Below, piece after piece: positions 1 to 42,047 of a stretch of 42,047 bases of DNA. Positions within the stretch are counted from its first letter, which is position 1; each line of letters opens with the position of its first letter. This DNA comes from a virus, in IMG/VR virus record IMGVR_UViG_3300045988_015706. One strand, given 5' to 3'. Made by a program: the position numbers and the translations under genes. The notes under the pieces were generated by a model that saw nothing but the letters and a program-made list of their open reading frames with translations, was not told the origin of the DNA and ran no database searches.

Positions 1-55
1 GCTTTCGGCTTATCGCTCAAACTGTTAAAACTCCCGGTCTTCGCAACGGGTGCCA
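1..55. repeat. End-to-end identity (1-55 = 41993-42047), a circular-assembly overlap
   Basis: Both copies read gctttcggcttatcgctcaaactgttaaaactcccggtcttcgcaacgggtgcca. A minus-strand reading frame is continuous across the overlap. Confidence 0.9.
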
Positions 56-155
56 AATTCAGCGGCACCAAAGCCACATCATCAGCATCAACGCTACCAC
101 TATTGGCCACGTAGCTTTCCTCTGACGGGAATAGGTGAATTTTCTTCACGCTCAT
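1..155 (-). CDS. Tail-fibre-like protein, 5' part of a gene that wraps the window ends (continues 41992->41686; full product 153 aa)
   Basis: The ATG at 155-153 overlaps the TGA of the upstream ORF (ATGA). The frame runs off base 1 and continues into ORF 41686..42012. 155 + 307 nt = 462 nt = 154 codons. Translation is MSVKKIHLFPSEES...KTGSFNSLSDKPKA; the KTGSxNxLxDKP motif is common in phage fibre proteins. Confidence 0.7.
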   Translation of the reverse strand, partial: MSVKKIHLFPSEESYVANSGSVDADDVALVPLNLAPVAKTGSFNSLSDKPK

Positions 156-778
156 TTTATTTCACCTCGCAAAATGTTTAAATGGTCTTCGTAACGGTCA
201 TAGTCGTCCGCCGTTGCCTCTACCTCTTTTTGATAGGTGTAAGGCTCAAATCCTCGGAGGTAGATTTCGGAGACCTGCACGTTTCTAAAGCCCCCACTGT
301 AGACGCCTTCTATAGCTCTGATCTTCCAATATTTGTGCAAACCAACATCGGGAACATCGTTTTGCCCTTTTGTAACGGCTTTAATGTCAGTCCACGTGCT
401 CCCGTTGTCGGAATATTGGAGGATGCCTTTGTTTAAGCTGTAGTAAGCCGGAACGATTTCTATCGACCTAACCCTAATTGCAACAGGGTTATACATTGTA
501 ATAGTCAGATAGTCTATACCTGCGCCGCTTCCGCAACGGTTGAAATATGATGTGCTTTGGTTTTTATCAAACGCCACATTTATTCCGTTATCGCCTCTGT
601 CTCCAGTAGCGGCACAGGCGAACGTACTTCCCCCGAGTGTTCCCAATTCTGAAATCGCGGGGTTTTCCCACTCGCGTTCGTCACTGACGGTAATTGTCTT
701 AAAATATTTTCGAGTAAAGCCGTTCGCGAAAACGCAGTCGCCTAGCGTCTTATCTTTCACGATATACACCGTTACCAC
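152..778 (-). CDS. Putative receptor-binding tail protein with a discoidin/galactose-binding-like domain
   Basis: 208-aa ORF overlapping both neighbours by a few nt. The C-terminal half (IRVRSIEIVPAYY...ILQYSDNGSTWTDI...YWKIRAIEG...VQVSEIYLRG) resembles F5/8 type C / CBM-like beta-sandwich signatures. Position is directly after the fibre adaptor gene. Confidence 0.6.
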   Translation of the reverse strand: MVTVYIVKDKTLGDCVFANGFTRKYFKTITVSDEREWENPAISELGTLGGSTFACAATGDRGDNGINVAFDKNQSTSYFNRCGSGAGIDYLTITMYNPVAIRVRSIEIVPAYYSLNKGILQYSDNGSTWTDIKAVTKGQNDVPDVGLHKYWKIRAIEGVYSGGFRNVQVSEIYLRGFEPYTYQKEVEATADDYDRYEDHLNILRGEIK

Positions 779-1953
779 CTCACTAATTCAATACCAGCCT
801 GAATGACGACATTACCAGAGCTATCAGGTGTAATATCGTTCACACTAAGGACGACATTAGGCATGTCCGTAATCTGAGACACCGTATGCGTATGCGAGCT
901 ATTAGCCTTACTGGCAAGACCAGTCTGAAGCTCATTCTTAGTAGCAAGACCACTAAGATCTTGCGCAGGAGGAGTGCCAGTGATCTCGCTATACGCAATG
1001 CTGTCCTTAGACGCAAGGGCACCGAGTGTAGGCTTGTTCTTGATGAACGCCTTAGAGGTCGCACTGGTCTCAGCCCAGTCGCTATTGATTTGTCCGCTAG
1101 CCGCCTGCTCAGCATAACCTTTAGCGAGATCAGCTTGCTTCTTAGCTTCGACTTCAGAAGCCTTAGCGTTCGTCTCAGAGACCTTAGCGTTCCTCTCAGA
1201 CACCTTAGCTTCATCAGCCTTTTGAGTAGCAATTACAGCATTGTCATAAGCATTCTTCTCAGATGTTTCAATATCGGTTTGGAGCTGTCGAGCCTCTTCA
1301 ATGATTGCTTGGTTCTCCGTCTTGACGGCATCAGTATGCTTAGCCGCAGATACTGCAGTACCCGCAGAAGCCTTAGCGGTGACTTCAGACTCCTTAGCAT
1401 TAACTTCAGAAGCCTTAGCGTTCGTCTCAGAGACCTTAGCGGCATCCCTAGCGGCTTCAGCCTTTAGCTTAGCCTGATAGGCACCCATAGCATCATCTTT
1501 GTAGAACTTAAGGGTGATTGCATCGTTGTCATCAATAGGATCCCCAACGTTGACAATACGTTTACCCTTAGCATCCCAATTTCCTTCCTTGTCTACAATG
1601 AGTGCGTCATTGATGATGTCTCTACCTTCTTCAGCAATATGAATAGTCTGAATGGTAGACACATCAAGGTCTTTAGCCTTGAGTACCGAAGCGTCCTTAA
1701 AGGACACGATACGGTCAGTAGCAGACGTATATCTGCGAATAATGATTTCAGTACCACTAGCGGGAGCTGTATTGAATCTAATGGTAGTCTTATCTACAAA
1801 GAAGTAGTCTTTAGTGGTGTCACCGTAGTCACCCCCAAGTTTCTCTCGGGAGTCTACGGTGACTTTCACAAACTTCTTTGCTAGATAATCAAAGGGCACA
1901 TTGAAGTCTGTAGTAGACCCATTGCCCTGATAGTTAGCAATAGTAGAAGCCAT
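772..1953 (-). CDS. Tail fibre protein with a T7 gp17-like N-terminal adaptor domain and an Ala/Lys/Glu coiled-coil shaft
   Basis: The N-terminus (NYQGNGSTTDFNVPFDYLAKKFVKVTV...RYTSATDRIVSFKDASVLKAKDLDVSTIQTIHIAEEGRD) aligns with the recalled T7 gp17 N-terminus (DGSNRDFNIPFEYLARKFVVVTL...[37 protein letters not shown]). The SE-NAK repeats form the shaft. Confidence 0.9.
   Translation of the reverse strand: MASTIANYQGNGSTTDFNVPFDYLAKKFVKVTVDSREKLGGDYGDTTKDYFFVDKTTIRFNTAPASGTEIIIRRYTSATDRIVSFKDASVLKAKDLDVSTIQTIHIAEEGRDIINDALIVDKEGNWDAKGKRIVNVGDPIDDNDAITLKFYKDDAMGAYQAKLKAEAARDAAKVSETNAKASEVNAKESEVTAKASAGTAVSAAKHTDAVKTENQAIIEEARQLQTDIETSEKNAYDNAVIATQKADEAKVSERNAKVSETNAKASEVEAKKQADLAKGYAEQAASGQINSDWAETSATSKAFIKNKPTLGALASKDSIAYSEITGTPPAQDLSGLATKNELQTGLASKANSSHTHTVSQITDMPNVVLSVNDITPDSSGNVVIQAGIELVRW
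1151..1189. repeat. 39-bp exact intragenic direct repeat, copy 1
   Basis: acttcagaagccttagcgttcgtctcagagaccttagcg is identical to 1403-1441. It encodes part of the AKVSETNAKASEV shaft repeat. Confidence 0.9.
1403..1441. repeat. 39-bp exact intragenic direct repeat, copy 2
   Basis: Identical to 1151-1189, 252 bp (84 codons) away, so it is in frame. Confidence 0.9.
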
Positions 1954-1961
1954 TGTTTTAG

Positions 1962-4900
1962 TTATTGACCCTTATCGGATAGAGTGTTATAAAGACCCCA
2001 CTTAAGGAATGGGATATTAGTAGAATTACGAATAGCTCTGACAGCTTTCTCTTTGTGATTCTCTAGTTGCTCATCGGTGAAGTTTTCATCACCTGTCATA
2101 CGTGCCACATTAGCAGAGTACCCTGCAATGTCCATGAAAGACTTGATGGTAGAGTATGCAGGAGCCAAGTCTCTAAACCACTTGTCAGCATCAAAGCCTC
2201 CATACAGCTCATCCTTCTCTTTCTGAGAGGAGAAGCCTTCAGTGGTAGTCTTAACGTCAGGGTTCACACCTGCGGTGTTGAGAAGCAAAGATGGAAATGC
2301 AAAGACGCTAGAACGCATAACACCATTAATACCAGCCTGAAAAGCAGTGTCTAAAGTAAGCCCTTCTTCAGAATCATACTTTAGAGTCTTCTTAAGGTAC
2401 TCCTTTCGTTGTTCCTCATCCATGCCTGCAGTATTAATAAGGGTGTTAGTCAGTGCGCCAACGGTACCCAATGCGGTAGACAAGAAGATACTATAGGCTT
2501 GTCCAAGTGCATCACCCTCAGCCATTCTACCTAGAATTTTCTTAAGTCTCTTATCGTAGGATCTAAGAGCGAACGTCTTGAACTGCAAGAGCAACTGCAT
2601 GAACGGATTCTTTTGGGCACCCTCCCAAAGGAAAGTATCGCCCAAAGTGTTCTTCTGGATTACCTCATGAGCAACATAGTCGCCCATACGTCTAAGAGTC
2701 GCAAGAGCGGCAGGGTCCTTAGATAGGATAGCATCAAGGTTGTCAATAGTGATTTCCTTGTTCTTACCTACGGTAGTGGATTCCTTAAGGATCTTCAGCA
2801 GATTATCAAAGTTCTCCTGAGAGATCCCATTTCGTTGCATAAGCTCCTTATTAAGGAAGCCCTTCTTGGAAATAGACTTGTTATGAGCATACTGAATAAG
2901 CTCACCCAAGAACATACCTTGAGAAGCCTCAACGATAGAGTTCTCGGTATTCTGAATGAACTTAGTAAACGGAGAAGCCTGAGCAAGAGTATCGGTTGCC
3001 GCAACAAGAATAGACTTAGCCTTATCACCATTGAACCTACGTAGTTGCTTCTCAAAAGATTCCGTAGCAATGTCTCTAAGTAGACCAGTCTCTCTTACGG
3101 ACATGCCAAAGATAAGAGACTGAGCCTGTCTAATCTCTGCATTGGTCATGCCATTCTTAGCCCAATTATCAAAAAGCTCTCTAACAAGAGGGACACCCTT
3201 AAAGAACTGCAGGGCACCATAGTGTTTAATAGCCTCACCCTGTTCAAAGAGATTAGCCATACCCATCATAGCATTCTTAGAGAAGAACGTAAGGTTTCTG
3301 ATGACATCCGCCATAGCACCAAGCCAAGAGCTATTAACATCAGACATGCTATGGTGCTTGTTATAGATCATGTTGATAAGTTGTTCCTGAGCTTGTGCAA
3401 ACTTCTTAGCGTCAACCCTACCACCTACGGCAGAATTAACCTCCTCAGACCACATCTTACCCAACATACTCTCAAAGTCACCCAAGTTCTCACACCCGTA
3501 ACTAAGGAGGATATTGTCACCAATAACCTTGTTATGGTGCATACGGACAGCCTCAAGAGGATCCCTACGTAGCTTGTCAATAGACACCCCACTACGGGTA
3601 GCAACAGAGGTATCCCAAGGGATTCTAGTCACCTCAGGGTCGTACTTGATGTTTGCAATGTTACCGTCAGTGATAATAGCCCTGCCCATGGAAGTACCTT
3701 GGTCGATCCAACCAAGAGCATCCTCCCTAGCTTCTTTCTGCATCCATTCAAGCACGTCTACCCAGTCAGGCTCATCAGGTAGAGGTTCAAGATTATCCTC
3801 AAACTTCTCCTGCCTAACCATGTCCTGAGCCTTGTGCTGTTGCCTCTGGACTTCACTAACCTCTCGTTCCTTAGCTTTGATCTTATTTGCAGTTTCTTTC
3901 TCTACAGCTTCGATCTTCTCGATAATAGAGTCTCTATCCTTGACGAGTTTCTTCTCGAGTTCCTTAAGTCTCTCGGATTCTCTCTTCTGGATACCCTCTA
4001 CTCTAGCTTCGTAGGATTCCTTCTTGCTTTCTAGGATATTCTTAAGTCTCTGCTCTTCTGCTTCGATAGCCTCAAGGAGAGCTTCCTTCTTAGCTTCTCT
4101 AGCCTTAAGAGCGTTCTCTTTGAGTTTCTTAGCTCTCTCTACAAGAGTAGTGCTTACGTACTTGTCGTACCTCTTCTGTGCGGCATTAGCTTGCCCTTCG
4201 GTCTCAGCCTTAGCCTTAGCCAACTCTTTCTTTAGTTCAGCTTCTTTTCTAAGACGCTCAATCTCTTTGTTGATTTCGGCATCAATGTCGGCATCGGAGG
4301 TTTTGTCGAGTTTATTGTACTCTTTCTCTAGCTCTTTGGTTTTCTTCTCAGATTTAGCCTTAGCTTCCTTAACAGCCTTATTGTAGTCAGCTTCAGCCTT
4401 CTCAAGGTCATTAGAGATATCCTCAGAGATCTTATTCTTAGCCTTATTGTAGGCAGGTTCTAGCTCATTGTATTTATCAGCTAGATTGTCACCTCTAGCG
4501 TCCCCTCTTTCTTGGATACGCTCAATACTTCTAGAGGCTTGAGCGGCCTTGTCAGAAATAATCTTATTGGAAGCCTTAGCTACCTTTTGGTACTTGATGT
4601 CCTTTTTCTTGTCTTGCTCGGCAATCTGTGCTTCCCTTTCAGCCTTGAGCTTATCGTAGACATTCTTCTTGTAGTAGTCAAGGATTCTCTGTCTTACTTC
4701 AGGCTTATGGACTGCGCCGTCAACAAGAGCGTGAGAAAGCTCATCAACAAGTCTCTCTACCTGAGGCCCTCTAGGGAGCTTAGGGTCAAACAAGTCACCA
4801 ACCTTTCTAGGGTCGCTTACTCTTGGGACATAACCACCCCTCTGGCCAACCTTAGAGGTTTTCTGAAGGAAATCCTTAGTAGACTCTACGATCTTACTGA

Positions 4901-6626
4901 ACTCTTCATTACCTACAAACTTGGAAGGGGTTACACCATTCTCAATAGCCTGACAAATAGCTAGATTGATTTCTGCATCATCATGTCCTAGCTTTCTGAG
5001 ATTATTGAAGCTATCTCTATAGCCTGACTCAAAGTTCTCAAAGTCAATCTGAGCGGCTCTAAGTTTCTCCTCTACAGTCTGCCCTTGGAATCTAGTTGCA
5101 TAGTGAACACCGTTCTCATCCACATAACCAGAACCACGATCTACAAAGACAGACTCACAGAACTTTCTAAAGTTAGTAGACTCAAGAGCCTGAAAGACAC
5201 CCTTAGTAGACACAAGGGGGACTCTGCGTTCGATGTTGTCAAGAAGGTTGTTCAAAGACGTAGCGACCTTAGTGGAACCTCCAATACCATCAAAGACCTC
5301 AGAAGGAAGATCCTTACCTGCCTCCTGATATTCCCTGATGATGCTAGCTCTTCGTGCAGTGTCTCCCACATAATGACCTCCCTTGCCTAGGCCCTTGAAT
5401 GCAAATTCAATACCTGCACCAAACATGGCACCAACAAGCATGTCTTCCATGAGGTCATGTTCTGCACCAGACACATAGGTATCAATCTGGTTAGACACAG
5501 CACCCAAAGCGGCACCTGTGAGCACCCTGCCTGCCATACCATACGCACCAAGCGCTGGAACATAAGACAAAGGATCCACAACCGCACCACCAATAGAGGA
5601 AGTGATCGAGGAGAACCAACCGGCTTTAGCTTCAGCCTCTCTATACTTGATTACTTCCTCATTGATATTAAGCCTTTCTTCGACATCCTCCATCGAAGTA
5701 GCGCCATTGAGTACAGCATAGTACCTATCCATATTGTACCCTACCTTGCCTAGGATTTCACCCCTTTGTTCATCCGTAGGGGCAAACTGTTCACCAAAGA
5801 TGCTTCCGTCAGCAAAGGACATCCTAAGGTATGTAGGGACATAACCATGCTTCAAGCCGCCCGTAAAACCGACCTGAGGCTCATCCGATGTATCCTGAGA
5901 AGGGTCATAGACATAACGATTGTCAGCCCAACGCTTTGAGCGAAAACTGATACCGAGAAGTCTACTCCTAGTAGTATTGGCAAGAGCCACCTTTACAGCA
6001 TCCTCATCAATAGGATCCTTGATAAAGGGCTTGATCTCCTTAGATGCCTCAGGCAAATCAAGGTTAGTAAATACAGGCTTCCTGTCAATCAAGGACTCCT
6101 CAGAAGTAGCCAAAGATTTCTCAAGAGGCTCCTGCTTAGGAGGCTCACTCGGATTAACGGTGGGGACAGGCTCATTTACCTTCTGTTCTCCCCACCTGTC
6201 ATCATCACCGATGGTGTCAACGTAATTCCAAGTTTCCTTAGGGAGCTTTTTATAGTTACCCTTAAGGTAATTCTTCATTGCGGCAGTGCCACCATTGTAC
6301 ATAGCCAATGCCGCATATTGGTTGCCCTTAGCGTACTTAAGGTTATCCTTCATAATACGACCTGCAAGGTCGATGTTAAAGAAGGGATCCTTAAGGGTGC
6401 TAAGGTCGGTCACACCATAAGCCTTTGCAGTTTTAGGCATGATCTGACCAACACCCATAGCACCTGCACGAGACACAGCGTTAGGGTTAAATCGTGATTC
6501 TTGATACAGTTGTCGCCTGAATAAGGTATGGTTCAAGCCATATCTTTCAGCAGTATCCTTAATGATACTATCAAAGGGATGCTCCGTATTCTCGAAGTCA
6601 CCCCAAGCACTACGTCTAGGATTCAT
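1962..6626 (-). CDS. Internal virion (core) protein, gp16-like, with an N-terminal lytic transglycosylase domain
   Basis: 1554 aa. The N-terminus has SLT signatures (QESRFNPNAVSRAGAMGVGQIMPKTA...AMYNGG). It has a long K/E-rich coiled-coil centre and sits last in the 14-15-16 core gene series. Confidence 0.85.
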   Translation of the reverse strand: MNPRRSAWGDFENTEHPFDSIIKDTAERYGLNHTLFRRQLYQESRFNPNAVSRAGAMGVGQIMPKTAKAYGVTDLSTLKDPFFNIDLAGRIMKDNLKYAKGNQYAALAMYNGGTAAMKNYLKGNYKKLPKETWNYVDTIGDDDRWGEQKVNEPVPTVNPSEPPKQEPLEKSLATSEESLIDRKPVFTNLDLPEASKEIKPFIKDPIDEDAVKVALANTTRSRLLGISFRSKRWADNRYVYDPSQDTSDEPQVGFTGGLKHGYVPTYLRMSFADGSIFGEQFAPTDEQRGEILGKVGYNMDRYYAVLNGATSMEDVEERLNINEEVIKYREAEAKAGWFSSITSSIGGAVVDPLSYVPALGAYGMAGRVLTGAALGAVSNQIDTYVSGAEHDLMEDMLVGAMFGAGIEFAFKGLGKGGHYVGDTARRASIIREYQEAGKDLPSEVFDGIGGSTKVATSLNNLLDNIERRVPLVSTKGVFQALESTNFRKFCESVFVDRGSGYVDENGVHYATRFQGQTVEEKLRAAQIDFENFESGYRDSFNNLRKLGHDDAEINLAICQAIENGVTPSKFVGNEEFSKIVESTKDFLQKTSKVGQRGGYVPRVSDPRKVGDLFDPKLPRGPQVERLVDELSHALVDGAVHKPEVRQRILDYYKKNVYDKLKAEREAQIAEQDKKKDIKYQKVAKASNKIISDKAAQASRSIERIQERGDARGDNLADKYNELEPAYNKAKNKISEDISNDLEKAEADYNKAVKEAKAKSEKKTKELEKEYNKLDKTSDADIDAEINKEIERLRKEAELKKELAKAKAETEGQANAAQKRYDKYVSTTLVERAKKLKENALKAREAKKEALLEAIEAEEQRLKNILESKKESYEARVEGIQKRESERLKELEKKLVKDRDSIIEKIEAVEKETANKIKAKEREVSEVQRQQHKAQDMVRQEKFEDNLEPLPDEPDWVDVLEWMQKEAREDALGWIDQGTSMGRAIITDGNIANIKYDPEVTRIPWDTSVATRSGVSIDKLRRDPLEAVRMHHNKVIGDNILLSYGCENLGDFESMLGKMWSEEVNSAVGGRVDAKKFAQAQEQLINMIYNKHHSMSDVNSSWLGAMADVIRNLTFFSKNAMMGMANLFEQGEAIKHYGALQFFKGVPLVRELFDNWAKNGMTNAEIRQAQSLIFGMSVRETGLLRDIATESFEKQLRRFNGDKAKSILVAATDTLAQASPFTKFIQNTENSIVEASQGMFLGELIQYAHNKSISKKGFLNKELMQRNGISQENFDNLLKILKESTTVGKNKEITIDNLDAILSKDPAALATLRRMGDYVAHEVIQKNTLGDTFLWEGAQKNPFMQLLLQFKTFALRSYDKRLKKILGRMAEGDALGQAYSIFLSTALGTVGALTNTLINTAGMDEEQRKEYLKKTLKYDSEEGLTLDTAFQAGINGVMRSSVFAFPSLLLNTAGVNPDVKTTTEGFSSQKEKDELYGGFDADKWFRDLAPAYSTIKSFMDIAGYSANVARMTGDENFTDEQLENHKEKAVRAIRNSTNIPFLKWGLYNTLSDKGQ

Positions 6627-8776
6627 TAGTCAGTTCCACTCTTTAGTTCAGAAAGTCTATCAAAGACAGTTGCATTCATTTTCTTTTCAAGCTCCTTAGC
6701 CTTTCTTTCAGCGGCCTTGTCAAGGGTACGTTGGATGTCCTCAGTCGTGTAGGACTTAACGTAGTTATACGTCCCCTTCTCATACACAACAAGTCTTCCA
6801 GACTCCTCGTTGTAATCTACAGAATACTTGGAGTCATCACCATAGTCGAACTCCTCTCTAAATAGCTCCTTAGCCATCTTAGGATCAGCATTGCCATAAG
6901 CTCTAGAGGTAAACACTCTAGCAGGGACACTAGTGCCTAGGAGAGTCACGTACTGATTTCTGTAGACATCCTTAGCCAACTCTACGGCTCTACTAGGAGA
7001 CTCACCAGAGCCTACAAATCTACAAGCCATATTGTAGATGAAGTCCTTACCTGTTTGGTCAATCTCGGTACCGATAACCTTAGAAATCTCAGTTACACCA
7101 GTGTTTACCTTGATTCTAAGACCCTCAATCTTTGCTCTTCCCTTAGAGTCAGTCTTGAGTTTTTCAAAGCCTGCAGTTCTCTTTACAACATCTTCCCAAG
7201 ACCTACCACCTTCCATTAGAAGAATAGCACCGTGGATAGATTCAGTGAAACCCTTGGTACTACCAGTGGCATACAAGAAAGCCTGAGGATCAGTACGGTA
7301 CAGCTCAATCATCTGAGTGATCTCCTCAGGTGGCTCCTTAGGAATAGTCTCAGGCTTCATGCCGCTATTGAGATAGTCAGACGTAATGCCAGTCAGTTTC
7401 TCACTAGCCGCTTCAGCCTTGTCCTTGAAATAACGTCTTGCAGGGTTGTCCCTAAAGGGAACAGAAGAGTTCTTTGCAATCCCAATGGCACCCTCAGTAG
7501 TGATCTCCCCACTCTCAATCATAGCATCAAAGGCAACGCTTAGATCGTCTGAAGAGAGATCAGAAGAGTCACTACTCTTAAGCTCCTTTCCAAGCGAAGC
7601 GTCCTTTAGAAACTTCTTAGCTAGGTTTTTCTTGATAAGAGCCTTTTGTTCATTTTGGGCCTTTACAGCAGTGGCTCTCAAGGCACTTCTTTGGACTTCT
7701 CTAGCCCTGTCTACAGCCTTTTCGATGTCCTTTACTCTGTCCGTAAGGATGTTGCCATTAGCTTCCAGTTCACTGTTTCTAATGGCCTCAAGAACGGAAA
7801 GCTCTCCACTATCTGCTAGATTACTAAGGCCATTCTGATAGTCAAGGTAAGCCTTAGTGTCTCTCTTGTACCTATAGTCATAAGCCTTAATAAGGGAAGT
7901 CTTATAACCATCTTCGCCTAGGTATTCCCTAAGGGTTACGCCATTAGCAAACGGTAGATCCTTAGAGTCTGCAAGTTGCTGTAGCGTAAAGAAGCCTTCA
8001 GGACTGTTCTCAAGAGAACTGATGACACTAGTCCACAGTTTATTTTGATGCTCGGGATCAAGGAACCTACCAACGGTAAGGTCCATCTCACTAAGGGCAC
8101 TGACAAGTGCTACAGCATCACCACCATTCTGGATGATTGCATGAACCTTAGCAGATTCGGTGATGAACATGTCCTGAACGTTAAACTTGTGTTCAACTTC
8201 TTTCTGACGTGTCATCATCTTGATGCGTTCTGCAGGGGAGTTAGCAAAGACACCCCTGTTAAAGAACACGTCATTAGAGCTATAACCAAACTGTTTGGCT
8301 ACATCAGACACATTCTCACGCATGAACTTAAAGAACTCAGCGTCAACCTCTTCAGGAGCCTTTCCTTTAAATTCATTAGTGTCAACTCTTCGTTGAAAGT
8401 CCTCAGTGATGTACTGGAACAGCATCTGGCCATGAGACTCTTTAAGTCTAGCCATTGCAAGAGGGTCATCTTGGAAGGGCACAAGACCCTTGGTCATCTC
8501 CTCACGGTACTGTTCAAGAGAATGTGACTTAAGGTAATCATCAGCTAACTTATAGGACAACTCCTTCTTAGCTTCAAAACCACCTTTAATAGCCTTAGCT
8601 ACATCCTTAAAGCATTCAAGCCAATTGTCTGCTTCTGGGATAGTTACATTATTTTCATTGATAGAAATTGTAGCAGGCTTAGCCGTACCTAGTTTATCCA
8701 AAGCAGAGTTGAAATATCTCCACTGCCCCCACTGATTGGCAATGGAGGAATTACCGTCTGAATTTTTATAAGCCAT
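6626..8776 (-). CDS. Internal virion (core) protein, gp15-like
   Basis: 716-aa ORF. Size and position between the gp14-like and gp16-like genes match T7. Start and stop overlap the neighbours (ATGA-type coupling). Confidence 0.7.
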   Translation of the reverse strand: MAYKNSDGNSSIANQWGQWRYFNSALDKLGTAKPATISINENNVTIPEADNWLECFKDVAKAIKGGFEAKKELSYKLADDYLKSHSLEQYREEMTKGLVPFQDDPLAMARLKESHGQMLFQYITEDFQRRVDTNEFKGKAPEEVDAEFFKFMRENVSDVAKQFGYSSNDVFFNRGVFANSPAERIKMMTRQKEVEHKFNVQDMFITESAKVHAIIQNGGDAVALVSALSEMDLTVGRFLDPEHQNKLWTSVISSLENSPEGFFTLQQLADSKDLPFANGVTLREYLGEDGYKTSLIKAYDYRYKRDTKAYLDYQNGLSNLADSGELSVLEAIRNSELEANGNILTDRVKDIEKAVDRAREVQRSALRATAVKAQNEQKALIKKNLAKKFLKDASLGKELKSSDSSDLSSDDLSVAFDAMIESGEITTEGAIGIAKNSSVPFRDNPARRYFKDKAEAASEKLTGITSDYLNSGMKPETIPKEPPEEITQMIELYRTDPQAFLYATGSTKGFTESIHGAILLMEGGRSWEDVVKRTAGFEKLKTDSKGRAKIEGLRIKVNTGVTEISKVIGTEIDQTGKDFIYNMACRFVGSGESPSRAVELAKDVYRNQYVTLLGTSVPARVFTSRAYGNADPKMAKELFREEFDYGDDSKYSVDYNEESGRLVVYEKGTYNYVKSYTTEDIQRTLDKAAERKAKELEKKMNATVFDRLSELKSGTD

Positions 8777-9627
8777 TAGTAAAAGTAACCTCCTCGTTCT
8801 CTAGGGGTAATGTTAGAGTTGTAATAGTTAGCCCATTGCTGTACGAAGTCAACATAGGGTTTGTACTGTTGGTAATTAGCCATTACGTTACCAAGGAAGC
8901 TACCACCAGTATTGGATGCAATAGACGCACTAGAGGATGCACCACTCATACCAATAGATGCAACTGCACCTGCCCCTCCAAGAGCCGCCAACGATCCAGT
9001 AGATGCACCTGCGGCCCCTGCACCACCACTGAGTGCACCTGTAGCAGTAGAAGCCGTAGCACCCCCAAGTGCACCACCAACGGCACTACCAATACCTGCA
9101 GTAGCGGCACCCATAGCGGCACCAGTGATCGCACCACTGAGGAACTGTTGGAAAGCCCTAGAGCCACCAATAAGGTTATTGTTGAGGTTATCCCTAGCTT
9201 GCTCAACGGATGCCTTAGTCTGAATATAAAGAGCGTCCTTCTGAAACCTTACATTCCACACATCATTAAGGTAGGCTTCCTTAGTTGCGGTCTCTTGTCT
9301 AAGAGTCTGTCCACTAATTGTCTGCTTGATCTTATCTTGAGATCTACCGTCAAGACCTGTCTCAGCAATAGCCGCTTCAATCTGTGAATTGCTCTGGTAG
9401 GCATTAAGAGACAAAGAAAACAACTCACCTAGTGCAGAGTCGTACATGGATCTTTCTTGCCTGTCAAGGGACGCCTGATTGTAGTTATAGTTTAGTTGCA
9501 GGTAGTGCATCTGCTTCTTGAAGGCTTTCACCATACTACGGTTCTGTTTAGAGATACCATGTAGAGAACTGCCACCACCAATTACTGCACCAACAGCGGC
9601 GCCAACACCGATTACGACACCACTCAT
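8776..9627 (-). CDS. Internal virion protein, gp14-like (Gly/Ala-rich)
   Basis: 283 aa with Gly/Ala-rich hydrophobic stretches at both ends. Assigned by synteny after tail tube B and the gp13-position gene. Confidence 0.6.
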   Translation of the reverse strand: MSGVVIGVGAAVGAVIGGGSSLHGISKQNRSMVKAFKKQMHYLQLNYNYNQASLDRQERSMYDSALGELFSLSLNAYQSNSQIEAAIAETGLDGRSQDKIKQTISGQTLRQETATKEAYLNDVWNVRFQKDALYIQTKASVEQARDNLNNNLIGGSRAFQQFLSGAITGAAMGAATAGIGSAVGGALGGATASTATGALSGGAGAAGASTGSLAALGGAGAVASIGMSGASSSASIASNTGGSFLGNVMANYQQYKPYVDFVQQWANYYNSNITPRERGGYFY

Positions 9628-10052
9628 TCTTTAATCAATTCCTTTCTATTAGTTGTTAATAGCATCCACTCCGGAGTAAACTCTTTCTCGCATTCCCTTA
9701 GGTCAACCTTATCAGTCCTAAAGCACATCGTAATGTGCGTGTCTTCAAGTGCCCTAAAGGCTTGCCTACGACCACCCTCAGCCTGAATGACGTTGTAACC
9801 CTTAAGCCTCCCTACAGTATTCCCTAGGGTAACATAACAATCCCCACTGACAATTACAGTAGTAGGGATCTTGATGTACGCACCAATAATAGCTACATCC
9901 TTAGGGATAAAACAGGTTCTGTAATACACCCCTTCATAAACAAAGTGTTCAATGGGGATTTCAACTTCATTACAGACACAACTCTCCATAGCATGAATTG
10001 CGATGTCGCAAAGCATGTTATTCTGCTCAGGAGTTAAGGGTTTCAACTTCAT
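9624..10052 (-). CDS. Hypothetical protein in the T7 gene 13 position
   Basis: 142-aa ORF translationally coupled to both neighbours. I recognise no motif. Confidence 0.55.
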   Translation of the reverse strand: MKLKPLTPEQNNMLCDIAIHAMESCVCNEVEIPIEHFVYEGVYYRTCFIPKDVAIIGAYIKIPTTVIVSGDCYVTLGNTVGRLKGYNVIQAEGGRRQAFRALEDTHITMCFRTDKVDLRECEKEFTPEWMLLTTNRKELIKE

Positions 10053-12541
10053 ACGCTACTATTCCTTCTAATGTAAAGACCTTCCCAACCACCTGAAATC
10101 AGGTTAATAGGCTGGACATTGTCGGAGCAGACAGTAATGACTACTTCATCATTATTGTCTTGAATTGGGAACTTAAACTTACCCGTATAAACCTTGTTTG
10201 CCCCAAAGATAGTCGGAGATTCACCAAGGTTCCTACCAGTAAACCTATACTTAAAGTGCTTTTCCTTAAGGTCGTTATCAACCTTGCATTCAAATACACC
10301 AGACTTACTATAGTTCAACCAGAAGTACCTAAGCTGTAGCCTACCTTCAATCTCAGAGATAACACCTCCAGTATCCGTATTCCTCTTAATGGCCTGCTTA
10401 GAGAGAGTCACGCAGAATTTGTAGGTAAGACCCACAAACACCTCAACACCCCTCATGTCCCCTTGGATCCTAAAGACACCATTGGAATCCCAATCAGCAA
10501 CCTCAGTAACGTAACCGTCCTTAGTGACAATGAAATACTTATGATCCTTAGTAGACGGGATAGCACCGTAGATATCATTAAGGGACACCTCAGTGTAATC
10601 CTCATAGTCACTGTACGTGTTGGACTGAGGAATTGTGTACTTCTTCTTACGATCCATAAAGAGCCTCGTAGGCTCATCAGAGAAGTCAACAGCATTACCT
10701 GTCAACAATGCTTTCTCTAGATACAGACCATTCGGAGAGTTAATAAGAAGATAAATCTCTGAGTCAACAAACTCCGCTAGAAGAACTTCAGAATTCTTGT
10801 TTGCAAATTCCCACTTGAACCAAGCCTGCTGTTCACTAGTGGCGTTAACAAGAATAAATTTATAACAGTATACGATATTAGGGGTAGTAGCGGAGATAGC
10901 CGTAACTACGTTCTCTGTGGTGTTCCCAGAGAGTCTAGTGATGCCCTTAGGAATGTACGTAGGCACATGTGCGGCTACGTCTTCAGCATCCTTAAGGTCA
11001 GCCACGTCCTGCAAGGAGTAGTAGCGCATCACAGAACAGTAGTTTACTCGATCATTAACAAAGAAGATCGAAGGGCCAATAGAGATAGGTTGAACATTCG
11101 TGTCATAGTCAAAGTTAGTGATCTGGTCACACTTGACACTCTTAGGGGTCATGACGCCATCACTAGACAACACAAACTGACCTTCACGGGAGAACAACAT
11201 AAGCTCTCTCGCAAAGGGTACAGCATGAGTCAGAATGGCAACCTTATTAGAGGAAACCGAGACATCAATAGGGTCAGTGTCTGCAATAGCCGCAGAGGAC
11301 TTAAACCAGAAATTAAAGAAGTCGTTGGTTGCACTAAGGATAATGGATTCATCAGCGATGACCCCTAGGCGGTTACGATAGAAAAAGATATCGTTAATCT
11401 TCCTGCCAATGAACGAAGGATCAGGGTTAGTGTCTTCATCACCAGAGCCTCTATCAACCCACGGGAGCTTCTTAAAGAGAAAACTTCCATCCTCCTGCCT
11501 AACAATAGCATGAGGCATATTCTTAGGGTTGATCTTAGTGGGGATCCTAGGTGCTACAGTTTCCTTCCACACCTTATGTTTGTCGTCCCACTTTACATAG
11601 AAGTCATCATCTTCGGAATTCTTTTCCCCAGACACCTGCATGATGTAACCATCAGGCGCAATCGGAGGTAGCTTATTAATAGCCGTAACCTTACCAATGT
11701 AGGCAATAGCGTTCTGGTTACCAAAGCCATCCTTAACAAGGACATTAGGAGGATCCCACCCAGACTTAGCTCGGATCGTAATAACAGAGTCACCAACTAG
11801 ACCTACGTCATAGGAACTCATGCTTGCACTAGACCTAGAGTAACCCATAGACGCTCTACCACCAACCTGATTCAATAGGTCATCATAGGTGCCACCAACG
11901 TCAGGGTTGCCCCCATCAGGTTTCTTACCGGTTTTAAGAAGGGCATGCAATGCTCTTGCAATAAAGGCAGTAGTAGTCTGAACAGCCTGCTTAGCTTCAC
12001 CACCATCAGGGGTAATAACGCCGCACATATACTTACCTTCGACATAAATGGCGTAAGTCTTAGCATACTGGGCATTCTTGATGTACACTAGAGCAGTATC
12101 CTTTTTACCCGCTGGGGACTCACCTTCTACAGCGTCTACCACCTTTTCAGTGTTCAAGACAAAGGTGTAGTCAGCAACAGTAACTGCCTTTAGTTTGCCC
12201 TTAGGATCACTAGTGGTAATGTACTGTTTTGACTCATTATCTTCAAACGTGCATGTCCTAGGCTCACCATTAAGATCAAAAATCTGATACTCCCCAGAGC
12301 CAATCTGGAGAATGTACTTTTCATGTTCGTCTCTATTGATTACATGGTACTTCTTCTTTGTAGCATCAACACGGTCAGACAAACGCTTGATTGCAAGAGT
12401 CGGAGGTCTCTTCTGTAGACCCTCAACTTCATTAGGAAACCCATTGACAAGCTCAGTTACCTGATCGGGAAATCTGATGATGTCAGGTTGCTGAGAGACA
12501 CCACCTTTAAATGAGTGAATGCTTTGAGATACTAGAGGCAT
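10049..12541 (-). CDS. Tail tubular protein B (gp12-like)
   Basis: 830 aa, immediately downstream of tail tubular A. Size and order are as in T7 (gp12 is ~794 aa). Confidence 0.88.
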   Translation of the reverse strand: MPLVSQSIHSFKGGVSQQPDIIRFPDQVTELVNGFPNEVEGLQKRPPTLAIKRLSDRVDATKKKYHVINRDEHEKYILQIGSGEYQIFDLNGEPRTCTFEDNESKQYITTSDPKGKLKAVTVADYTFVLNTEKVVDAVEGESPAGKKDTALVYIKNAQYAKTYAIYVEGKYMCGVITPDGGEAKQAVQTTTAFIARALHALLKTGKKPDGGNPDVGGTYDDLLNQVGGRASMGYSRSSASMSSYDVGLVGDSVITIRAKSGWDPPNVLVKDGFGNQNAIAYIGKVTAINKLPPIAPDGYIMQVSGEKNSEDDDFYVKWDDKHKVWKETVAPRIPTKINPKNMPHAIVRQEDGSFLFKKLPWVDRGSGDEDTNPDPSFIGRKINDIFFYRNRLGVIADESIILSATNDFFNFWFKSSAAIADTDPIDVSVSSNKVAILTHAVPFARELMLFSREGQFVLSSDGVMTPKSVKCDQITNFDYDTNVQPISIGPSIFFVNDRVNYCSVMRYYSLQDVADLKDAEDVAAHVPTYIPKGITRLSGNTTENVVTAISATTPNIVYCYKFILVNATSEQQAWFKWEFANKNSEVLLAEFVDSEIYLLINSPNGLYLEKALLTGNAVDFSDEPTRLFMDRKKKYTIPQSNTYSDYEDYTEVSLNDIYGAIPSTKDHKYFIVTKDGYVTEVADWDSNGVFRIQGDMRGVEVFVGLTYKFCVTLSKQAIKRNTDTGGVISEIEGRLQLRYFWLNYSKSGVFECKVDNDLKEKHFKYRFTGRNLGESPTIFGANKVYTGKFKFPIQDNNDEVVITVCSDNVQPINLISGGWEGLYIRRNSSV

Positions 12542-12543
12542 GC

Positions 12544-13119
12544 TTAGCTCCTCTGAGTCTGCTGACTAATGAACTGGTCATCATTGAGGATGTTATAGTT
12601 ACCATCCGTCAGTTCATAGTCTACAATGTCTGCATAAGCCGCACTCTCCTCTAGCTGAAGATGTGCGTCGATGTCCGCAGAGGTAAGATACCTCATCTGA
12701 AAGACTCTACTGGCTCTAACAGTAATATACTTTCTGAAGACCTGAGGAAGCTCCTCAAAGGGAAGTTCCCTGACAAGTTCATCCAGAGTGATGCCTTCAG
12801 GGAACTCTAGATTCCCTGAATCAAGATCATAAAAATAGCCTTCTCTGCCCACGAACTTATAGCTAGTAGAGACAACCCTTAGGAAGTCTCTACCATAAGC
12901 AACTTTGTTAGTAAAAGAGTCAGGCTTCAAGGTAACACTGGTGAGAGTGTTAAAGCTATAACCCCTAGACTGGATCTCTTGACTGACAGCCTTAAGGATT
13001 CTTACAGCATTCAGCACATCCACATTAGCATCATCCTCAAGAGAATTAACAGGGCTAGAGCCTACGGATGACAAAATTTCATTTACTGCATCAAGTTCAG
13101 TGCTAGGAGTTACAATCAT
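12544..13119 (-). CDS. Tail tubular protein A (gp11-like)
   Basis: 191 aa. ELDAVNEILSSVGSSPVNSLEDDANVDVLNAVRILKAVSQEIQSRGYSFN aligns with the recalled T7 gp11 ([50 protein letters not shown]). Confidence 0.9.
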   Translation of the reverse strand: MIVTPSTELDAVNEILSSVGSSPVNSLEDDANVDVLNAVRILKAVSQEIQSRGYSFNTLTSVTLKPDSFTNKVAYGRDFLRVVSTSYKFVGREGYFYDLDSGNLEFPEGITLDELVRELPFEELPQVFRKYITVRASRVFQMRYLTSADIDAHLQLEESAAYADIVDYELTDGNYNILNDDQFISQQTQRS

Positions 13120-13292
13120 TATTCTTCCTTGTTGTTATTCTTTTCGACGGTTCTTCGAGGCTTAACAGGCTTTGCAGTTGCACTAAGGAGACCCAGTTCC
13201 TGAGCCTCCTCGGGGGTAAGCTGATACCCCCACTTGTGCACCTGACAGAAGTAAGTAGTCTCGTAAGCCTTCTTTACTTCTTCAATGGTCAT
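13119..13292 (-). CDS. Small hypothetical protein (57 aa) between the capsid and tail tube A genes
   Basis: MTIEEVKKAYETTYFCQVHKWGYQLTPEEAQELGLLSATAKPVKPRRTVEKNNNKEE. The ATG lies 1 codon after the capsid TAA-TAG double stop, and its TAA overlaps the gp11 ATG (TAATG). It is below the 60-aa cut-off of the ORF track. Confidence 0.4.
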   Translation of the reverse strand: MTIEEVKKAYETTYFCQVHKWGYQLTPEEAQELGLLSATAKPVKPRRTVEKNNNKEE

Positions 13293-13295
13293 CTA

Positions 13296-14297
13296 TTAAA
13301 CCTGAGCTTCCTTGACAAAGATACCAACGGCTTCAGGACGAAGACCACCGTGACCCATCGCGTACTTGGCAATGATCTGGTCAGCCTGATATTCGGCTCG
13401 ACGAGCACGTTCCATAGCGAGATCCTTGAGCTTCACCGTACCAACAGCGGAACGATGGAAGACAATACCCTGAAGACCCGCAGTCTTGATATTCGTATTA
13501 AGAGCATGCTTACCATCAATACCATCATTCAGGAGGTGCGGAACTTCAATGACTTCAAAGCCACAAATCGTCTGGAGCTTGCCCGTGTTCGGATCAAAGA
13601 GGGCATGATAGTTAGCCGCATCAGGCATAAGAGCCTTCATGACAGCAGAGTAGCCTTCAGGCGTGAGAAGGCAATAGCGGTCACCCTGCGGGACGTAGTT
13701 CTTCGTCATCTGGGCACGAGCCGCAAGGAGACCCTCAAGGATCTTATTGCCATACGTAGCTTCCTGCGTAACATCAAGACCCGTAACAAACTCAAAGGCC
13801 TTACCCGTACCGAGAACCTTGTCGGCACCCGTACCATTGTCGGGAATATTGCCATCCTTGAACGTAGCGTCCTTAGCGGCCTCATTGGCAAGCTCATTGA
13901 TAATAGCACAGTCAGCGCCCATAGCGAGAGCTTCACCAAGCTGACGGGAATACTCAACTCGAACGTCGTAATGGTTCATCGCATCGTCGATATCCGTGAT
14001 AAGGCAGTCAGCCGTAAGGAGACCGTCAATGGCGATGACACGTTCATTGTGTTCCATCTTCTTACGCTGGTCATCAAGGGAGTTACCCGGAGCAAGATAC
14101 TTAGCACGGGTACGACCCATCACAGCGAACGAAGCGGACTTACCATGAGAGATAGTACGCACCTGATGACGAGACATCATAACGGAGGTGCGAGCAAAAG
14201 CAGTCAGAACTTCACCCGTGAAGACCTTCATAAAGAGTGCATCACGATCGCCCGCAGATAGAGCCTGACCAGGATTGGAAATACCAGTAGCAGCCAT
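13296..14297 (-). CDS. Major capsid protein (T7 gp10A-like)
   Basis: 333 aa. FTGEVLTAFARTSVMMSRHQVRTISHGKSASF...LAPGNSLDD...IAIDGLLTADCLITDIDDAMNHYDVRVEYSRQLGEALAM closely matches recalled T7 gp10A. Confidence 0.97.
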   Translation of the reverse strand: MAATGISNPGQALSAGDRDALFMKVFTGEVLTAFARTSVMMSRHQVRTISHGKSASFAVMGRTRAKYLAPGNSLDDQRKKMEHNERVIAIDGLLTADCLITDIDDAMNHYDVRVEYSRQLGEALAMGADCAIINELANEAAKDATFKDGNIPDNGTGADKVLGTGKAFEFVTGLDVTQEATYGNKILEGLLAARAQMTKNYVPQGDRYCLLTPEGYSAVMKALMPDAANYHALFDPNTGKLQTICGFEVIEVPHLLNDGIDGKHALNTNIKTAGLQGIVFHRSAVGTVKLKDLAMERARRAEYQADQIIAKYAMGHGGLRPEAVGIFVKEAQV

Positions 14298-14348
14298 TTT
14301 TAATTATTTTCCTTTTAAAATATATAAGATTTGTTGTTATAGATAAAA

Positions 14349-15134
14349 TTAAACACTAGTGGCCCACATTCTCTGTTCGACCTGTCGGGTGTATTCAGGA
14401 TCCCTGCCATAGCGCTTATCGCTCATAGCCTCGATCACTTCAGATTTGTTTGCAAACCCCTTAGGACGATTCACAGGAGCGGCCGTACCGCCATGAATAG
14501 ACTTATTAGCGGTACCCATCTTGGAAGTCATCTTAGACTTCATGCCTTCAAGCATGAGGGAGACAGCTTCCAGATTATTGTTGTCGATTGCCCTGTTAAA
14601 GGAGTCAATCGTCTTCTGAGGGAGATTCTTGGATGCCCAATCGACAATACGATTGTACTCCTTAGTACCCCCTACGGAATCATAAACAGCTTCAGTGAAG
14701 CGAGATTCAAGAGCCTTTCGACTCTCAATGAAACCCTCGATAACCTCAGAAGGATAACCTGCCTTCTCAAGTTCAGCAACGGTCTCATCGGAGAGCTTGC
14801 CATGCTCCTGATATTCTCGGACAGCCTTATTGAAGTCAACACCCTTTTCCTTAAGGGAGGTCTTCACGGCATCAATAGCCTTTTCGTGCTTGTCTACTTC
14901 TTCTTGAAGATTCTCTTGATCTTCATTTCGATCATGAACAGCCACATCATCAGCGTGGCCTTCAGTTCCATTAGCTTGTTCTTCATTATGTTCTTCCCCC
15001 GACTTTTCGTTCTGAAGAAGGGGGTCTCCAATATCAGGGTCAACCTCAACCTGAGTCGTAGAAGACTCCATGATCTCGATTCCCTGTGCTTCAGCCTCCT
15101 CAGTAAGAGACTGAGGTTCATTAAAGTCAGTCAT
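14349..15134 (-). CDS. Scaffolding protein (gp9-like)
   Basis: 261 aa, very acidic N-terminal half, located between the portal and capsid genes. Confidence 0.75.
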   Translation of the reverse strand: MTDFNEPQSLTEEAEAQGIEIMESSTTQVEVDPDIGDPLLQNEKSGEEHNEEQANGTEGHADDVAVHDRNEDQENLQEEVDKHEKAIDAVKTSLKEKGVDFNKAVREYQEHGKLSDETVAELEKAGYPSEVIEGFIESRKALESRFTEAVYDSVGGTKEYNRIVDWASKNLPQKTIDSFNRAIDNNNLEAVSLMLEGMKSKMTSKMGTANKSIHGGTAAPVNRPKGFANKSEVIEAMSDKRYGRDPEYTRQVEQRMWATSV

Positions 15135-15148
15135 TAGTTATCCTTTAG

Positions 15149-16753
15149 TTATTCAGGTGCCTGCTGTGCTTCATTGACAGCCATCTGTGCACCTGCGTCA
15201 ATACCCTGTTGCTTGGCATACTGTTCCATAGCGGCCTGTTGTTCTGCCTGAAGTTCCTCAGGAGTCTTCACTAGACCCGTAGCATCAATATGAGCCGCCG
15301 CAAAAATCCTAGTAGCAAGATTACCAACGTTGAGAGCCTGTAGAAACTCAGGGAACTGTTGCATCAACTGCAAAGCCTGAGCTAGATTATTAAGATCCTG
15401 TCCTCTACCAAGGGCGTCAATACCCGTGATGATGGAGGGCTCAATCTCTGCAATACTCTCGTCAACCACAGGGAGCAAACCCTGAGATTGCATCTGATTG
15501 TAGACACAGGCAACAAGAGGAAGCTGTAGCTCCTGAGACAGGAGAGAATAGACACCACCTAGGGTATCCTCAAGTTCACCTGCAACATACCTAATCTCTT
15601 CTGCGGTAACTCTGTCTCTACCCACAGCACCACTCTGTACTGCAGAGTTAAGAAGGAACGCATAAGACAAACGAGACTCAATCTGTTGAGCAGTAGTGAG
15701 TACCGTCTGCATGTCCATGCTCTTATTGAGTTGCATGGGAACAACGTCCTCCATACGACCTCTAACAAAAGCACCGTTCGCCGCCTTAGCCAAAGCCCTG
15801 ATGTTAGTCTGACAAGCAGGAGACACGAGATAGAGAACCTTAGAGGCAATCATGGAGATATCCACAATGCTCTTAGAGAGATTCTCAAGGGAGATAAGGT
15901 CTCCAAGGTAGTCCTCAACAAAGGATCTACCGTAGTGTTCCCCGTCCTTCTTATTGAATCTAAGGGGAATCCAAGGGCTCTTGTTTGCAGGATAAGTCTG
16001 CTCACTACCTGCGACAGGTTCACCTTCAATCTCCTGATAGGATTCCCATTGATAGGTATCTCCACTAGCCACACGGTAAATGTGAGTATAGATGTCTACC
16101 TTTTCGTTGATAGTCGGTTCACCAGAATCAGGGAGAACAGACTGCATGGAATCAGGAAGACTCCCACGGGAAACAGTATCCTTAGCAACAATCTGAAGGA
16201 CATTGCCGATAGTGTCTCTCTGAACAGCGTACTCACGAAGAGTATAGCACCTCATACCACCTTCAGCAGGAGGCAGGAACAGAAGTGCATTGCCTGCAAT
16301 GATAAGTTGCTTAATAGCTTCAAACAGAGTCGGTCTAAGAGACTGAGACTCCATGTACTTAATCATCTGTTGTTCCATCATTGACAAACCGTATTCGATA
16401 TTGTCCTTCAGCTGGTCGTCAGCAGACTCATTAAGAGCTACAGTCGACTCCGCGTCCAACCCCAGTCTAAAGAAAGGTTGATTAGGAGGCAACAGAGAAA
16501 GAAGAAGCTTAGAGGCAAGATTATTAAGACCCCTAGCACCCACAGAATTGTAAGGAGTGGAATAGTTAGTACCACCATCATCAGACTCCTTAGGAAAGAG
16601 CATAGGGATCGTGTAGGTTGCGCACTTCTCTGCTCTCTGCGTGTACGGGTCTCTGTCTGTCGTGAGTTTGTCATAAGTTGTCTTAGCTCCTTCAAGAGGG
16701 ATATTTCCTGCGGTATGTTCACTAGTTGCCATTCCAACCGTCCCACCCATCAT
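15149..16753 (-). CDS. Portal (head-tail connector) protein, gp8-like
   Basis: 534 aa. YDKLTTDRDPYTQRAEKCATYTIPMLFPKESDD...VGARGLNNLASKLLLSLLP matches recalled T7 gp8. The start may instead be the internal MATSEH methionine. Confidence 0.95.
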   Translation of the reverse strand: MMGGTVGMATSEHTAGNIPLEGAKTTYDKLTTDRDPYTQRAEKCATYTIPMLFPKESDDGGTNYSTPYNSVGARGLNNLASKLLLSLLPPNQPFFRLGLDAESTVALNESADDQLKDNIEYGLSMMEQQMIKYMESQSLRPTLFEAIKQLIIAGNALLFLPPAEGGMRCYTLREYAVQRDTIGNVLQIVAKDTVSRGSLPDSMQSVLPDSGEPTINEKVDIYTHIYRVASGDTYQWESYQEIEGEPVAGSEQTYPANKSPWIPLRFNKKDGEHYGRSFVEDYLGDLISLENLSKSIVDISMIASKVLYLVSPACQTNIRALAKAANGAFVRGRMEDVVPMQLNKSMDMQTVLTTAQQIESRLSYAFLLNSAVQSGAVGRDRVTAEEIRYVAGELEDTLGGVYSLLSQELQLPLVACVYNQMQSQGLLPVVDESIAEIEPSIITGIDALGRGQDLNNLAQALQLMQQFPEFLQALNVGNLATRIFAAAHIDATGLVKTPEELQAEQQAAMEQYAKQQGIDAGAQMAVNEAQQAPE

Positions 16754-16789
16754 TCAATGATTGATTACCAACCATCATAACCCTCCATG

Positions 16790-17044
16790 TTAGACAAGGT
16801 TACGGCCTGCACCTGCAGACACATCAGCATTCCCTGCTTTCTTAATTCTAAGACCCTTCTTACCCTTACGAAGCTGAACCTTTTCGGTTTCTTCCTTCTT
16901 CTCAGCTTCACCCTCAGGGTTCGTAAGCTCAAGCTCAGGAGCAGGCGTAGGAGCCTCAGGGGCACTCTGACCACCGTTGCCTCTACCAGTCACCTTATGG
17001 ACAACCTTCTTAAAGGCCTTCTTAACACCACTAAAAAGTCCCAT
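16790..17044 (-). CDS. Small virion-associated protein, T7 gp7.3/gp6.7 family (paralogue B)
   Basis: 84 aa: MGLFSGVKK..., a P/E/A-rich centre, ...KGKKGLRIKKAGNADVSAGAGRNLV. The KGKKxLRI and G-GxN C-terminus resemble recalled T7 gp6.7 (GRKGLKVE) and gp7.3 (GGKKSLSVARSSGGGINI). Confidence 0.7.
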   Translation of the reverse strand: MGLFSGVKKAFKKVVHKVTGRGNGGQSAPEAPTPAPELELTNPEGEAEKKEETEKVQLRKGKKGLRIKKAGNADVSAGAGRNLV

Positions 17045-17562
17045 TAAATTTCCTTATAAAAAGTTTTGTATGAAGAGTAACCCAAGTGTTTCTCATAGGT
17101 GTTCTCCAACATCTTGTTGTTGAGCGTGTTGGCGTTAGAGAAGGCCAGTAGTCTTACGTTAGTACATGCCCTATTTTCTAGAGCATAAGCCATTGCTCTA
17201 GACAAACCAAGACCCTTTTGGAAAGCTACAGTGCACTCTTCATTTAAAAATGTTACTCCCTCAGGTGCATACCAAGGTCTCCCCCTAGACACTAGGGATG
17301 CACCCGAGAGAGCATTTTCTTTGTTATAGAAAACAAGGACGATGAAGTCTTCAAATTCACCACTAATGACACCCTTAAGAAACTTACGCACTACCTTTAC
17401 GTCAGCATATTTCTTAATGAAAGGGAGGGAGTCAGGGTCATCTTTGATGATCTTCGCACCCTTGTCGATGATCTGTTCTAGGATGTCACCATCATTAGGT
17501 TGCAAGACACCAATCCTAGACACGTTACTTAGGGATGTTAGTCCCTCTGCCAGAACCCACAT
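17044..17562 (-). CDS. GNAT-family N-acetyltransferase-like protein (T7 gene 7 position)
   Basis: 172 aa from the ATG at 17562 (GAGGA SD 6 nt upstream; the track's M is a TTG). It has a Q/R-x-x-G-x-G/A-type motif, FQKGLGLSRAMAYALEN. The call is motif-based only. Confidence 0.55.
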   Translation of the reverse strand: MWVLAEGLTSLSNVSRIGVLQPNDGDILEQIIDKGAKIIKDDPDSLPFIKKYADVKVVRKFLKGVISGEFEDFIVLVFYNKENALSGASLVSRGRPWYAPEGVTFLNEECTVAFQKGLGLSRAMAYALENRACTNVRLLAFSNANTLNNKMLENTYEKHLGYSSYKTFYKEI

Positions 17563-17719
17563 AGTCAATCCTCAGGGCCTTCTTGCCCTTGTTCTTCTTG
17601 TGTTCCGCAGTTTCTTCAGCACCCATTTCAGGAGCCTCAGGTTCGAGTACAGGTTGCTCAATGGCAGGGGCCTGAACCTTAACCTCAGGAGCCTTAGGTT
17701 TACTAAAGAGTCCACCCAT
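17525..17719 (-). CDS. Small virion-associated protein, T7 gp6.7/gp7.3 family (paralogue A)
   Basis: 64 aa: MGGLFSKPKAPE..., a P/E/A-rich centre, ...KNKGKKALRIDYVGSGRGTNIPK. Same architecture as 16790..17044. Confidence 0.65.
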   Translation of the reverse strand: MGGLFSKPKAPEVKVQAPAIEQPVLEPEAPEMGAEETAEHKKNKGKKALRIDYVGSGRGTNIPK

Positions 17720-17916
17720 CAGTTATCTCCATTCTGTTTGTCGTGTTTATTTCTAAGGTAGGTAACAACCTGTTGAATACCTAGAAGAGTCTCATTACTC
17801 TTTTCATACCAAATCATCTTTCGAATATCAAAGATATCCTCAAGTCTCTCAATGAGATCCTTAGGAACATAAGGAAACTCTTCTTCTTCAACAACGTTGT
17901 TTTCTTCTTTGTTCAT
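17719..17916 (-). CDS. Hypothetical protein (gene 6.5 position)
   Basis: 65-aa ORF. The ATG lies 14 nt downstream of the predicted +1 of a phage promoter, with a GGAGG SD. Confidence 0.6.
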   Translation of the reverse strand: MNKEENNVVEEEEFPYVPKDLIERLEDIFDIRKMIWYEKSNETLLGIQQVVTYLRNKHDKQNGDN

Positions 17917-17923
17917 GTCTTCC

Positions 17924-17950
17924 TCCTACCTAGGACTATTGATTTAATTA
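17924..17950 (-). promoter_or_regulatory. Phage RNAP promoter (variant; phi6.5-like position)
   Basis: The minus strand reads TAATTAAATCAATAGTCCTA|GGTAGGAGG, against the consensus TAATAAAATCCATACTCCTA|GGGAGAG. It lies between the exonuclease gene and the first late genes. Predicted +1 is ~17930. Confidence 0.7.
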
Positions 17951-17978
17951 AAAATAGCCCTAGTGGTATTAGTATTGA

Positions 17979-18743
17979 TTAAAAGGGGTTGTACTTCTTG
18001 GGCAAACCCTCAGATTTACCTAAAGGGTAATCTTCATAGTGCAAGATTCTAGCCATAGTTGCCTCTCTAATGGCATCCTCTTCAGTAAGACCCTGAGACT
18101 TGAATGCTTTCAAGACCTCAGACCACCATTCAGAATCAGGGTGCCCATTAAGGAGCTTATTGGCTTTTACAGGGCCATAAGTGGGACACCCCTTATAGCC
18201 GTCTGTAACGTCCCCTACTAGGGTCTGATAACACAACCATTTCTTGGAGTCCTTCTCAGTAATGTTATGAAAGACATCATTACCGAAATCATAGAAGTAA
18301 CCGGGGATTGTCTTGAAATCCTTGTCCATAGATACTGCGACACAAATATCTTTATAGACAGGACTAGTGCAGTAGATACCCACAACATCATCAGCTTCAA
18401 GATACTTGACTGTATGAGAAATGTAGGTTTCTTTAATCTTGTCTACAAGACCTTTGTAACAACAAGGTTTACGATTAGATCGCCTATTGGACTTATAGTC
18501 AGGATTGTAGTTTTTCCTAAAGTTATCCTCATCTGAGAAACAGAATACATAGGTAATCTCTTCACCAACAAAATGCTTATTCAACTTCTCATCAATAGCA
18601 ATAAGCATGTCGGTAAAGTAATCCCATGCGTCATCTACTTCAGCATGACAAGTCCAAAGACCATCACCCCAGTCGATATCCTTCTGGACAGCAGAGGACG
18701 CCTTAAAAGCTAGGATATCACCGTCTACAAAAGCATATCTCAT
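17979..18743 (-). CDS. 5'-3' exonuclease (T7 gp6-like, FEN/PIN-type)
   Basis: 254 aa. It has an N-terminal acidic cluster (FVDGDILAF), later ...EADDVVG... and ...SMDKDF..., and the T7 gene 6 position after the DNA polymerase region. Confidence 0.72.
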   Translation of the reverse strand: MRYAFVDGDILAFKASSAVQKDIDWGDGLWTCHAEVDDAWDYFTDMLIAIDEKLNKHFVGEEITYVFCFSDEDNFRKNYNPDYKSNRRSNRKPCCYKGLVDKIKETYISHTVKYLEADDVVGIYCTSPVYKDICVAVSMDKDFKTIPGYFYDFGNDVFHNITEKDSKKWLCYQTLVGDVTDGYKGCPTYGPVKANKLLNGHPDSEWWSEVLKAFKSQGLTEEDAIREATMARILHYEDYPLGKSEGLPKKYNPF

Positions 18744-18964
18744 TATTCACAAGCCTTAAGAATAGCGTATGCCTTACAAGTGAGCCTCCAATAATTAGTG
18801 GCTTCATTATAGTAATTAATGGCCGTAATATGCCCCCTAGATGCCGCCTCAGCAATCAGCTTGGCATTCTCACGACAGAAGTCCGCCTGAAGTTTCGGAT
18901 TGTTCTGATCAATATACTTAAGAAAACTAAGATACTTATTCATTTTCTTTCTGAGATCCCTCAT
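18743..18964 (-). CDS. Hypothetical protein (start uncertain: 18964 or 18943)
   Basis: The ORF-track start at 19096 would overlap the upstream gene by 160 nt. Internal ATGs at 18964 (MRDLRKK) or 18943 (MNKYLSF, ATGAATAA overlap with the upstream stop) are more plausible. Confidence 0.5.
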   Translation of the reverse strand: MRDLRKKMNKYLSFLKYIDQNNPKLQADFCRENAKLIAEAASRGHITAINYYNEATNYWRLTCKAYAILKACE

Positions 18965-19268
18965 AGTAAACACTCTCTTCTTCCCAATCAACTTCATAGC
19001 CAAGACGTTCAAGAATCTCGTAAAAGATTTCTTTGTCAGTCCAGTCTTCATAGAGTTTACAGGGATTTGGGATGTGCATAAACAGCAGTTTACCATTCAA
19101 TCGAACTTCGGCACCACCTGCAGTCCCAAAAACAGGATCCGTCTTATAGAGCCACTTGATGTCAACAACGCTCTTTTTGTTGGTCTTACACAAAGCCATT
19201 ACCTCCTTAGATTCATTCTTCTTAAGAACCCTTTCAATCTCTTCTACGGTCATAGGTCTACGAATCAT
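18936..19268 (-). CDS. Hypothetical protein (gene 5.5 position)
   Basis: 110-aa ORF starting 10 nt after the DNA polymerase stop. I recognise no motif. Confidence 0.6.
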   Translation of the reverse strand: MIRRPMTVEEIERVLKKNESKEVMALCKTNKKSVVDIKWLYKTDPVFGTAGGAEVRLNGKLLFMHIPNPCKLYEDWTDKEIFYEILERLGYEVDWEEESVYYEGSQKENE

Positions 19269-19278
19269 AAGCTACTCC

Positions 19279-21195
19279 TTAGTGACAATCGAACCAGTTG
19301 GCACCAATCTTGCCTTCGGTGTCCAACTGGCAGTTAAACTTAAAGAACTCCTGAGTATGTCTCATGGATTCCTGTGCAATCCTTACGCAGTCCTCTGCGA
19401 TTTCCCTTGTGCGACAGGCGATTTGGGTCTCATCATGCACCCACGCCATCATGGCAAAGTCTCCATCCCAACCATGCTTATAGCCTGCTTTACGCATATT
19501 CTCCTCAACAAGGCACACCCACTTCTTACAAATAAGGGCACCCGCAGACTGCAGGATAGTGTTCAGAGCCGAGTGAGGGCTTCGCACATAAACAAGGCGG
19601 CGATCAAGCCCAAGAATATGATGAGAAATATTAAGAGTAGGGCAATCAGGGTGGACACGCTTCTTCCATTTTACTTTTTGAGTGTTACCAATCCATTCAG
19701 AGGACTCCACAAGAGCCTTATCAATGGAACTACAGAGCTTCTTGTATGCAGGGACAGCCTTAAAGAATCTTTCCTTAAGGGCTTTGCCATCCTTAGCAGT
19801 TCCATTGATGACAGCCCCAAGTTTACCGTCACCACCACCATAGAGCATGCAGTAGATCATGGTCTTCGCTTGGTCTCTCGTAGGAAGTCCTGCCATCTTC
19901 TGATTATGGGTGTGAATGTCGCCCTCAAGGATTTCCTTTATATAAGCACCGTTGTCAAAAGGAAACAGGAAAGACCCAAAGCACCGAAGTTCCAAACCAG
20001 AAGCGTCGATGCCTGCCTCAAACCAGCCTTTAGGAACTGTGAACAAAGACCTGCACTCCTTACCGTATGGAGACCTTCCTGCAGGAACTTGTGCAACATT
20101 AGGATATGAATGTGTTGCACGACCAGTAACAGCACCATTAGGATTAACAGAACCGTGAATACGGTAGTACCCATCTTCATCTTCCTTCATAAGTTTAAGC
20201 CAAGCGTTGTCACCCTCAGCAAGCTGTGCGATACGCTTGTTAATCAGCAGGTACTCAAGGATCTTAGGTGTCAGAGGGATACCCATAGCAGACTGCAGGG
20301 TGTCTTCATCAACCTTAGGGGCACCAGTAGGTGTAACCTCAGTAGGCTCCCAACCTCTTTCCATAAGCACCTTAGCGATATGACTACGAGAGTTAGGGTT
20401 AAAGGTAACCTCCTCATACTGAGGATAAGGAACACCTGCTTTAATTCCTTTCTTAGCGTTATCTCGCTTGTAGATCTTGTCTCCCTTGTAGACAGTCCAA
20501 GAGCCTACCTCAGAGACAAGGCTTTCATAGATCTCCTGTCTCTTTGCAGAGAGTTCAGCATAGAGCTTTACTGCCGCATCTTTATCAAAGACAAACCCAT
20601 TACGTTCCTGCTTAGCCATGACCCAAGCAATGTCATGCTCAAGCTGAATGGCCTTCAAAGGGTAACCCTTAGCCATCAGCTTATGGAACAACTTAAGGGT
20701 AACCACAACGTCCTGTTTGTTGTACTCATACATTTCAGGAGTGAACTTGTCCCATGCGTCCTCTTGTTCACCATAGGTGCCCTTCAGTTCACCCATACGG
20801 TAACCATAAGCCTTCAAGCTGTGGGAACCATAGAGAGCCTTAGGGAGCCTACCAGAACGCATAAGACCAACGTCAGTGTCCTTGATGTTCGCATAGATCA
20901 AACGAGCAAGTACAAGAGTGTCAATACAGACATCTCGAACATCAAATGCAAACCTCTCCCCCTTGAGCTTCTTAAGAGCAGGGATGTCGAATTTGCAGAT
21001 GTTGTGACCAACGATATTGTAGCCACTAGTACCATACTTATTCAGGGCATCGAAGAACTCATCAAGATCAGTGTAACCAGTGTACAAATCAGTGTAGGAG
21101 TCATACAACCAACCACACCAAAACCTCTTGGTCGTATCAAGCAACCCATCAGTTTCAATATCGAATACAATAAATTTGTCTTTAATTGTCAGCAT
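19279..21195 (-). CDS. DNA polymerase, family A (T7 gp5-like)
   Basis: 638 aa. It has the exo I motif FDIETDGL, Pol A motifs (DASGLELR, ...KTMIYCMLYGGG..., ...VHDE...) and the C-terminus GANWFDCH (T7 ends GPNWAICH). Confidence 0.95.
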   Translation of the reverse strand: MLTIKDKFIVFDIETDGLLDTTKRFWCGWLYDSYTDLYTGYTDLDEFFDALNKYGTSGYNIVGHNICKFDIPALKKLKGERFAFDVRDVCIDTLVLARLIYANIKDTDVGLMRSGRLPKALYGSHSLKAYGYRMGELKGTYGEQEDAWDKFTPEMYEYNKQDVVVTLKLFHKLMAKGYPLKAIQLEHDIAWVMAKQERNGFVFDKDAAVKLYAELSAKRQEIYESLVSEVGSWTVYKGDKIYKRDNAKKGIKAGVPYPQYEEVTFNPNSRSHIAKVLMERGWEPTEVTPTGAPKVDEDTLQSAMGIPLTPKILEYLLINKRIAQLAEGDNAWLKLMKEDEDGYYRIHGSVNPNGAVTGRATHSYPNVAQVPAGRSPYGKECRSLFTVPKGWFEAGIDASGLELRCFGSFLFPFDNGAYIKEILEGDIHTHNQKMAGLPTRDQAKTMIYCMLYGGGDGKLGAVINGTAKDGKALKERFFKAVPAYKKLCSSIDKALVESSEWIGNTQKVKWKKRVHPDCPTLNISHHILGLDRRLVYVRSPHSALNTILQSAGALICKKWVCLVEENMRKAGYKHGWDGDFAMMAWVHDETQIACRTREIAEDCVRIAQESMRHTQEFFKFNCQLDTEGKIGANWFDCH

Positions 21196-21200
21196 TTTCT

Positions 21201-21240
21201 ATTCCTTAAATAGCCTTGCTTATTTCTTAAATAGCTTTGC
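21201..21240. repeat. Tandem ~21-bp direct repeat in the DNA polymerase 5' leader
   Basis: attccttaaatagccttgc (21201-21219) and atttcttaaatagctttgc (21222-21240) match at 17/19 positions. They end 5 nt upstream of the DNAP start codon. Confidence 0.8.
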
Positions 21241-21250
21241 TAAAAAGATC

Positions 21251-21496
21251 CTACAGGAACACCATAAGGGAAGCTACTGTAATAGAGAGCACCCACATTG
21301 CAATCACGTAGATCTTGAATACCAGACAGCTGAGGTCTCTGTACTCATCAGAATACTCATGCTCAGAGGCTAGAAGCACAGGCGCTATAGGAAGTAACAG
21401 GATAATCCAAAAGCATGAGAGAGCACGATCCGTAAGAGACATGTCCTTGTCGTAATACCAGAAAGTAAGTGGGTAAATAAACTCTTTAAAACTCAT
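21251..21496 (-). CDS. Small membrane protein (81 aa, about 2 TM segments)
   Basis: MSFKEFIYPLTFWYYDK...CFWIILLLPIAPVLLA...IYVIAMWVLSITVASLMVFL. The ATG at 21496 overlaps the helicase stop region (AAAATGAGTTTTAA). Confidence 0.5.
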   Translation of the reverse strand: MSFKEFIYPLTFWYYDKDMSLTDRALSCFWIILLLPIAPVLLASEHEYSDEYRDLSCLVFKIYVIAMWVLSITVASLMVFL

Positions 21497-23117
21497 TTTC
21501 TTTATCCTCAAAGGGACACTCAGTGTCTGCCTCATAGTCAGAGAGCCTACCAGTGTCCTGATCGTAGTAAAGGTAACCACTGATACCAGTGTCACCACTA
21601 AAGCGATTCTTAAGGACTCTGAGAGTCAACACATTAGGATTGTCACCCTGTTGGTTTCTCTCAAGACCAATCACCATGTCAGAGAGCTGTGCAATAGCTC
21701 CAGACCCTCTAAGTTGACTCAAGGACACCTGTGCACCCTCTTCATGTCCCTTCTTCTCAGGACGCTTAAGATGAGACACTACAAACATGGTAGCTCCAGT
21801 CTCTTCCACGAGGGAACGAAGGTTAGTCATGAGTTTGTCAATAGCCTTACGTTCACCACCATCCTCATCAGTGTCCATACCAGAGACCACAATGGAGATA
21901 TGGTCAAGGAAGATACGCTTACAACCGAGGGACACAATCATATACCTGAGCTTACTAAGCAGATTGCCTGAATCAAGAGACCCAAAGTGGTCGTACAGGA
22001 AGAAATTCCCGTTTCCAATAGTCTCCGCAAAAGCTCGGCTTCGTTCATCTTCATCTGTACCCTCAGGGTCGAGTATGAGTCGCTTGTTAAGATGAATCGA
22101 CATGAGTTCCATCCCAGTTTTGCGAGTAGATTCTTCAAGAGCAACAATTCCGCATAGTTCTCCCCTGTGAACACCAAAGTAGTATTCGAGTTCTCTGAGT
22201 ATTGTGGACTTTCCCATACCACTTCCACTTGTGAAGACATACAGTTCACCATGTCTAGCTCCTTTAGTTTTGTTCTGAAGAGCAACCCAAGGGTACTCCA
22301 CAGAATCCTTAAGGTCATCAATGTCGGTTACGCACTTCTCATACAAGTCCGTACCAGCAACAATCCCATCAGGTCTATAAGGCTTGGCATTCCAAACAGC
22401 CTGAATAACATCACTGCCTTTGCCCTCAAGTAGGCACTCATTGGGATCTTTCAAAGGAAGGTTAGCAATGAACGCCTTACCTGCAGGCAACACCTTGGCA
22501 CACTCTTCACAAGCCTTACGACCAGGTTCATCCATGTCAAACATGAGAACCACTTCTTCAAACTTGTCAAGGTACTCAAGGTTATCTTCAATAGCCTTCT
22601 TAGCCGCTTGAGCCCCATTAGGGATGCTCACAACAGGCCACTTGTTAGACTGAAGCTGACTCACAGTAAGGCAGTCAATCTCGCCCTCGGTGATCACAAT
22701 CTTCTTACCAGAAGACCACAACTGAGAACCAAAGAGTCGATTAGAGATCTTGCCAAGGACTGCAAAAGTCTTATCAGGAAACCTAAGTTTCTGACCTACG
22801 ATGTTACCGTTGTCATCATAGTAGTTGGCTACTTGACAGGGAGTTCCCTTGTAGTAACCCACCATATACTTGAACTTAGAACAGGTGTCCTGACTGATCT
22901 TCCTTGCAGTCAGGTAAGACACATCAAGATCATCAAGAGGAATACATTCCTTACACATAGCACTCTCCTTTTTCTTCTGGATTACTTCCCCATCAGCTCT
23001 AAAATACGAATTACAAGAAAAACAATACCTATGGCCATCACTAAAGACTCCACAGGCGTCAGAGGAGCCACACTTAGGACAAGGTTCATGATAAAGAAAC
23101 GTACCCTCTTGATTCAT
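21486..23117 (-). CDS. DNA primase/helicase (T7 gp4-like)
   Basis: 543 aa. It has a Zn-ribbon (CPKCGSSDACGVFSDGHRYCFSCN), a TOPRIM region (ITEGEIDCL...MFDMDEPGR) and DnaB-type Walker A (SGSGMGKST) and Walker B (IFLDHIS) motifs. Confidence 0.95.
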   Translation of the reverse strand: MNQEGTFLYHEPCPKCGSSDACGVFSDGHRYCFSCNSYFRADGEVIQKKKESAMCKECIPLDDLDVSYLTARKISQDTCSKFKYMVGYYKGTPCQVANYYDDNGNIVGQKLRFPDKTFAVLGKISNRLFGSQLWSSGKKIVITEGEIDCLTVSQLQSNKWPVVSIPNGAQAAKKAIEDNLEYLDKFEEVVLMFDMDEPGRKACEECAKVLPAGKAFIANLPLKDPNECLLEGKGSDVIQAVWNAKPYRPDGIVAGTDLYEKCVTDIDDLKDSVEYPWVALQNKTKGARHGELYVFTSGSGMGKSTILRELEYYFGVHRGELCGIVALEESTRKTGMELMSIHLNKRLILDPEGTDEDERSRAFAETIGNGNFFLYDHFGSLDSGNLLSKLRYMIVSLGCKRIFLDHISIVVSGMDTDEDGGERKAIDKLMTNLRSLVEETGATMFVVSHLKRPEKKGHEEGAQVSLSQLRGSGAIAQLSDMVIGLERNQQGDNPNVLTLRVLKNRFSGDTGISGYLYYDQDTGRLSDYEADTECPFEDKENEF

Positions 23118-23120
23118 CTT

Positions 23121-23963
23121 TTAATAACCCAATTTAAAACGAAGGCTCTCCCAACCGTACAGGTTTCTATGGTACCGCATGTCTCCTGCCCAAATACAGG
23201 GGTGCTCCATGGGTGACATATGACCTGCGTCAAGGAGCCTTCGTGCCAGCTTCTTGTCCTTGCGTTCGTCAGGACAAGAGCCGTCATGGTTGTTGTAAGA
23301 CACTCTCGCACAGCGTGCAGAGGAAATAAGCATGAGATCGTTAATGACGACTTCAGAAGAACTAAACGATTCCATGCAGTGTCTGTCTACTTCCTCTTGG
23401 GTGATAAAGGGAAGACTAACATACTTCCCACAAATATGGTAGACACTAATGATAGTATTGCCTACCTTGTCCATCTCACCCTTAATGGCCCTTGCAAGAT
23501 CCTGCATCTCAGGCTGTGCATCACTGGCAAGCCTAAGATGCAGGAAGTTCTCCCATTCAGTAGCAGTAACAATCACGTTAATGTACTGGAAGGGTTCAAG
23601 GATTCTATTGACGTGTTGCTTATGGACACCAAGAGCAACCATGGATTCCGCAACAGCTACTGCATTGTCTACAGCTTTAAGCCATAGATCCTTAAAAGAC
23701 TCATAGGTATCCTCAGAAGCCTCAACAGTACCAACCATGCCAGATTGATTCATGTATACGTGAGAAGGGATAAAGGGGTCATTGCGCACCTGTTGGATAA
23801 CCTTAGCTACAGGGATTGCACGGGAACTACTAGCATTTCGACTGAAGACCCTGTGAGTCATGAATTCACTATGGATCATCCTAGGATACCTAAGGACGAA
23901 CGTATAGAGATTATCCTGATGGCAGATGCAAAGGGCTTCACTAGATCCAACTTTAGTAGTCAT
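23121..23963 (-). CDS. thyX: Flavin-dependent thymidylate synthase (ThyX-like)
   Basis: 280 aa from the ATG at 23963. THRVFSRNASSSRA aligns with the ThyX signature RHRxxSxNxxSxRY. The track's longer N-terminus (to 24155) runs into tRNA-Leu and is rejected. Confidence 0.72.
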   Translation of the reverse strand: MTTKVGSSEALCICHQDNLYTFVLRYPRMIHSEFMTHRVFSRNASSSRAIPVAKVIQQVRNDPFIPSHVYMNQSGMVGTVEASEDTYESFKDLWLKAVDNAVAVAESMVALGVHKQHVNRILEPFQYINVIVTATEWENFLHLRLASDAQPEMQDLARAIKGEMDKVGNTIISVYHICGKYVSLPFITQEEVDRHCMESFSSSEVVINDLMLISSARCARVSYNNHDGSCPDERKDKKLARRLLDAGHMSPMEHPCIWAGDMRYHRNLYGWESLRFKLGY

Positions 23964-24099
23964 TATCTTCCTCATCATAGTCGTCGTCTTCATCCTCGTC
24001 GTCTTCTTCATCAAGGGACTCAAGATATTCCTGGTACTCGTCTTCCCAACGAGCTTCCCAATCAGATTCCATTCGATCAAGTTCCTTCTGAGTCTGCAT
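23953..24099 (-). CDS. Hyper-acidic 48-aa protein
   Basis: MQTQKELDRMESDWEARWEDEYQEYLESLDEEDDEDEDDDYDEEDNDY. Its TAA overlaps the thyX ATG (ATGACTACTAA). It is below the track cut-off. Confidence 0.5.
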   Translation of the reverse strand: MQTQKELDRMESDWEARWEDEYQEYLESLDEEDDEDEDDDYDEEDNDY

Positions 24100-24125
24100 A
24101 ATTGCCTCTCTTTTAAAAAAATAAA

Positions 24126-24213
24126 TGGTACCCTAGGAGGGAATCGAACCCTCACGAGCCTTGCTTCTCCACTGATTCTAATTCAGTTGCGTATACCATT
24201 TCGCCACTAGGGT
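24126..24213 (-). tRNA. tRNA-Leu: tRNA-Leu (anticodon UAG), class II with a long variable arm, CCA encoded
   Basis: The minus strand reads ACCCTAG-TG-GCGA..., an anticodon stem-loop ACTGA-ATTAGAA-TCAGT, a long variable arm, the T arm GAGGG-TTCGATT-CCCTC, then CTAGGGT-A-CCA. The 7-bp acceptor stem is perfect. Confidence 0.9.
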
Positions 24214-24350
24214 ATTTTTCTGTGGGGTAACCGTTGCCCCTTCGGATCTATTTCGGTAGACATCCTATTCGGGAGCTACCCGACCTCCTAAGAGCCGCAG
24301 GACTTCCTCACTTCTCCTATGATGAGAGGAGTACAATCAAACAGCGTATT

Positions 24351-24427
24351 TGGTCTCTCCTACAGGATTCGAACCTGTGACCGTATGCTTAGAAGGCATA
24401 TGCTCTATCCAACTGAGCTAAGGAGAG
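24351..24427 (-). tRNA. tRNA-Arg: tRNA-Arg (anticodon UCU), CCA encoded
   Basis: CTCTCCT-TA-GCTC-AGTTGGATA-GAGC-A-TATGC-CTTCTAA-GCATA-CGGTC-ACAGG-TTCGAAT-CCTGT-AGGAGAG-A-CCA. This is a canonical cloverleaf. Confidence 0.92.
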
Positions 24428-24846
24428 TTTTGTTCTTTGTGAATGTTGATTATTGCTTCAAGTCGTCTATTGGTGTCTCTGAGTATCTTAACACCTTCCC
24501 CGTGTAGTTCTGCACCTTCTGACAGTAGGTTTCTACACTGGATGATTGACTCTGCATAAGCTCTATCGGTATGTTGCATGATGGCTTTGTTTCCTGCATT
24601 GATGTTGTACTGCAGGCGGTTAATCCGCTTATCAATAGCAGATTGCACAGCATCAGCGGTAGCCATGTCTTTAAGAAGTAAGTTAATCGTCGCATCCTTT
24701 CTTTCCTGTAGAGACTTTAGTTCCGTTAAGTGAGTCCGTTGTTCCTCTAGGAGAATCTCTTGATTTCTTTTTTCCTCAATAGATTCACCTAGAGCCAGTC
24801 CTAGAATGAATGCAAGGATAACCATAAGAGCTTTCACATACTGCAT
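24418..24846 (-). CDS. i-spanin (Rz-like)
   Basis: 142 aa with an N-terminal TM (VKALMVILAFILGLALG) followed by coiled-coil sequence. It contains an embedded +1-frame lipoprotein ORF. Its stop codon lies 10 nt inside tRNA-Arg. Confidence 0.7.
   Translation of the reverse strand: MQYVKALMVILAFILGLALGESIEEKRNQEILLEEQRTHLTELKSLQERKDATINLLLKDMATADAVQSAIDKRINRLQYNINAGNKAIMQHTDRAYAESIIQCRNLLSEGAELHGEGVKILRDTNRRLEAIINIHKEQNSP
24450..24695 (-). CDS. o-spanin (Rz1-like lipoprotein) embedded in the i-spanin gene
   Basis: Signal peptide with lipobox ...LLLISGLTA|C, entirely nested in another frame of 24418..24846. The start is either 24695 or the internal Met at 24653. Confidence 0.6.
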   Translation of the reverse strand: MRRLTYFLKTWLPLMLCNLLLISGLTACSTTSMQETKPSCNIPIELMQSQSSSVETYCQKVQNYTGKVLRYSETPIDDLKQ

Positions 24847-24850
24847 ACTC

Positions 24851-24876
24851 TCTCCCTAGGAGTATTGATTTTATTC
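24851..24876 (-). promoter_or_regulatory. Phage RNAP promoter in front of the spanin/tRNA unit
   Basis: The minus strand reads GAATAAAATCAATACTCCTA|GGGAGAGAGTATG. Predicted +1 is 24856, only 10 nt before the spanin ATG. It overlaps the last codons of the amidase gene. Confidence 0.75.
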
Positions 24877-25461
24877 AATACGGACAACATCCCCTTCTTC
24901 AGGGTCTCCATTAAAGTCCTTAAAGACACCCTTGGAGAAGACTACCTTACTCCAGAACGCCTCAGTATTTTCATACCTAGCAAACTTAGCGCCCTTATAC
25001 CATCCCTTAACATCAAAGCAAGGGCAGTCTTTGTTGACGCCTGCAAAATCTCTGTGACCAAGCACAACGACTTCATCTTTATAGTAACCTCTAAGGTAAT
25101 CCAGTAGACACTTAAGAGACTCCTTCTGCTCCTCTGTAAAGTTGTCTACAGACTTGCCCTTAGCATCCACACCACCAATGAGGCAGATACCAACAGAACA
25201 GCTGTTGTAACCCTTTACATGGGAACCAATGGCCTCTAGGGGCCTGCCTCTCTGGATGGTACCGTCAGTAAGAATTACAAAATGATAACCGATACCCAAC
25301 CACCCCTGCTGTCTGTGCATCTGGTCAATGGTTTTCCACGTAAAAGATGGCACATTCTGAGTGGCAGAGCAGTGAACGACAAGATATTTAGTAGTCTCTC
25401 TATTCTTATAAGAGACAAAAGATTTATGCTCCTCAATCTTTGGAGCCTTGAAAGAAACCAT
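24871..25461 (-). CDS. N-acetylmuramoyl-L-alanine amidase (T7 lysozyme gp3.5-like) with a ~45-aa C-terminal extension
   Basis: YLVVHCSAT...GWLGIGYHFVI..DGTIQRGRP...GSHVKGYNSCSVGICLIGG...LGHRDF...KDCPCFD are PGRP/amidase_2 signatures, as in T7 gp3.5. Confidence 0.92.
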   Translation of the reverse strand: MVSFKAPKIEEHKSFVSYKNRETTKYLVVHCSATQNVPSFTWKTIDQMHRQQGWLGIGYHFVILTDGTIQRGRPLEAIGSHVKGYNSCSVGICLIGGVDAKGKSVDNFTEEQKESLKCLLDYLRGYYKDEVVVLGHRDFAGVNKDCPCFDVKGWYKGAKFARYENTEAFWSKVVFSKGVFKDFNGDPEEGDVVRIE

Positions 25462-25468
25462 ATTTTAA

Positions 25469-25921
25469 TTAACCTTTATTAAGAAGAATCCCTTCAGGGA
25501 TTACCTTGGGATCCTCTTTAATCCATTCAAGGGGGATTGTTTTGTCGGAATATTTGATCCCATTCTTTTCACAAAAGGACGCATAAGTTGTTTTGCTTCC
25601 TTTGTAAATAGGGGTTTTGGATCTGCTAAAGACAAAGCGAATGTCCAACTCGGGGTGTTGAGCCTTAATTAAAATATGTTTCTTCCTATCTTCAGAATCC
25701 CATACACCTTTAGTTTCTATGAGAATCCCATTAGGCAAAACGAAGTCAGGAGTATATTTGTGCTTACTTTCGGGCACAATATACTCCAAATACTTCTCCT
25801 CATAATGAGGCTCAATACCGAAGGCCCTGAGGGAGTCTGAGACTTTCTCCTCAAGACCACTTCGGTAAGTTCCCCTGTTGTGCATCCTCTTTTTACTATA
25901 GGCCGCACTACGGGTAGTCAT
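25469..25921 (-). CDS. Endonuclease I (Holliday-junction resolvase, T7 gp3-like)
   Basis: RSGLEEKVS...HKYTPDFVLPNGILIETKGVWDSEDRKKHILIKAQHPELDIRFVFSRSKTPIYKGSKTTYASFCEKNGIKYSDKTIPLEWIKE is near-colinear with recalled T7 gp3. Confidence 0.95.
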   Translation of the reverse strand: MTTRSAAYSKKRMHNRGTYRSGLEEKVSDSLRAFGIEPHYEEKYLEYIVPESKHKYTPDFVLPNGILIETKGVWDSEDRKKHILIKAQHPELDIRFVFSRSKTPIYKGSKTTYASFCEKNGIKYSDKTIPLEWIKEDPKVIPEGILLNKG

Positions 25922-25924
25922 TTA

Positions 25925-26503
25925 TTACTCTTCATGCTCCTTAAGCAGGTTTCTACGAGAGGGGAGCATAACCCTACATCCTTCATGAACCTCATCTTCA
26001 TAAATGTCATACTCATAAGAGCCAAAAACTCGAATGAAGTATTTATTTTCACTATCGCTCCAATCGAACAGGATTTGTCCAATCATAAGGTCGGGACGGC
26101 AGAAGCACTCTGCAGATTGACCATCAGGATCAAACATGACAAGGACACAGGCACCACCAACACCACTAAGATCCTTGCTAAGAAACTCCTCAATGCTGTA
26201 AGGCTTATCGTACTCGACTACTTCAGAATCTTCAAAGATAAGATCCTCAACATTGACATCGAACGTAAACGAGTAGGGCATCACTTCATAGATGAACCTA
26301 GCGTCATAGTAGGCGGTGTTGCTCTTGAAGTGCCGCTTGTCACCAGAGATGGAGCAATAGAAGCCTCTTGGTTCCTTACCTTCCTTTTCAATGTACCAGT
26401 TGTAATGCTCAATTGCGGACTCAAGAGCCTTTTCAAGGCCTTCGTCAGTAAGGAGGAGGCCAAGCCCCTCACGCAGTTTAGGGCCGAAAGTAAACTTAGT
26501 CAT
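25925..26503 (-). CDS. Hypothetical protein
   Basis: 192-aa ORF tightly packed between the SSB and endonuclease I genes. I recognise no motif. Confidence 0.65.
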   Translation of the reverse strand: MTKFTFGPKLREGLGLLLTDEGLEKALESAIEHYNWYIEKEGKEPRGFYCSISGDKRHFKSNTAYYDARFIYEVMPYSFTFDVNVEDLIFEDSEVVEYDKPYSIEEFLSKDLSGVGGACVLVMFDPDGQSAECFCRPDLMIGQILFDWSDSENKYFIRVFGSYEYDIYEDEVHEGCRVMLPSRRNLLKEHEE

Positions 26504-27121
26504 TTAGAAATCTCCGGGGACATCGTTATCAATATCTTCAAAGCTCTTAGAGGAATCCTCAGGCTCCTCACCGTTATAACCCTCTTCTTCTTCAAAGCCA
26601 TAAGAGGACGCAGAGGCATCACCGAACTCATTCAGAGAGATAACCTGAACTGCAAGGAGTCGCAGGGAAAGCCCACAGGTACGCGTAGAAGGCATGTAGT
26701 ACGGGTTGGCAGTGAAGGACACCTTGATGACACTGTCTCGACCGATGTTGACATCAATGGGCTTCCCCTTAGAGTCAAACTGTCGGATCTTGACGGGAAT
26801 CTTGGAACCGTCCTTCTTCGTGATGACCGCCTTCTGCTTGAACTTCATCACAATGCGGCCTTCTTCATCCTTTTCATAGATGTCCTGAGTCACCACCTTG
26901 CGACCCTTCGAGATCGCATACAGGACATCGTCGTCATTCTCATAGAAGTCCTCAAGGATTGCTTCGAGCTTAGACACGAGAGCGTTAGTCTTCTCGTCAT
27001 CTTCCATGACAAGATTAACCTTGTAGTCACCCTCGGGATTGAACTTCGTGTCAGGAGTCTTAATAGAGGGATACTGTGCGAGACCCTTGGGGGTCGTGAA
27101 ACGATTGTTGTTGCTAGACAT
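26504..27121 (-). CDS. Single-stranded DNA-binding protein (T7 gp2.5-like)
   Basis: 205 aa with an N-terminal FTTPKGLAQYPSIKTPDTKF...YKVNLVM OB-fold-like region and an acidic C-terminal tail ending ...DIDNDVPGDF (T7 gp2.5 ends ...EDGDF). Confidence 0.85.
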   Translation of the reverse strand: MSSNNNRFTTPKGLAQYPSIKTPDTKFNPEGDYKVNLVMEDDEKTNALVSKLEAILEDFYENDDDVLYAISKGRKVVTQDIYEKDEEGRIVMKFKQKAVITKKDGSKIPVKIRQFDSKGKPIDVNIGRDSVIKVSFTANPYYMPSTRTCGLSLRLLAVQVISLNEFGDASASSYGFEEEEGYNGEEPEDSSKSFEDIDNDVPGDF

Positions 27122-27162
27122 TAATTACTTCCTTGTTTGTTTAACCTAGGGAGGCTTGGTTA

Positions 27163-27189
27163 CTCTCCCTAGGAGTATGGATTTTATTA
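27163..27189 (-). promoter_or_regulatory. Phage RNAP promoter (proximal copy, upstream of the SSB gene)
   Basis: TAATAAAATCCATACTCCTA|GGGAGAGTAACCAAGCCTCCCTAGG. Predicted +1 is 27169. The transcript begins with a GGGAG...CUCCC stem-loop. Confidence 0.85.
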
Positions 27190-27213
27190 GTTTAACCTAG
27201 GGAGGCTTGGTTA

Positions 27214-27240
27214 CTCTCCCTAGGAGTATGGATTTTATTA
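27214..27240 (-). promoter_or_regulatory. Phage RNAP promoter (distal copy, 8 nt after the RNAP stop codon)
   Basis: Identical to 27163-27189. Predicted +1 is 27220. Confidence 0.85.
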
Positions 27241-27247
27241 GTTGGGG

Positions 27248-29884
27248 TTAGCTAAAGGCGTACATGGACTCCTTGACTCGCTCAAGATCAAGGTTTCCCT
27301 TAGAGGGAATCTCAGGGAGCTTGTCGACCATCTTAGGAGACAAAAGGTTTTCAATGTGGTCATGAAGATCCTGCAGTACATCATTCTTGCTGTAGGTATC
27401 TACAAACACTTCCCTAACGGTCGTGAACATGATGTCACCATGTCCTGCAGGTGCCCCATAGGAGTCATGAATCATCGCAAAGGACTTAACCCCCTTGTCG
27501 ACACAAGAGCACACCGTAAGCATCAAATGGGACGCATCCATGCTATGGACATAGTTGGGTGCAATACCCTGCTTCTGCTTTCGGGTGTCAATCTCGGGGG
27601 TACTTTCGTACACCACGGGGTTGATAGAGGCACCTTCCTCAATCTGGCTGTCTTCCTTGAACGGCTCCTTGACTCGAATGGTTCCAGTAGTAAACGTCCT
27701 GAGTTGCTTGAGCACAACTTTGTTGTACTTCTGTTTTACAGGGAATCCTGCAGGGGTAATCCAATAGGTAGGCAGACTTTGACCGTTAATGTCCTTGTCC
27801 TGAGCGAGGAGGCCACTTGCAACCTGTAGCCAACCCATAGCCTCCACAGCTTTCACTACGACCCCTTGCAGGGCTTCCCAGATCAATCCAGCCATATACC
27901 TAGCGGACTGGCTAGGGCGACTGAAGGCCGTGGGATTCTTTGAAAGAGCGGGGTAAATAGTGTCTTCCAAAACCTGTTCGGCAAAGCCAAATTTACTAGA
28001 GCCATAGCAAAGCGTCATGGTGCTACGCTTAGTCACCTTACGGGTAACTCCGTGCTTGAGCCATTCCGTGGCCATACTGCGGGTGCCCTTCTTCAGGTAA
28101 TCGTCACCGTCTTCAGTTTTAGCCATGGTGTCGTCGGTACCATTGTCATAGTCCTTTTTAAGGAGTTCGGTGACCTTGATAGCGACAATGCCATAGATGT
28201 CATGAACATGATCGTCAGGCATGAGGTTGACAGCTTCCCCACCGACTTCATCCCTTAGCATCGCAGAAAAATGCTGTAAGCCAGAGCAGGAGCCATCAAA
28301 GGCAATCGGGAGGTGAGACACGTAAGAGTCACCCTTATCCAGATAGTCCGCCCACTCAAAGCAGAATGCAAGGAATTCCCAAGGTGAATCCGTCTCAGTC
28401 CATCGGAGATCCTGCAAGGGATCCTTGGCAATAGACAGAATCATGTCGGTGTTCTCATAGACCCAAGCAATACGCTCTTCAAAGGGTTTCTTGTCAAGGC
28501 CGTAGCAGTTAGCACCCTGAAAGGCCAGCCAAGTATGCCCATTCTCACCAAGAGGCACCCCCTCGGCAAACTCGAGTAGCGACTTAGTAAAGTCGTTGCC
28601 TTGAGGGCTCAACTGGGTCAAGGGATAGACACGACCACGGAAATCAAGATTGTGGGGGAAATAAATTTCCATGTCGTCCTTGTAGGTGTTTGCCAGTGCT
28701 AGGACACCATTGACAAGATAACGCTTGCTCTTACGCTTATTGTCGTCTTGATAGTAGTGCACCATAGCACTTCGCCAATCACGATGGACCTCCTCGCTAG
28801 TGTCTGCCTCTGCAGGCCTCATAGGAGGCTCCGCAGGGATCGCAGAGGGCATCTCAAGGCCCTCAGGAATGTGAGCCCATGAGCACACCTCATTGGCCAC
28901 GTCGAGCACTCTACGATTGATCCTCCAAGCCGTAGACTGGATGGCATTGACGGCCTTATACACGTTAGGCATGTCAACCTCATCGTAGAGCTGTGCACAC
29001 TCCTTAGAGGGCATTCTAACAAGCTGTATGGGTTTCTTAAGGTTGATCAGGTAACCACCATCAAAAGGGGTAGTCCACGACTTAGGAGGGATCACCATGG
29101 GCCGATTTTGGAACATGAGACTAGCCGTTTCCTTATCCTCGTGTTCCAAATACGTCAACACGTCAGGGTCAAGACAGAAAATGTAATGTACGTTTTTGTT
29201 GTCACTCATGGTTTTCTCAAGGGCGCCTAAGCCAGTAGACACGATGAAAATATCTACCAACTTAAGACCTACTTGCACTCTATTAGCGTTACCCCACTTG
29301 TTCCATCTCTTGAGTCTCTTTTCGTCTGCAAGGATTTTTTCTTTGTTTTCAACATAGCGCTTTTTGAACTGCATGGAAATACGCTTATCAAGCCCTGCAT
29401 TGAACCTGCTAAGCTCTTTCTTGTCCATGGTTGCAACTACCATCTTGAATCGAAGTTCATCCTCAATAGCTTCACCAATTGCAGAGGACAATTTGGTTAA
29501 AGACACGATTCCAAGGGAATTTTCAATGATGGTTCTAATTGCAATGAACGCGATTTCTTCGGTCGACAGAGCCCGAATGAGGGATGCCATCACGTGACGC
29601 TTACCGGGCTTTCCAGTATCAACATCCTTAAACCACTTGTCAAGGGCCTTAGTCATGACAGGGATGGCTTCACTGATCAAGACACGACTTGCACCCATAT
29701 TACCAATAGTACCGCTTTCAATGGCCTTATTACGCTTAGACATGAAAGCATTGAAGGCATTTTCCTTGCTTTCAAGTTCTAATTCAATTTCCCTGTCTAC
29801 ACGGGCTTTGCCGTATTTAAGACAAAGCTCATCGTATTCATTTTCACCATCAATTCTAAAACTATTCAATTTATCATAAGACAT
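27248..29884 (-). CDS. Single-subunit DNA-directed RNA polymerase (T7 gp1-like)
   Basis: 878 aa. Conserved T7-RNAP blocks include ...PIAFDGSCSGLQHFSAMLRDE..., ...VTKRSTMTLCYGS..., ...NYVHSMDASHL..., ...FAMIHDSYG..., and the C-terminus ...SMYAFS (T7 ends ..DFAFA). Confidence 0.98.
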   Translation of the reverse strand: MSYDKLNSFRIDGENEYDELCLKYGKARVDREIELELESKENAFNAFMSKRNKAIESGTIGNMGASRVLISEAIPVMTKALDKWFKDVDTGKPGKRHVMASLIRALSTEEIAFIAIRTIIENSLGIVSLTKLSSAIGEAIEDELRFKMVVATMDKKELSRFNAGLDKRISMQFKKRYVENKEKILADEKRLKRWNKWGNANRVQVGLKLVDIFIVSTGLGALEKTMSDNKNVHYIFCLDPDVLTYLEHEDKETASLMFQNRPMVIPPKSWTTPFDGGYLINLKKPIQLVRMPSKECAQLYDEVDMPNVYKAVNAIQSTAWRINRRVLDVANEVCSWAHIPEGLEMPSAIPAEPPMRPAEADTSEEVHRDWRSAMVHYYQDDNKRKSKRYLVNGVLALANTYKDDMEIYFPHNLDFRGRVYPLTQLSPQGNDFTKSLLEFAEGVPLGENGHTWLAFQGANCYGLDKKPFEERIAWVYENTDMILSIAKDPLQDLRWTETDSPWEFLAFCFEWADYLDKGDSYVSHLPIAFDGSCSGLQHFSAMLRDEVGGEAVNLMPDDHVHDIYGIVAIKVTELLKKDYDNGTDDTMAKTEDGDDYLKKGTRSMATEWLKHGVTRKVTKRSTMTLCYGSSKFGFAEQVLEDTIYPALSKNPTAFSRPSQSARYMAGLIWEALQGVVVKAVEAMGWLQVASGLLAQDKDINGQSLPTYWITPAGFPVKQKYNKVVLKQLRTFTTGTIRVKEPFKEDSQIEEGASINPVVYESTPEIDTRKQKQGIAPNYVHSMDASHLMLTVCSCVDKGVKSFAMIHDSYGAPAGHGDIMFTTVREVFVDTYSKNDVLQDLHDHIENLLSPKMVDKLPEIPSKGNLDLERVKESMYAFS

Positions 29885-29976
29885 AGGGGGTACCTTTATG
29901 TTATATCTATAGATCTTTTATATTCTCTTATATAGGGTTATATAGGTGATGATGTAGGATATTACCCATAGTTAAA

Positions 29977-30022
29977 CTATAGACTCCCATGGTTTCCTTT
30001 AGATTTCCTTAGGAGTCTATAG
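29977..30022 (-). promoter_or_regulatory. 11-bp inverted repeat (hairpin) in the RNAP mRNA leader
   Basis: ctatagactcc (29977-29987) and ggagtctatag (30012-30022) flank a 24-nt loop. The element lies between the 30040 start site and the RNAP ATG. Confidence 0.6.
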
Positions 30023-30033
30023 CCTCTTTCACC

Positions 30034-30060
30034 CTCTCCCTAGGAGTATGGATTTTATTA
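30034..30060 (-). promoter_or_regulatory. Phage RNAP promoter immediately upstream of the RNAP gene itself
   Basis: TAATAAAATCCATACTCCTA|GGGAGAGGGTG is a perfect match to the 27.2-kb copies through +7. Predicted +1 is 30040, 156 nt upstream of the RNAP ATG. Confidence 0.85.
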
Positions 30061-30076
30061 AATCCTCGTGTCTCCT

Positions 30077-30361
30077 CTAATCATTGATTTTACCTTTTTC
30101 GATGTACTCACCGTTGACCTCGATGGTACCGAATTCCTCGAAAGTAAACAGCCAGTCAGAGTATGTCAGGTATTTGTTTCTGTCTTTCTCTGCGGATTCC
30201 CCTGCTTTGCGTCCTGCTCTGAACGCGTATTTGATCATATTGCCCTTTAGGAATCCAATGAATTCCTCATGAGATAATACATTGAGCATCAATTCAATAG
30301 GCTGGACAGCTCCCATATAATGGGTACTGGTTTCAGGCTTTCCACTGTTAATTTCTTCCAT
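30077..30361 (-). CDS. DUF3310-like protein
   Basis: 94 aa from the ATG at 30361 (AAGGGG SD; the track start is a TTG). THYMGAVQPIELM...FLKGNMIKYAFRAGRK....KDRNKYLTY matches the pattern I associate with DUF3310 phage proteins. Confidence 0.65.
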   Translation of the reverse strand: MEEINSGKPETSTHYMGAVQPIELMLNVLSHEEFIGFLKGNMIKYAFRAGRKAGESAEKDRNKYLTYSDWLFTFEEFGTIEVNGEYIEKGKIND

Positions 30362-30372
30362 TTTGTCCCCTT

Positions 30373-30480
30373 TTAGTAATAGATTCCCATAAGTTTGCAA
30401 ATAAAGACAAACAAGGGGAAAATTCCAAGAATGATTGCAATTCCAATGAATACAATCAGGTATTCTTTAAGATTAAGCAT
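30373..30480 (-). CDS. Small hydrophobic protein (35 aa, single TM)
   Basis: MLNLKEYLIVFIGIAIILGIFPLFVFICKLMGIYY. Its ATG overlaps the upstream stop (ATGCTTAA). It is below the track cut-off. Confidence 0.45.
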   Translation of the reverse strand: MLNLKEYLIVFIGIAIILGIFPLFVFICKLMGIYY

Positions 30481-30754
30481 TCTTTTCAATCTCCTTAATG
30501 TGGTTATTCCACATTGACAGGATTGCATTCATAACACTGCCGTTCATAGATGCCACACCGATGAGATCCATAGCCCCTTTCTTGAACTTGTAGAGCTTGC
30601 CTTCTACATTTTCACCACCTGAATATTTACCGGTGAAAGTGTAGGTAGACTTGCAGTCCGTAAAGGTGACGAAGTATGCACCCTCCTTCCAACGATAAAA
30701 GAGAATAGAGGATATGTCAGAGCGTTCGATGACGGTGGTGGTGCGAGTATACAT
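30473..30754 (-). CDS. Hypothetical early protein
   Basis: 93-aa ORF with an AAGGAG SD preceded by a GCTAGC-AA-GCTAGC element. Confidence 0.65.
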   Translation of the reverse strand: MYTRTTTVIERSDISSILFYRWKEGAYFVTFTDCKSTYTFTGKYSGGENVEGKLYKFKKGAMDLIGVASMNGSVMNAILSMWNNHIKEIEKNA

Positions 30755-30847
30755 GATGTCTCCTTTGCTAGCTTGCTAGCCTCTGGACGCTCCTAGGTGC
30801 CTTAATTTGGCTCCTAGGGGCATTCCTTTAGTTTTTTGCCGTGGTTG

Positions 30848-31606
30848 CTAGGACACTAGCTTTGCTTGATGGATTTGGATAGCCTTTCGAGCTTTGCCCT
30901 TGTGGGCACCATGGATACCAAAGACAACGATTGCCTCCCTATCCTTTGCACACAACCTACAGCCCTTGCAGGTGATGCCTTCTCGTGTCTGTGCGGGGCA
31001 CTGGACAGCGGTGAGACCATGAACTTCTCTGAGTAGCCGAATGTCATCCTTGGGGTTGACGCTGGTCAACACAGTGTTAAAGCCCTTTGCTTTAGCAATG
31101 CGAGCTTCAAGGACAGAGTCCGTGGACACATTGACAGTCATGACACCTTTCATACTGTTGATTACGTACTTATCCCCTTCTGTCAGCTCGCAATGGGTAT
31201 ATGTGAACCCCTTGACTACCTTACCGAAATTCCCTGAGTAGACAGCGTTCACACGAATGATCGCATTAGCAATATCAAGGAATTCATGGGTATTGAAGTT
31301 GTTAGTATTCCTTACCGCAAGATCTCCTGCGATGTTGTGACGAAACAGCAATTCGTTTTCGGGCTCCTTGATGTGCTCAATGACACCTCCAAGCATGGCG
31401 AGCGTCAGGTCATCTTGAGAAGACACGAAACGCTTGTCGGACTCATCGTCTGCCCTCTCCCATGTCTTGACCGTTCGGATGCCCTCTGCGTAGCATCCAG
31501 AGCCCTTAAGCGGGCACCTGTTTGGGCATGAGCTCTTTGAGGAGTACGACTGCATTATGTCTCCTGTCTTGGCGTTTTCGGAGGACTTGAGAAAGATCAT
31601 TTTCAT
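30848..31606 (-). CDS. Cys-rich early protein (possible metal or Fe-S binding; start uncertain)
   Basis: Two Cys clusters: SCPNRCPLKGSGCYAEG (CX3CX6C) near the N-terminus and QCPAQTREGITCKGCRLC (CX10CX2CX2C) near the C-terminus. The N-terminal CP..C...GCYA pattern is reminiscent of GP88/DUF5131-type phage proteins (weak recollection). The start is chosen at Met 31606 (AAAGGAA SD). Confidence 0.6.
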   Translation of the reverse strand: MKMIFLKSSENAKTGDIMQSYSSKSSCPNRCPLKGSGCYAEGIRTVKTWERADDESDKRFVSSQDDLTLAMLGGVIEHIKEPENELLFRHNIAGDLAVRNTNNFNTHEFLDIANAIIRVNAVYSGNFGKVVKGFTYTHCELTEGDKYVINSMKGVMTVNVSTDSVLEARIAKAKGFNTVLTSVNPKDDIRLLREVHGLTAVQCPAQTREGITCKGCRLCAKDREAIVVFGIHGAHKGKARKAIQIHQAKLVS

Positions 31607-31632
31607 GGCGGGGATTCCTTTCATTGGGGTTA

Positions 31633-31914
31633 TTAGGCTAGCCAGATACGGACACACTCAGCATAGGTGCCCGTGATCTCGTCTTTACAGAAGACAGGGT
31701 TAATCGTCCCGTCTTCCTCTTCGTCGACGATGATGGAGCGTCCTTGCACTACATCCTCATCAAACTGGGCGACCATAGCGGCCTCTCCGCAACTCTCAGG
31801 GGCATCCAAGGGAATGATACCCGTGTAGTCCCCATTGATGAGAGCAGGCAGTGCCCATTCGGCGACCATGTAGGACGGGCATGCGTCCATCATCTTTCGA
31901 ACCTGTGCATTCAT
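31633..31914 (-). CDS. Hypothetical early protein (acidic, 93 aa)
   Basis: ORF with an AAGGAG SD preceded by the CAGCTAGCTG-T-GCTAGC element. GC-rich codon usage. Confidence 0.65.
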   Translation of the reverse strand: MNAQVRKMMDACPSYMVAEWALPALINGDYTGIIPLDAPESCGEAAMVAQFDEDVVQGRSIIVDEEEDGTINPVFCKDEITGTYAECVRIWLA

Positions 31915-31968
31915 CTCAATACTCCTTGCTAGGTTGCTAGCACAGCTAGCTGTTACTAGCCTTGTGAA

Positions 31969-32000
31969 GGCTAGAGGGCTACTATGGGCACCCTCTAGCC
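31969..32000 (-). promoter_or_regulatory. Intercistronic RNA hairpin (10-bp perfect stem, 12-nt loop), no U tract
   Basis: ggctagaggg / ccctctagcc, 9 nt after the stop of 32010..32474. Confidence 0.6.
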
Positions 32001-32009
32001 CCTTATGGT

Positions 32010-32474
32010 TTAGCAGAAGGCAAGCTCCTTGTATTTCTTGGAAAGCTCCTTAGCATCAATCATGTACACCCCGTAAAGCGTGGTGATTGTCTCACCGCCG
32101 TTTTCCCTCCAGTATCCTTCGAAATCAAAGAACTTGAGGAATAACTCATCAATGTCAAGACCGTTGCGGACAGCAAGGCCATAGCCCTTGTCTGCATCGT
32201 CCCTGATCTCGGGGAGTCTCCCGAGGAGCTTGAGACAGCCCGGATTGGTTGCGATGACGACGGCCATGTCAAGAGCCATGCCCTCATTGAGGCAGGCGCC
32301 GAGGAAGCACCAGCGGAAACCATCAGGAACATAGACAGGCTCTAAGGCCTTCTCGATGACCTTCATGCAAGTTTCGGGATACAGCACCATATGGGCGCCT
32401 ACTTCCTTGGAGAGTCGGTCGAGAGGCACGTCGTTGCGTTTTTTGGCGTGGGCGAGGAATTCATTGAAGTTCAT
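32010..32474 (-). CDS. Hypothetical early protein (154 aa)
   Basis: ORF with a GGAG SD preceded by CAGCTAGCT-C-GCTAGC. GC-rich. I recognise no motif. Confidence 0.7.
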   Translation of the reverse strand: MNFNEFLAHAKKRNDVPLDRLSKEVGAHMVLYPETCMKVIEKALEPVYVPDGFRWCFLGACLNEGMALDMAVVIATNPGCLKLLGRLPEIRDDADKGYGLAVRNGLDIDELFLKFFDFEGYWRENGGETITTLYGVYMIDAKELSKKYKELAFC

Positions 32475-32528
32475 TTTGTTACTCCATAGTTGCTAGCGAG
32501 CTAGCTGTTGGTTTACAGGGGATTCATC

Positions 32529-32551
32529 AGGAGAGGCCGAAGCCCCTCCCT
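32529..32551 (-). promoter_or_regulatory. Intercistronic RNA hairpin with a UUCG tetraloop (9 bp including 2 G-U pairs that pair only in the minus-strand RNA)
   Basis: The minus RNA reads GGGAGGGGC-UUCG-GCCUCUCCU, 10 nt after the stop of 32561..33013. It has no U tract. Confidence 0.6.
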
Positions 32552-32560
32552 TAGGACTCG

Positions 32561-33013
32561 TTAGAGATTGTACCACACAAGCCCCAGCGTTGCAAGTGTG
32601 GTGAGGATATTAACCATCACCATGCCCCCCACCATCTTGAGGGTGTCCAGAAGATCGGTGTCATCCTGTTCGGGATCAACAGCGGGGGCCTCGACCTTAG
32701 CAGGTGCATAGCGGTGCTGTGCGACATCCTGCGAGGCCTCGAGGAATTCGGAGAGCATCTCAAGGAGCTCGGCGAGGATCGTGGAGGTCTTGAAGTATTC
32801 AACACGACCGCCATTGGTACTGCGGGCCTGAATGGAGTCAATCTTTCCGTTCAGGAATTCCACCGTGTAGCGGCGGGCCGTCTGGTGAGCCCTCCTGCGA
32901 TCCGTGTAGTTGTACTGAACACGGACTCGACCGTAGCCGAGAGACTCCCATCGGAAATCACGGGCGAGATTGCCAGAGGGCAGGGTGATGATGTGAGAGG
33001 ATCGAACAATCAT
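32561..33013 (-). CDS. First early protein, C-terminally membrane-anchored (150 aa)
   Basis: AAAGGAG SD. It is the first ORF downstream of the consensus host promoter at 33117-33089. The C-terminus MVGGMVMVNILTTLATLGLVWYNL is a TM segment. Confidence 0.7.
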   Translation of the reverse strand: MIVRSSHIITLPSGNLARDFRWESLGYGRVRVQYNYTDRRRAHQTARRYTVEFLNGKIDSIQARSTNGGRVEYFKTSTILAELLEMLSEFLEASQDVAQHRYAPAKVEAPAVDPEQDDTDLLDTLKMVGGMVMVNILTTLATLGLVWYNL

Positions 33014-33088
33014 GATGTACTCCTTTAAGTGGTAGCGGTAGTGGTGAAGAACTCTCGATCCGTGAGGATCTGTCTATCCATGCCCTGA

Positions 33089-33117
33089 ATTATAGAGCAC
33101 CCCGAATCACCTGTCAA
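33089..33117 (-). promoter_or_regulatory. Host sigma70-type early promoter P1 (perfect consensus)
   Basis: The minus strand reads TTGACA-ggtgattcggggtgctc-TATAAT, both hexamers perfect with a 17-nt spacer. It lies ~75 nt upstream of the first early ATG. Confidence 0.8.
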
Positions 33118-33296
33118 GCCCTCAAGTGAAAAAATACCGTAAACATGGTATCCCCTCCCCTAGTGTCTCAGCCCTCTCTATATAGAGGCTAGCTAGCTAG
33201 CAGAGGAGCCCTGTGGAGAGCTGTGGAGAGCTATGGTCTACCTAAAGGAGTACCAAAGGATACAAAGCACAGATAATGCCACCCAAAGGCAAACAA

Positions 33297-33310
33297 TTGA
33301 TCTAGATCAA
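33297..33310. promoter_or_regulatory. Perfect 14-bp palindrome TTGAT-CTAG-ATCAA (FNR/CRP-family consensus)
   Basis: Read directly from the sequence. It equals the TTGAT-N4-ATCAA FNR box consensus. On the minus strand, TGgCATTAT (an extended -10-like sequence) follows 16 nt later. Confidence 0.4.
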
Positions 33311-33335
33311 ACCCCATATTGACCCAAATCAACCC

Positions 33336-33367
33336 TGTGGACAACCCTGTGGATAACCTGTGGATAA
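33336..33367 (-). promoter_or_regulatory. Three tandem DnaA-box matches (TTGTCCACA, TTATCCACA, TTATCCACA on the minus strand)
   Basis: On the plus strand: tgtggacaa 33336-33344, tgtggataa 33348-33356, tgtggataa 33359-33367. Spacing is 12 and 11 bp, and all are co-oriented. Confidence 0.6.
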
Positions 33368-33392
33368 CTTGAAAAAACACTGATAAATCAAT

Positions 33393-33422
33393 AGTTTACC
33401 ACAAGTACCCTAAGGATGTCAA
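33393..33422 (-). promoter_or_regulatory. Host sigma70-type early promoter P2
   Basis: The minus strand reads TTGACA-18 nt-TAAACT, with TGg directly upstream of the -10 hexamer (an extended -10). Confidence 0.6.
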
Positions 33423-33438
33423 TAGTGACAAACCCCAC

Positions 33439-33467
33439 TTGACAGCCCTTTGAATCTGTGGTATAAT
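33439..33467 (+). promoter_or_regulatory. Perfect-consensus sigma70 promoter on the PLUS strand (opposite to every gene)
   Basis: TTGACA (33439-44), a 17-nt spacer, TATAAT (33462-67), with TGg giving an extended -10. It is back to back with P2; the two -35 hexamers are separated by 16 bp. Confidence 0.65.
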
Positions 33468-33500
33468 CAAAGACCCCAAAGGACACAGCGGGAGCCCGCA

Positions 33501-33533
33501 GGCACCCACAGGCACCCCCACGGGGGCACCCAC
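33501..33533. repeat. Triple direct repeat GGCACCC(CC)AC
   Basis: ggcacccac 33501-09, ggcacccccac 33511-21, ggcacccac 33525-33. Confidence 0.7.
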
Positions 33534-33615
33534 GCACGTGAACTCCTTAAGTGAGGGTTCACAAATTTGATCAATTTTTATGATCCCCTTGGTTACCTGT
33601 GCTAGCAAGAGCTAG

Positions 33616-33639
33616 CTGTGGATAACCTGTGGATAACTT
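33616..33639 (-). promoter_or_regulatory. Pair of perfect DnaA boxes within a 24-bp exact repeat of 33347-33370
   Basis: ctgtggataacctgtggataactt occurs identically at 33347-33370 and 33616-33639. The boxes are at 33617-25 and 33628-36. Confidence 0.6.
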
Positions 33640-33662
33640 TAAATAAAACCCCTAAGGAACCC

Positions 33663-33706
33663 GTAGCTAGCTTGCTAGCAGTAGCTAGCTTGCTAGCAGT
33701 AGCTAG
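33663..33706. repeat. 2.4 x 18-bp tandem repeat built from GCTAGC palindromes
   Basis: gtagctagcttgctagca occurs twice (33663-80, 33681-98), followed by a partial gtagctag. Confidence 0.9.
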
Positions 33707-33905
33707 ACACATCTAGCAGTAAGGGAACCCAAGGGGGAACTGGAAGTAATCACAAACTAGCAACAAGAGTACGTAGGAGAGCATCAACAGTAGTCACATC
33801 CCCGTTAAACAAAGACATTATAAAGAGGATGATGATAATGATGATTTTGATGGTGATGAATACTTTATTTTTAGTGTTATTGGTATTGTTCATTAAGGTC
33901 ACTCC

Positions 33906-33990
33906 CATAAGGGTCTATAGGCACCTAAGGATTCCCATAAGGGTCTATGGACTCTCATAAGGGTCTATAGATCCCCATAAGGGTCTATAG
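33906..33990. repeat. Four direct copies of cataagggtctat(a/g)g at 30/20/20-bp spacing
   Basis: Copies start at 33906, 33936, 33956 and 33976. The array is flanked by two cctaaggatt copies (33924, 33995). Confidence 0.9.
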
Positions 33991-34060
33991 GTACCCTAAG
34001 GATTTTCTTAAGACTCCATCATCACTGATACCTTTTACTTCTGATACTTTCATTTCTAAC

Positions 34061-34121
34061 AAAAAGGGGGAGCTAGAAAAGACCTATATGTATATCTATA
34101 TATGTCTTTCCTAGCCCCCCC
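34061..34121 (-). terminator. 18-bp RNA hairpin plus U5, starting exactly at +1 of the phiOR-like promoter (T7-type terminator-like, or a small RNA)
   Basis: The minus RNA reads GGGGGGGCUAGGAAAGAC-[20-nt AU loop]-GUCUUUUCUAGCUCCCCC-UUUUUG. It forms 16 Watson-Crick plus 2 G-U pairs. The two G-U positions would be A-C mismatches in a plus-strand RNA. Confidence 0.7.
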
Positions 34122-34141
34122 TAGGAGTATGGATTTTATTC
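34115..34141 (-). promoter_or_regulatory. Phage RNAP promoter downstream of the terminase gene (phiOR-like)
   Basis: GAATAAAATCCATACTCCTA|GGGGGGGCTAGG. Predicted +1 is 34121. It lies 83 nt after the terminase stop and points into the non-coding junction region. Confidence 0.8.
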
Positions 34142-34223
34142 TGAAATACCCTGTTTTCTCTATTACATTGTCTTTATTATTTACTGAACAAGTGTTCAAT
34201 ACTAATAAAGCATATTTCAGTTA

Positions 34224-35516
34224 TCATTTCTTGAACACGTAGCCTTTATCCTTATATCTGTCTACACCATTAGAGGTGTCCTTAGGGCTGTGTTTATCTT
34301 CAGTAACCAGCACACCCCCGATATTGGACGTATAGAATCCATATAGGGACTCCATAGACTCCTCTAGCCATTCTTCAGTTAATTCTTTAATACCTTCATC
34401 AGCATCTACGCCCATGAAGTCCACAAGGTATTTAACTCCGATTGCCAGAGCATCGAGACGGTCATCATGAATAAGGGCACCCCTATCAACAGTGATACGA
34501 GTGAGCTGATAGAAACAAGCATATTTGTAGTCAGATTCGGGTACAGTAGAGTAGTCATTCCTGATGCACTCAGGAGTGACACACATTTTATGGTTAGAGA
34601 TTACAGGTTCAAGAGTGTCGATGATTCGGAGTTCTTTTTGTCCCGTAGACTTGACTTCAGTAACCCCACAGTTACTATAGGTTTTCTTTAGTACAGGTTC
34701 AAAGAGTTTGATGTACATACCATCACCGAAGTTTCCTTCAATGACTACTTCATTGACTTTGTACTTCTTAGCCACCTTAGCTAGCTTATTGAGGACTACA
34801 TCAGAGTAGCCTCCCAATAGACCTCCTACTTCCATGACGTAGATATACCCATTTAGGTAGTAGAGAACAGCATAACCTGTTTCGTCTTTACCACGCCCTG
34901 AGGGGTCAACGCATAGGATCTTATGGGCATACGGGACTACTTCATTGGATGAGGCATGATAGTAGAAGTAAGAATCTCCCTTAAGGCCCATTGTAGGACA
35001 CTCATCAACTGGAACCCTCTTAGAAGGCTCAGGGAGCCACGTGAGCTTCATTGGAGCCTCGTCTAAGGGGAACATACCTACGATGAGGTCACGAAGCCGT
35101 AGAGGGTATTTATCGGCGTCTGAGAGGGCCGTATCAAGCATGAACTGCAGAGCGAAGCCTGCCTTACGATAAGATAGTTCACGCTTCTGTAGATCTTCTT
35201 CAGAGAACCTAAGGGGGTCTGTGGGCTTACCTGCCCAACGCTTAGGGTCCTTGTCGTACTTGTCAGCAATGATAGAGGCCAATCTATCGCCATAGGAGGC
35301 TCTATGAGAATCATCATAGGGGTACCTAGCGGGATAGATTACAGCCGTGTATCCGCGCTCCTGTAGCTCGTTATAGAGGCTCATTTCATTCTGGGGAGTG
35401 CCCAGATAGATGATCTTTTTACCTTCACCAGGCTTTAGGACAGCGTCGAACTCTTTGACAAGTTCAAATAGCTGGTCTCTAAGAACCTGAGTGAAGGAGT
35501 TAGATGGAACTTCCAC
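34224..35516 (-). CDS. Terminase large subunit (T7 gp19-like), exon 2 (nuclease/C-terminal part)
   Basis: It begins VEVPSNSFTQVLRDQLFELVKEFDAVLKPGEGKKIIYLGTPQNEMSLYNELQERGYTAVIYPARYP, colinear with recalled T7 gp19 ...VEIPSNS...LVQEFAALLKP...VIYLGTPQTEMTLYKELE. The track's M is really a GTG Val codon with no SD. Confidence 0.9.
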   Translation of the reverse strand: MEVPSNSFTQVLRDQLFELVKEFDAVLKPGEGKKIIYLGTPQNEMSLYNELQERGYTAVIYPARYPYDDSHRASYGDRLASIIADKYDKDPKRWAGKPTDPLRFSEEDLQKRELSYRKAGFALQFMLDTALSDADKYPLRLRDLIVGMFPLDEAPMKLTWLPEPSKRVPVDECPTMGLKGDSYFYYHASSNEVVPYAHKILCVDPSGRGKDETGYAVLYYLNGYIYVMEVGGLLGGYSDVVLNKLAKVAKKYKVNEVVIEGNFGDGMYIKLFEPVLKKTYSNCGVTEVKSTGQKELRIIDTLEPVISNHKMCVTPECIRNDYSTVPESDYKYACFYQLTRITVDRGALIHDDRLDALAIGVKYLVDFMGVDADEGIKELTEEWLEESMESLYGFYTSNIGGVLVTEDKHSPKDTSNGVDRYKDKGYVFKK

Positions 35517-36296
35517 CTTTATGTTAAGGTAAGGTCGTTAGTCTTACCCCATCGTCTTTTATTTGAGTCTACTGCGTTTTCAGTAGCAGTAACAAACTTA
35601 CAATGATCCCTAGAGTAGAGTCCACAGTTGCCCTTCTTGATGTCCTTATCAAGGTGCATGCTAGAGTCCTTTTCCCATTCTTCATAGCCTTCTACCTCGT
35701 GAATAGTATTCAAGAAGGTAGTAAAGTTATGCCACCTAGGATCTACCTTACAGCCTACATAGCTAGTTTTGTAGTTACCATAAGCTCTCTTAAGCATGTT
35801 AGCCCACAGGTCATAGATCTTGCGGATGATGCTATTAGAGCCTCTAGCAGGGATTCTAATAGGAGACCCAATGAACCCTACACCATAGACCGTAGGTTCC
35901 ATAAAGTCTTCAAACTTACCTGCCTTAATGTTGCAGGTCTGAACATCAATGACTGTACCTGTCTTGACAAACTGAATGACAGCCCTAGGATGCTTAACTT
36001 TACCATTAGGAAGTTTCTGCTTCTTAGTTCTAGACAGGATCTTAATAAGACCCTTAGGAGTTTCGTAAGTTTTGTTAATTTCGTACATAGTTATGTTCCT
36101 TATAATTGACGATGCTTCATATCTCTATGAAGACCAGACTATATCTTATACCAAAAGGTATCCCCATTTTTCGAGTCACTTGACCCTACATAATAGTCGT
36201 TACACCTGCTATAAAGCTCGGCTCGGTATTGTCTTTCCTAGTTAGGACTGAGTTCCACCGAATTTAAGGGGTTTAAAGACGACATGGTTAAAGTTT
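35517..36296 (-). mobile_element. Putative group I intron (780 nt) with an HNH homing-endonuclease ORF
   Basis: Exon 1 ends ..AGACGAU. The intron's 5'-CCAU-GUCGUCU-3' gives P1 (7 bp, U-G at the splice site) and an adjacent P10 (CCAU:GUGG of exon 2). The terminal intron nt is G, and an in-frame stop follows 2 codons into the intron. Confidence 0.7.
35519..36088 (-). CDS. HNH-family homing endonuclease (putative), intron-encoded
   Basis: 189 aa. VYGVGFIG...IYDLWANMLKRAYG...CKVDPRWHNFTTFL... and the C-terminal HLDKD..(9)..YSRDHCKFVTATENAVDSNKR resemble phage HNH/AP2-type homing nucleases. The stop codon is 2 nt from the 3' splice site. Confidence 0.6.
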   Translation of the reverse strand: MYEINKTYETPKGLIKILSRTKKQKLPNGKVKHPRAVIQFVKTGTVIDVQTCNIKAGKFEDFMEPTVYGVGFIGSPIRIPARGSNSIIRKIYDLWANMLKRAYGNYKTSYVGCKVDPRWHNFTTFLNTIHEVEGYEEWEKDSSMHLDKDIKKGNCGLYSRDHCKFVTATENAVDSNKRRWGKTNDLTLT

Positions 36297-36773
36297 ATCG
36301 TCTGCGACAATGATGTCTGCACGGGAACCCGTTAGCTGGCCCTTAATACCAACAGACTTAACTGAAGGTGAATGGTCTGGTAGGGCAGGGCCCACATCAA
36401 AAAGGTTCTGAGTATCTCTTTGACCTTCTCTAGCCTTTAGGTGGCTCAGAAAGGGCAATTCATTGATGATTTTCTTAATAAACGTAGCATTAGCGTCTGC
36501 TCGTTCTTTGTTAGCAGACACTACCATGATCTTAGTCTGTGGATCCCTCCAGAGACTCCAGACAACGTAAGCACACGTAATAAAGGATTTAGCTACACCA
36601 CGGAACCCCATAAGGATCATTCGGTCACTAGGGGGGTTCTGTAGTAGCTTAGCAATGTCTACCTGCAACGTGGTAGGAGAAGGCAACCCGATAGATTTCC
36701 AAACCAAAGAGGTAAATAGAGGGAAGTTCTCATAGTAGGGGAGTAGGGCTTTAGCTTCTTTCTCAGTTAACAC
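36297..36773 (-). CDS. Terminase large subunit (T7 gp19-like), exon 1 (ATPase Walker A/B)
   Basis: GTG start with a GGGGAGA SD. ...[62 protein letters not shown]...[28 protein letters not shown] is near-identical in pattern to recalled T7 gp19. Confidence 0.9.
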
Positions 36774-37017
36774 TCATGTCTCCCCTATAGTAATTCTCGA
36801 AGTTCTCCTTAGTAGCCTTCAGGAGCTTACTAAGCGCATTCTCTTCACCCTCCCCAGCCTTAGGGACACAGTCAATGCCATTACGTTCAAGTTCCTTAAT
36901 GATTGCATTATAGAGCTGTGGAGACCTCTTATCGGGGTTCCTGAGGTCATTAAGCATGTTCTGAAGCATCTCCTCATGGATGTTACCTAGGAGGCTCTCA
37001 AGTCCTTTATAGTTCAT
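36763..37017 (-). CDS. Terminase small subunit (T7 gp18-like)
   Basis: 84 aa from the ATG at 37017 (ATGA overlap with the holin stop). RSPQLYNAI matches recalled T7 gp18. Confidence 0.85.
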
Positions 37018-37226
37018 TGTTCTTTTCCTTTCTTTTCTAACCAAGGTTCTACCCAATGCTTTTTAATCATTGTGCAGATACCTACAAAAGTATAGATAAT
37101 TGTGATGACGTACACCCAATCGCTAAGAGGTAACCCGAGAATCACAGCACTGGATACTGCCAATGAAGGAGCTACCTGTGCTATGTTCTCTGCTAGGTTA
37201 CCAGATTCCTCATCAAGGGTACTCAT
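37014..37226 (-). CDS. Holin (T7 gp17.5-like, class II)
   Basis: 70 aa. ...ILGLPLSDWVYVITIIYTFVGIC... aligns with recalled T7 gp17.5 ...FFGLSLNEWFYVAAIAYTVVQIG... Confidence 0.8.
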   Translation of the reverse strand: MSTLDEESGNLAENIAQVAPSLAVSSAVILGLPLSDWVYVITIIYTFVGICTMIKKHWVEPWLEKKGKEQ

Positions 37227-37642
37227 TCCTCAAAGAACTGCTCAAAGTTAGCTTTCTTGAACCCAGTGCCCTTCAGGAGCTTACCATCTTCTCTGAATTG
37301 AGGATTGTAATTACCCTCACTGTCATAGAACTTACTGGAGTATTCCTTAAGCAGTTCATTCATACCTGCTTCAAGGTCATAGCCCCAAGCATTGGCATAC
37401 TGCACGCACACCCAGATAAGATCACACAGCTCCTTCATTTCGTTAGGGGTACCACTACGCTCCGCAAGAAATTCCTTGAACTCTTCAGCAATACACTTGC
37501 TATACAGGATTGTGCAATCCTTGTACAGTTGGGAGTCCTTCCCTTGGTCATTTCTACAGTGCGTCTTCAGAAACCAGTTCGAAAGTTCCTTCTGGAGATT
37601 TCCGATAAGCTCTTTGGGTTGATCTTCCATAGTATTCTTCAT
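37223..37642 (-). CDS. MazG-like nucleotide pyrophosphohydrolase (putative)
   Basis: 139 aa with an all-alpha pattern: ...CIAEEFKEFLAE...EMKELCDLIWVCVQYANAWGYDLEAGMNEL..., an EExxE...D-type MazG/HisE-like signature. The call is motif-level only. Confidence 0.55.
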   Translation of the reverse strand: MKNTMEDQPKELIGNLQKELSNWFLKTHCRNDQGKDSQLYKDCTILYSKCIAEEFKEFLAERSGTPNEMKELCDLIWVCVQYANAWGYDLEAGMNELLKEYSSKFYDSEGNYNPQFREDGKLLKGTGFKKANFEQFFEE

Positions 37643-37660
37643 TTTATTCTTTATCCTCTT

Positions 37661-39793
37661 TTACATACTCTTTCGTTCGTTAATCTCAGCCATCTTGGCA
37701 TCGTTCATTCGGGAGTTACCGTTGATGTTAGAGTATCCCAAATAACCACAGACACGGGAAATGACAGACAGGTTACTAGAGCCACAATAGGGGCACGTAT
37801 TACCCACATTAAAGCTGTGCTGATGACAGTCCTCACAGTAAGCCGCATCAAAGTTCACACCCTGATAGAACCCATGAGCCATACCTCGAAGGATCGTATT
37901 CATGAGAGCGAGTTTGTTCTCTGGGTTGTCGATACGGACATACTGGATGTGCCCACCCTCAATAAGATGGAAAAGCTCAAACTCAAGATCCTGCTTTTCA
38001 AAGGGAGTAATGTCGGCAGACACATGGATATGGAAGGAATTGGTGAAATAGGACTTGCCCTCAAATTCATCCTTAAGGTTATTCTTTGCACAATACTCAT
38101 GGTACTGAGTCATCTGAGTTCCGCAAAGGGACTCTGCAGGGGTACCATAGAGTGCATAGAGATATCCGTCTTCCTTCTTAAACTTCTGCACTTCATCATA
38201 GATGAACTTAACGACATCCTTAGCCGCCTTCTGTCCCTCAGGGGTCTGAAGATCCTTACCCCCAGTAAAGAGGATAGCAAACTCATTCAAGGCAGAGATA
38301 CCAAAAGATGCTGTCATATACTTGGTAAGCTCACCTACCTCATCTTCAGGCTTAAGAAAGCCCTTATAGAAACCTCCCTGACAGAATGCCATAGGATTCG
38401 TGCTAGCCTTAGCATGCTTAATCATATCGTAGCGACGTTTAAGGAATTCTCGAATCTGTTCAAGGTTCACCATAAGCTCTTCCCAGAAGTTACCCTTAGA
38501 TGCCTTATAGATCAACGGGAGGTTGAGAGACACGGCCCCAATGTTGCATCGCCCAACAGACACATACTCGTTAGTCTCAGGATCCTTCCAAGGAGTGAGG
38601 TATGCCCTGCAACCCATCGGATGGATAACACACTGCTTATTCGATGCTCTATAGGTTTCAGACACAGTGCCATTAGGAGCGTTAATAGCCAGAAAATCAG
38701 GGTACATACACTTACTGGAACATTCAACAGCCTTCTCGAACACGTTAGCGTGCTCATCACTGCCGTGTTGTTCCCAATCATAGAGATACACGAGCTTAGG
38801 GAACACAACCTGTTTACCCCCATGGCCTTTCATGCGGGTCTCAAGGATGGTCTCACAAATCACCTCAAGAAACTCCTTGTCATACTCAGGGAGATCATTG
38901 CTCCACTCACCAAACGTAAGCGTAGTGAATGCAAAGTCACCACGAGAACACGGAACAGTGTTTAGCTTCAGTTCAAGAGACTGGAAGCCCTGCCCCAACT
39001 CACGCTTGAGTTCTTGCATAGCCATTGCGCATGCTTCATCGAACTCCATATTGCACTGGTCAAAGTATTTCTTAAACGCATGGTCATACGTTTTCTTAGC
39101 ATACGGGAGGAGCGTCTTGTCAATCTGAGGGATAGTGAATCCACCAAACTGCTGTGCAGTAGCTACAAGGGTGATGTCACCGATCACCTGAAGGGCACTA
39201 AGGACACTCGTAGGCTCCGTATAGGTGACATTGGACATACTAAAGCCACCCTTCAGAACAGTAGCCATGTCAAAGAGACAGCAGTTGATGGATCCAAAGA
39301 TCATGTCTCGAAGGTCATGGATGTAATACTTACCAACCTTAGTAGCCTCTTTCTCTTCCTTAGTGAGGTAGAATTGCTTATACAGTTGCTTAGTCAGATA
39401 GCCCTTAATGAGGGAGCCTTTGGTAGACACAAGGGAACTATCGAAGTTGGCGTTTTCCTTGTCTCCCAAAAGGAGGACAGTGTCTGCCTCATTCTTAACA
39501 GCTTCGAAAGCCTTAGCGTAGGTGTTCTTATAGTCTCTAAACTCCTTATAAGATTCTCCGATCTTCGGTGCGTACTTACAAAGAGCTTCAATGACAATAG
39601 AGTGGAGCTTATCAGTAGGCACCTCAGCATAGTTGCTGTAGACAATGCTCTCGATATAGCCCCTAATCTTACCAATGTCATACTCAGAGTACGTAGCGTT
39701 AGCCCTCTGGGCGGCCTTATGAATAGCTACTTCAATCTTGTCCCAATCCCAGCCTTCGTGGGTACCATCTTTCTTAATTACTTCCAGTTCCAT
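37661..39793 (-). CDS. nrdD: Anaerobic (class III) ribonucleoside-triphosphate reductase
   Basis: 710 aa with an N-terminal ATP-cone-like segment, a C-terminal Zn-ribbon (CEDCHQHS...CPYCGS) and the glycyl-radical motif RVCGYLG. Confidence 0.92.
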   Translation of the reverse strand: MELEVIKKDGTHEGWDWDKIEVAIHKAAQRANATYSEYDIGKIRGYIESIVYSNYAEVPTDKLHSIVIEALCKYAPKIGESYKEFRDYKNTYAKAFEAVKNEADTVLLLGDKENANFDSSLVSTKGSLIKGYLTKQLYKQFYLTKEEKEATKVGKYYIHDLRDMIFGSINCCLFDMATVLKGGFSMSNVTYTEPTSVLSALQVIGDITLVATAQQFGGFTIPQIDKTLLPYAKKTYDHAFKKYFDQCNMEFDEACAMAMQELKRELGQGFQSLELKLNTVPCSRGDFAFTTLTFGEWSNDLPEYDKEFLEVICETILETRMKGHGGKQVVFPKLVYLYDWEQHGSDEHANVFEKAVECSSKCMYPDFLAINAPNGTVSETYRASNKQCVIHPMGCRAYLTPWKDPETNEYVSVGRCNIGAVSLNLPLIYKASKGNFWEELMVNLEQIREFLKRRYDMIKHAKASTNPMAFCQGGFYKGFLKPEDEVGELTKYMTASFGISALNEFAILFTGGKDLQTPEGQKAAKDVVKFIYDEVQKFKKEDGYLYALYGTPAESLCGTQMTQYHEYCAKNNLKDEFEGKSYFTNSFHIHVSADITPFEKQDLEFELFHLIEGGHIQYVRIDNPENKLALMNTILRGMAHGFYQGVNFDAAYCEDCHQHSFNVGNTCPYCGSSNLSVISRVCGYLGYSNINGNSRMNDAKMAEINERKSM

Positions 39794-39808
39794 AGTGTAT
39801 TTAGTTAT

Positions 39809-40051
39809 TTAATTAGTGTTGCTATTATCCGTGAACTGTGCATTAGCAAACTGCTTTATGGCAGTAACTTCCTCAGAAGTAAGTTCACTAGTAATATTAG
39901 CATAAATCTTCTTCGTTACGTTGTTGTCTTCGCTATACACGATGACATCAAAGGTAACCGTAGGAATGTCGGGTTTCGTTGTAAAGAATGCCTTACGGTT
40001 CTCATACTCACAGGCACCTACATTGCCATCCCAATAAACTTGTATATTCAT
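39809..40051 (-). CDS. Hypothetical protein (80 aa)
   Basis: ORF directly upstream of nrdD. I recognise no motif. Confidence 0.55.
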   Translation of the reverse strand: MNIQVYWDGNVGACEYENRKAFFTTKPDIPTVTFDVIVYSEDNNVTKKIYANITSELTSEEVTAIKQFANAQFTDNSNTN

Positions 40052-40074
40052 TTACTTAGTCTGTTATATAGGTT

Positions 40075-40121
40075 CAGTAGTCCTACGGCAATTACTGTGC
40101 GTAAGTCCTTTAGGACTACTG
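40075..40121 (-). promoter_or_regulatory. 11-bp inverted repeat (cagtagtccta / taggactactg) with a 25-nt loop; possible RNA processing or attenuation hairpin
   Basis: It lies between the 56-aa ORF stop (40133) and the 39809..40051 start. No U tract follows. Confidence 0.45.
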
Positions 40122-40132
40122 AGACACCCGAA

Positions 40133-40303
40133 TTACTTGCTCTTCTCAATGCTAATGAGGTAGTACAAAGCCTTTAGAGCATCCTTATAGGCTCGGATGT
40201 CTCCCTCAGTATGGTAAGACTCCTTGTTACGCTTCTCAATAGCTTCAAGAAGTTTATGCTTAGCCATCATAAAAACATTATCTTCCCATTTAGCGTCAAT
40301 CAT
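40133..40303 (-). CDS. Small hypothetical protein (56 aa)
   Basis: MIDAKWEDNVFMMAKHKLLEAIEKRNKESYHTEGDIRAYKDALKALYYLISIEKSK. Its ATG overlaps the upstream TGA (ATGATTGA). It is below the track cut-off. Confidence 0.4.
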   Translation of the reverse strand: MIDAKWEDNVFMMAKHKLLEAIEKRNKESYHTEGDIRAYKDALKALYYLISIEKSK

Positions 40304-40628
40304 CTTTGTATTTCTCCATAATATTAATTAGTGCTTCACCGTCGGATTTATCGAACTTGAATCCGAGGTATTCAACAGTTCCGCTCTTATCGAATGCGCT
40401 GTTGATGAATCCCTTAGCAACTTCGATATCTACCTTGTTGTTCTCATCGACGATACCTACCTGCTTCAGCATAGGCAGATACTTACCGATGAGGGTATCC
40501 GCCTGATGCAGAATCAAGAACGTACTCCCTCCAAGAAGCCACTTCATCGTGGAGGGAGCACTGGGCATCAGTCGAGTATCAACGAACTCAGGGAGTACCT
40601 GAGAGATTTTACTCAAACTGATTTTCAT
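40296..40628 (-). CDS. Hypothetical protein (110 aa)
   Basis: ORF 9 nt downstream of the 188-aa ORF. I recognise no motif. Confidence 0.6.
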   Translation of the reverse strand: MKISLSKISQVLPEFVDTRLMPSAPSTMKWLLGGSTFLILHQADTLIGKYLPMLKQVGIVDENNKVDIEVAKGFINSAFDKSGTVEYLGFKFDKSDGEALINIMEKYKDD

Positions 40629-40637
40629 AAGGAATTA

Positions 40638-41204
40638 TTATGCGCCCGTAGTAGGAGTATTCGTAGGAGCAACCCACGCGTTGTACTTAGCCATCGGAGT
40701 CGGGCAGATAGCACTCATAGGAACAATCGTGTCCGTGATCTTACCAAGCGTACCCATGATGTTCGCAATAGTACCATCAAGGCAACCGAACTTCGCCTGA
40801 GTCGTCAGAGCAAGCTCATTAACCTTACCAAGAACAATCTGTTCACGAAGTTCCTGCTTTTCACAGCAACACTTAAGCTCAGCCTGAAGTTTAGCGAGTT
40901 CCACACGGTTGTTCGCAGATTCATCAGCCAGAGGCTTAATATAAGCAAAGGCTTCATCACGAAGTCTACGGTTATCAGTCAAGGACTGCATGTAGACTTC
41001 TTTAGCATTCTTGTCGGAATAGTTCTCTGCCTTCAGCTGAGAGTTCTCAGCCTGAAGAGCAGAGATAGTAGCCTGATTGCCATTGCCAAAGAGACCGCCA
41101 AGAACACCACCGTTACCTCCATTGTTGAGGAGACCAAGAGCAGTACCCGCGATGCCAAGACCAAGACCTGAGCCTGCAACACCCTTAGAAGCAAATTCTG
41201 CCAT
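40638..41204 (-). CDS. Gly-zipper / coiled-coil protein with a CCC motif (188 aa)
   Basis: The N-terminus is GVAGSGLGLGIAGTALGLLNNGGNGGVLGGLFGNG, followed by heptad-like QAENSQLKAEN...ELAKLQAELKCCCEKQELREQ. Function unknown. Confidence 0.6.
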   Translation of the reverse strand: MAEFASKGVAGSGLGLGIAGTALGLLNNGGNGGVLGGLFGNGNQATISALQAENSQLKAENYSDKNAKEVYMQSLTDNRRLRDEAFAYIKPLADESANNRVELAKLQAELKCCCEKQELREQIVLGKVNELALTTQAKFGCLDGTIANIMGTLGKITDTIVPMSAICPTPMAKYNAWVAPTNTPTTGA

Positions 41205-41289
41205 AATAAAGATTCCTTATAAAATAAAGTAACTTAGATAAAGAAAACAAGGTGTACATAGTTACCCAAAGAACGCCTTGGATATAACC

Positions 41290-41673
41290 TTAGATCCCTA
41301 CCTTAGCGAGACCCAAGGGTTCCGATTCAGAGTCTTTACAGAGGAACTTAGGCACATCAGGCCAATGGACATCCCTAGGAAAACCTTCCTGTTTAGGTAC
41401 GTCTCTAAGAGCCTGTCTGTAGACCTTAAGTTCTTCAAGGTTCTGAGGATTCGAAGGATAGTCAGGCATGAGATAGTAGTCAGTCTCACCAATGAGATTG
41501 TCTCTCTTATCTCTGATTGCCTCAGCAATCATCGAATCGTCAGGTTCAGGATTCTGAATAATTTGATACCTACCGTCTACCTGTTGAATACTACAGTCAC
41601 CTCTGGTGTTACACCATACAGCGGCTTCAGGAGGGTATTCGCCATCGAAAACTTTTCCTATAGAAAAATCCAT
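41290..41673 (-). CDS. Tail-fibre assembly / chaperone-like protein (DUF4376-like)
   Basis: 127 aa. ...IRDKRDNLIGETDYYLMPDYP...ELKVYRQALRDVPKQEGFPRDVHWPDVP matches the R..LL..tDw...YRq.LRDip...fP..v.WP pattern of fibre-assembly chaperones. It lies directly after a fibre gene. Confidence 0.6.
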   Translation of the reverse strand: MDFSIGKVFDGEYPPEAAVWCNTRGDCSIQQVDGRYQIIQNPEPDDSMIAEAIRDKRDNLIGETDYYLMPDYPSNPQNLEELKVYRQALRDVPKQEGFPRDVHWPDVPKFLCKDSESEPLGLAKVGI

Positions 41674-41685
41674 TTCTTCACACCT

Positions 41686-42047
41686 TTAATACCCAGAACA
41701 ATAGAAATGTACATAAGATACATAGTCATTCGCTGATGCCCCAGTGCCTGTAACAGTGACGGAGCTAGTTGTCTGACTAACAACTTTAAGGGTAGCCCAA
41801 CCGTATCCACCCTCACCTGTAACAACAGTAGTGTAAGTGGCATTAGAAAAGGTAGTTGGTAATGTGAAAGTTCTATATGGATCATCACCGCCAGTCCAAA
41901 CTTTCAATTCAAGTCTCCCACCCTGTTCTAGCAAACCATCACTCCATCTACGGTACCACTGTGCCCCACTCCTCCACGTTTTAGTAACATAGGCTTTCGG
42001 CTTATCGCTCAAACTGTTAAAACTCCCGGTCTTCGCAACGGGTGCCA
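41686..42047 (-). CDS. Tail-fibre-like protein, 3' part of the wrap-around gene (see 1..155)
   Basis: The frame is continuous with 155..1 through the 55-bp overlap. The C-terminal ...WRSGAQWYRRWSDGLLEQGG... resembles fibre-tip (gp53-like C-terminal) domains. Confidence 0.7.
   Translation of the reverse strand, partial: APVAKTGSFNSLSDKPKAYVTKTWRSGAQWYRRWSDGLLEQGGRLELKVWTGGDDPYRTFTLPTTFSNATYTTVVTGEGGYGWATLKVVSQTTSSVTVTGTGASANDYVSYVHFYCSGY
41993..42047. repeat. Second copy of the 55-bp assembly overlap
   Basis: Identical to 1-55. Confidence 0.9.

Follow-up and report, generated by a model that had tools for sequence, protein, structure and literature searches.

Phased, co-oriented arrays of consensus DnaA boxes beside the early promoters of a T7-like phage and in other lytic phages

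Introduction

In the Escherichia coli replication origin oriC, DnaA boxes that share one orientation and are separated by 2-bp gaps form arrays on which DnaA loads cooperatively (PMC4451416). oriC has two arrays that face each other and mix sites of high and low affinity, with an AT-rich unwinding element adjoining. DnaA is titrated at the loci datA and mioC; datA is a cluster of consensus boxes and requires an IHF site as well. Boxes of the TTATC type are the best DnaA binders and the best titrators; the DnaA pool amounts to about 200 monomers per origin, and plasmids with only a few boxes titrate it measurably (PMC5835720).

For phages, the open-access literature discusses DnaA boxes in T5, in lambda and in predicted phage origins; our searches of it turned up no account of such boxes in a T7-like terminal repeat. 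In lambda, DnaA stimulates pR, and DnaA boxes have been footprinted downstream of pO, placing boxes downstream of a host-polymerase promoter on phage DNA (PMC3985674). The lambda boxes are weak, few and tied to the activation of ori-lambda. T5, a lytic phage with its own replication machinery, carries several consensus boxes in close pairs (2–3 bp gaps) within non-coding terminal DNA that enters the cell first. They lie in large inverted repeats, 6–9 kb from the end, and about half are non-consensus. Their role is a proposal, in which the boxes arrest genome entry (bioRxiv 10.1101/866236; mentioned in PMC13250531).

The left end of T7 provides a close parallel in architecture. From the terminase gene onward it contains a phage promoter (phiOR), a small gene (19.5), a CCCCC..GGGGG terminus-like element, a leftward host promoter (A0), rightward host promoters (A1–A3) and the first early gene. 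No DnaA box occurs within the first 1–1.5 kb of T7, SP6, K1-5 or Berlin, whose terminal repeats contain other short repeats. Here we describe a T7-like phage in which a region of this architecture contains two arrays of DnaA boxes, and compare it with its relatives and with other phages.

Results

The window (the whole 42,047-bp stretch of DNA analysed here, IMG/VR record IMGVR_UViG_3300045988_015706) is a circularly assembled genome of a gut T7-like phage. It encodes a T7-type RNA polymerase, a gp2.5-like SSB, an endonuclease, an amidase and a terminase, which bears out the first-pass annotation of a T7-type phage with its own machinery. A T7-style tandem pair of phage promoters is located directly after the polymerase gene (27235 and 27184), the position of the T7 primary origin; by analogy, this pair is more likely to be the primary origin than the boxes. 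With such machinery and such a promoter pair, the phage has no obvious need for DnaA. The boxes are clustered in the 1.2 kb of non-coding DNA that separates the terminase gene from the first early gene. A copy of the phage-polymerase promoter, AAATCCATACTCCTAGGGGGG, follows the terminase gene (34116..34136, minus strand) and corresponds to T7 phiOR. The first early gene (32561..33013, minus strand, 150 aa) and those at 32010–32474 and 31633–31914 match no known family. No known RNA family was found in the non-coding region; a long palindrome (34057–34130) is the sole feature that scores, weakly, against hairpin models. The best matches of nrdD (50–57% identity) are on contigs labelled Sutterella, Oxalobacter, Hallella and Oscillospiraceae, and the host assignment is ambiguous.

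Four exact copies of TTATCCACA (33348–33356, 33359–33367, 33617–33625 and 33628–33636) are located inside 300 bp of the 42-kb window, together with one variant, TTGTCCACA (33336–33344); all five are on the minus (gene) strand, and so in one orientation, as first reported. An exact-match search of both strands of the whole window gave no further copy of TTATCCACA, where about 0.3 copies of a 9-mer would be expected by chance. The upstream (U) cluster (33616..33639, minus strand), aaGTTATCCACAGGTTATCCACAG, contains two exact boxes (33636–33628 and 33625–33617) with a 2-bp gap. The downstream (D) cluster (33336..33370, minus strand) contains two exact boxes (33367–33359 and 33356–33348) followed by TTGTCCACA (33344–33336), with gaps of 2 and 3 bp. 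Box gaps of 3, 2 and 2 bp give the 12-, 11- and 11-bp phasing described earlier, and the 24-mer CTGTGGATAACCTGTGGATAACTT is indeed identical at 33347–33370 and 33616–33639. Two copies of CTCTCCACAG (33211..33230, minus strand), which had been listed as weaker boxes, do not hold up as such. Each has two mismatches, they follow a 10-bp period and they are probably outside the DnaA arrays; as CTCTCCACAG is a member of a different CCACAG/GCTAGC repeat family in the relatives, these copies are not counted as boxes.

The phage repeat unit GTTATCCACAG is the 11-mer of the E. coli oriC boxes R1 (ttGTTATCCACAGgg) and R4 (gaGTTATCCACAGta), with the flanking bases of proven strong oriC boxes. The 9-mers of the window fit the consensus TT(A/T)TNCACA, and the spacing and orientation (2–3 bp gaps, single strand) are those of cooperative binding. 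The R1/R4 flanks, the oriC-type 2-bp spacing and a variant spectrum that matches DnaA specificity (see below) reinforce the identity of the boxes, which on this evidence are very probably real DnaA sites. Their shared orientation and 2–3 bp gaps point to a short cooperative DnaA oligomer at two spots of the terminal/early-control segment, and assembly of such oligomers at both clusters is strongly implied by the sequence. Unlike at oriC, all sites are of high affinity and co-oriented, with no box on the other strand; neither opposed arrays of mixed affinity nor an adjacent AT-rich unwinding element was found in the window. A weak IHF-like match near the D cluster, gATCAAttgtTTG, noticed on reading the sequence, is the one candidate counterpart, though not a convincing one, to the IHF site required at datA. 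In contrast to those of lambda, the boxes of this T7-like lytic phage are perfect, tandem and close to the start site, at about +20. No T5-type large inverted repeats (IRD'/IRC') surround the window clusters.

An early promoter of the sigma-70 type, TTGACA-18-TAAACT with TG upstream (33422–33393, minus strand), reads rightward in the sense of the genes and corresponds to T7 A1. It is conserved in all close relatives, and relatives have TATACT as the −10 element. The D cluster begins about 20 nt past its start site and spans about +20 to +51. This is the layout of DnaA-modulated promoters of the lambda pR/pO type, in which boxes directly follow a promoter for host polymerase; the U cluster does not share it. 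A perfect sigma-70 promoter, TTGACA-17-TATAAT with TG, is located on the plus strand (33439..33467) and is directed away from the genes, toward the U cluster. It is kept in four related contigs (L012, L100, L093 and L108), and by analogy it is the counterpart of T7 A0, the leftward E. coli promoter annotated at position 224. Its transcript folds no better than shuffled sequences (z = −1.3). The strongest early promoter, a perfect TTGACA-17-TATAAT (33117–33089, minus strand), lies ~70 nt upstream of the first early gene. The earlier description of the boxes as bracketing the early promoters is therefore correct only in part: both promoters at 33393–33467, the GGCACCC repeats and a hairpin (33536–33560) do lie between the two 24-mers, but the strongest promoter is outside, and one of the bracketed promoters is directed away from the genes, like T7 A0.

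A non-coding element conserved across the clade, gatcataaaaattgatcaaatttgtgaaccCTCAC...(23 nt)...GCCCCCGTGGGGGTGCC (33511..33585, minus strand), resembles the left-terminal element of T7, SP6, K1-5 and Berlin. Judged from this likeness, the physical left end may be near 33556. The U cluster lies upstream of the element, and the boxes are within about 60–220 bp of this terminus-like sequence. Alignment of the region to the left ends of T7 and phiEap-1 is suggestive only. The contig ends of relatives, considered as a guide to the genome ends, were rejected; they fall inside tandem repeats and so represent assembly breaks, uninformative on physical ends. The AT-rich stretch at 33800–33900, proposed in the first-pass annotation as an unwinding element, is ruled out in that role, since it belongs to a small ORF (33750..33908, minus strand) at the position of T7 gene 19.5, whose hydrophobic product is conserved in the clade. 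Across 97 array loci, no one-sided AT peak was found beside the boxes, only a mild AT excess on both sides that is typical of intergenic DNA.

The search for relatives found 516 of them. The suggested conservation check shows a copy number that varies from 1 to 9 among relatives. The U position is conserved with 1–7 copies, and the boxes there are inverted in a clade at about 87% terminase identity. The D position holds 1–9 copies in relatives with 95–100% terminase identity. In some relatives (L100/L154, L093/L195 and L153) the promoter-plus-boxes unit is tandemly duplicated or triplicated (2–3×), so that the additional promoters have boxes across their −35 region. No boxes were found in relatives with 56–78% terminase identity or in MT835557. 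The copy-number range, the inversion in the sister clade and the absence from distant relatives mark the box module as accessory and fast-evolving; as read from these sequences, phages of the clade acquire, invert, expand and lose it rapidly, and the boxes are dispensable in the wider clade. The same early region of the sister clade contains palindromes resembling Fur-family boxes, which suggests, from sequence likeness, that the early region recruits host regulator sites.

Arrays of this type recur far outside the clade. The 21-mer doublet is present in at least 120 IMG/VR contigs (about 0.03 calculated by chance), with strictly co-oriented boxes in 105 of the 120 and three or more exact boxes in 82. 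Similar helically phased arrays were recovered from at least 73 unrelated groups of viral contigs, in many cases next to terminase genes, and an unbiased scan of box spacing gave peaks at gaps of 2–4, 11–13 and 21–25 bp. Most of the changes in in-phase variant boxes across phage arrays fall at positions 5, 3 and 1, whereas positions 2, 7, 8 and 9 hardly ever vary, a pattern that fits the DnaA consensus. Arrays are also present in phages without any homologue of the early genes of the window phage, which argues for a universal host protein as the binder.

Three cultured phages, phiEap-1, A7 and ZK1 (hosts Enterobacter, Shigella and Klebsiella), carry arrays inside direct terminal repeats of 177–292 bp, with 5–8 boxes per repeat. 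Whereas T5 has its boxes in distant inverted repeats, the window phage and these T7-like phages have short one-way arrays of perfect boxes, a few hundred bp from the end or in the terminal repeat. The arrays are in sense orientation in the window clade and antisense in the 87% clade, phiEap-1, A7 and ZK1. Among diverse contigs, about one third of the arrays adjoin terminase genes and about one sixth adjoin primase or helicase genes; 14 arrays lie within 150 bp of contig ends (3.9 expected). Sigma-70-like promoters are not enriched beside the arrays in any configuration in 73 independent array groups, and a general link between arrays and such promoters was therefore rejected. The order promoter-then-boxes is seen in two unrelated contigs as well (L023 and L094).

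Discussion

We tentatively propose, from the layout of the locus, that DnaA at the boxes may block or modulate early transcription by host RNA polymerase. The box segment would probably be the first DNA to enter the cell, and boxes of the R1/R4 type would bind both DnaA-ATP and DnaA-ADP with nanomolar affinity, so that the sites would be occupied almost immediately and constitutively. The most likely consequence would be an effect on host RNA polymerase upon the entering DNA. The D cluster would be a roadblock for, or a modulator of, the first rightward early promoter, and D-type boxes in the duplicated modules would also cover the −35 region. The U cluster, beyond the A0-like promoter and the hairpin, would bound leftward transcription toward the genome end, while the strong promoter at 33117–33089 would stay free. 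The nearness of the D cluster to a conserved promoter, the amplification of the promoter-plus-boxes unit and the arrangement in L023 and L094 argue for such a role, as do the Fur-like palindromes of the sister clade and the lambda precedent. However, the U cluster and the arrays of phiEap-1, A7 and ZK1 are not beside promoters, the 73 array groups show no enrichment of sigma-70-like promoters, and the boxes are missing from the 56–78% relatives and MT835557. Boxes of perfect consensus, being always occupied, would be poor sensors of the DnaA-ATP level. With the strongest early promoter clear of the boxes, early transcription could be gated only in part.

It is doubtful that the arrays are a DnaA sink, sequestering host DnaA on amplifying phage DNA and thereby stopping initiation at oriC and derepressing DnaA-repressed genes. 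At 5–16 boxes per genome, the boxes on 100 or more genome copies would equal or outnumber the DnaA molecules of the cell, and the pool size and plasmid titration cited above point the same way. All sites are of maximal affinity with cooperative spacing, as in efficient titrating loci. The free orientation of the arrays relative to the genome, the highly variable copy number, the unlike positions between lineages and the recurrence in unrelated phages without a constant neighbouring gene are also consistent with titration. A single entering genome, however, titrates nothing, and the effect would come only after replication; by that stage in T7 and T5 host transcription is shut off and host DNA is being degraded. 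Nor does titration explain why arrays are so frequent at genome termini or next to terminase genes, unless non-coding room is simply to be had there.

To the three roles first suggested the comparative data add one at the genome end, which we consider unlikely: DnaA near the terminal-repeat boundary would help to open or mark the DNA for a secondary origin, for duplication of the repeat or for processing of the concatemer junction. The terminal-repeat arrays of the cultured phages, the terminase and primase/helicase neighbours and the contig-end enrichment are all in its favour, as is the U position, which is fixed just upstream of the conserved terminus-like element with boxes in either orientation. 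DnaA boxes also classically serve plasmid origins (P1, F, pSC101 and RK2). On the other side, the proposed unwinding element is a gene, AT content around the arrays shows no strong one-sided peak, and an origin-like T7-type promoter pair is present after the polymerase gene. The end of the window genome is itself placed only through the terminus-like element. Relatives with the same end architecture lack boxes, as do T7, SP6, K1-5 and Berlin, so the boxes cannot be a core packaging or replication signal.

By analogy with the T5 proposal, membrane-associated DnaA could capture the first-entering boxes and pause or tether the leading end until early proteins are made. T7-like genomes also enter in steps, and only a few hundred bp separate the boxes from what is probably the leading end. 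Entry arrest nevertheless appears improbable here: the T5 model is itself only a proposal, one placement of the terminus leaves the U cluster beyond the leading end, relatives can do without the boxes, and the primase-side arrays of other phage types are unlikely to be at a leading end. Most improbable is that a phage-encoded protein uses the 11-mer as its operator, or that the arrays are neutral microsatellite-type repeats resembling DnaA boxes. In favour of these readings, the early genes belong to no known family, the first of them is present in both box-bearing clades, and copy number changes by unit slippage. Against them, the identical 11-mer recurs across unrelated contigs (at least 73 groups) and in cultured phages with many different hosts, without these genes (which disfavours the operator protein), its variants track DnaA specificity, and the perfect consensus is held across independently gained and inverted arrays.

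The array type recurs in many unrelated lytic phages and has apparently been undescribed so far. It is seen in T7-like and T5 terminal repeats and, in many uncultured phages, close to terminase genes. More broadly, and with considerable reserve, phased one-directional arrays of perfect boxes could be a cis-element that is common at the genome ends of lytic phages and has arisen on many separate occasions, and is gained, inverted, expanded and lost over short timescales. With it, phages that replicate independently of DnaA would capture the host initiator for one step of infection, in which the leading end is arrested or tethered, transcription-driven entry is controlled, or the DNA end is opened. 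Among the sequence-specific DNA-binding proteins of bacteria, DnaA is the most conserved, so a phage can rely on it in any host.

The presence of boxes in phiEap-1, A7 and ZK1 makes the question directly testable, and natural variants of the window phage differ only in box number and orientation. An answer would also bear on the long-standing question of what halts T5 DNA injection. If lytic phages that bring their own replication machinery repeatedly evolve strong DnaA arrays at their ends and early promoters, DnaA would have a role in infection that lies outside current T7-type models of entry, early transcription and host takeover.

Clustered DnaA boxes

A scan of the window located the DnaA box TTATCCACA as an exact match at 33348, 33359, 33617 and 33628 and the variant TTGTCCACA once, at 33336, all on the gene strand (the minus strand, read towards decreasing coordinates) with box-to-box gaps of 3, 2 and 2 bp. 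The clustered, co-oriented boxes of the first-pass annotation were thus recovered, four exact and one variant, as was its exact 24-mer repeat, whose copies at 33347-33370 and 33616-33639 are identical. No further exact copy of TTATCCACA is present in the 42 kb, where about 0.3 would be expected. The upstream doublet (33616-33639) is referred to as U and the downstream triplet (33336-33370) as D.

The repeat unit GTTATCCACAG has the same sequence as the 11-mers of Escherichia coli oriC R1 (ttGTTATCCACAGgg) and R4 (gaGTTATCCACAGta). At oriC, same-facing sites exactly 2 bp apart give cooperative loading of DnaA (PMC4451416), and TTATC-type boxes are the strongest DnaA binders and titrators (PMC5835720). 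The 21-mer doublet occurs in at least 120 IMG/VR contigs (calculated chance expectation ~0.03); among the doublet contigs listed, 82 carry at least three exact boxes inside 250 bp and 105 are without any opposite-strand box. When every gap of 0-30 bp was admitted in a second spacing scan, the gaps peaked at 2-4, 11-13 and 21-25 bp, and neighbouring boxes faced the same direction in 138 cases versus 18 opposed. Where a box in phase with an exact one deviates from it, the mismatch is mostly at position 5 (n = 35), 3 (n = 21) or 1 (n = 18) and hardly ever at positions 2, 7, 8 and 9 (3, 3, 3 and 0 cases); such a pattern of tolerance is what TT(A/T)TNCACA predicts. The most frequent in-phase variant is TTGTCCACA, the sequence that DnaA boxes have in high-GC actinobacteria. 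The contigs with such tandem arrays are phage-like, with terminases and primase/helicases as neighbour genes; neither dnaA nor dnaN was found next to the arrays in these contigs, nor do they share the early genes of the window phage. The identity to R1 and R4, the spacing, the variant pattern and the phage-like contigs lacking those early genes make DnaA, a universal host protein, by far the best candidate binder of the sites. That they are a phage operator or neutral repeats is very improbable.

Genome organisation

The two ends of the window overlap by 55 bases in a self-comparison, and the window is therefore regarded as a circular assembly. All long ORFs are on the minus strand, among them a T7-type RNA polymerase (27248-29884, -), a 430-aa ORF with a T7-type terminase nuclease domain (34224-35516, -) and an anaerobic ribonucleotide reductase, NrdD (37661-39793, -). 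A gp2.5-like SSB, a gp3-like endonuclease and a gp3.5-like amidase are also encoded. The RNA polymerase has only about 41% identity to the polymerases of T7/T3-group phages; its closest neighbours are uncultured human-gut sequences. Directly next to the terminase ORF, and in another frame, lies a 189-aa ORF without a family match (35519-36088, -). The two combined have approximately the length of T7 gp19, and the terminase large subunit seems to be divided between them. Among relatives, contigs L197-L201 have a ~1.2 kb insertion in the terminase gene. The best bacterial matches of NrdD (50-57% identity) are contigs labelled Sutterella, Oxalobacter, Hallella and Oscillospiraceae, which points to an anaerobic gut host without identifying which.

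The boxes sit in the sole large non-coding stretch (33013-34224), between the terminase stop codon and the first early gene; in a T7-like phage, the terminal repeat, in collapsed form, and the early promoters for the host polymerase must both lie in this stretch. In gene direction, the terminase stop codon (34224) is followed by a copy of the phage-polymerase promoter consensus, AAATCCATACTCCTAGGG (34136-34116, -), four CTATAGACCCTTATGGG repeats in gene sense (CCCATAAGGGTCTATAG on the other strand; 33904-33995, spacing 20-30 bp), a small hydrophobic ORF (33908-33750, -), repeats rich in GCTAGC, U (33639-33616, -) and a conserved element with GCCCCCGTGGGGGTGCC at its end (33585-33511, -). A perfect sigma-70 promoter (33439-33467, +) then faces back to U, and a gene-sense promoter (33422-33393, -) is followed by D at about +20 to +51 (-), a perfect gene-sense promoter (33117-33089, -) and the first early gene (start 33013, -). 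The order is that of T7: gene 19, phiOR, gene 19.5, genome end, leftward A0 (annotated at position 224 of the T7 record), rightward A1-A3 and gene 0.3. The phage promoter consensus AAATCCATACTCCTAGGGAGA is found on the minus strand at 34116-34136, 30035-30055, 27215-27235, 27164-27184 and 24851-24871. The post-terminase copy mirrors phiOR, and the tandem promoters at 27235 and 27184, which directly follow the polymerase gene, are located where T7 has its primary origin (phi1.1A/B).

The AT-rich stretch 33800-33900, next to which the first-pass annotation considered an unwinding or origin function, is no unwinding element but the small ORF (33750-33908), whose protein is conserved across the clade. 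The ORF (core ...KVFITIKIIIIIILFIMSLFNGDVTTVDALLRTLVASL) follows the terminase gene and a phage promoter, as gene 19.5 does in T7, and its protein is conserved in relatives down to ~70% terminase identity. The CTATAGACCCTTATGGG/CCCATAAGGGTCTATAG repeat is partly similar to the phage promoter core and has roughly three to six copies in relatives. A long, near-perfect palindrome, ctagggggggctaggaaagacatatatagatatacatataggtcttttctagctccccc (34057-34130), lies directly after the phiOR-like promoter and gave only weak matches to hairpin RNA models. GCTAGC palindromes, nine of the window's 20 within the 1.2-kb non-coding region, concentrate at 33185-33200 and 33600-33700, often paired as GCTAGCaaGCTAGC beside CCACAG motifs; their number differs among relatives. 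The plus-strand promoter is predicted to give a transcript of ~90 nt (33474-33560) through the GGCACCC repeats to a hairpin (33536-33560); this transcript has no better fold than shuffled sequences, nor any match to an RNA family.

Possible position of the genome ends

In T7, SP6, K1-5 and Berlin, an element of the type (G)TCCCC(C)ATAGGG(G)TGCC is located ~20-28 nt from the left end. It is matched in the window by GCCCCCGTGGGGGTGCCTGTGGG (33527-33505), preceded by CCTCAC (TCTCAC in T7), and the match is kept in the 87% clade (clades are named by terminase identity to the window), the contigs L167 and L190, and MT835557. This suggests a left genome end near 33556, which would place D ~190-220 bp inside the genome and U ~60-80 bp outside, adjoining the right-hand repeat copy. 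A weaker candidate for the end, AGTTCCCCCTTGGG at ~33730, would put U inside the repeat. The contig ends of relatives lie inside tandem repeats and are uninformative on the physical ends.

Boxes among relatives

Of 516 IMG/VR contigs with a related terminase, 80 were fetched for clade comparison. At 95-100% terminase identity, U (1-7 copies) and D (1-9 copies) are both present in gene sense. At ~87%, one to four boxes lie at the U position only, inverted, with an intrinsic terminator just upstream and no D cluster; at 56-78%, there are no boxes downstream of the terminase, L190 excepted. MT835557 (complete, 42.9 kb, terminase ~72%, outside the 80) has the same non-coding architecture and no exact box anywhere. 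Some genomes of the 95-100% clade have two or three copies of a unit made up of the -10 element, the initial transcribed region and boxes, so that boxes overlie the -35 region of each additional promoter. L190 has three gene-sense exact boxes and six tandem TTAACCACAgg units. From this pattern of presence, inversion and copy number, the box module is judged to be an accessory element that was gained or inverted on more than one occasion, with copy number shifting by slippage and the consensus kept.

In L190, the six tandem gtTTAACCACAg units (~2765-2835, 12-bp period) directly follow the small ORF, separate from the exact boxes ~350 bp downstream; MT835557 has one inverted copy of this variant (TGTGGTTAA) at the U position. 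In the ~87% sister clade, 7-1-7 palindromes resembling Fur-family boxes, tGAGAATgaTTCTCAtttgc (L156, ~6040-6200; L158, ~5650-5800), take the early-promoter region, where the window phage has D. Similar motifs adjoin DnaA arrays in the unrelated contigs L104, L107 and L119, which suggests that these regions gather host-regulator binding sites.

Arrays in cultured phages

Three tandem boxes, searched as a 36-mer, matched 247 phage records, including many 39-46 kb podoviruses of Klebsiella, Escherichia, Enterobacter, Shigella and Proteus and some T5-like phages. For three phages whose records have defined ends, the direct terminal repeats are filled by arrays: phiEap-1 (195 bp, five exact boxes), Shigella phage A7 (177 bp, four exact and four one-mismatch boxes) and Klebsiella phage ZK1 (292 bp, six exact and two one-mismatch boxes). 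All three have TGTGGATAA on the gene strand, opposite to the window. Boxes are absent from T7, SP6, K1-5 and Berlin. The DnaA boxes of T5 were described in 1987, and a model was proposed in 2020 (bioRxiv 10.1101/866236); boxes are also known on lambda DNA (PMC3985674) and in predicted phage origins.

Possible roles

Both nucleotide forms of DnaA bind perfect boxes, and the constitutive occupancy thus expected disfavours a DnaA-ATP sensor. We tentatively favour a transcription block, in which the D cluster would affect host-polymerase early transcription in the window phage; the geometry of D, its co-amplification with the promoter, the sister-clade palindromes and the lambda precedent speak for this effect. 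Against transcription as a general role, U and the cultured-phage arrays are not promoter-proximal, and no promoter enrichment was found near arrays in general. A sink for DnaA, which we consider rather doubtful, agrees with boxes that are free in orientation, variable in dosage and of maximal affinity; it would, however, act late in the T7-type cycle. The location of arrays in terminal repeats, their terminase neighbourhood, their enrichment at contig ends and the T5 parallel would fit a genome-end or replication role, which we consider unlikely, or an arrest of entry, less likely still; close relatives and the model phages can do without the boxes, which argues against both.

A search of the open-access full-text literature yielded no report of arrays of DnaA boxes in the terminal repeats or early regions of T7-like phages. 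The arrays are real, have solid statistics behind them, occur widely and lend themselves to experiment. While DnaA boxes on phage DNA were already known, their arrays at these places in T7-like phages appear to be new.

Follow-up and report, generated by a model that had tools for sequence, protein, structure and literature searches.

T7 RNA polymerase terminates at class I sites, where a stable hairpin is followed by oligo(U), and does so mostly at the G that comes next; T7 genes 11 and 12 depend on read-through of such a terminator, Tphi (PMC2952870). Tphi lies after the capsid gene and combines a 15-bp stem (-28.2 kcal/mol) with the tail UUUUUUG (end GGGGUUUUUUG). In phiKMV a terminator with a long stem and U5 (-28.2 kcal/mol) is found after the last late gene, before the terminal repeat. 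T7 class II signals, among them the concatemer-junction (CJ) site ATCTGTT, are sequence-specific and do not need a hairpin. The right end of the T7 genome also carries phiOR, a consensus promoter between the large terminase gene (terL) and gene 19.5, 549 bp before the terminal repeat; it is annotated in T3 and K11 as well. In T7, phiOR doubles as a secondary origin of replication, and no T7 origin works without a promoter (PMC8373140). phiOR has been employed as an origin together with short primers stimulated by lysozyme (bioRxiv 2024.07.25.605042). It was also among only five promoters that evolved after the specificity of T7 RNA polymerase had changed, and it is under selection in T7 (PMC6171733).

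The stretch analyzed here (the window, 42,047 nucleotides) is the complete, circularly permuted genome of a T7-like phage in which all genes are on the minus strand. Its nearest records are uncultured phages from human faeces, and IMG/VR and the gut metagenomes of ENA contain contigs related to the window by the dozen. Since Megablast against GenBank phages gave only a single partial match, relatives of the window were located by means of the terminase protein, and the sequence following the terminase gene was compared in 80 related loci. The window's own lineage comprises loci whose terminase is 95-98% identical, with 18 distinct alleles from IMG/VR and more from metagenomes (about 20 in all). 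Three genes serve as reference points:

27248 to 29884, minus strand: gene for the single-subunit RNA polymerase
13296 to 14297, minus strand: major capsid gene
end at 34224, minus strand: C-terminal part of the terminase large subunit gene (terL)

Downstream of terL a phage promoter is followed by a hairpin and a U tract. All coordinates of this element are given on the minus strand, and its parts are as follows:

34141 to 34060, minus strand: whole element, GAATAAAATCCATACTCCTA and then, from +1, GGGGGGGCTAGGAAAGAC-ATATATAGATATACATATAG-GTCTTTTCTAGCTCCCCC-TTTTTG
34122 to 34141, minus strand: phiOR-like promoter for the phage RNA polymerase, GAATAAAATCCATACTCCTA (about -20 to -1), with +1 at 34121
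34104 to 34121, minus strand: 5′ arm of the hairpin, GGGGGGGCUAGGAAAGAC, made up of transcribed nucleotides +1 to +18 (from folding and pair counts)
34103 to 34084, minus strand: hairpin loop of 20 nt
34090 to 34110, minus strand: conserved box GAAAGAC-ATATATAGATATAC, which covers the upper part of the 5′ arm together with most of the loop
34066 to 34083, minus strand: 3′ arm of the hairpin, GUCUUUUCUAGCUCCCCC (from folding and pair counts)
34060 to 34065, minus strand: UUUUUG directly after the stem, the predicted class I termination point

The 19-mer core of the promoter, AAAATCCATACTCCTAGGG, occurs five times in the genome, always on the coding strand, where no copy would be expected by chance. 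Four of the copies, including the phiOR-like one, are exact and the fifth has a single mismatch. Two of the five form a tandem pair immediately after the RNA polymerase gene, an arrangement resembling phi1.1A/B of T7. Alignment to T7 TATA/GGGAGA assigns +1 to the G at 34121, and the transcribed sequence begins with GGGGGGG at this copy, compared with GGGAGAG at the other four. The promoter is kept in all members of the window's lineage. From terL (end at 34224) through the promoter (+1 at 34121), the box and a small ORF resembling gene 19.5 (33908-33750) to terminal-repeat-like sequence beyond it, the gene order is that of T7. The name phiOR-like promoter, which had been given from the letters of the sequence, therefore holds, since the position is that of T7 phiOR and the promoter-proximal sequence is homologous to that at phiOR of T7, T3 and VP4. 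This homology consists of a G-rich start and an AT-rich GAAAG..TATATAG box. Judged at the sequence level, the element is the counterpart of T7 phiOR.

The box deserves separate description. Homologues of the sequence GAAAG..TATATAGATA follow phiOR closely in T7, T3, VP4, K11 and Ralstonia phages. At its annotated phiOR, T7 reads TAATACGACTCACTATA up to the start site and GGGAGAGGAGGGAC-GAAAGGTTACTATATAGATAC after it, compared with GGGGGGGCTAG-GAAAGACATATATAGATATAC in the window, and the window's box aligns with GAAAGGTTACTATATAGATAC of T7, located at 39243-39263 in that genome. The same layout of promoter, G-start and box is present in T3, VP4, K11 and the Ralstonia phage phiITL-1. Among the 80 related loci the promoter sequence itself is lineage-specific, and what is common to all of them is a run of G at +1 followed, 10-15 nt further on, by a core like AAAGGTATATATAGRTAT. 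The box is found once in the window genome (0.17 expected), is nearly invariant inside the window's lineage and has homologues in all gut-clade lineages. Consequently, the loop is not simply alternating AT, as it had first been described, but a conserved sequence with homologues from T7 to the gut phages; by sequence comparison it is the oldest and most conserved part of the element. Because the best conserved part lies in the loop, it points to a function at the level of DNA or sequence that is outside a terminator model, possibly as a determinant of origin function or packaging that is older than the hairpin and is linked to the DNA itself or to initiation. We found no description of this box, apparently conserved from T7, T3 and VP4 to Ralstonia and gut phages, in the literature searched. 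It is a candidate core of the origin or packaging function of phiOR, which is still poorly defined in T7, and it can be tested directly in that phage. A scan of IMG/VR with the T7-type box pattern is uninformative on how widespread the box is, since about 110 of 120 matches were due to chance, many of them in GIY-YIG coding sequence (GKVYIG); the real matches were to T7, phiA1122 and the gut clade only.

Folding bears out the structure that had been proposed from the sequence. Positions +1 to +18 form 16 Watson-Crick and 2 G-U pairs with positions +39 to +56, and UUUUUG comes directly after the stem, so that the promoter, the 18-bp stem and the U tract are all present as claimed and are well beyond chance. 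Transcripts that read through could form one additional A-U pair, and the stacked helix amounts to 19 + 5 bp with a 1 × 1 mismatch. The sense RNA folds at about -37 kcal/mol (-37.1 to -37.5; z = -6.7), a value reached by 0 of 200 shuffled sequences. In a genome-wide scan of coding-strand hairpins with a T-run it ranks first (-35.4 versus -21.3 for the runner-up). The opposite strand folds at -31.2 kcal/mol with two mismatches; as DNA, the corresponding values are -18.3 kcal/mol for the sense strand and -14.1 kcal/mol for the opposite strand. A terminator at this site would work in one direction only, since the stem on the other strand has no U-run behind it. The strand specificity suggested earlier is likewise upheld by about 20 natural alleles, in which every wobble is a G-U on the minus strand and never an A-C, and both G-U sites switch to G-C or A-U. 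In Rfam 15 nothing reached the gathering score for the element, the only matches being sub-threshold ones to generic miRNA precursors at 34057-34130; the scan at gathering thresholds returned two tRNAs only.

Beyond the hairpin, the following features are found in the direction of transcription:

34025 to 34047, minus strand: two copies of GTATCAG just past the hairpin, also in the sister lineage with 87% terminase identity
33904 to 34003, minus strand: array of about five 20-bp repeats of the CCTATAGACCCTTATGGG type, located after the hairpin and before the 19.5-like ORF, also in sister lineages
33750 to 33908, minus strand: small hydrophobic ORF of 47-52 aa at the position of T7 gene 19.5, conserved across gut-clade lineages
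33269 to 33274, minus strand: invariant ATCTGT preceded by GTTTGCCTTTGGGTG, a candidate counterpart of the class II pause signal at the T7 concatemer junction

The small ORF has the motif SLxNGDVTTVDAL, which can be set beside SLTGDLSSLESV of T7 gp19.5, and is probably homologous to gene 19.5; a search of PHROGs gave no match for it. The ORF lacks a separate consensus promoter for the phage polymerase. The hexamer ATCTGT, about 790 nt downstream of the hairpin, is unchanged in 26 distinct alleles with variable flanks and is followed by G, A or C, and the full ATCTGTT occurs at a comparable distance in the lineages with 75% and 69% terminase identity. The window's ATCTGT may correspond to the left-end ATCTGTT of T7, and its place is that of the class II junction signal in T7-like phages. 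The hairpin element resembles the CJ signal of T7 in that it would pause or stop the phage polymerase in the right-end/junction region; in contrast to the T7 signal, ATCTGTT (the non-template core of class II) occurs neither in the element nor elsewhere on the coding strand. The possibility that the hairpin has replaced the class II signal was rejected, since the window's lineage has the invariant ATCTGT at the corresponding site.

Beyond the small ORF there are stretches similar to the inside and the edge of T7-type terminal repeats. These T7-like landmarks suggest a terminal repeat that starts near 33560 and ends near 33473 or 33275. The hairpin had been placed at the genome junction; by these landmarks it is probably about 0.45-0.85 kb upstream of it. 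Most of the related contigs terminate within repeats further downstream, for instance the DnaA-box pairs, and others break exactly at the palindrome. We rejected the hairpin as the physical end of the genome, since contig ends cluster in the downstream repeats and the breaks at the hairpin look like assembly artefacts caused by a palindrome. The proposed analogy to the hairpin involved in T7 concatemer processing is weak. Both are inverted repeats in the non-coding region of the right end, but the T7 hairpin is said (Chung, Nardone and Hinkle, 1990) to be a DNA intermediate close to the terminal repeat and not at phiOR +1, whereas the window's hairpin starts at phiOR +1 and has a wobble pattern that fits folding of RNA or of the sense strand. 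Together, phiOR, the box, the 19.5-like ORF and ATCTGT provide landmarks with which the abundant T7-like genomes of the gut can be oriented and their ends found.

We believe, with confidence only somewhat above even, that the element is a phiOR homologue carrying a leaky class I (Tphi-type) terminator or attenuator for the phage RNA polymerase. The terminator reading had been offered before, and it stands up to comparison: the form agrees with the class I definition (PMC2952870), and the structure is more stable than Tphi of T7 and than the terminator of phiKMV. Both Tphi and the window's element consist of a GC-clamped RNA hairpin, oligo(U) and then G, the window having a stem of 18-19 bp (-37.1 kcal/mol) and UUUUUG, and both are leaky, by design or by implication. 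They differ in that the window's element is located after the terminase gene instead of the capsid gene, its stem starts at promoter +1 and its 20-nt loop holds the conserved box. No Tphi-like terminator was found after the capsid gene of the window. The terminator of phiKMV, a phage of a different subfamily with a different gene order, has neither a fused promoter nor a phiOR-type box. To our knowledge, no described T7-like phage has phiOR +1 as the first base of a terminator hairpin. The fusion of promoter and terminator is a lineage-specific twist on known parts and not a new kind of element.

Throughout the gut-phage clade, a pyrimidine-rich segment past the ancient box pairs with nucleotides 1 to 8-10 of the transcript, and in the window's lineage this stem has grown to 18 bp and gained a U5-6 G tail. 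According to the terminator model, the RNA hairpin and U tract would end late transcripts that leave the terminase gene. Transcripts initiated at phiOR itself would mostly be cut at about +61, since the first base of the stem is promoter +1, yielding an RNA some 61 nt long. Transcription would get as far as the repeat array, the 19.5-like gene and the ATCTGT near the junction only in the fraction that reads through. Such a terminator would have to be leaky because the conserved 19.5-like ORF and ATCTGT are located downstream without a consensus promoter of their own. For the same reason the element is not the self-contained unit that it had been called. A start of seven G may lead to slippage or abortive synthesis more than to productive transcripts, which counts against the model. 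The analysis shows the promoter consensus, the structure with its stability and strand bias, the pattern of conservation and the homology and synteny with T7 phiOR; from these we infer promoter activity, leakiness and any role in replication or packaging, and we infer termination from the form of the element. If active, this natural phage promoter fused at +1 to a Tphi-like terminator would be a compact self-terminating unit for a T7-type polymerase. If the hairpin is merely a terminator, it is useful but ordinary; the main interest lies in the conserved phiOR box and in the natural fusion of promoter and terminator.

Within the window's lineage, the stem and U tract are present in all alleles and are kept across dozens of independent gut metagenomes. 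Counted from +1 through the last G, the length stays at 61-62 nt in every allele, and the U-run is at least 5 in 16 of the 18 IMG/VR alleles, the other two having an interrupted run. Considering the 18 IMG/VR alleles and the further metagenome alleles, 95.9% of stem positions are paired. Five pairs vary, only among G-C, G-U and A-U, and A-C is never seen. The few breaks in the stem are all transversions, and every transition observed preserves pairing; a test of this transition bias is weak (p about 0.02-0.05). Double compensatory changes are absent within the lineage, where divergence is so low that a shuffle control is uninformative. In a common allele (allele B) CUCCCCC is changed to UCAACC, leaving 13 + 2 pairs around an internal loop (-22 kcal/mol); the weakening is located exactly where the stem abuts the U tract and is uncompensated. 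As to the covariation that the sequence-only reading had looked to in relatives, the 95.9% pairing and the switches among G-C, G-U and A-U stand beside a lack of double changes and of compensation in allele B. The weak stem of allele B and the two interrupted U-runs indicate that full terminator strength is not essential. Allele A, allele B and the alleles with interrupted U-runs constitute a natural series for the study of class I termination and attenuation. One locus (L276) that appeared to have a phiOR without a hairpin proved to be an unrelated chance match to the 19-mer.

Outside the lineage the structure is different. In sister lineages with 87, 75 and 69% terminase identity the stems are 7-10 bp in length and of different sequence, and the U tract is absent; these stems likewise join the start of the transcript to a segment past the box. 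MAFFT/RNAalifold over the gut-clade lineages yielded no consensus structure, as indels in the loop left the 3′ arms unaligned, and duplex tests on each lineage were used in place of alignment-based folding. Excluding the window's lineage, the gut-clade stems gave a Fisher p of about 1e-3 against a shuffle null and 0.03 against genomic background. The same test in T7, T3, K11, VP4 and gh-1 detected no enclosing stem (p = 0.54 and 0.98). Unlike that of the window, phiOR in these five phages has neither a stem enclosing the box nor a U tract, and its transcripts are therefore expected to run on into gene 19.5. The 18-bp stem with U tract is thus confined to one lineage and is absent from the sister lineages and from T7, T3, K11, VP4 and gh-1. 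Since the sister lineages and the cultured T7-like phages lack the U tract and the long stem, a terminator at this place is not a general requirement. By sequence comparison the element is made up of three layers: an ancient promoter and box, a short enclosing stem at the level of the clade, and the 18-bp stem with U tract in the window's lineage only.

The age of the box also bears on whether the element acts as DNA. It is possible, if rather unlikely, that the box and the G-cluster constitute a phiOR-type promoter-dependent origin or a pac determinant, with the U/T tract incidental. We consider it similarly doubtful that the inverted repeat forms a hairpin in the displaced non-template strand, stabilizing an R-loop or open complex, or a cruciform. 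The displaced sense strand has the sequence of the RNA and would show the same tolerance of G-T wobbles; moreover, it is the box that is conserved as a sequence from T7 to Ralstonia and gut phages, and not the arms. A role of the window's phiOR-like element as an origin would also have a precedent, as phiOR is a documented secondary origin in T7, whose origins all need a promoter (PMC8373140), and has been used with lysozyme-stimulated short primers (bioRxiv 2024.07.25.605042). The AT-rich center and the stable DNA hairpin of the sense strand (-18.3 versus -14.1 kcal/mol) would favour extrusion, and assemblies often break exactly at the palindrome. However, T7, T3, K11, VP4 and gh-1 have the box without the stem, so that the conserved function can do without the hairpin. 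Folding of the RNA during transcription would presumably counter retention of an R-loop or primer, the T-run right after the stem in nearly all alleles is left unexplained, and no contig terminus at the hairpin resembles a physical end rather than an assembly break.

Protection of the 5′ end of phiOR transcripts, or cleavage of the helix, about 24 bp long, by host RNase III so as to set where the terminase mRNA ends, or both, is a quite unlikely function of the hairpin. The stem-loop of the phi10 leader in T7 stabilizes transcripts at their 5′ end. In the window, the promoters at 27236 and 27185 also precede GGGAG..CUCCC stems and that at 30056 a 16-bp stem, and the short stems of the clade have no U tracts. 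A putative RNase III site is annotated in the right-end region of gh-1, and the stacked helix amounts to 19 + 5 bp, the intergenic RNase III sites of T7-like phages having stems of about 20 bp or more. On the other hand, an 18-bp GC-clamped stem followed by U5G exceeds what a stabilizer needs and matches the form of a terminator. RNase III sites of the T7 type usually carry an internal loop, whereas the stem of the window has hardly any irregularity.

We also regard it as improbable that phiOR has been turned into a dedicated non-coding unit, with the RNA of about 61 nt, or its synthesis across the AT box, as the functional output. In such a unit the RNA could be a primer or R-loop trigger for replication of the right end, or a cofactor or marker in concatemer processing, and the terminator would mainly fix the length of the RNA (61-62 nt in all alleles). 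Very unlikely is the related possibility that the phage makes the hairpin RNA of about 61 nt for its own sake, as an abundant small RNA that works in trans in regulation, as a decoy or as a packaging or priming cofactor. A strong consensus promoter that feeds a terminator-like structure would give a discrete stable RNA, and all alleles keep 61-62 nt between +1 and the last G. Nevertheless, no Rfam family was matched other than the sub-threshold miRNA precursors, the unit is confined to one narrow lineage, and the loop sequence is accounted for by the older DNA box.

Finally, we consider it extremely unlikely that the hairpin is a neutral or recent palindrome without a function of its own: its occurrence in one lineage of 97-98% terminase identity, the lack of double compensatory substitutions and the degraded lower stem of a common allele would agree with this, but sister lineages have shorter enclosing stems of different sequence, all stem transitions observed keep the pairing, and every true member of the lineage has retained the hairpin in dozens of independent gut metagenomes.

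The hexamer ATCTGT in the end-proximal region is probably the counterpart of the T7 junction class II pause site, and it is useful for marking where the terminal repeat has its right edge. Together with it, the region holds the following features (the hairpin is the 18-bp stem starting at +1 of the phiOR-like promoter, and the 19.5-like ORF is a small ORF):

34025-34047 (-): two GTATCAG repeats, downstream of the hairpin and upstream of the 19.5-like ORF
33904-34003 (-): about five 20-bp repeats (CCTATAGACCCTTATGGG), in the same interval as the GTATCAG repeats
33336-33367 and 33617-33636 (-): two tandem pairs of DnaA boxes with a spacing of 11 bp, plus one single-mismatch copy
33439-33467 (+): perfect sigma-70 consensus promoter, backward, TTGACA-17-TATAAT with TG upstream
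33422-33393 (-): forward early promoter, back to back with the backward promoter
33269-33274 (-): ATCTGT hexamer
33117-33089 (-): second perfect forward promoter, 300 bp further on

Across 26 alleles from the window's lineage (its near relatives by terminase) the hexamer does not change, although its flanks are variable. T is never found at the seventh position in these alleles, which is occupied by G, A or C. The full ATCTGTT is present at a comparable distance from terL in the 75% and 69% lineages, sister lineages named by their terminase identity (loci L046, L053, L057, L060 and L081).

Several independent metagenome assemblies end precisely at the G-run or the hairpin (loci L267, L268, L271 and L282), and one contig among these carries the promoter and G-run at both ends. 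We believe that such breaks are probably an assembler artefact caused by the palindrome and not a physical end. Several related contigs end in the DnaA-box repeats. The genome has four perfect copies of the DnaA-box 9-mer (TTATCCACA), and every one of them falls within the end-proximal non-coding region; titration of DnaA and use of host initiation are both possible roles for them. Arrays similar to the 20-bp and GTATCAG repeats were found in the sister lineages, and these repeats may be sites bound by a replication or packaging protein. The backward sigma-70 promoter, which points towards the junction and away from the early genes, is in our view reminiscent of the leftward A0 promoter of T7.

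Consensus phage promoters associated with stems were also found on both sides of the RNA polymerase gene:

30056-29974 (-): promoter upstream of the gene, with its downstream hairpin; +1 at about 30040
27236-27167 (-): two identical promoters immediately 3' of the gene, 51 bp apart

The upstream promoter is followed by GGGAGAGGGTGAAAGAGGCTATAGAC, which is similar to the phiOR box (the AT-rich promoter-proximal sequence in the hairpin of the phiOR-like promoter). A hairpin of 16 bp also follows this promoter, at 30025-29974 (z = -3.4), and one of its pairs becomes G-U on the sense strand in relatives. LUZ100 likewise has a phage promoter immediately upstream of its RNA polymerase gene (PMC10134795). 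The downstream pair is contained in a 51-bp tandem duplication, each of its transcripts would start with a GGGAG..CUCCC stem, and its position is that of the T7 primary origin promoters phi1.1A/B.

The terminase large-subunit gene itself is split into an N-part (36288-36773, -) and a C-part (34224-35516, -), the interruption at 35519-36374 (-) consisting of two elements:

36115-36374 (-): full-length group I intron match (44.5 bits, E = 8.6e-10, slightly below the gathering score)
35519-36088 (-): HNH endonuclease ORF, between the two parts

In some relatives (loci L064, L067, L069 and L071-L074) the terminase match is interrupted elsewhere and is followed by structured-looking sequence and another ORF. 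Because the break positions differ in this way, several terL sites in the clade appear to be occupied by mobile introns.

T7 has Tphi after its capsid gene. In contrast, no hairpin-plus-U terminator was found after the major capsid gene in the window. GC-rich stems lacking a U-run occur in the gap there (13120-13295, -), which may also hold a short ORF. The middle-gene region encodes two tRNAs, tRNA-Leu (anticodon TAG) and tRNA-Arg (TCT), at 24126-24427 (-).
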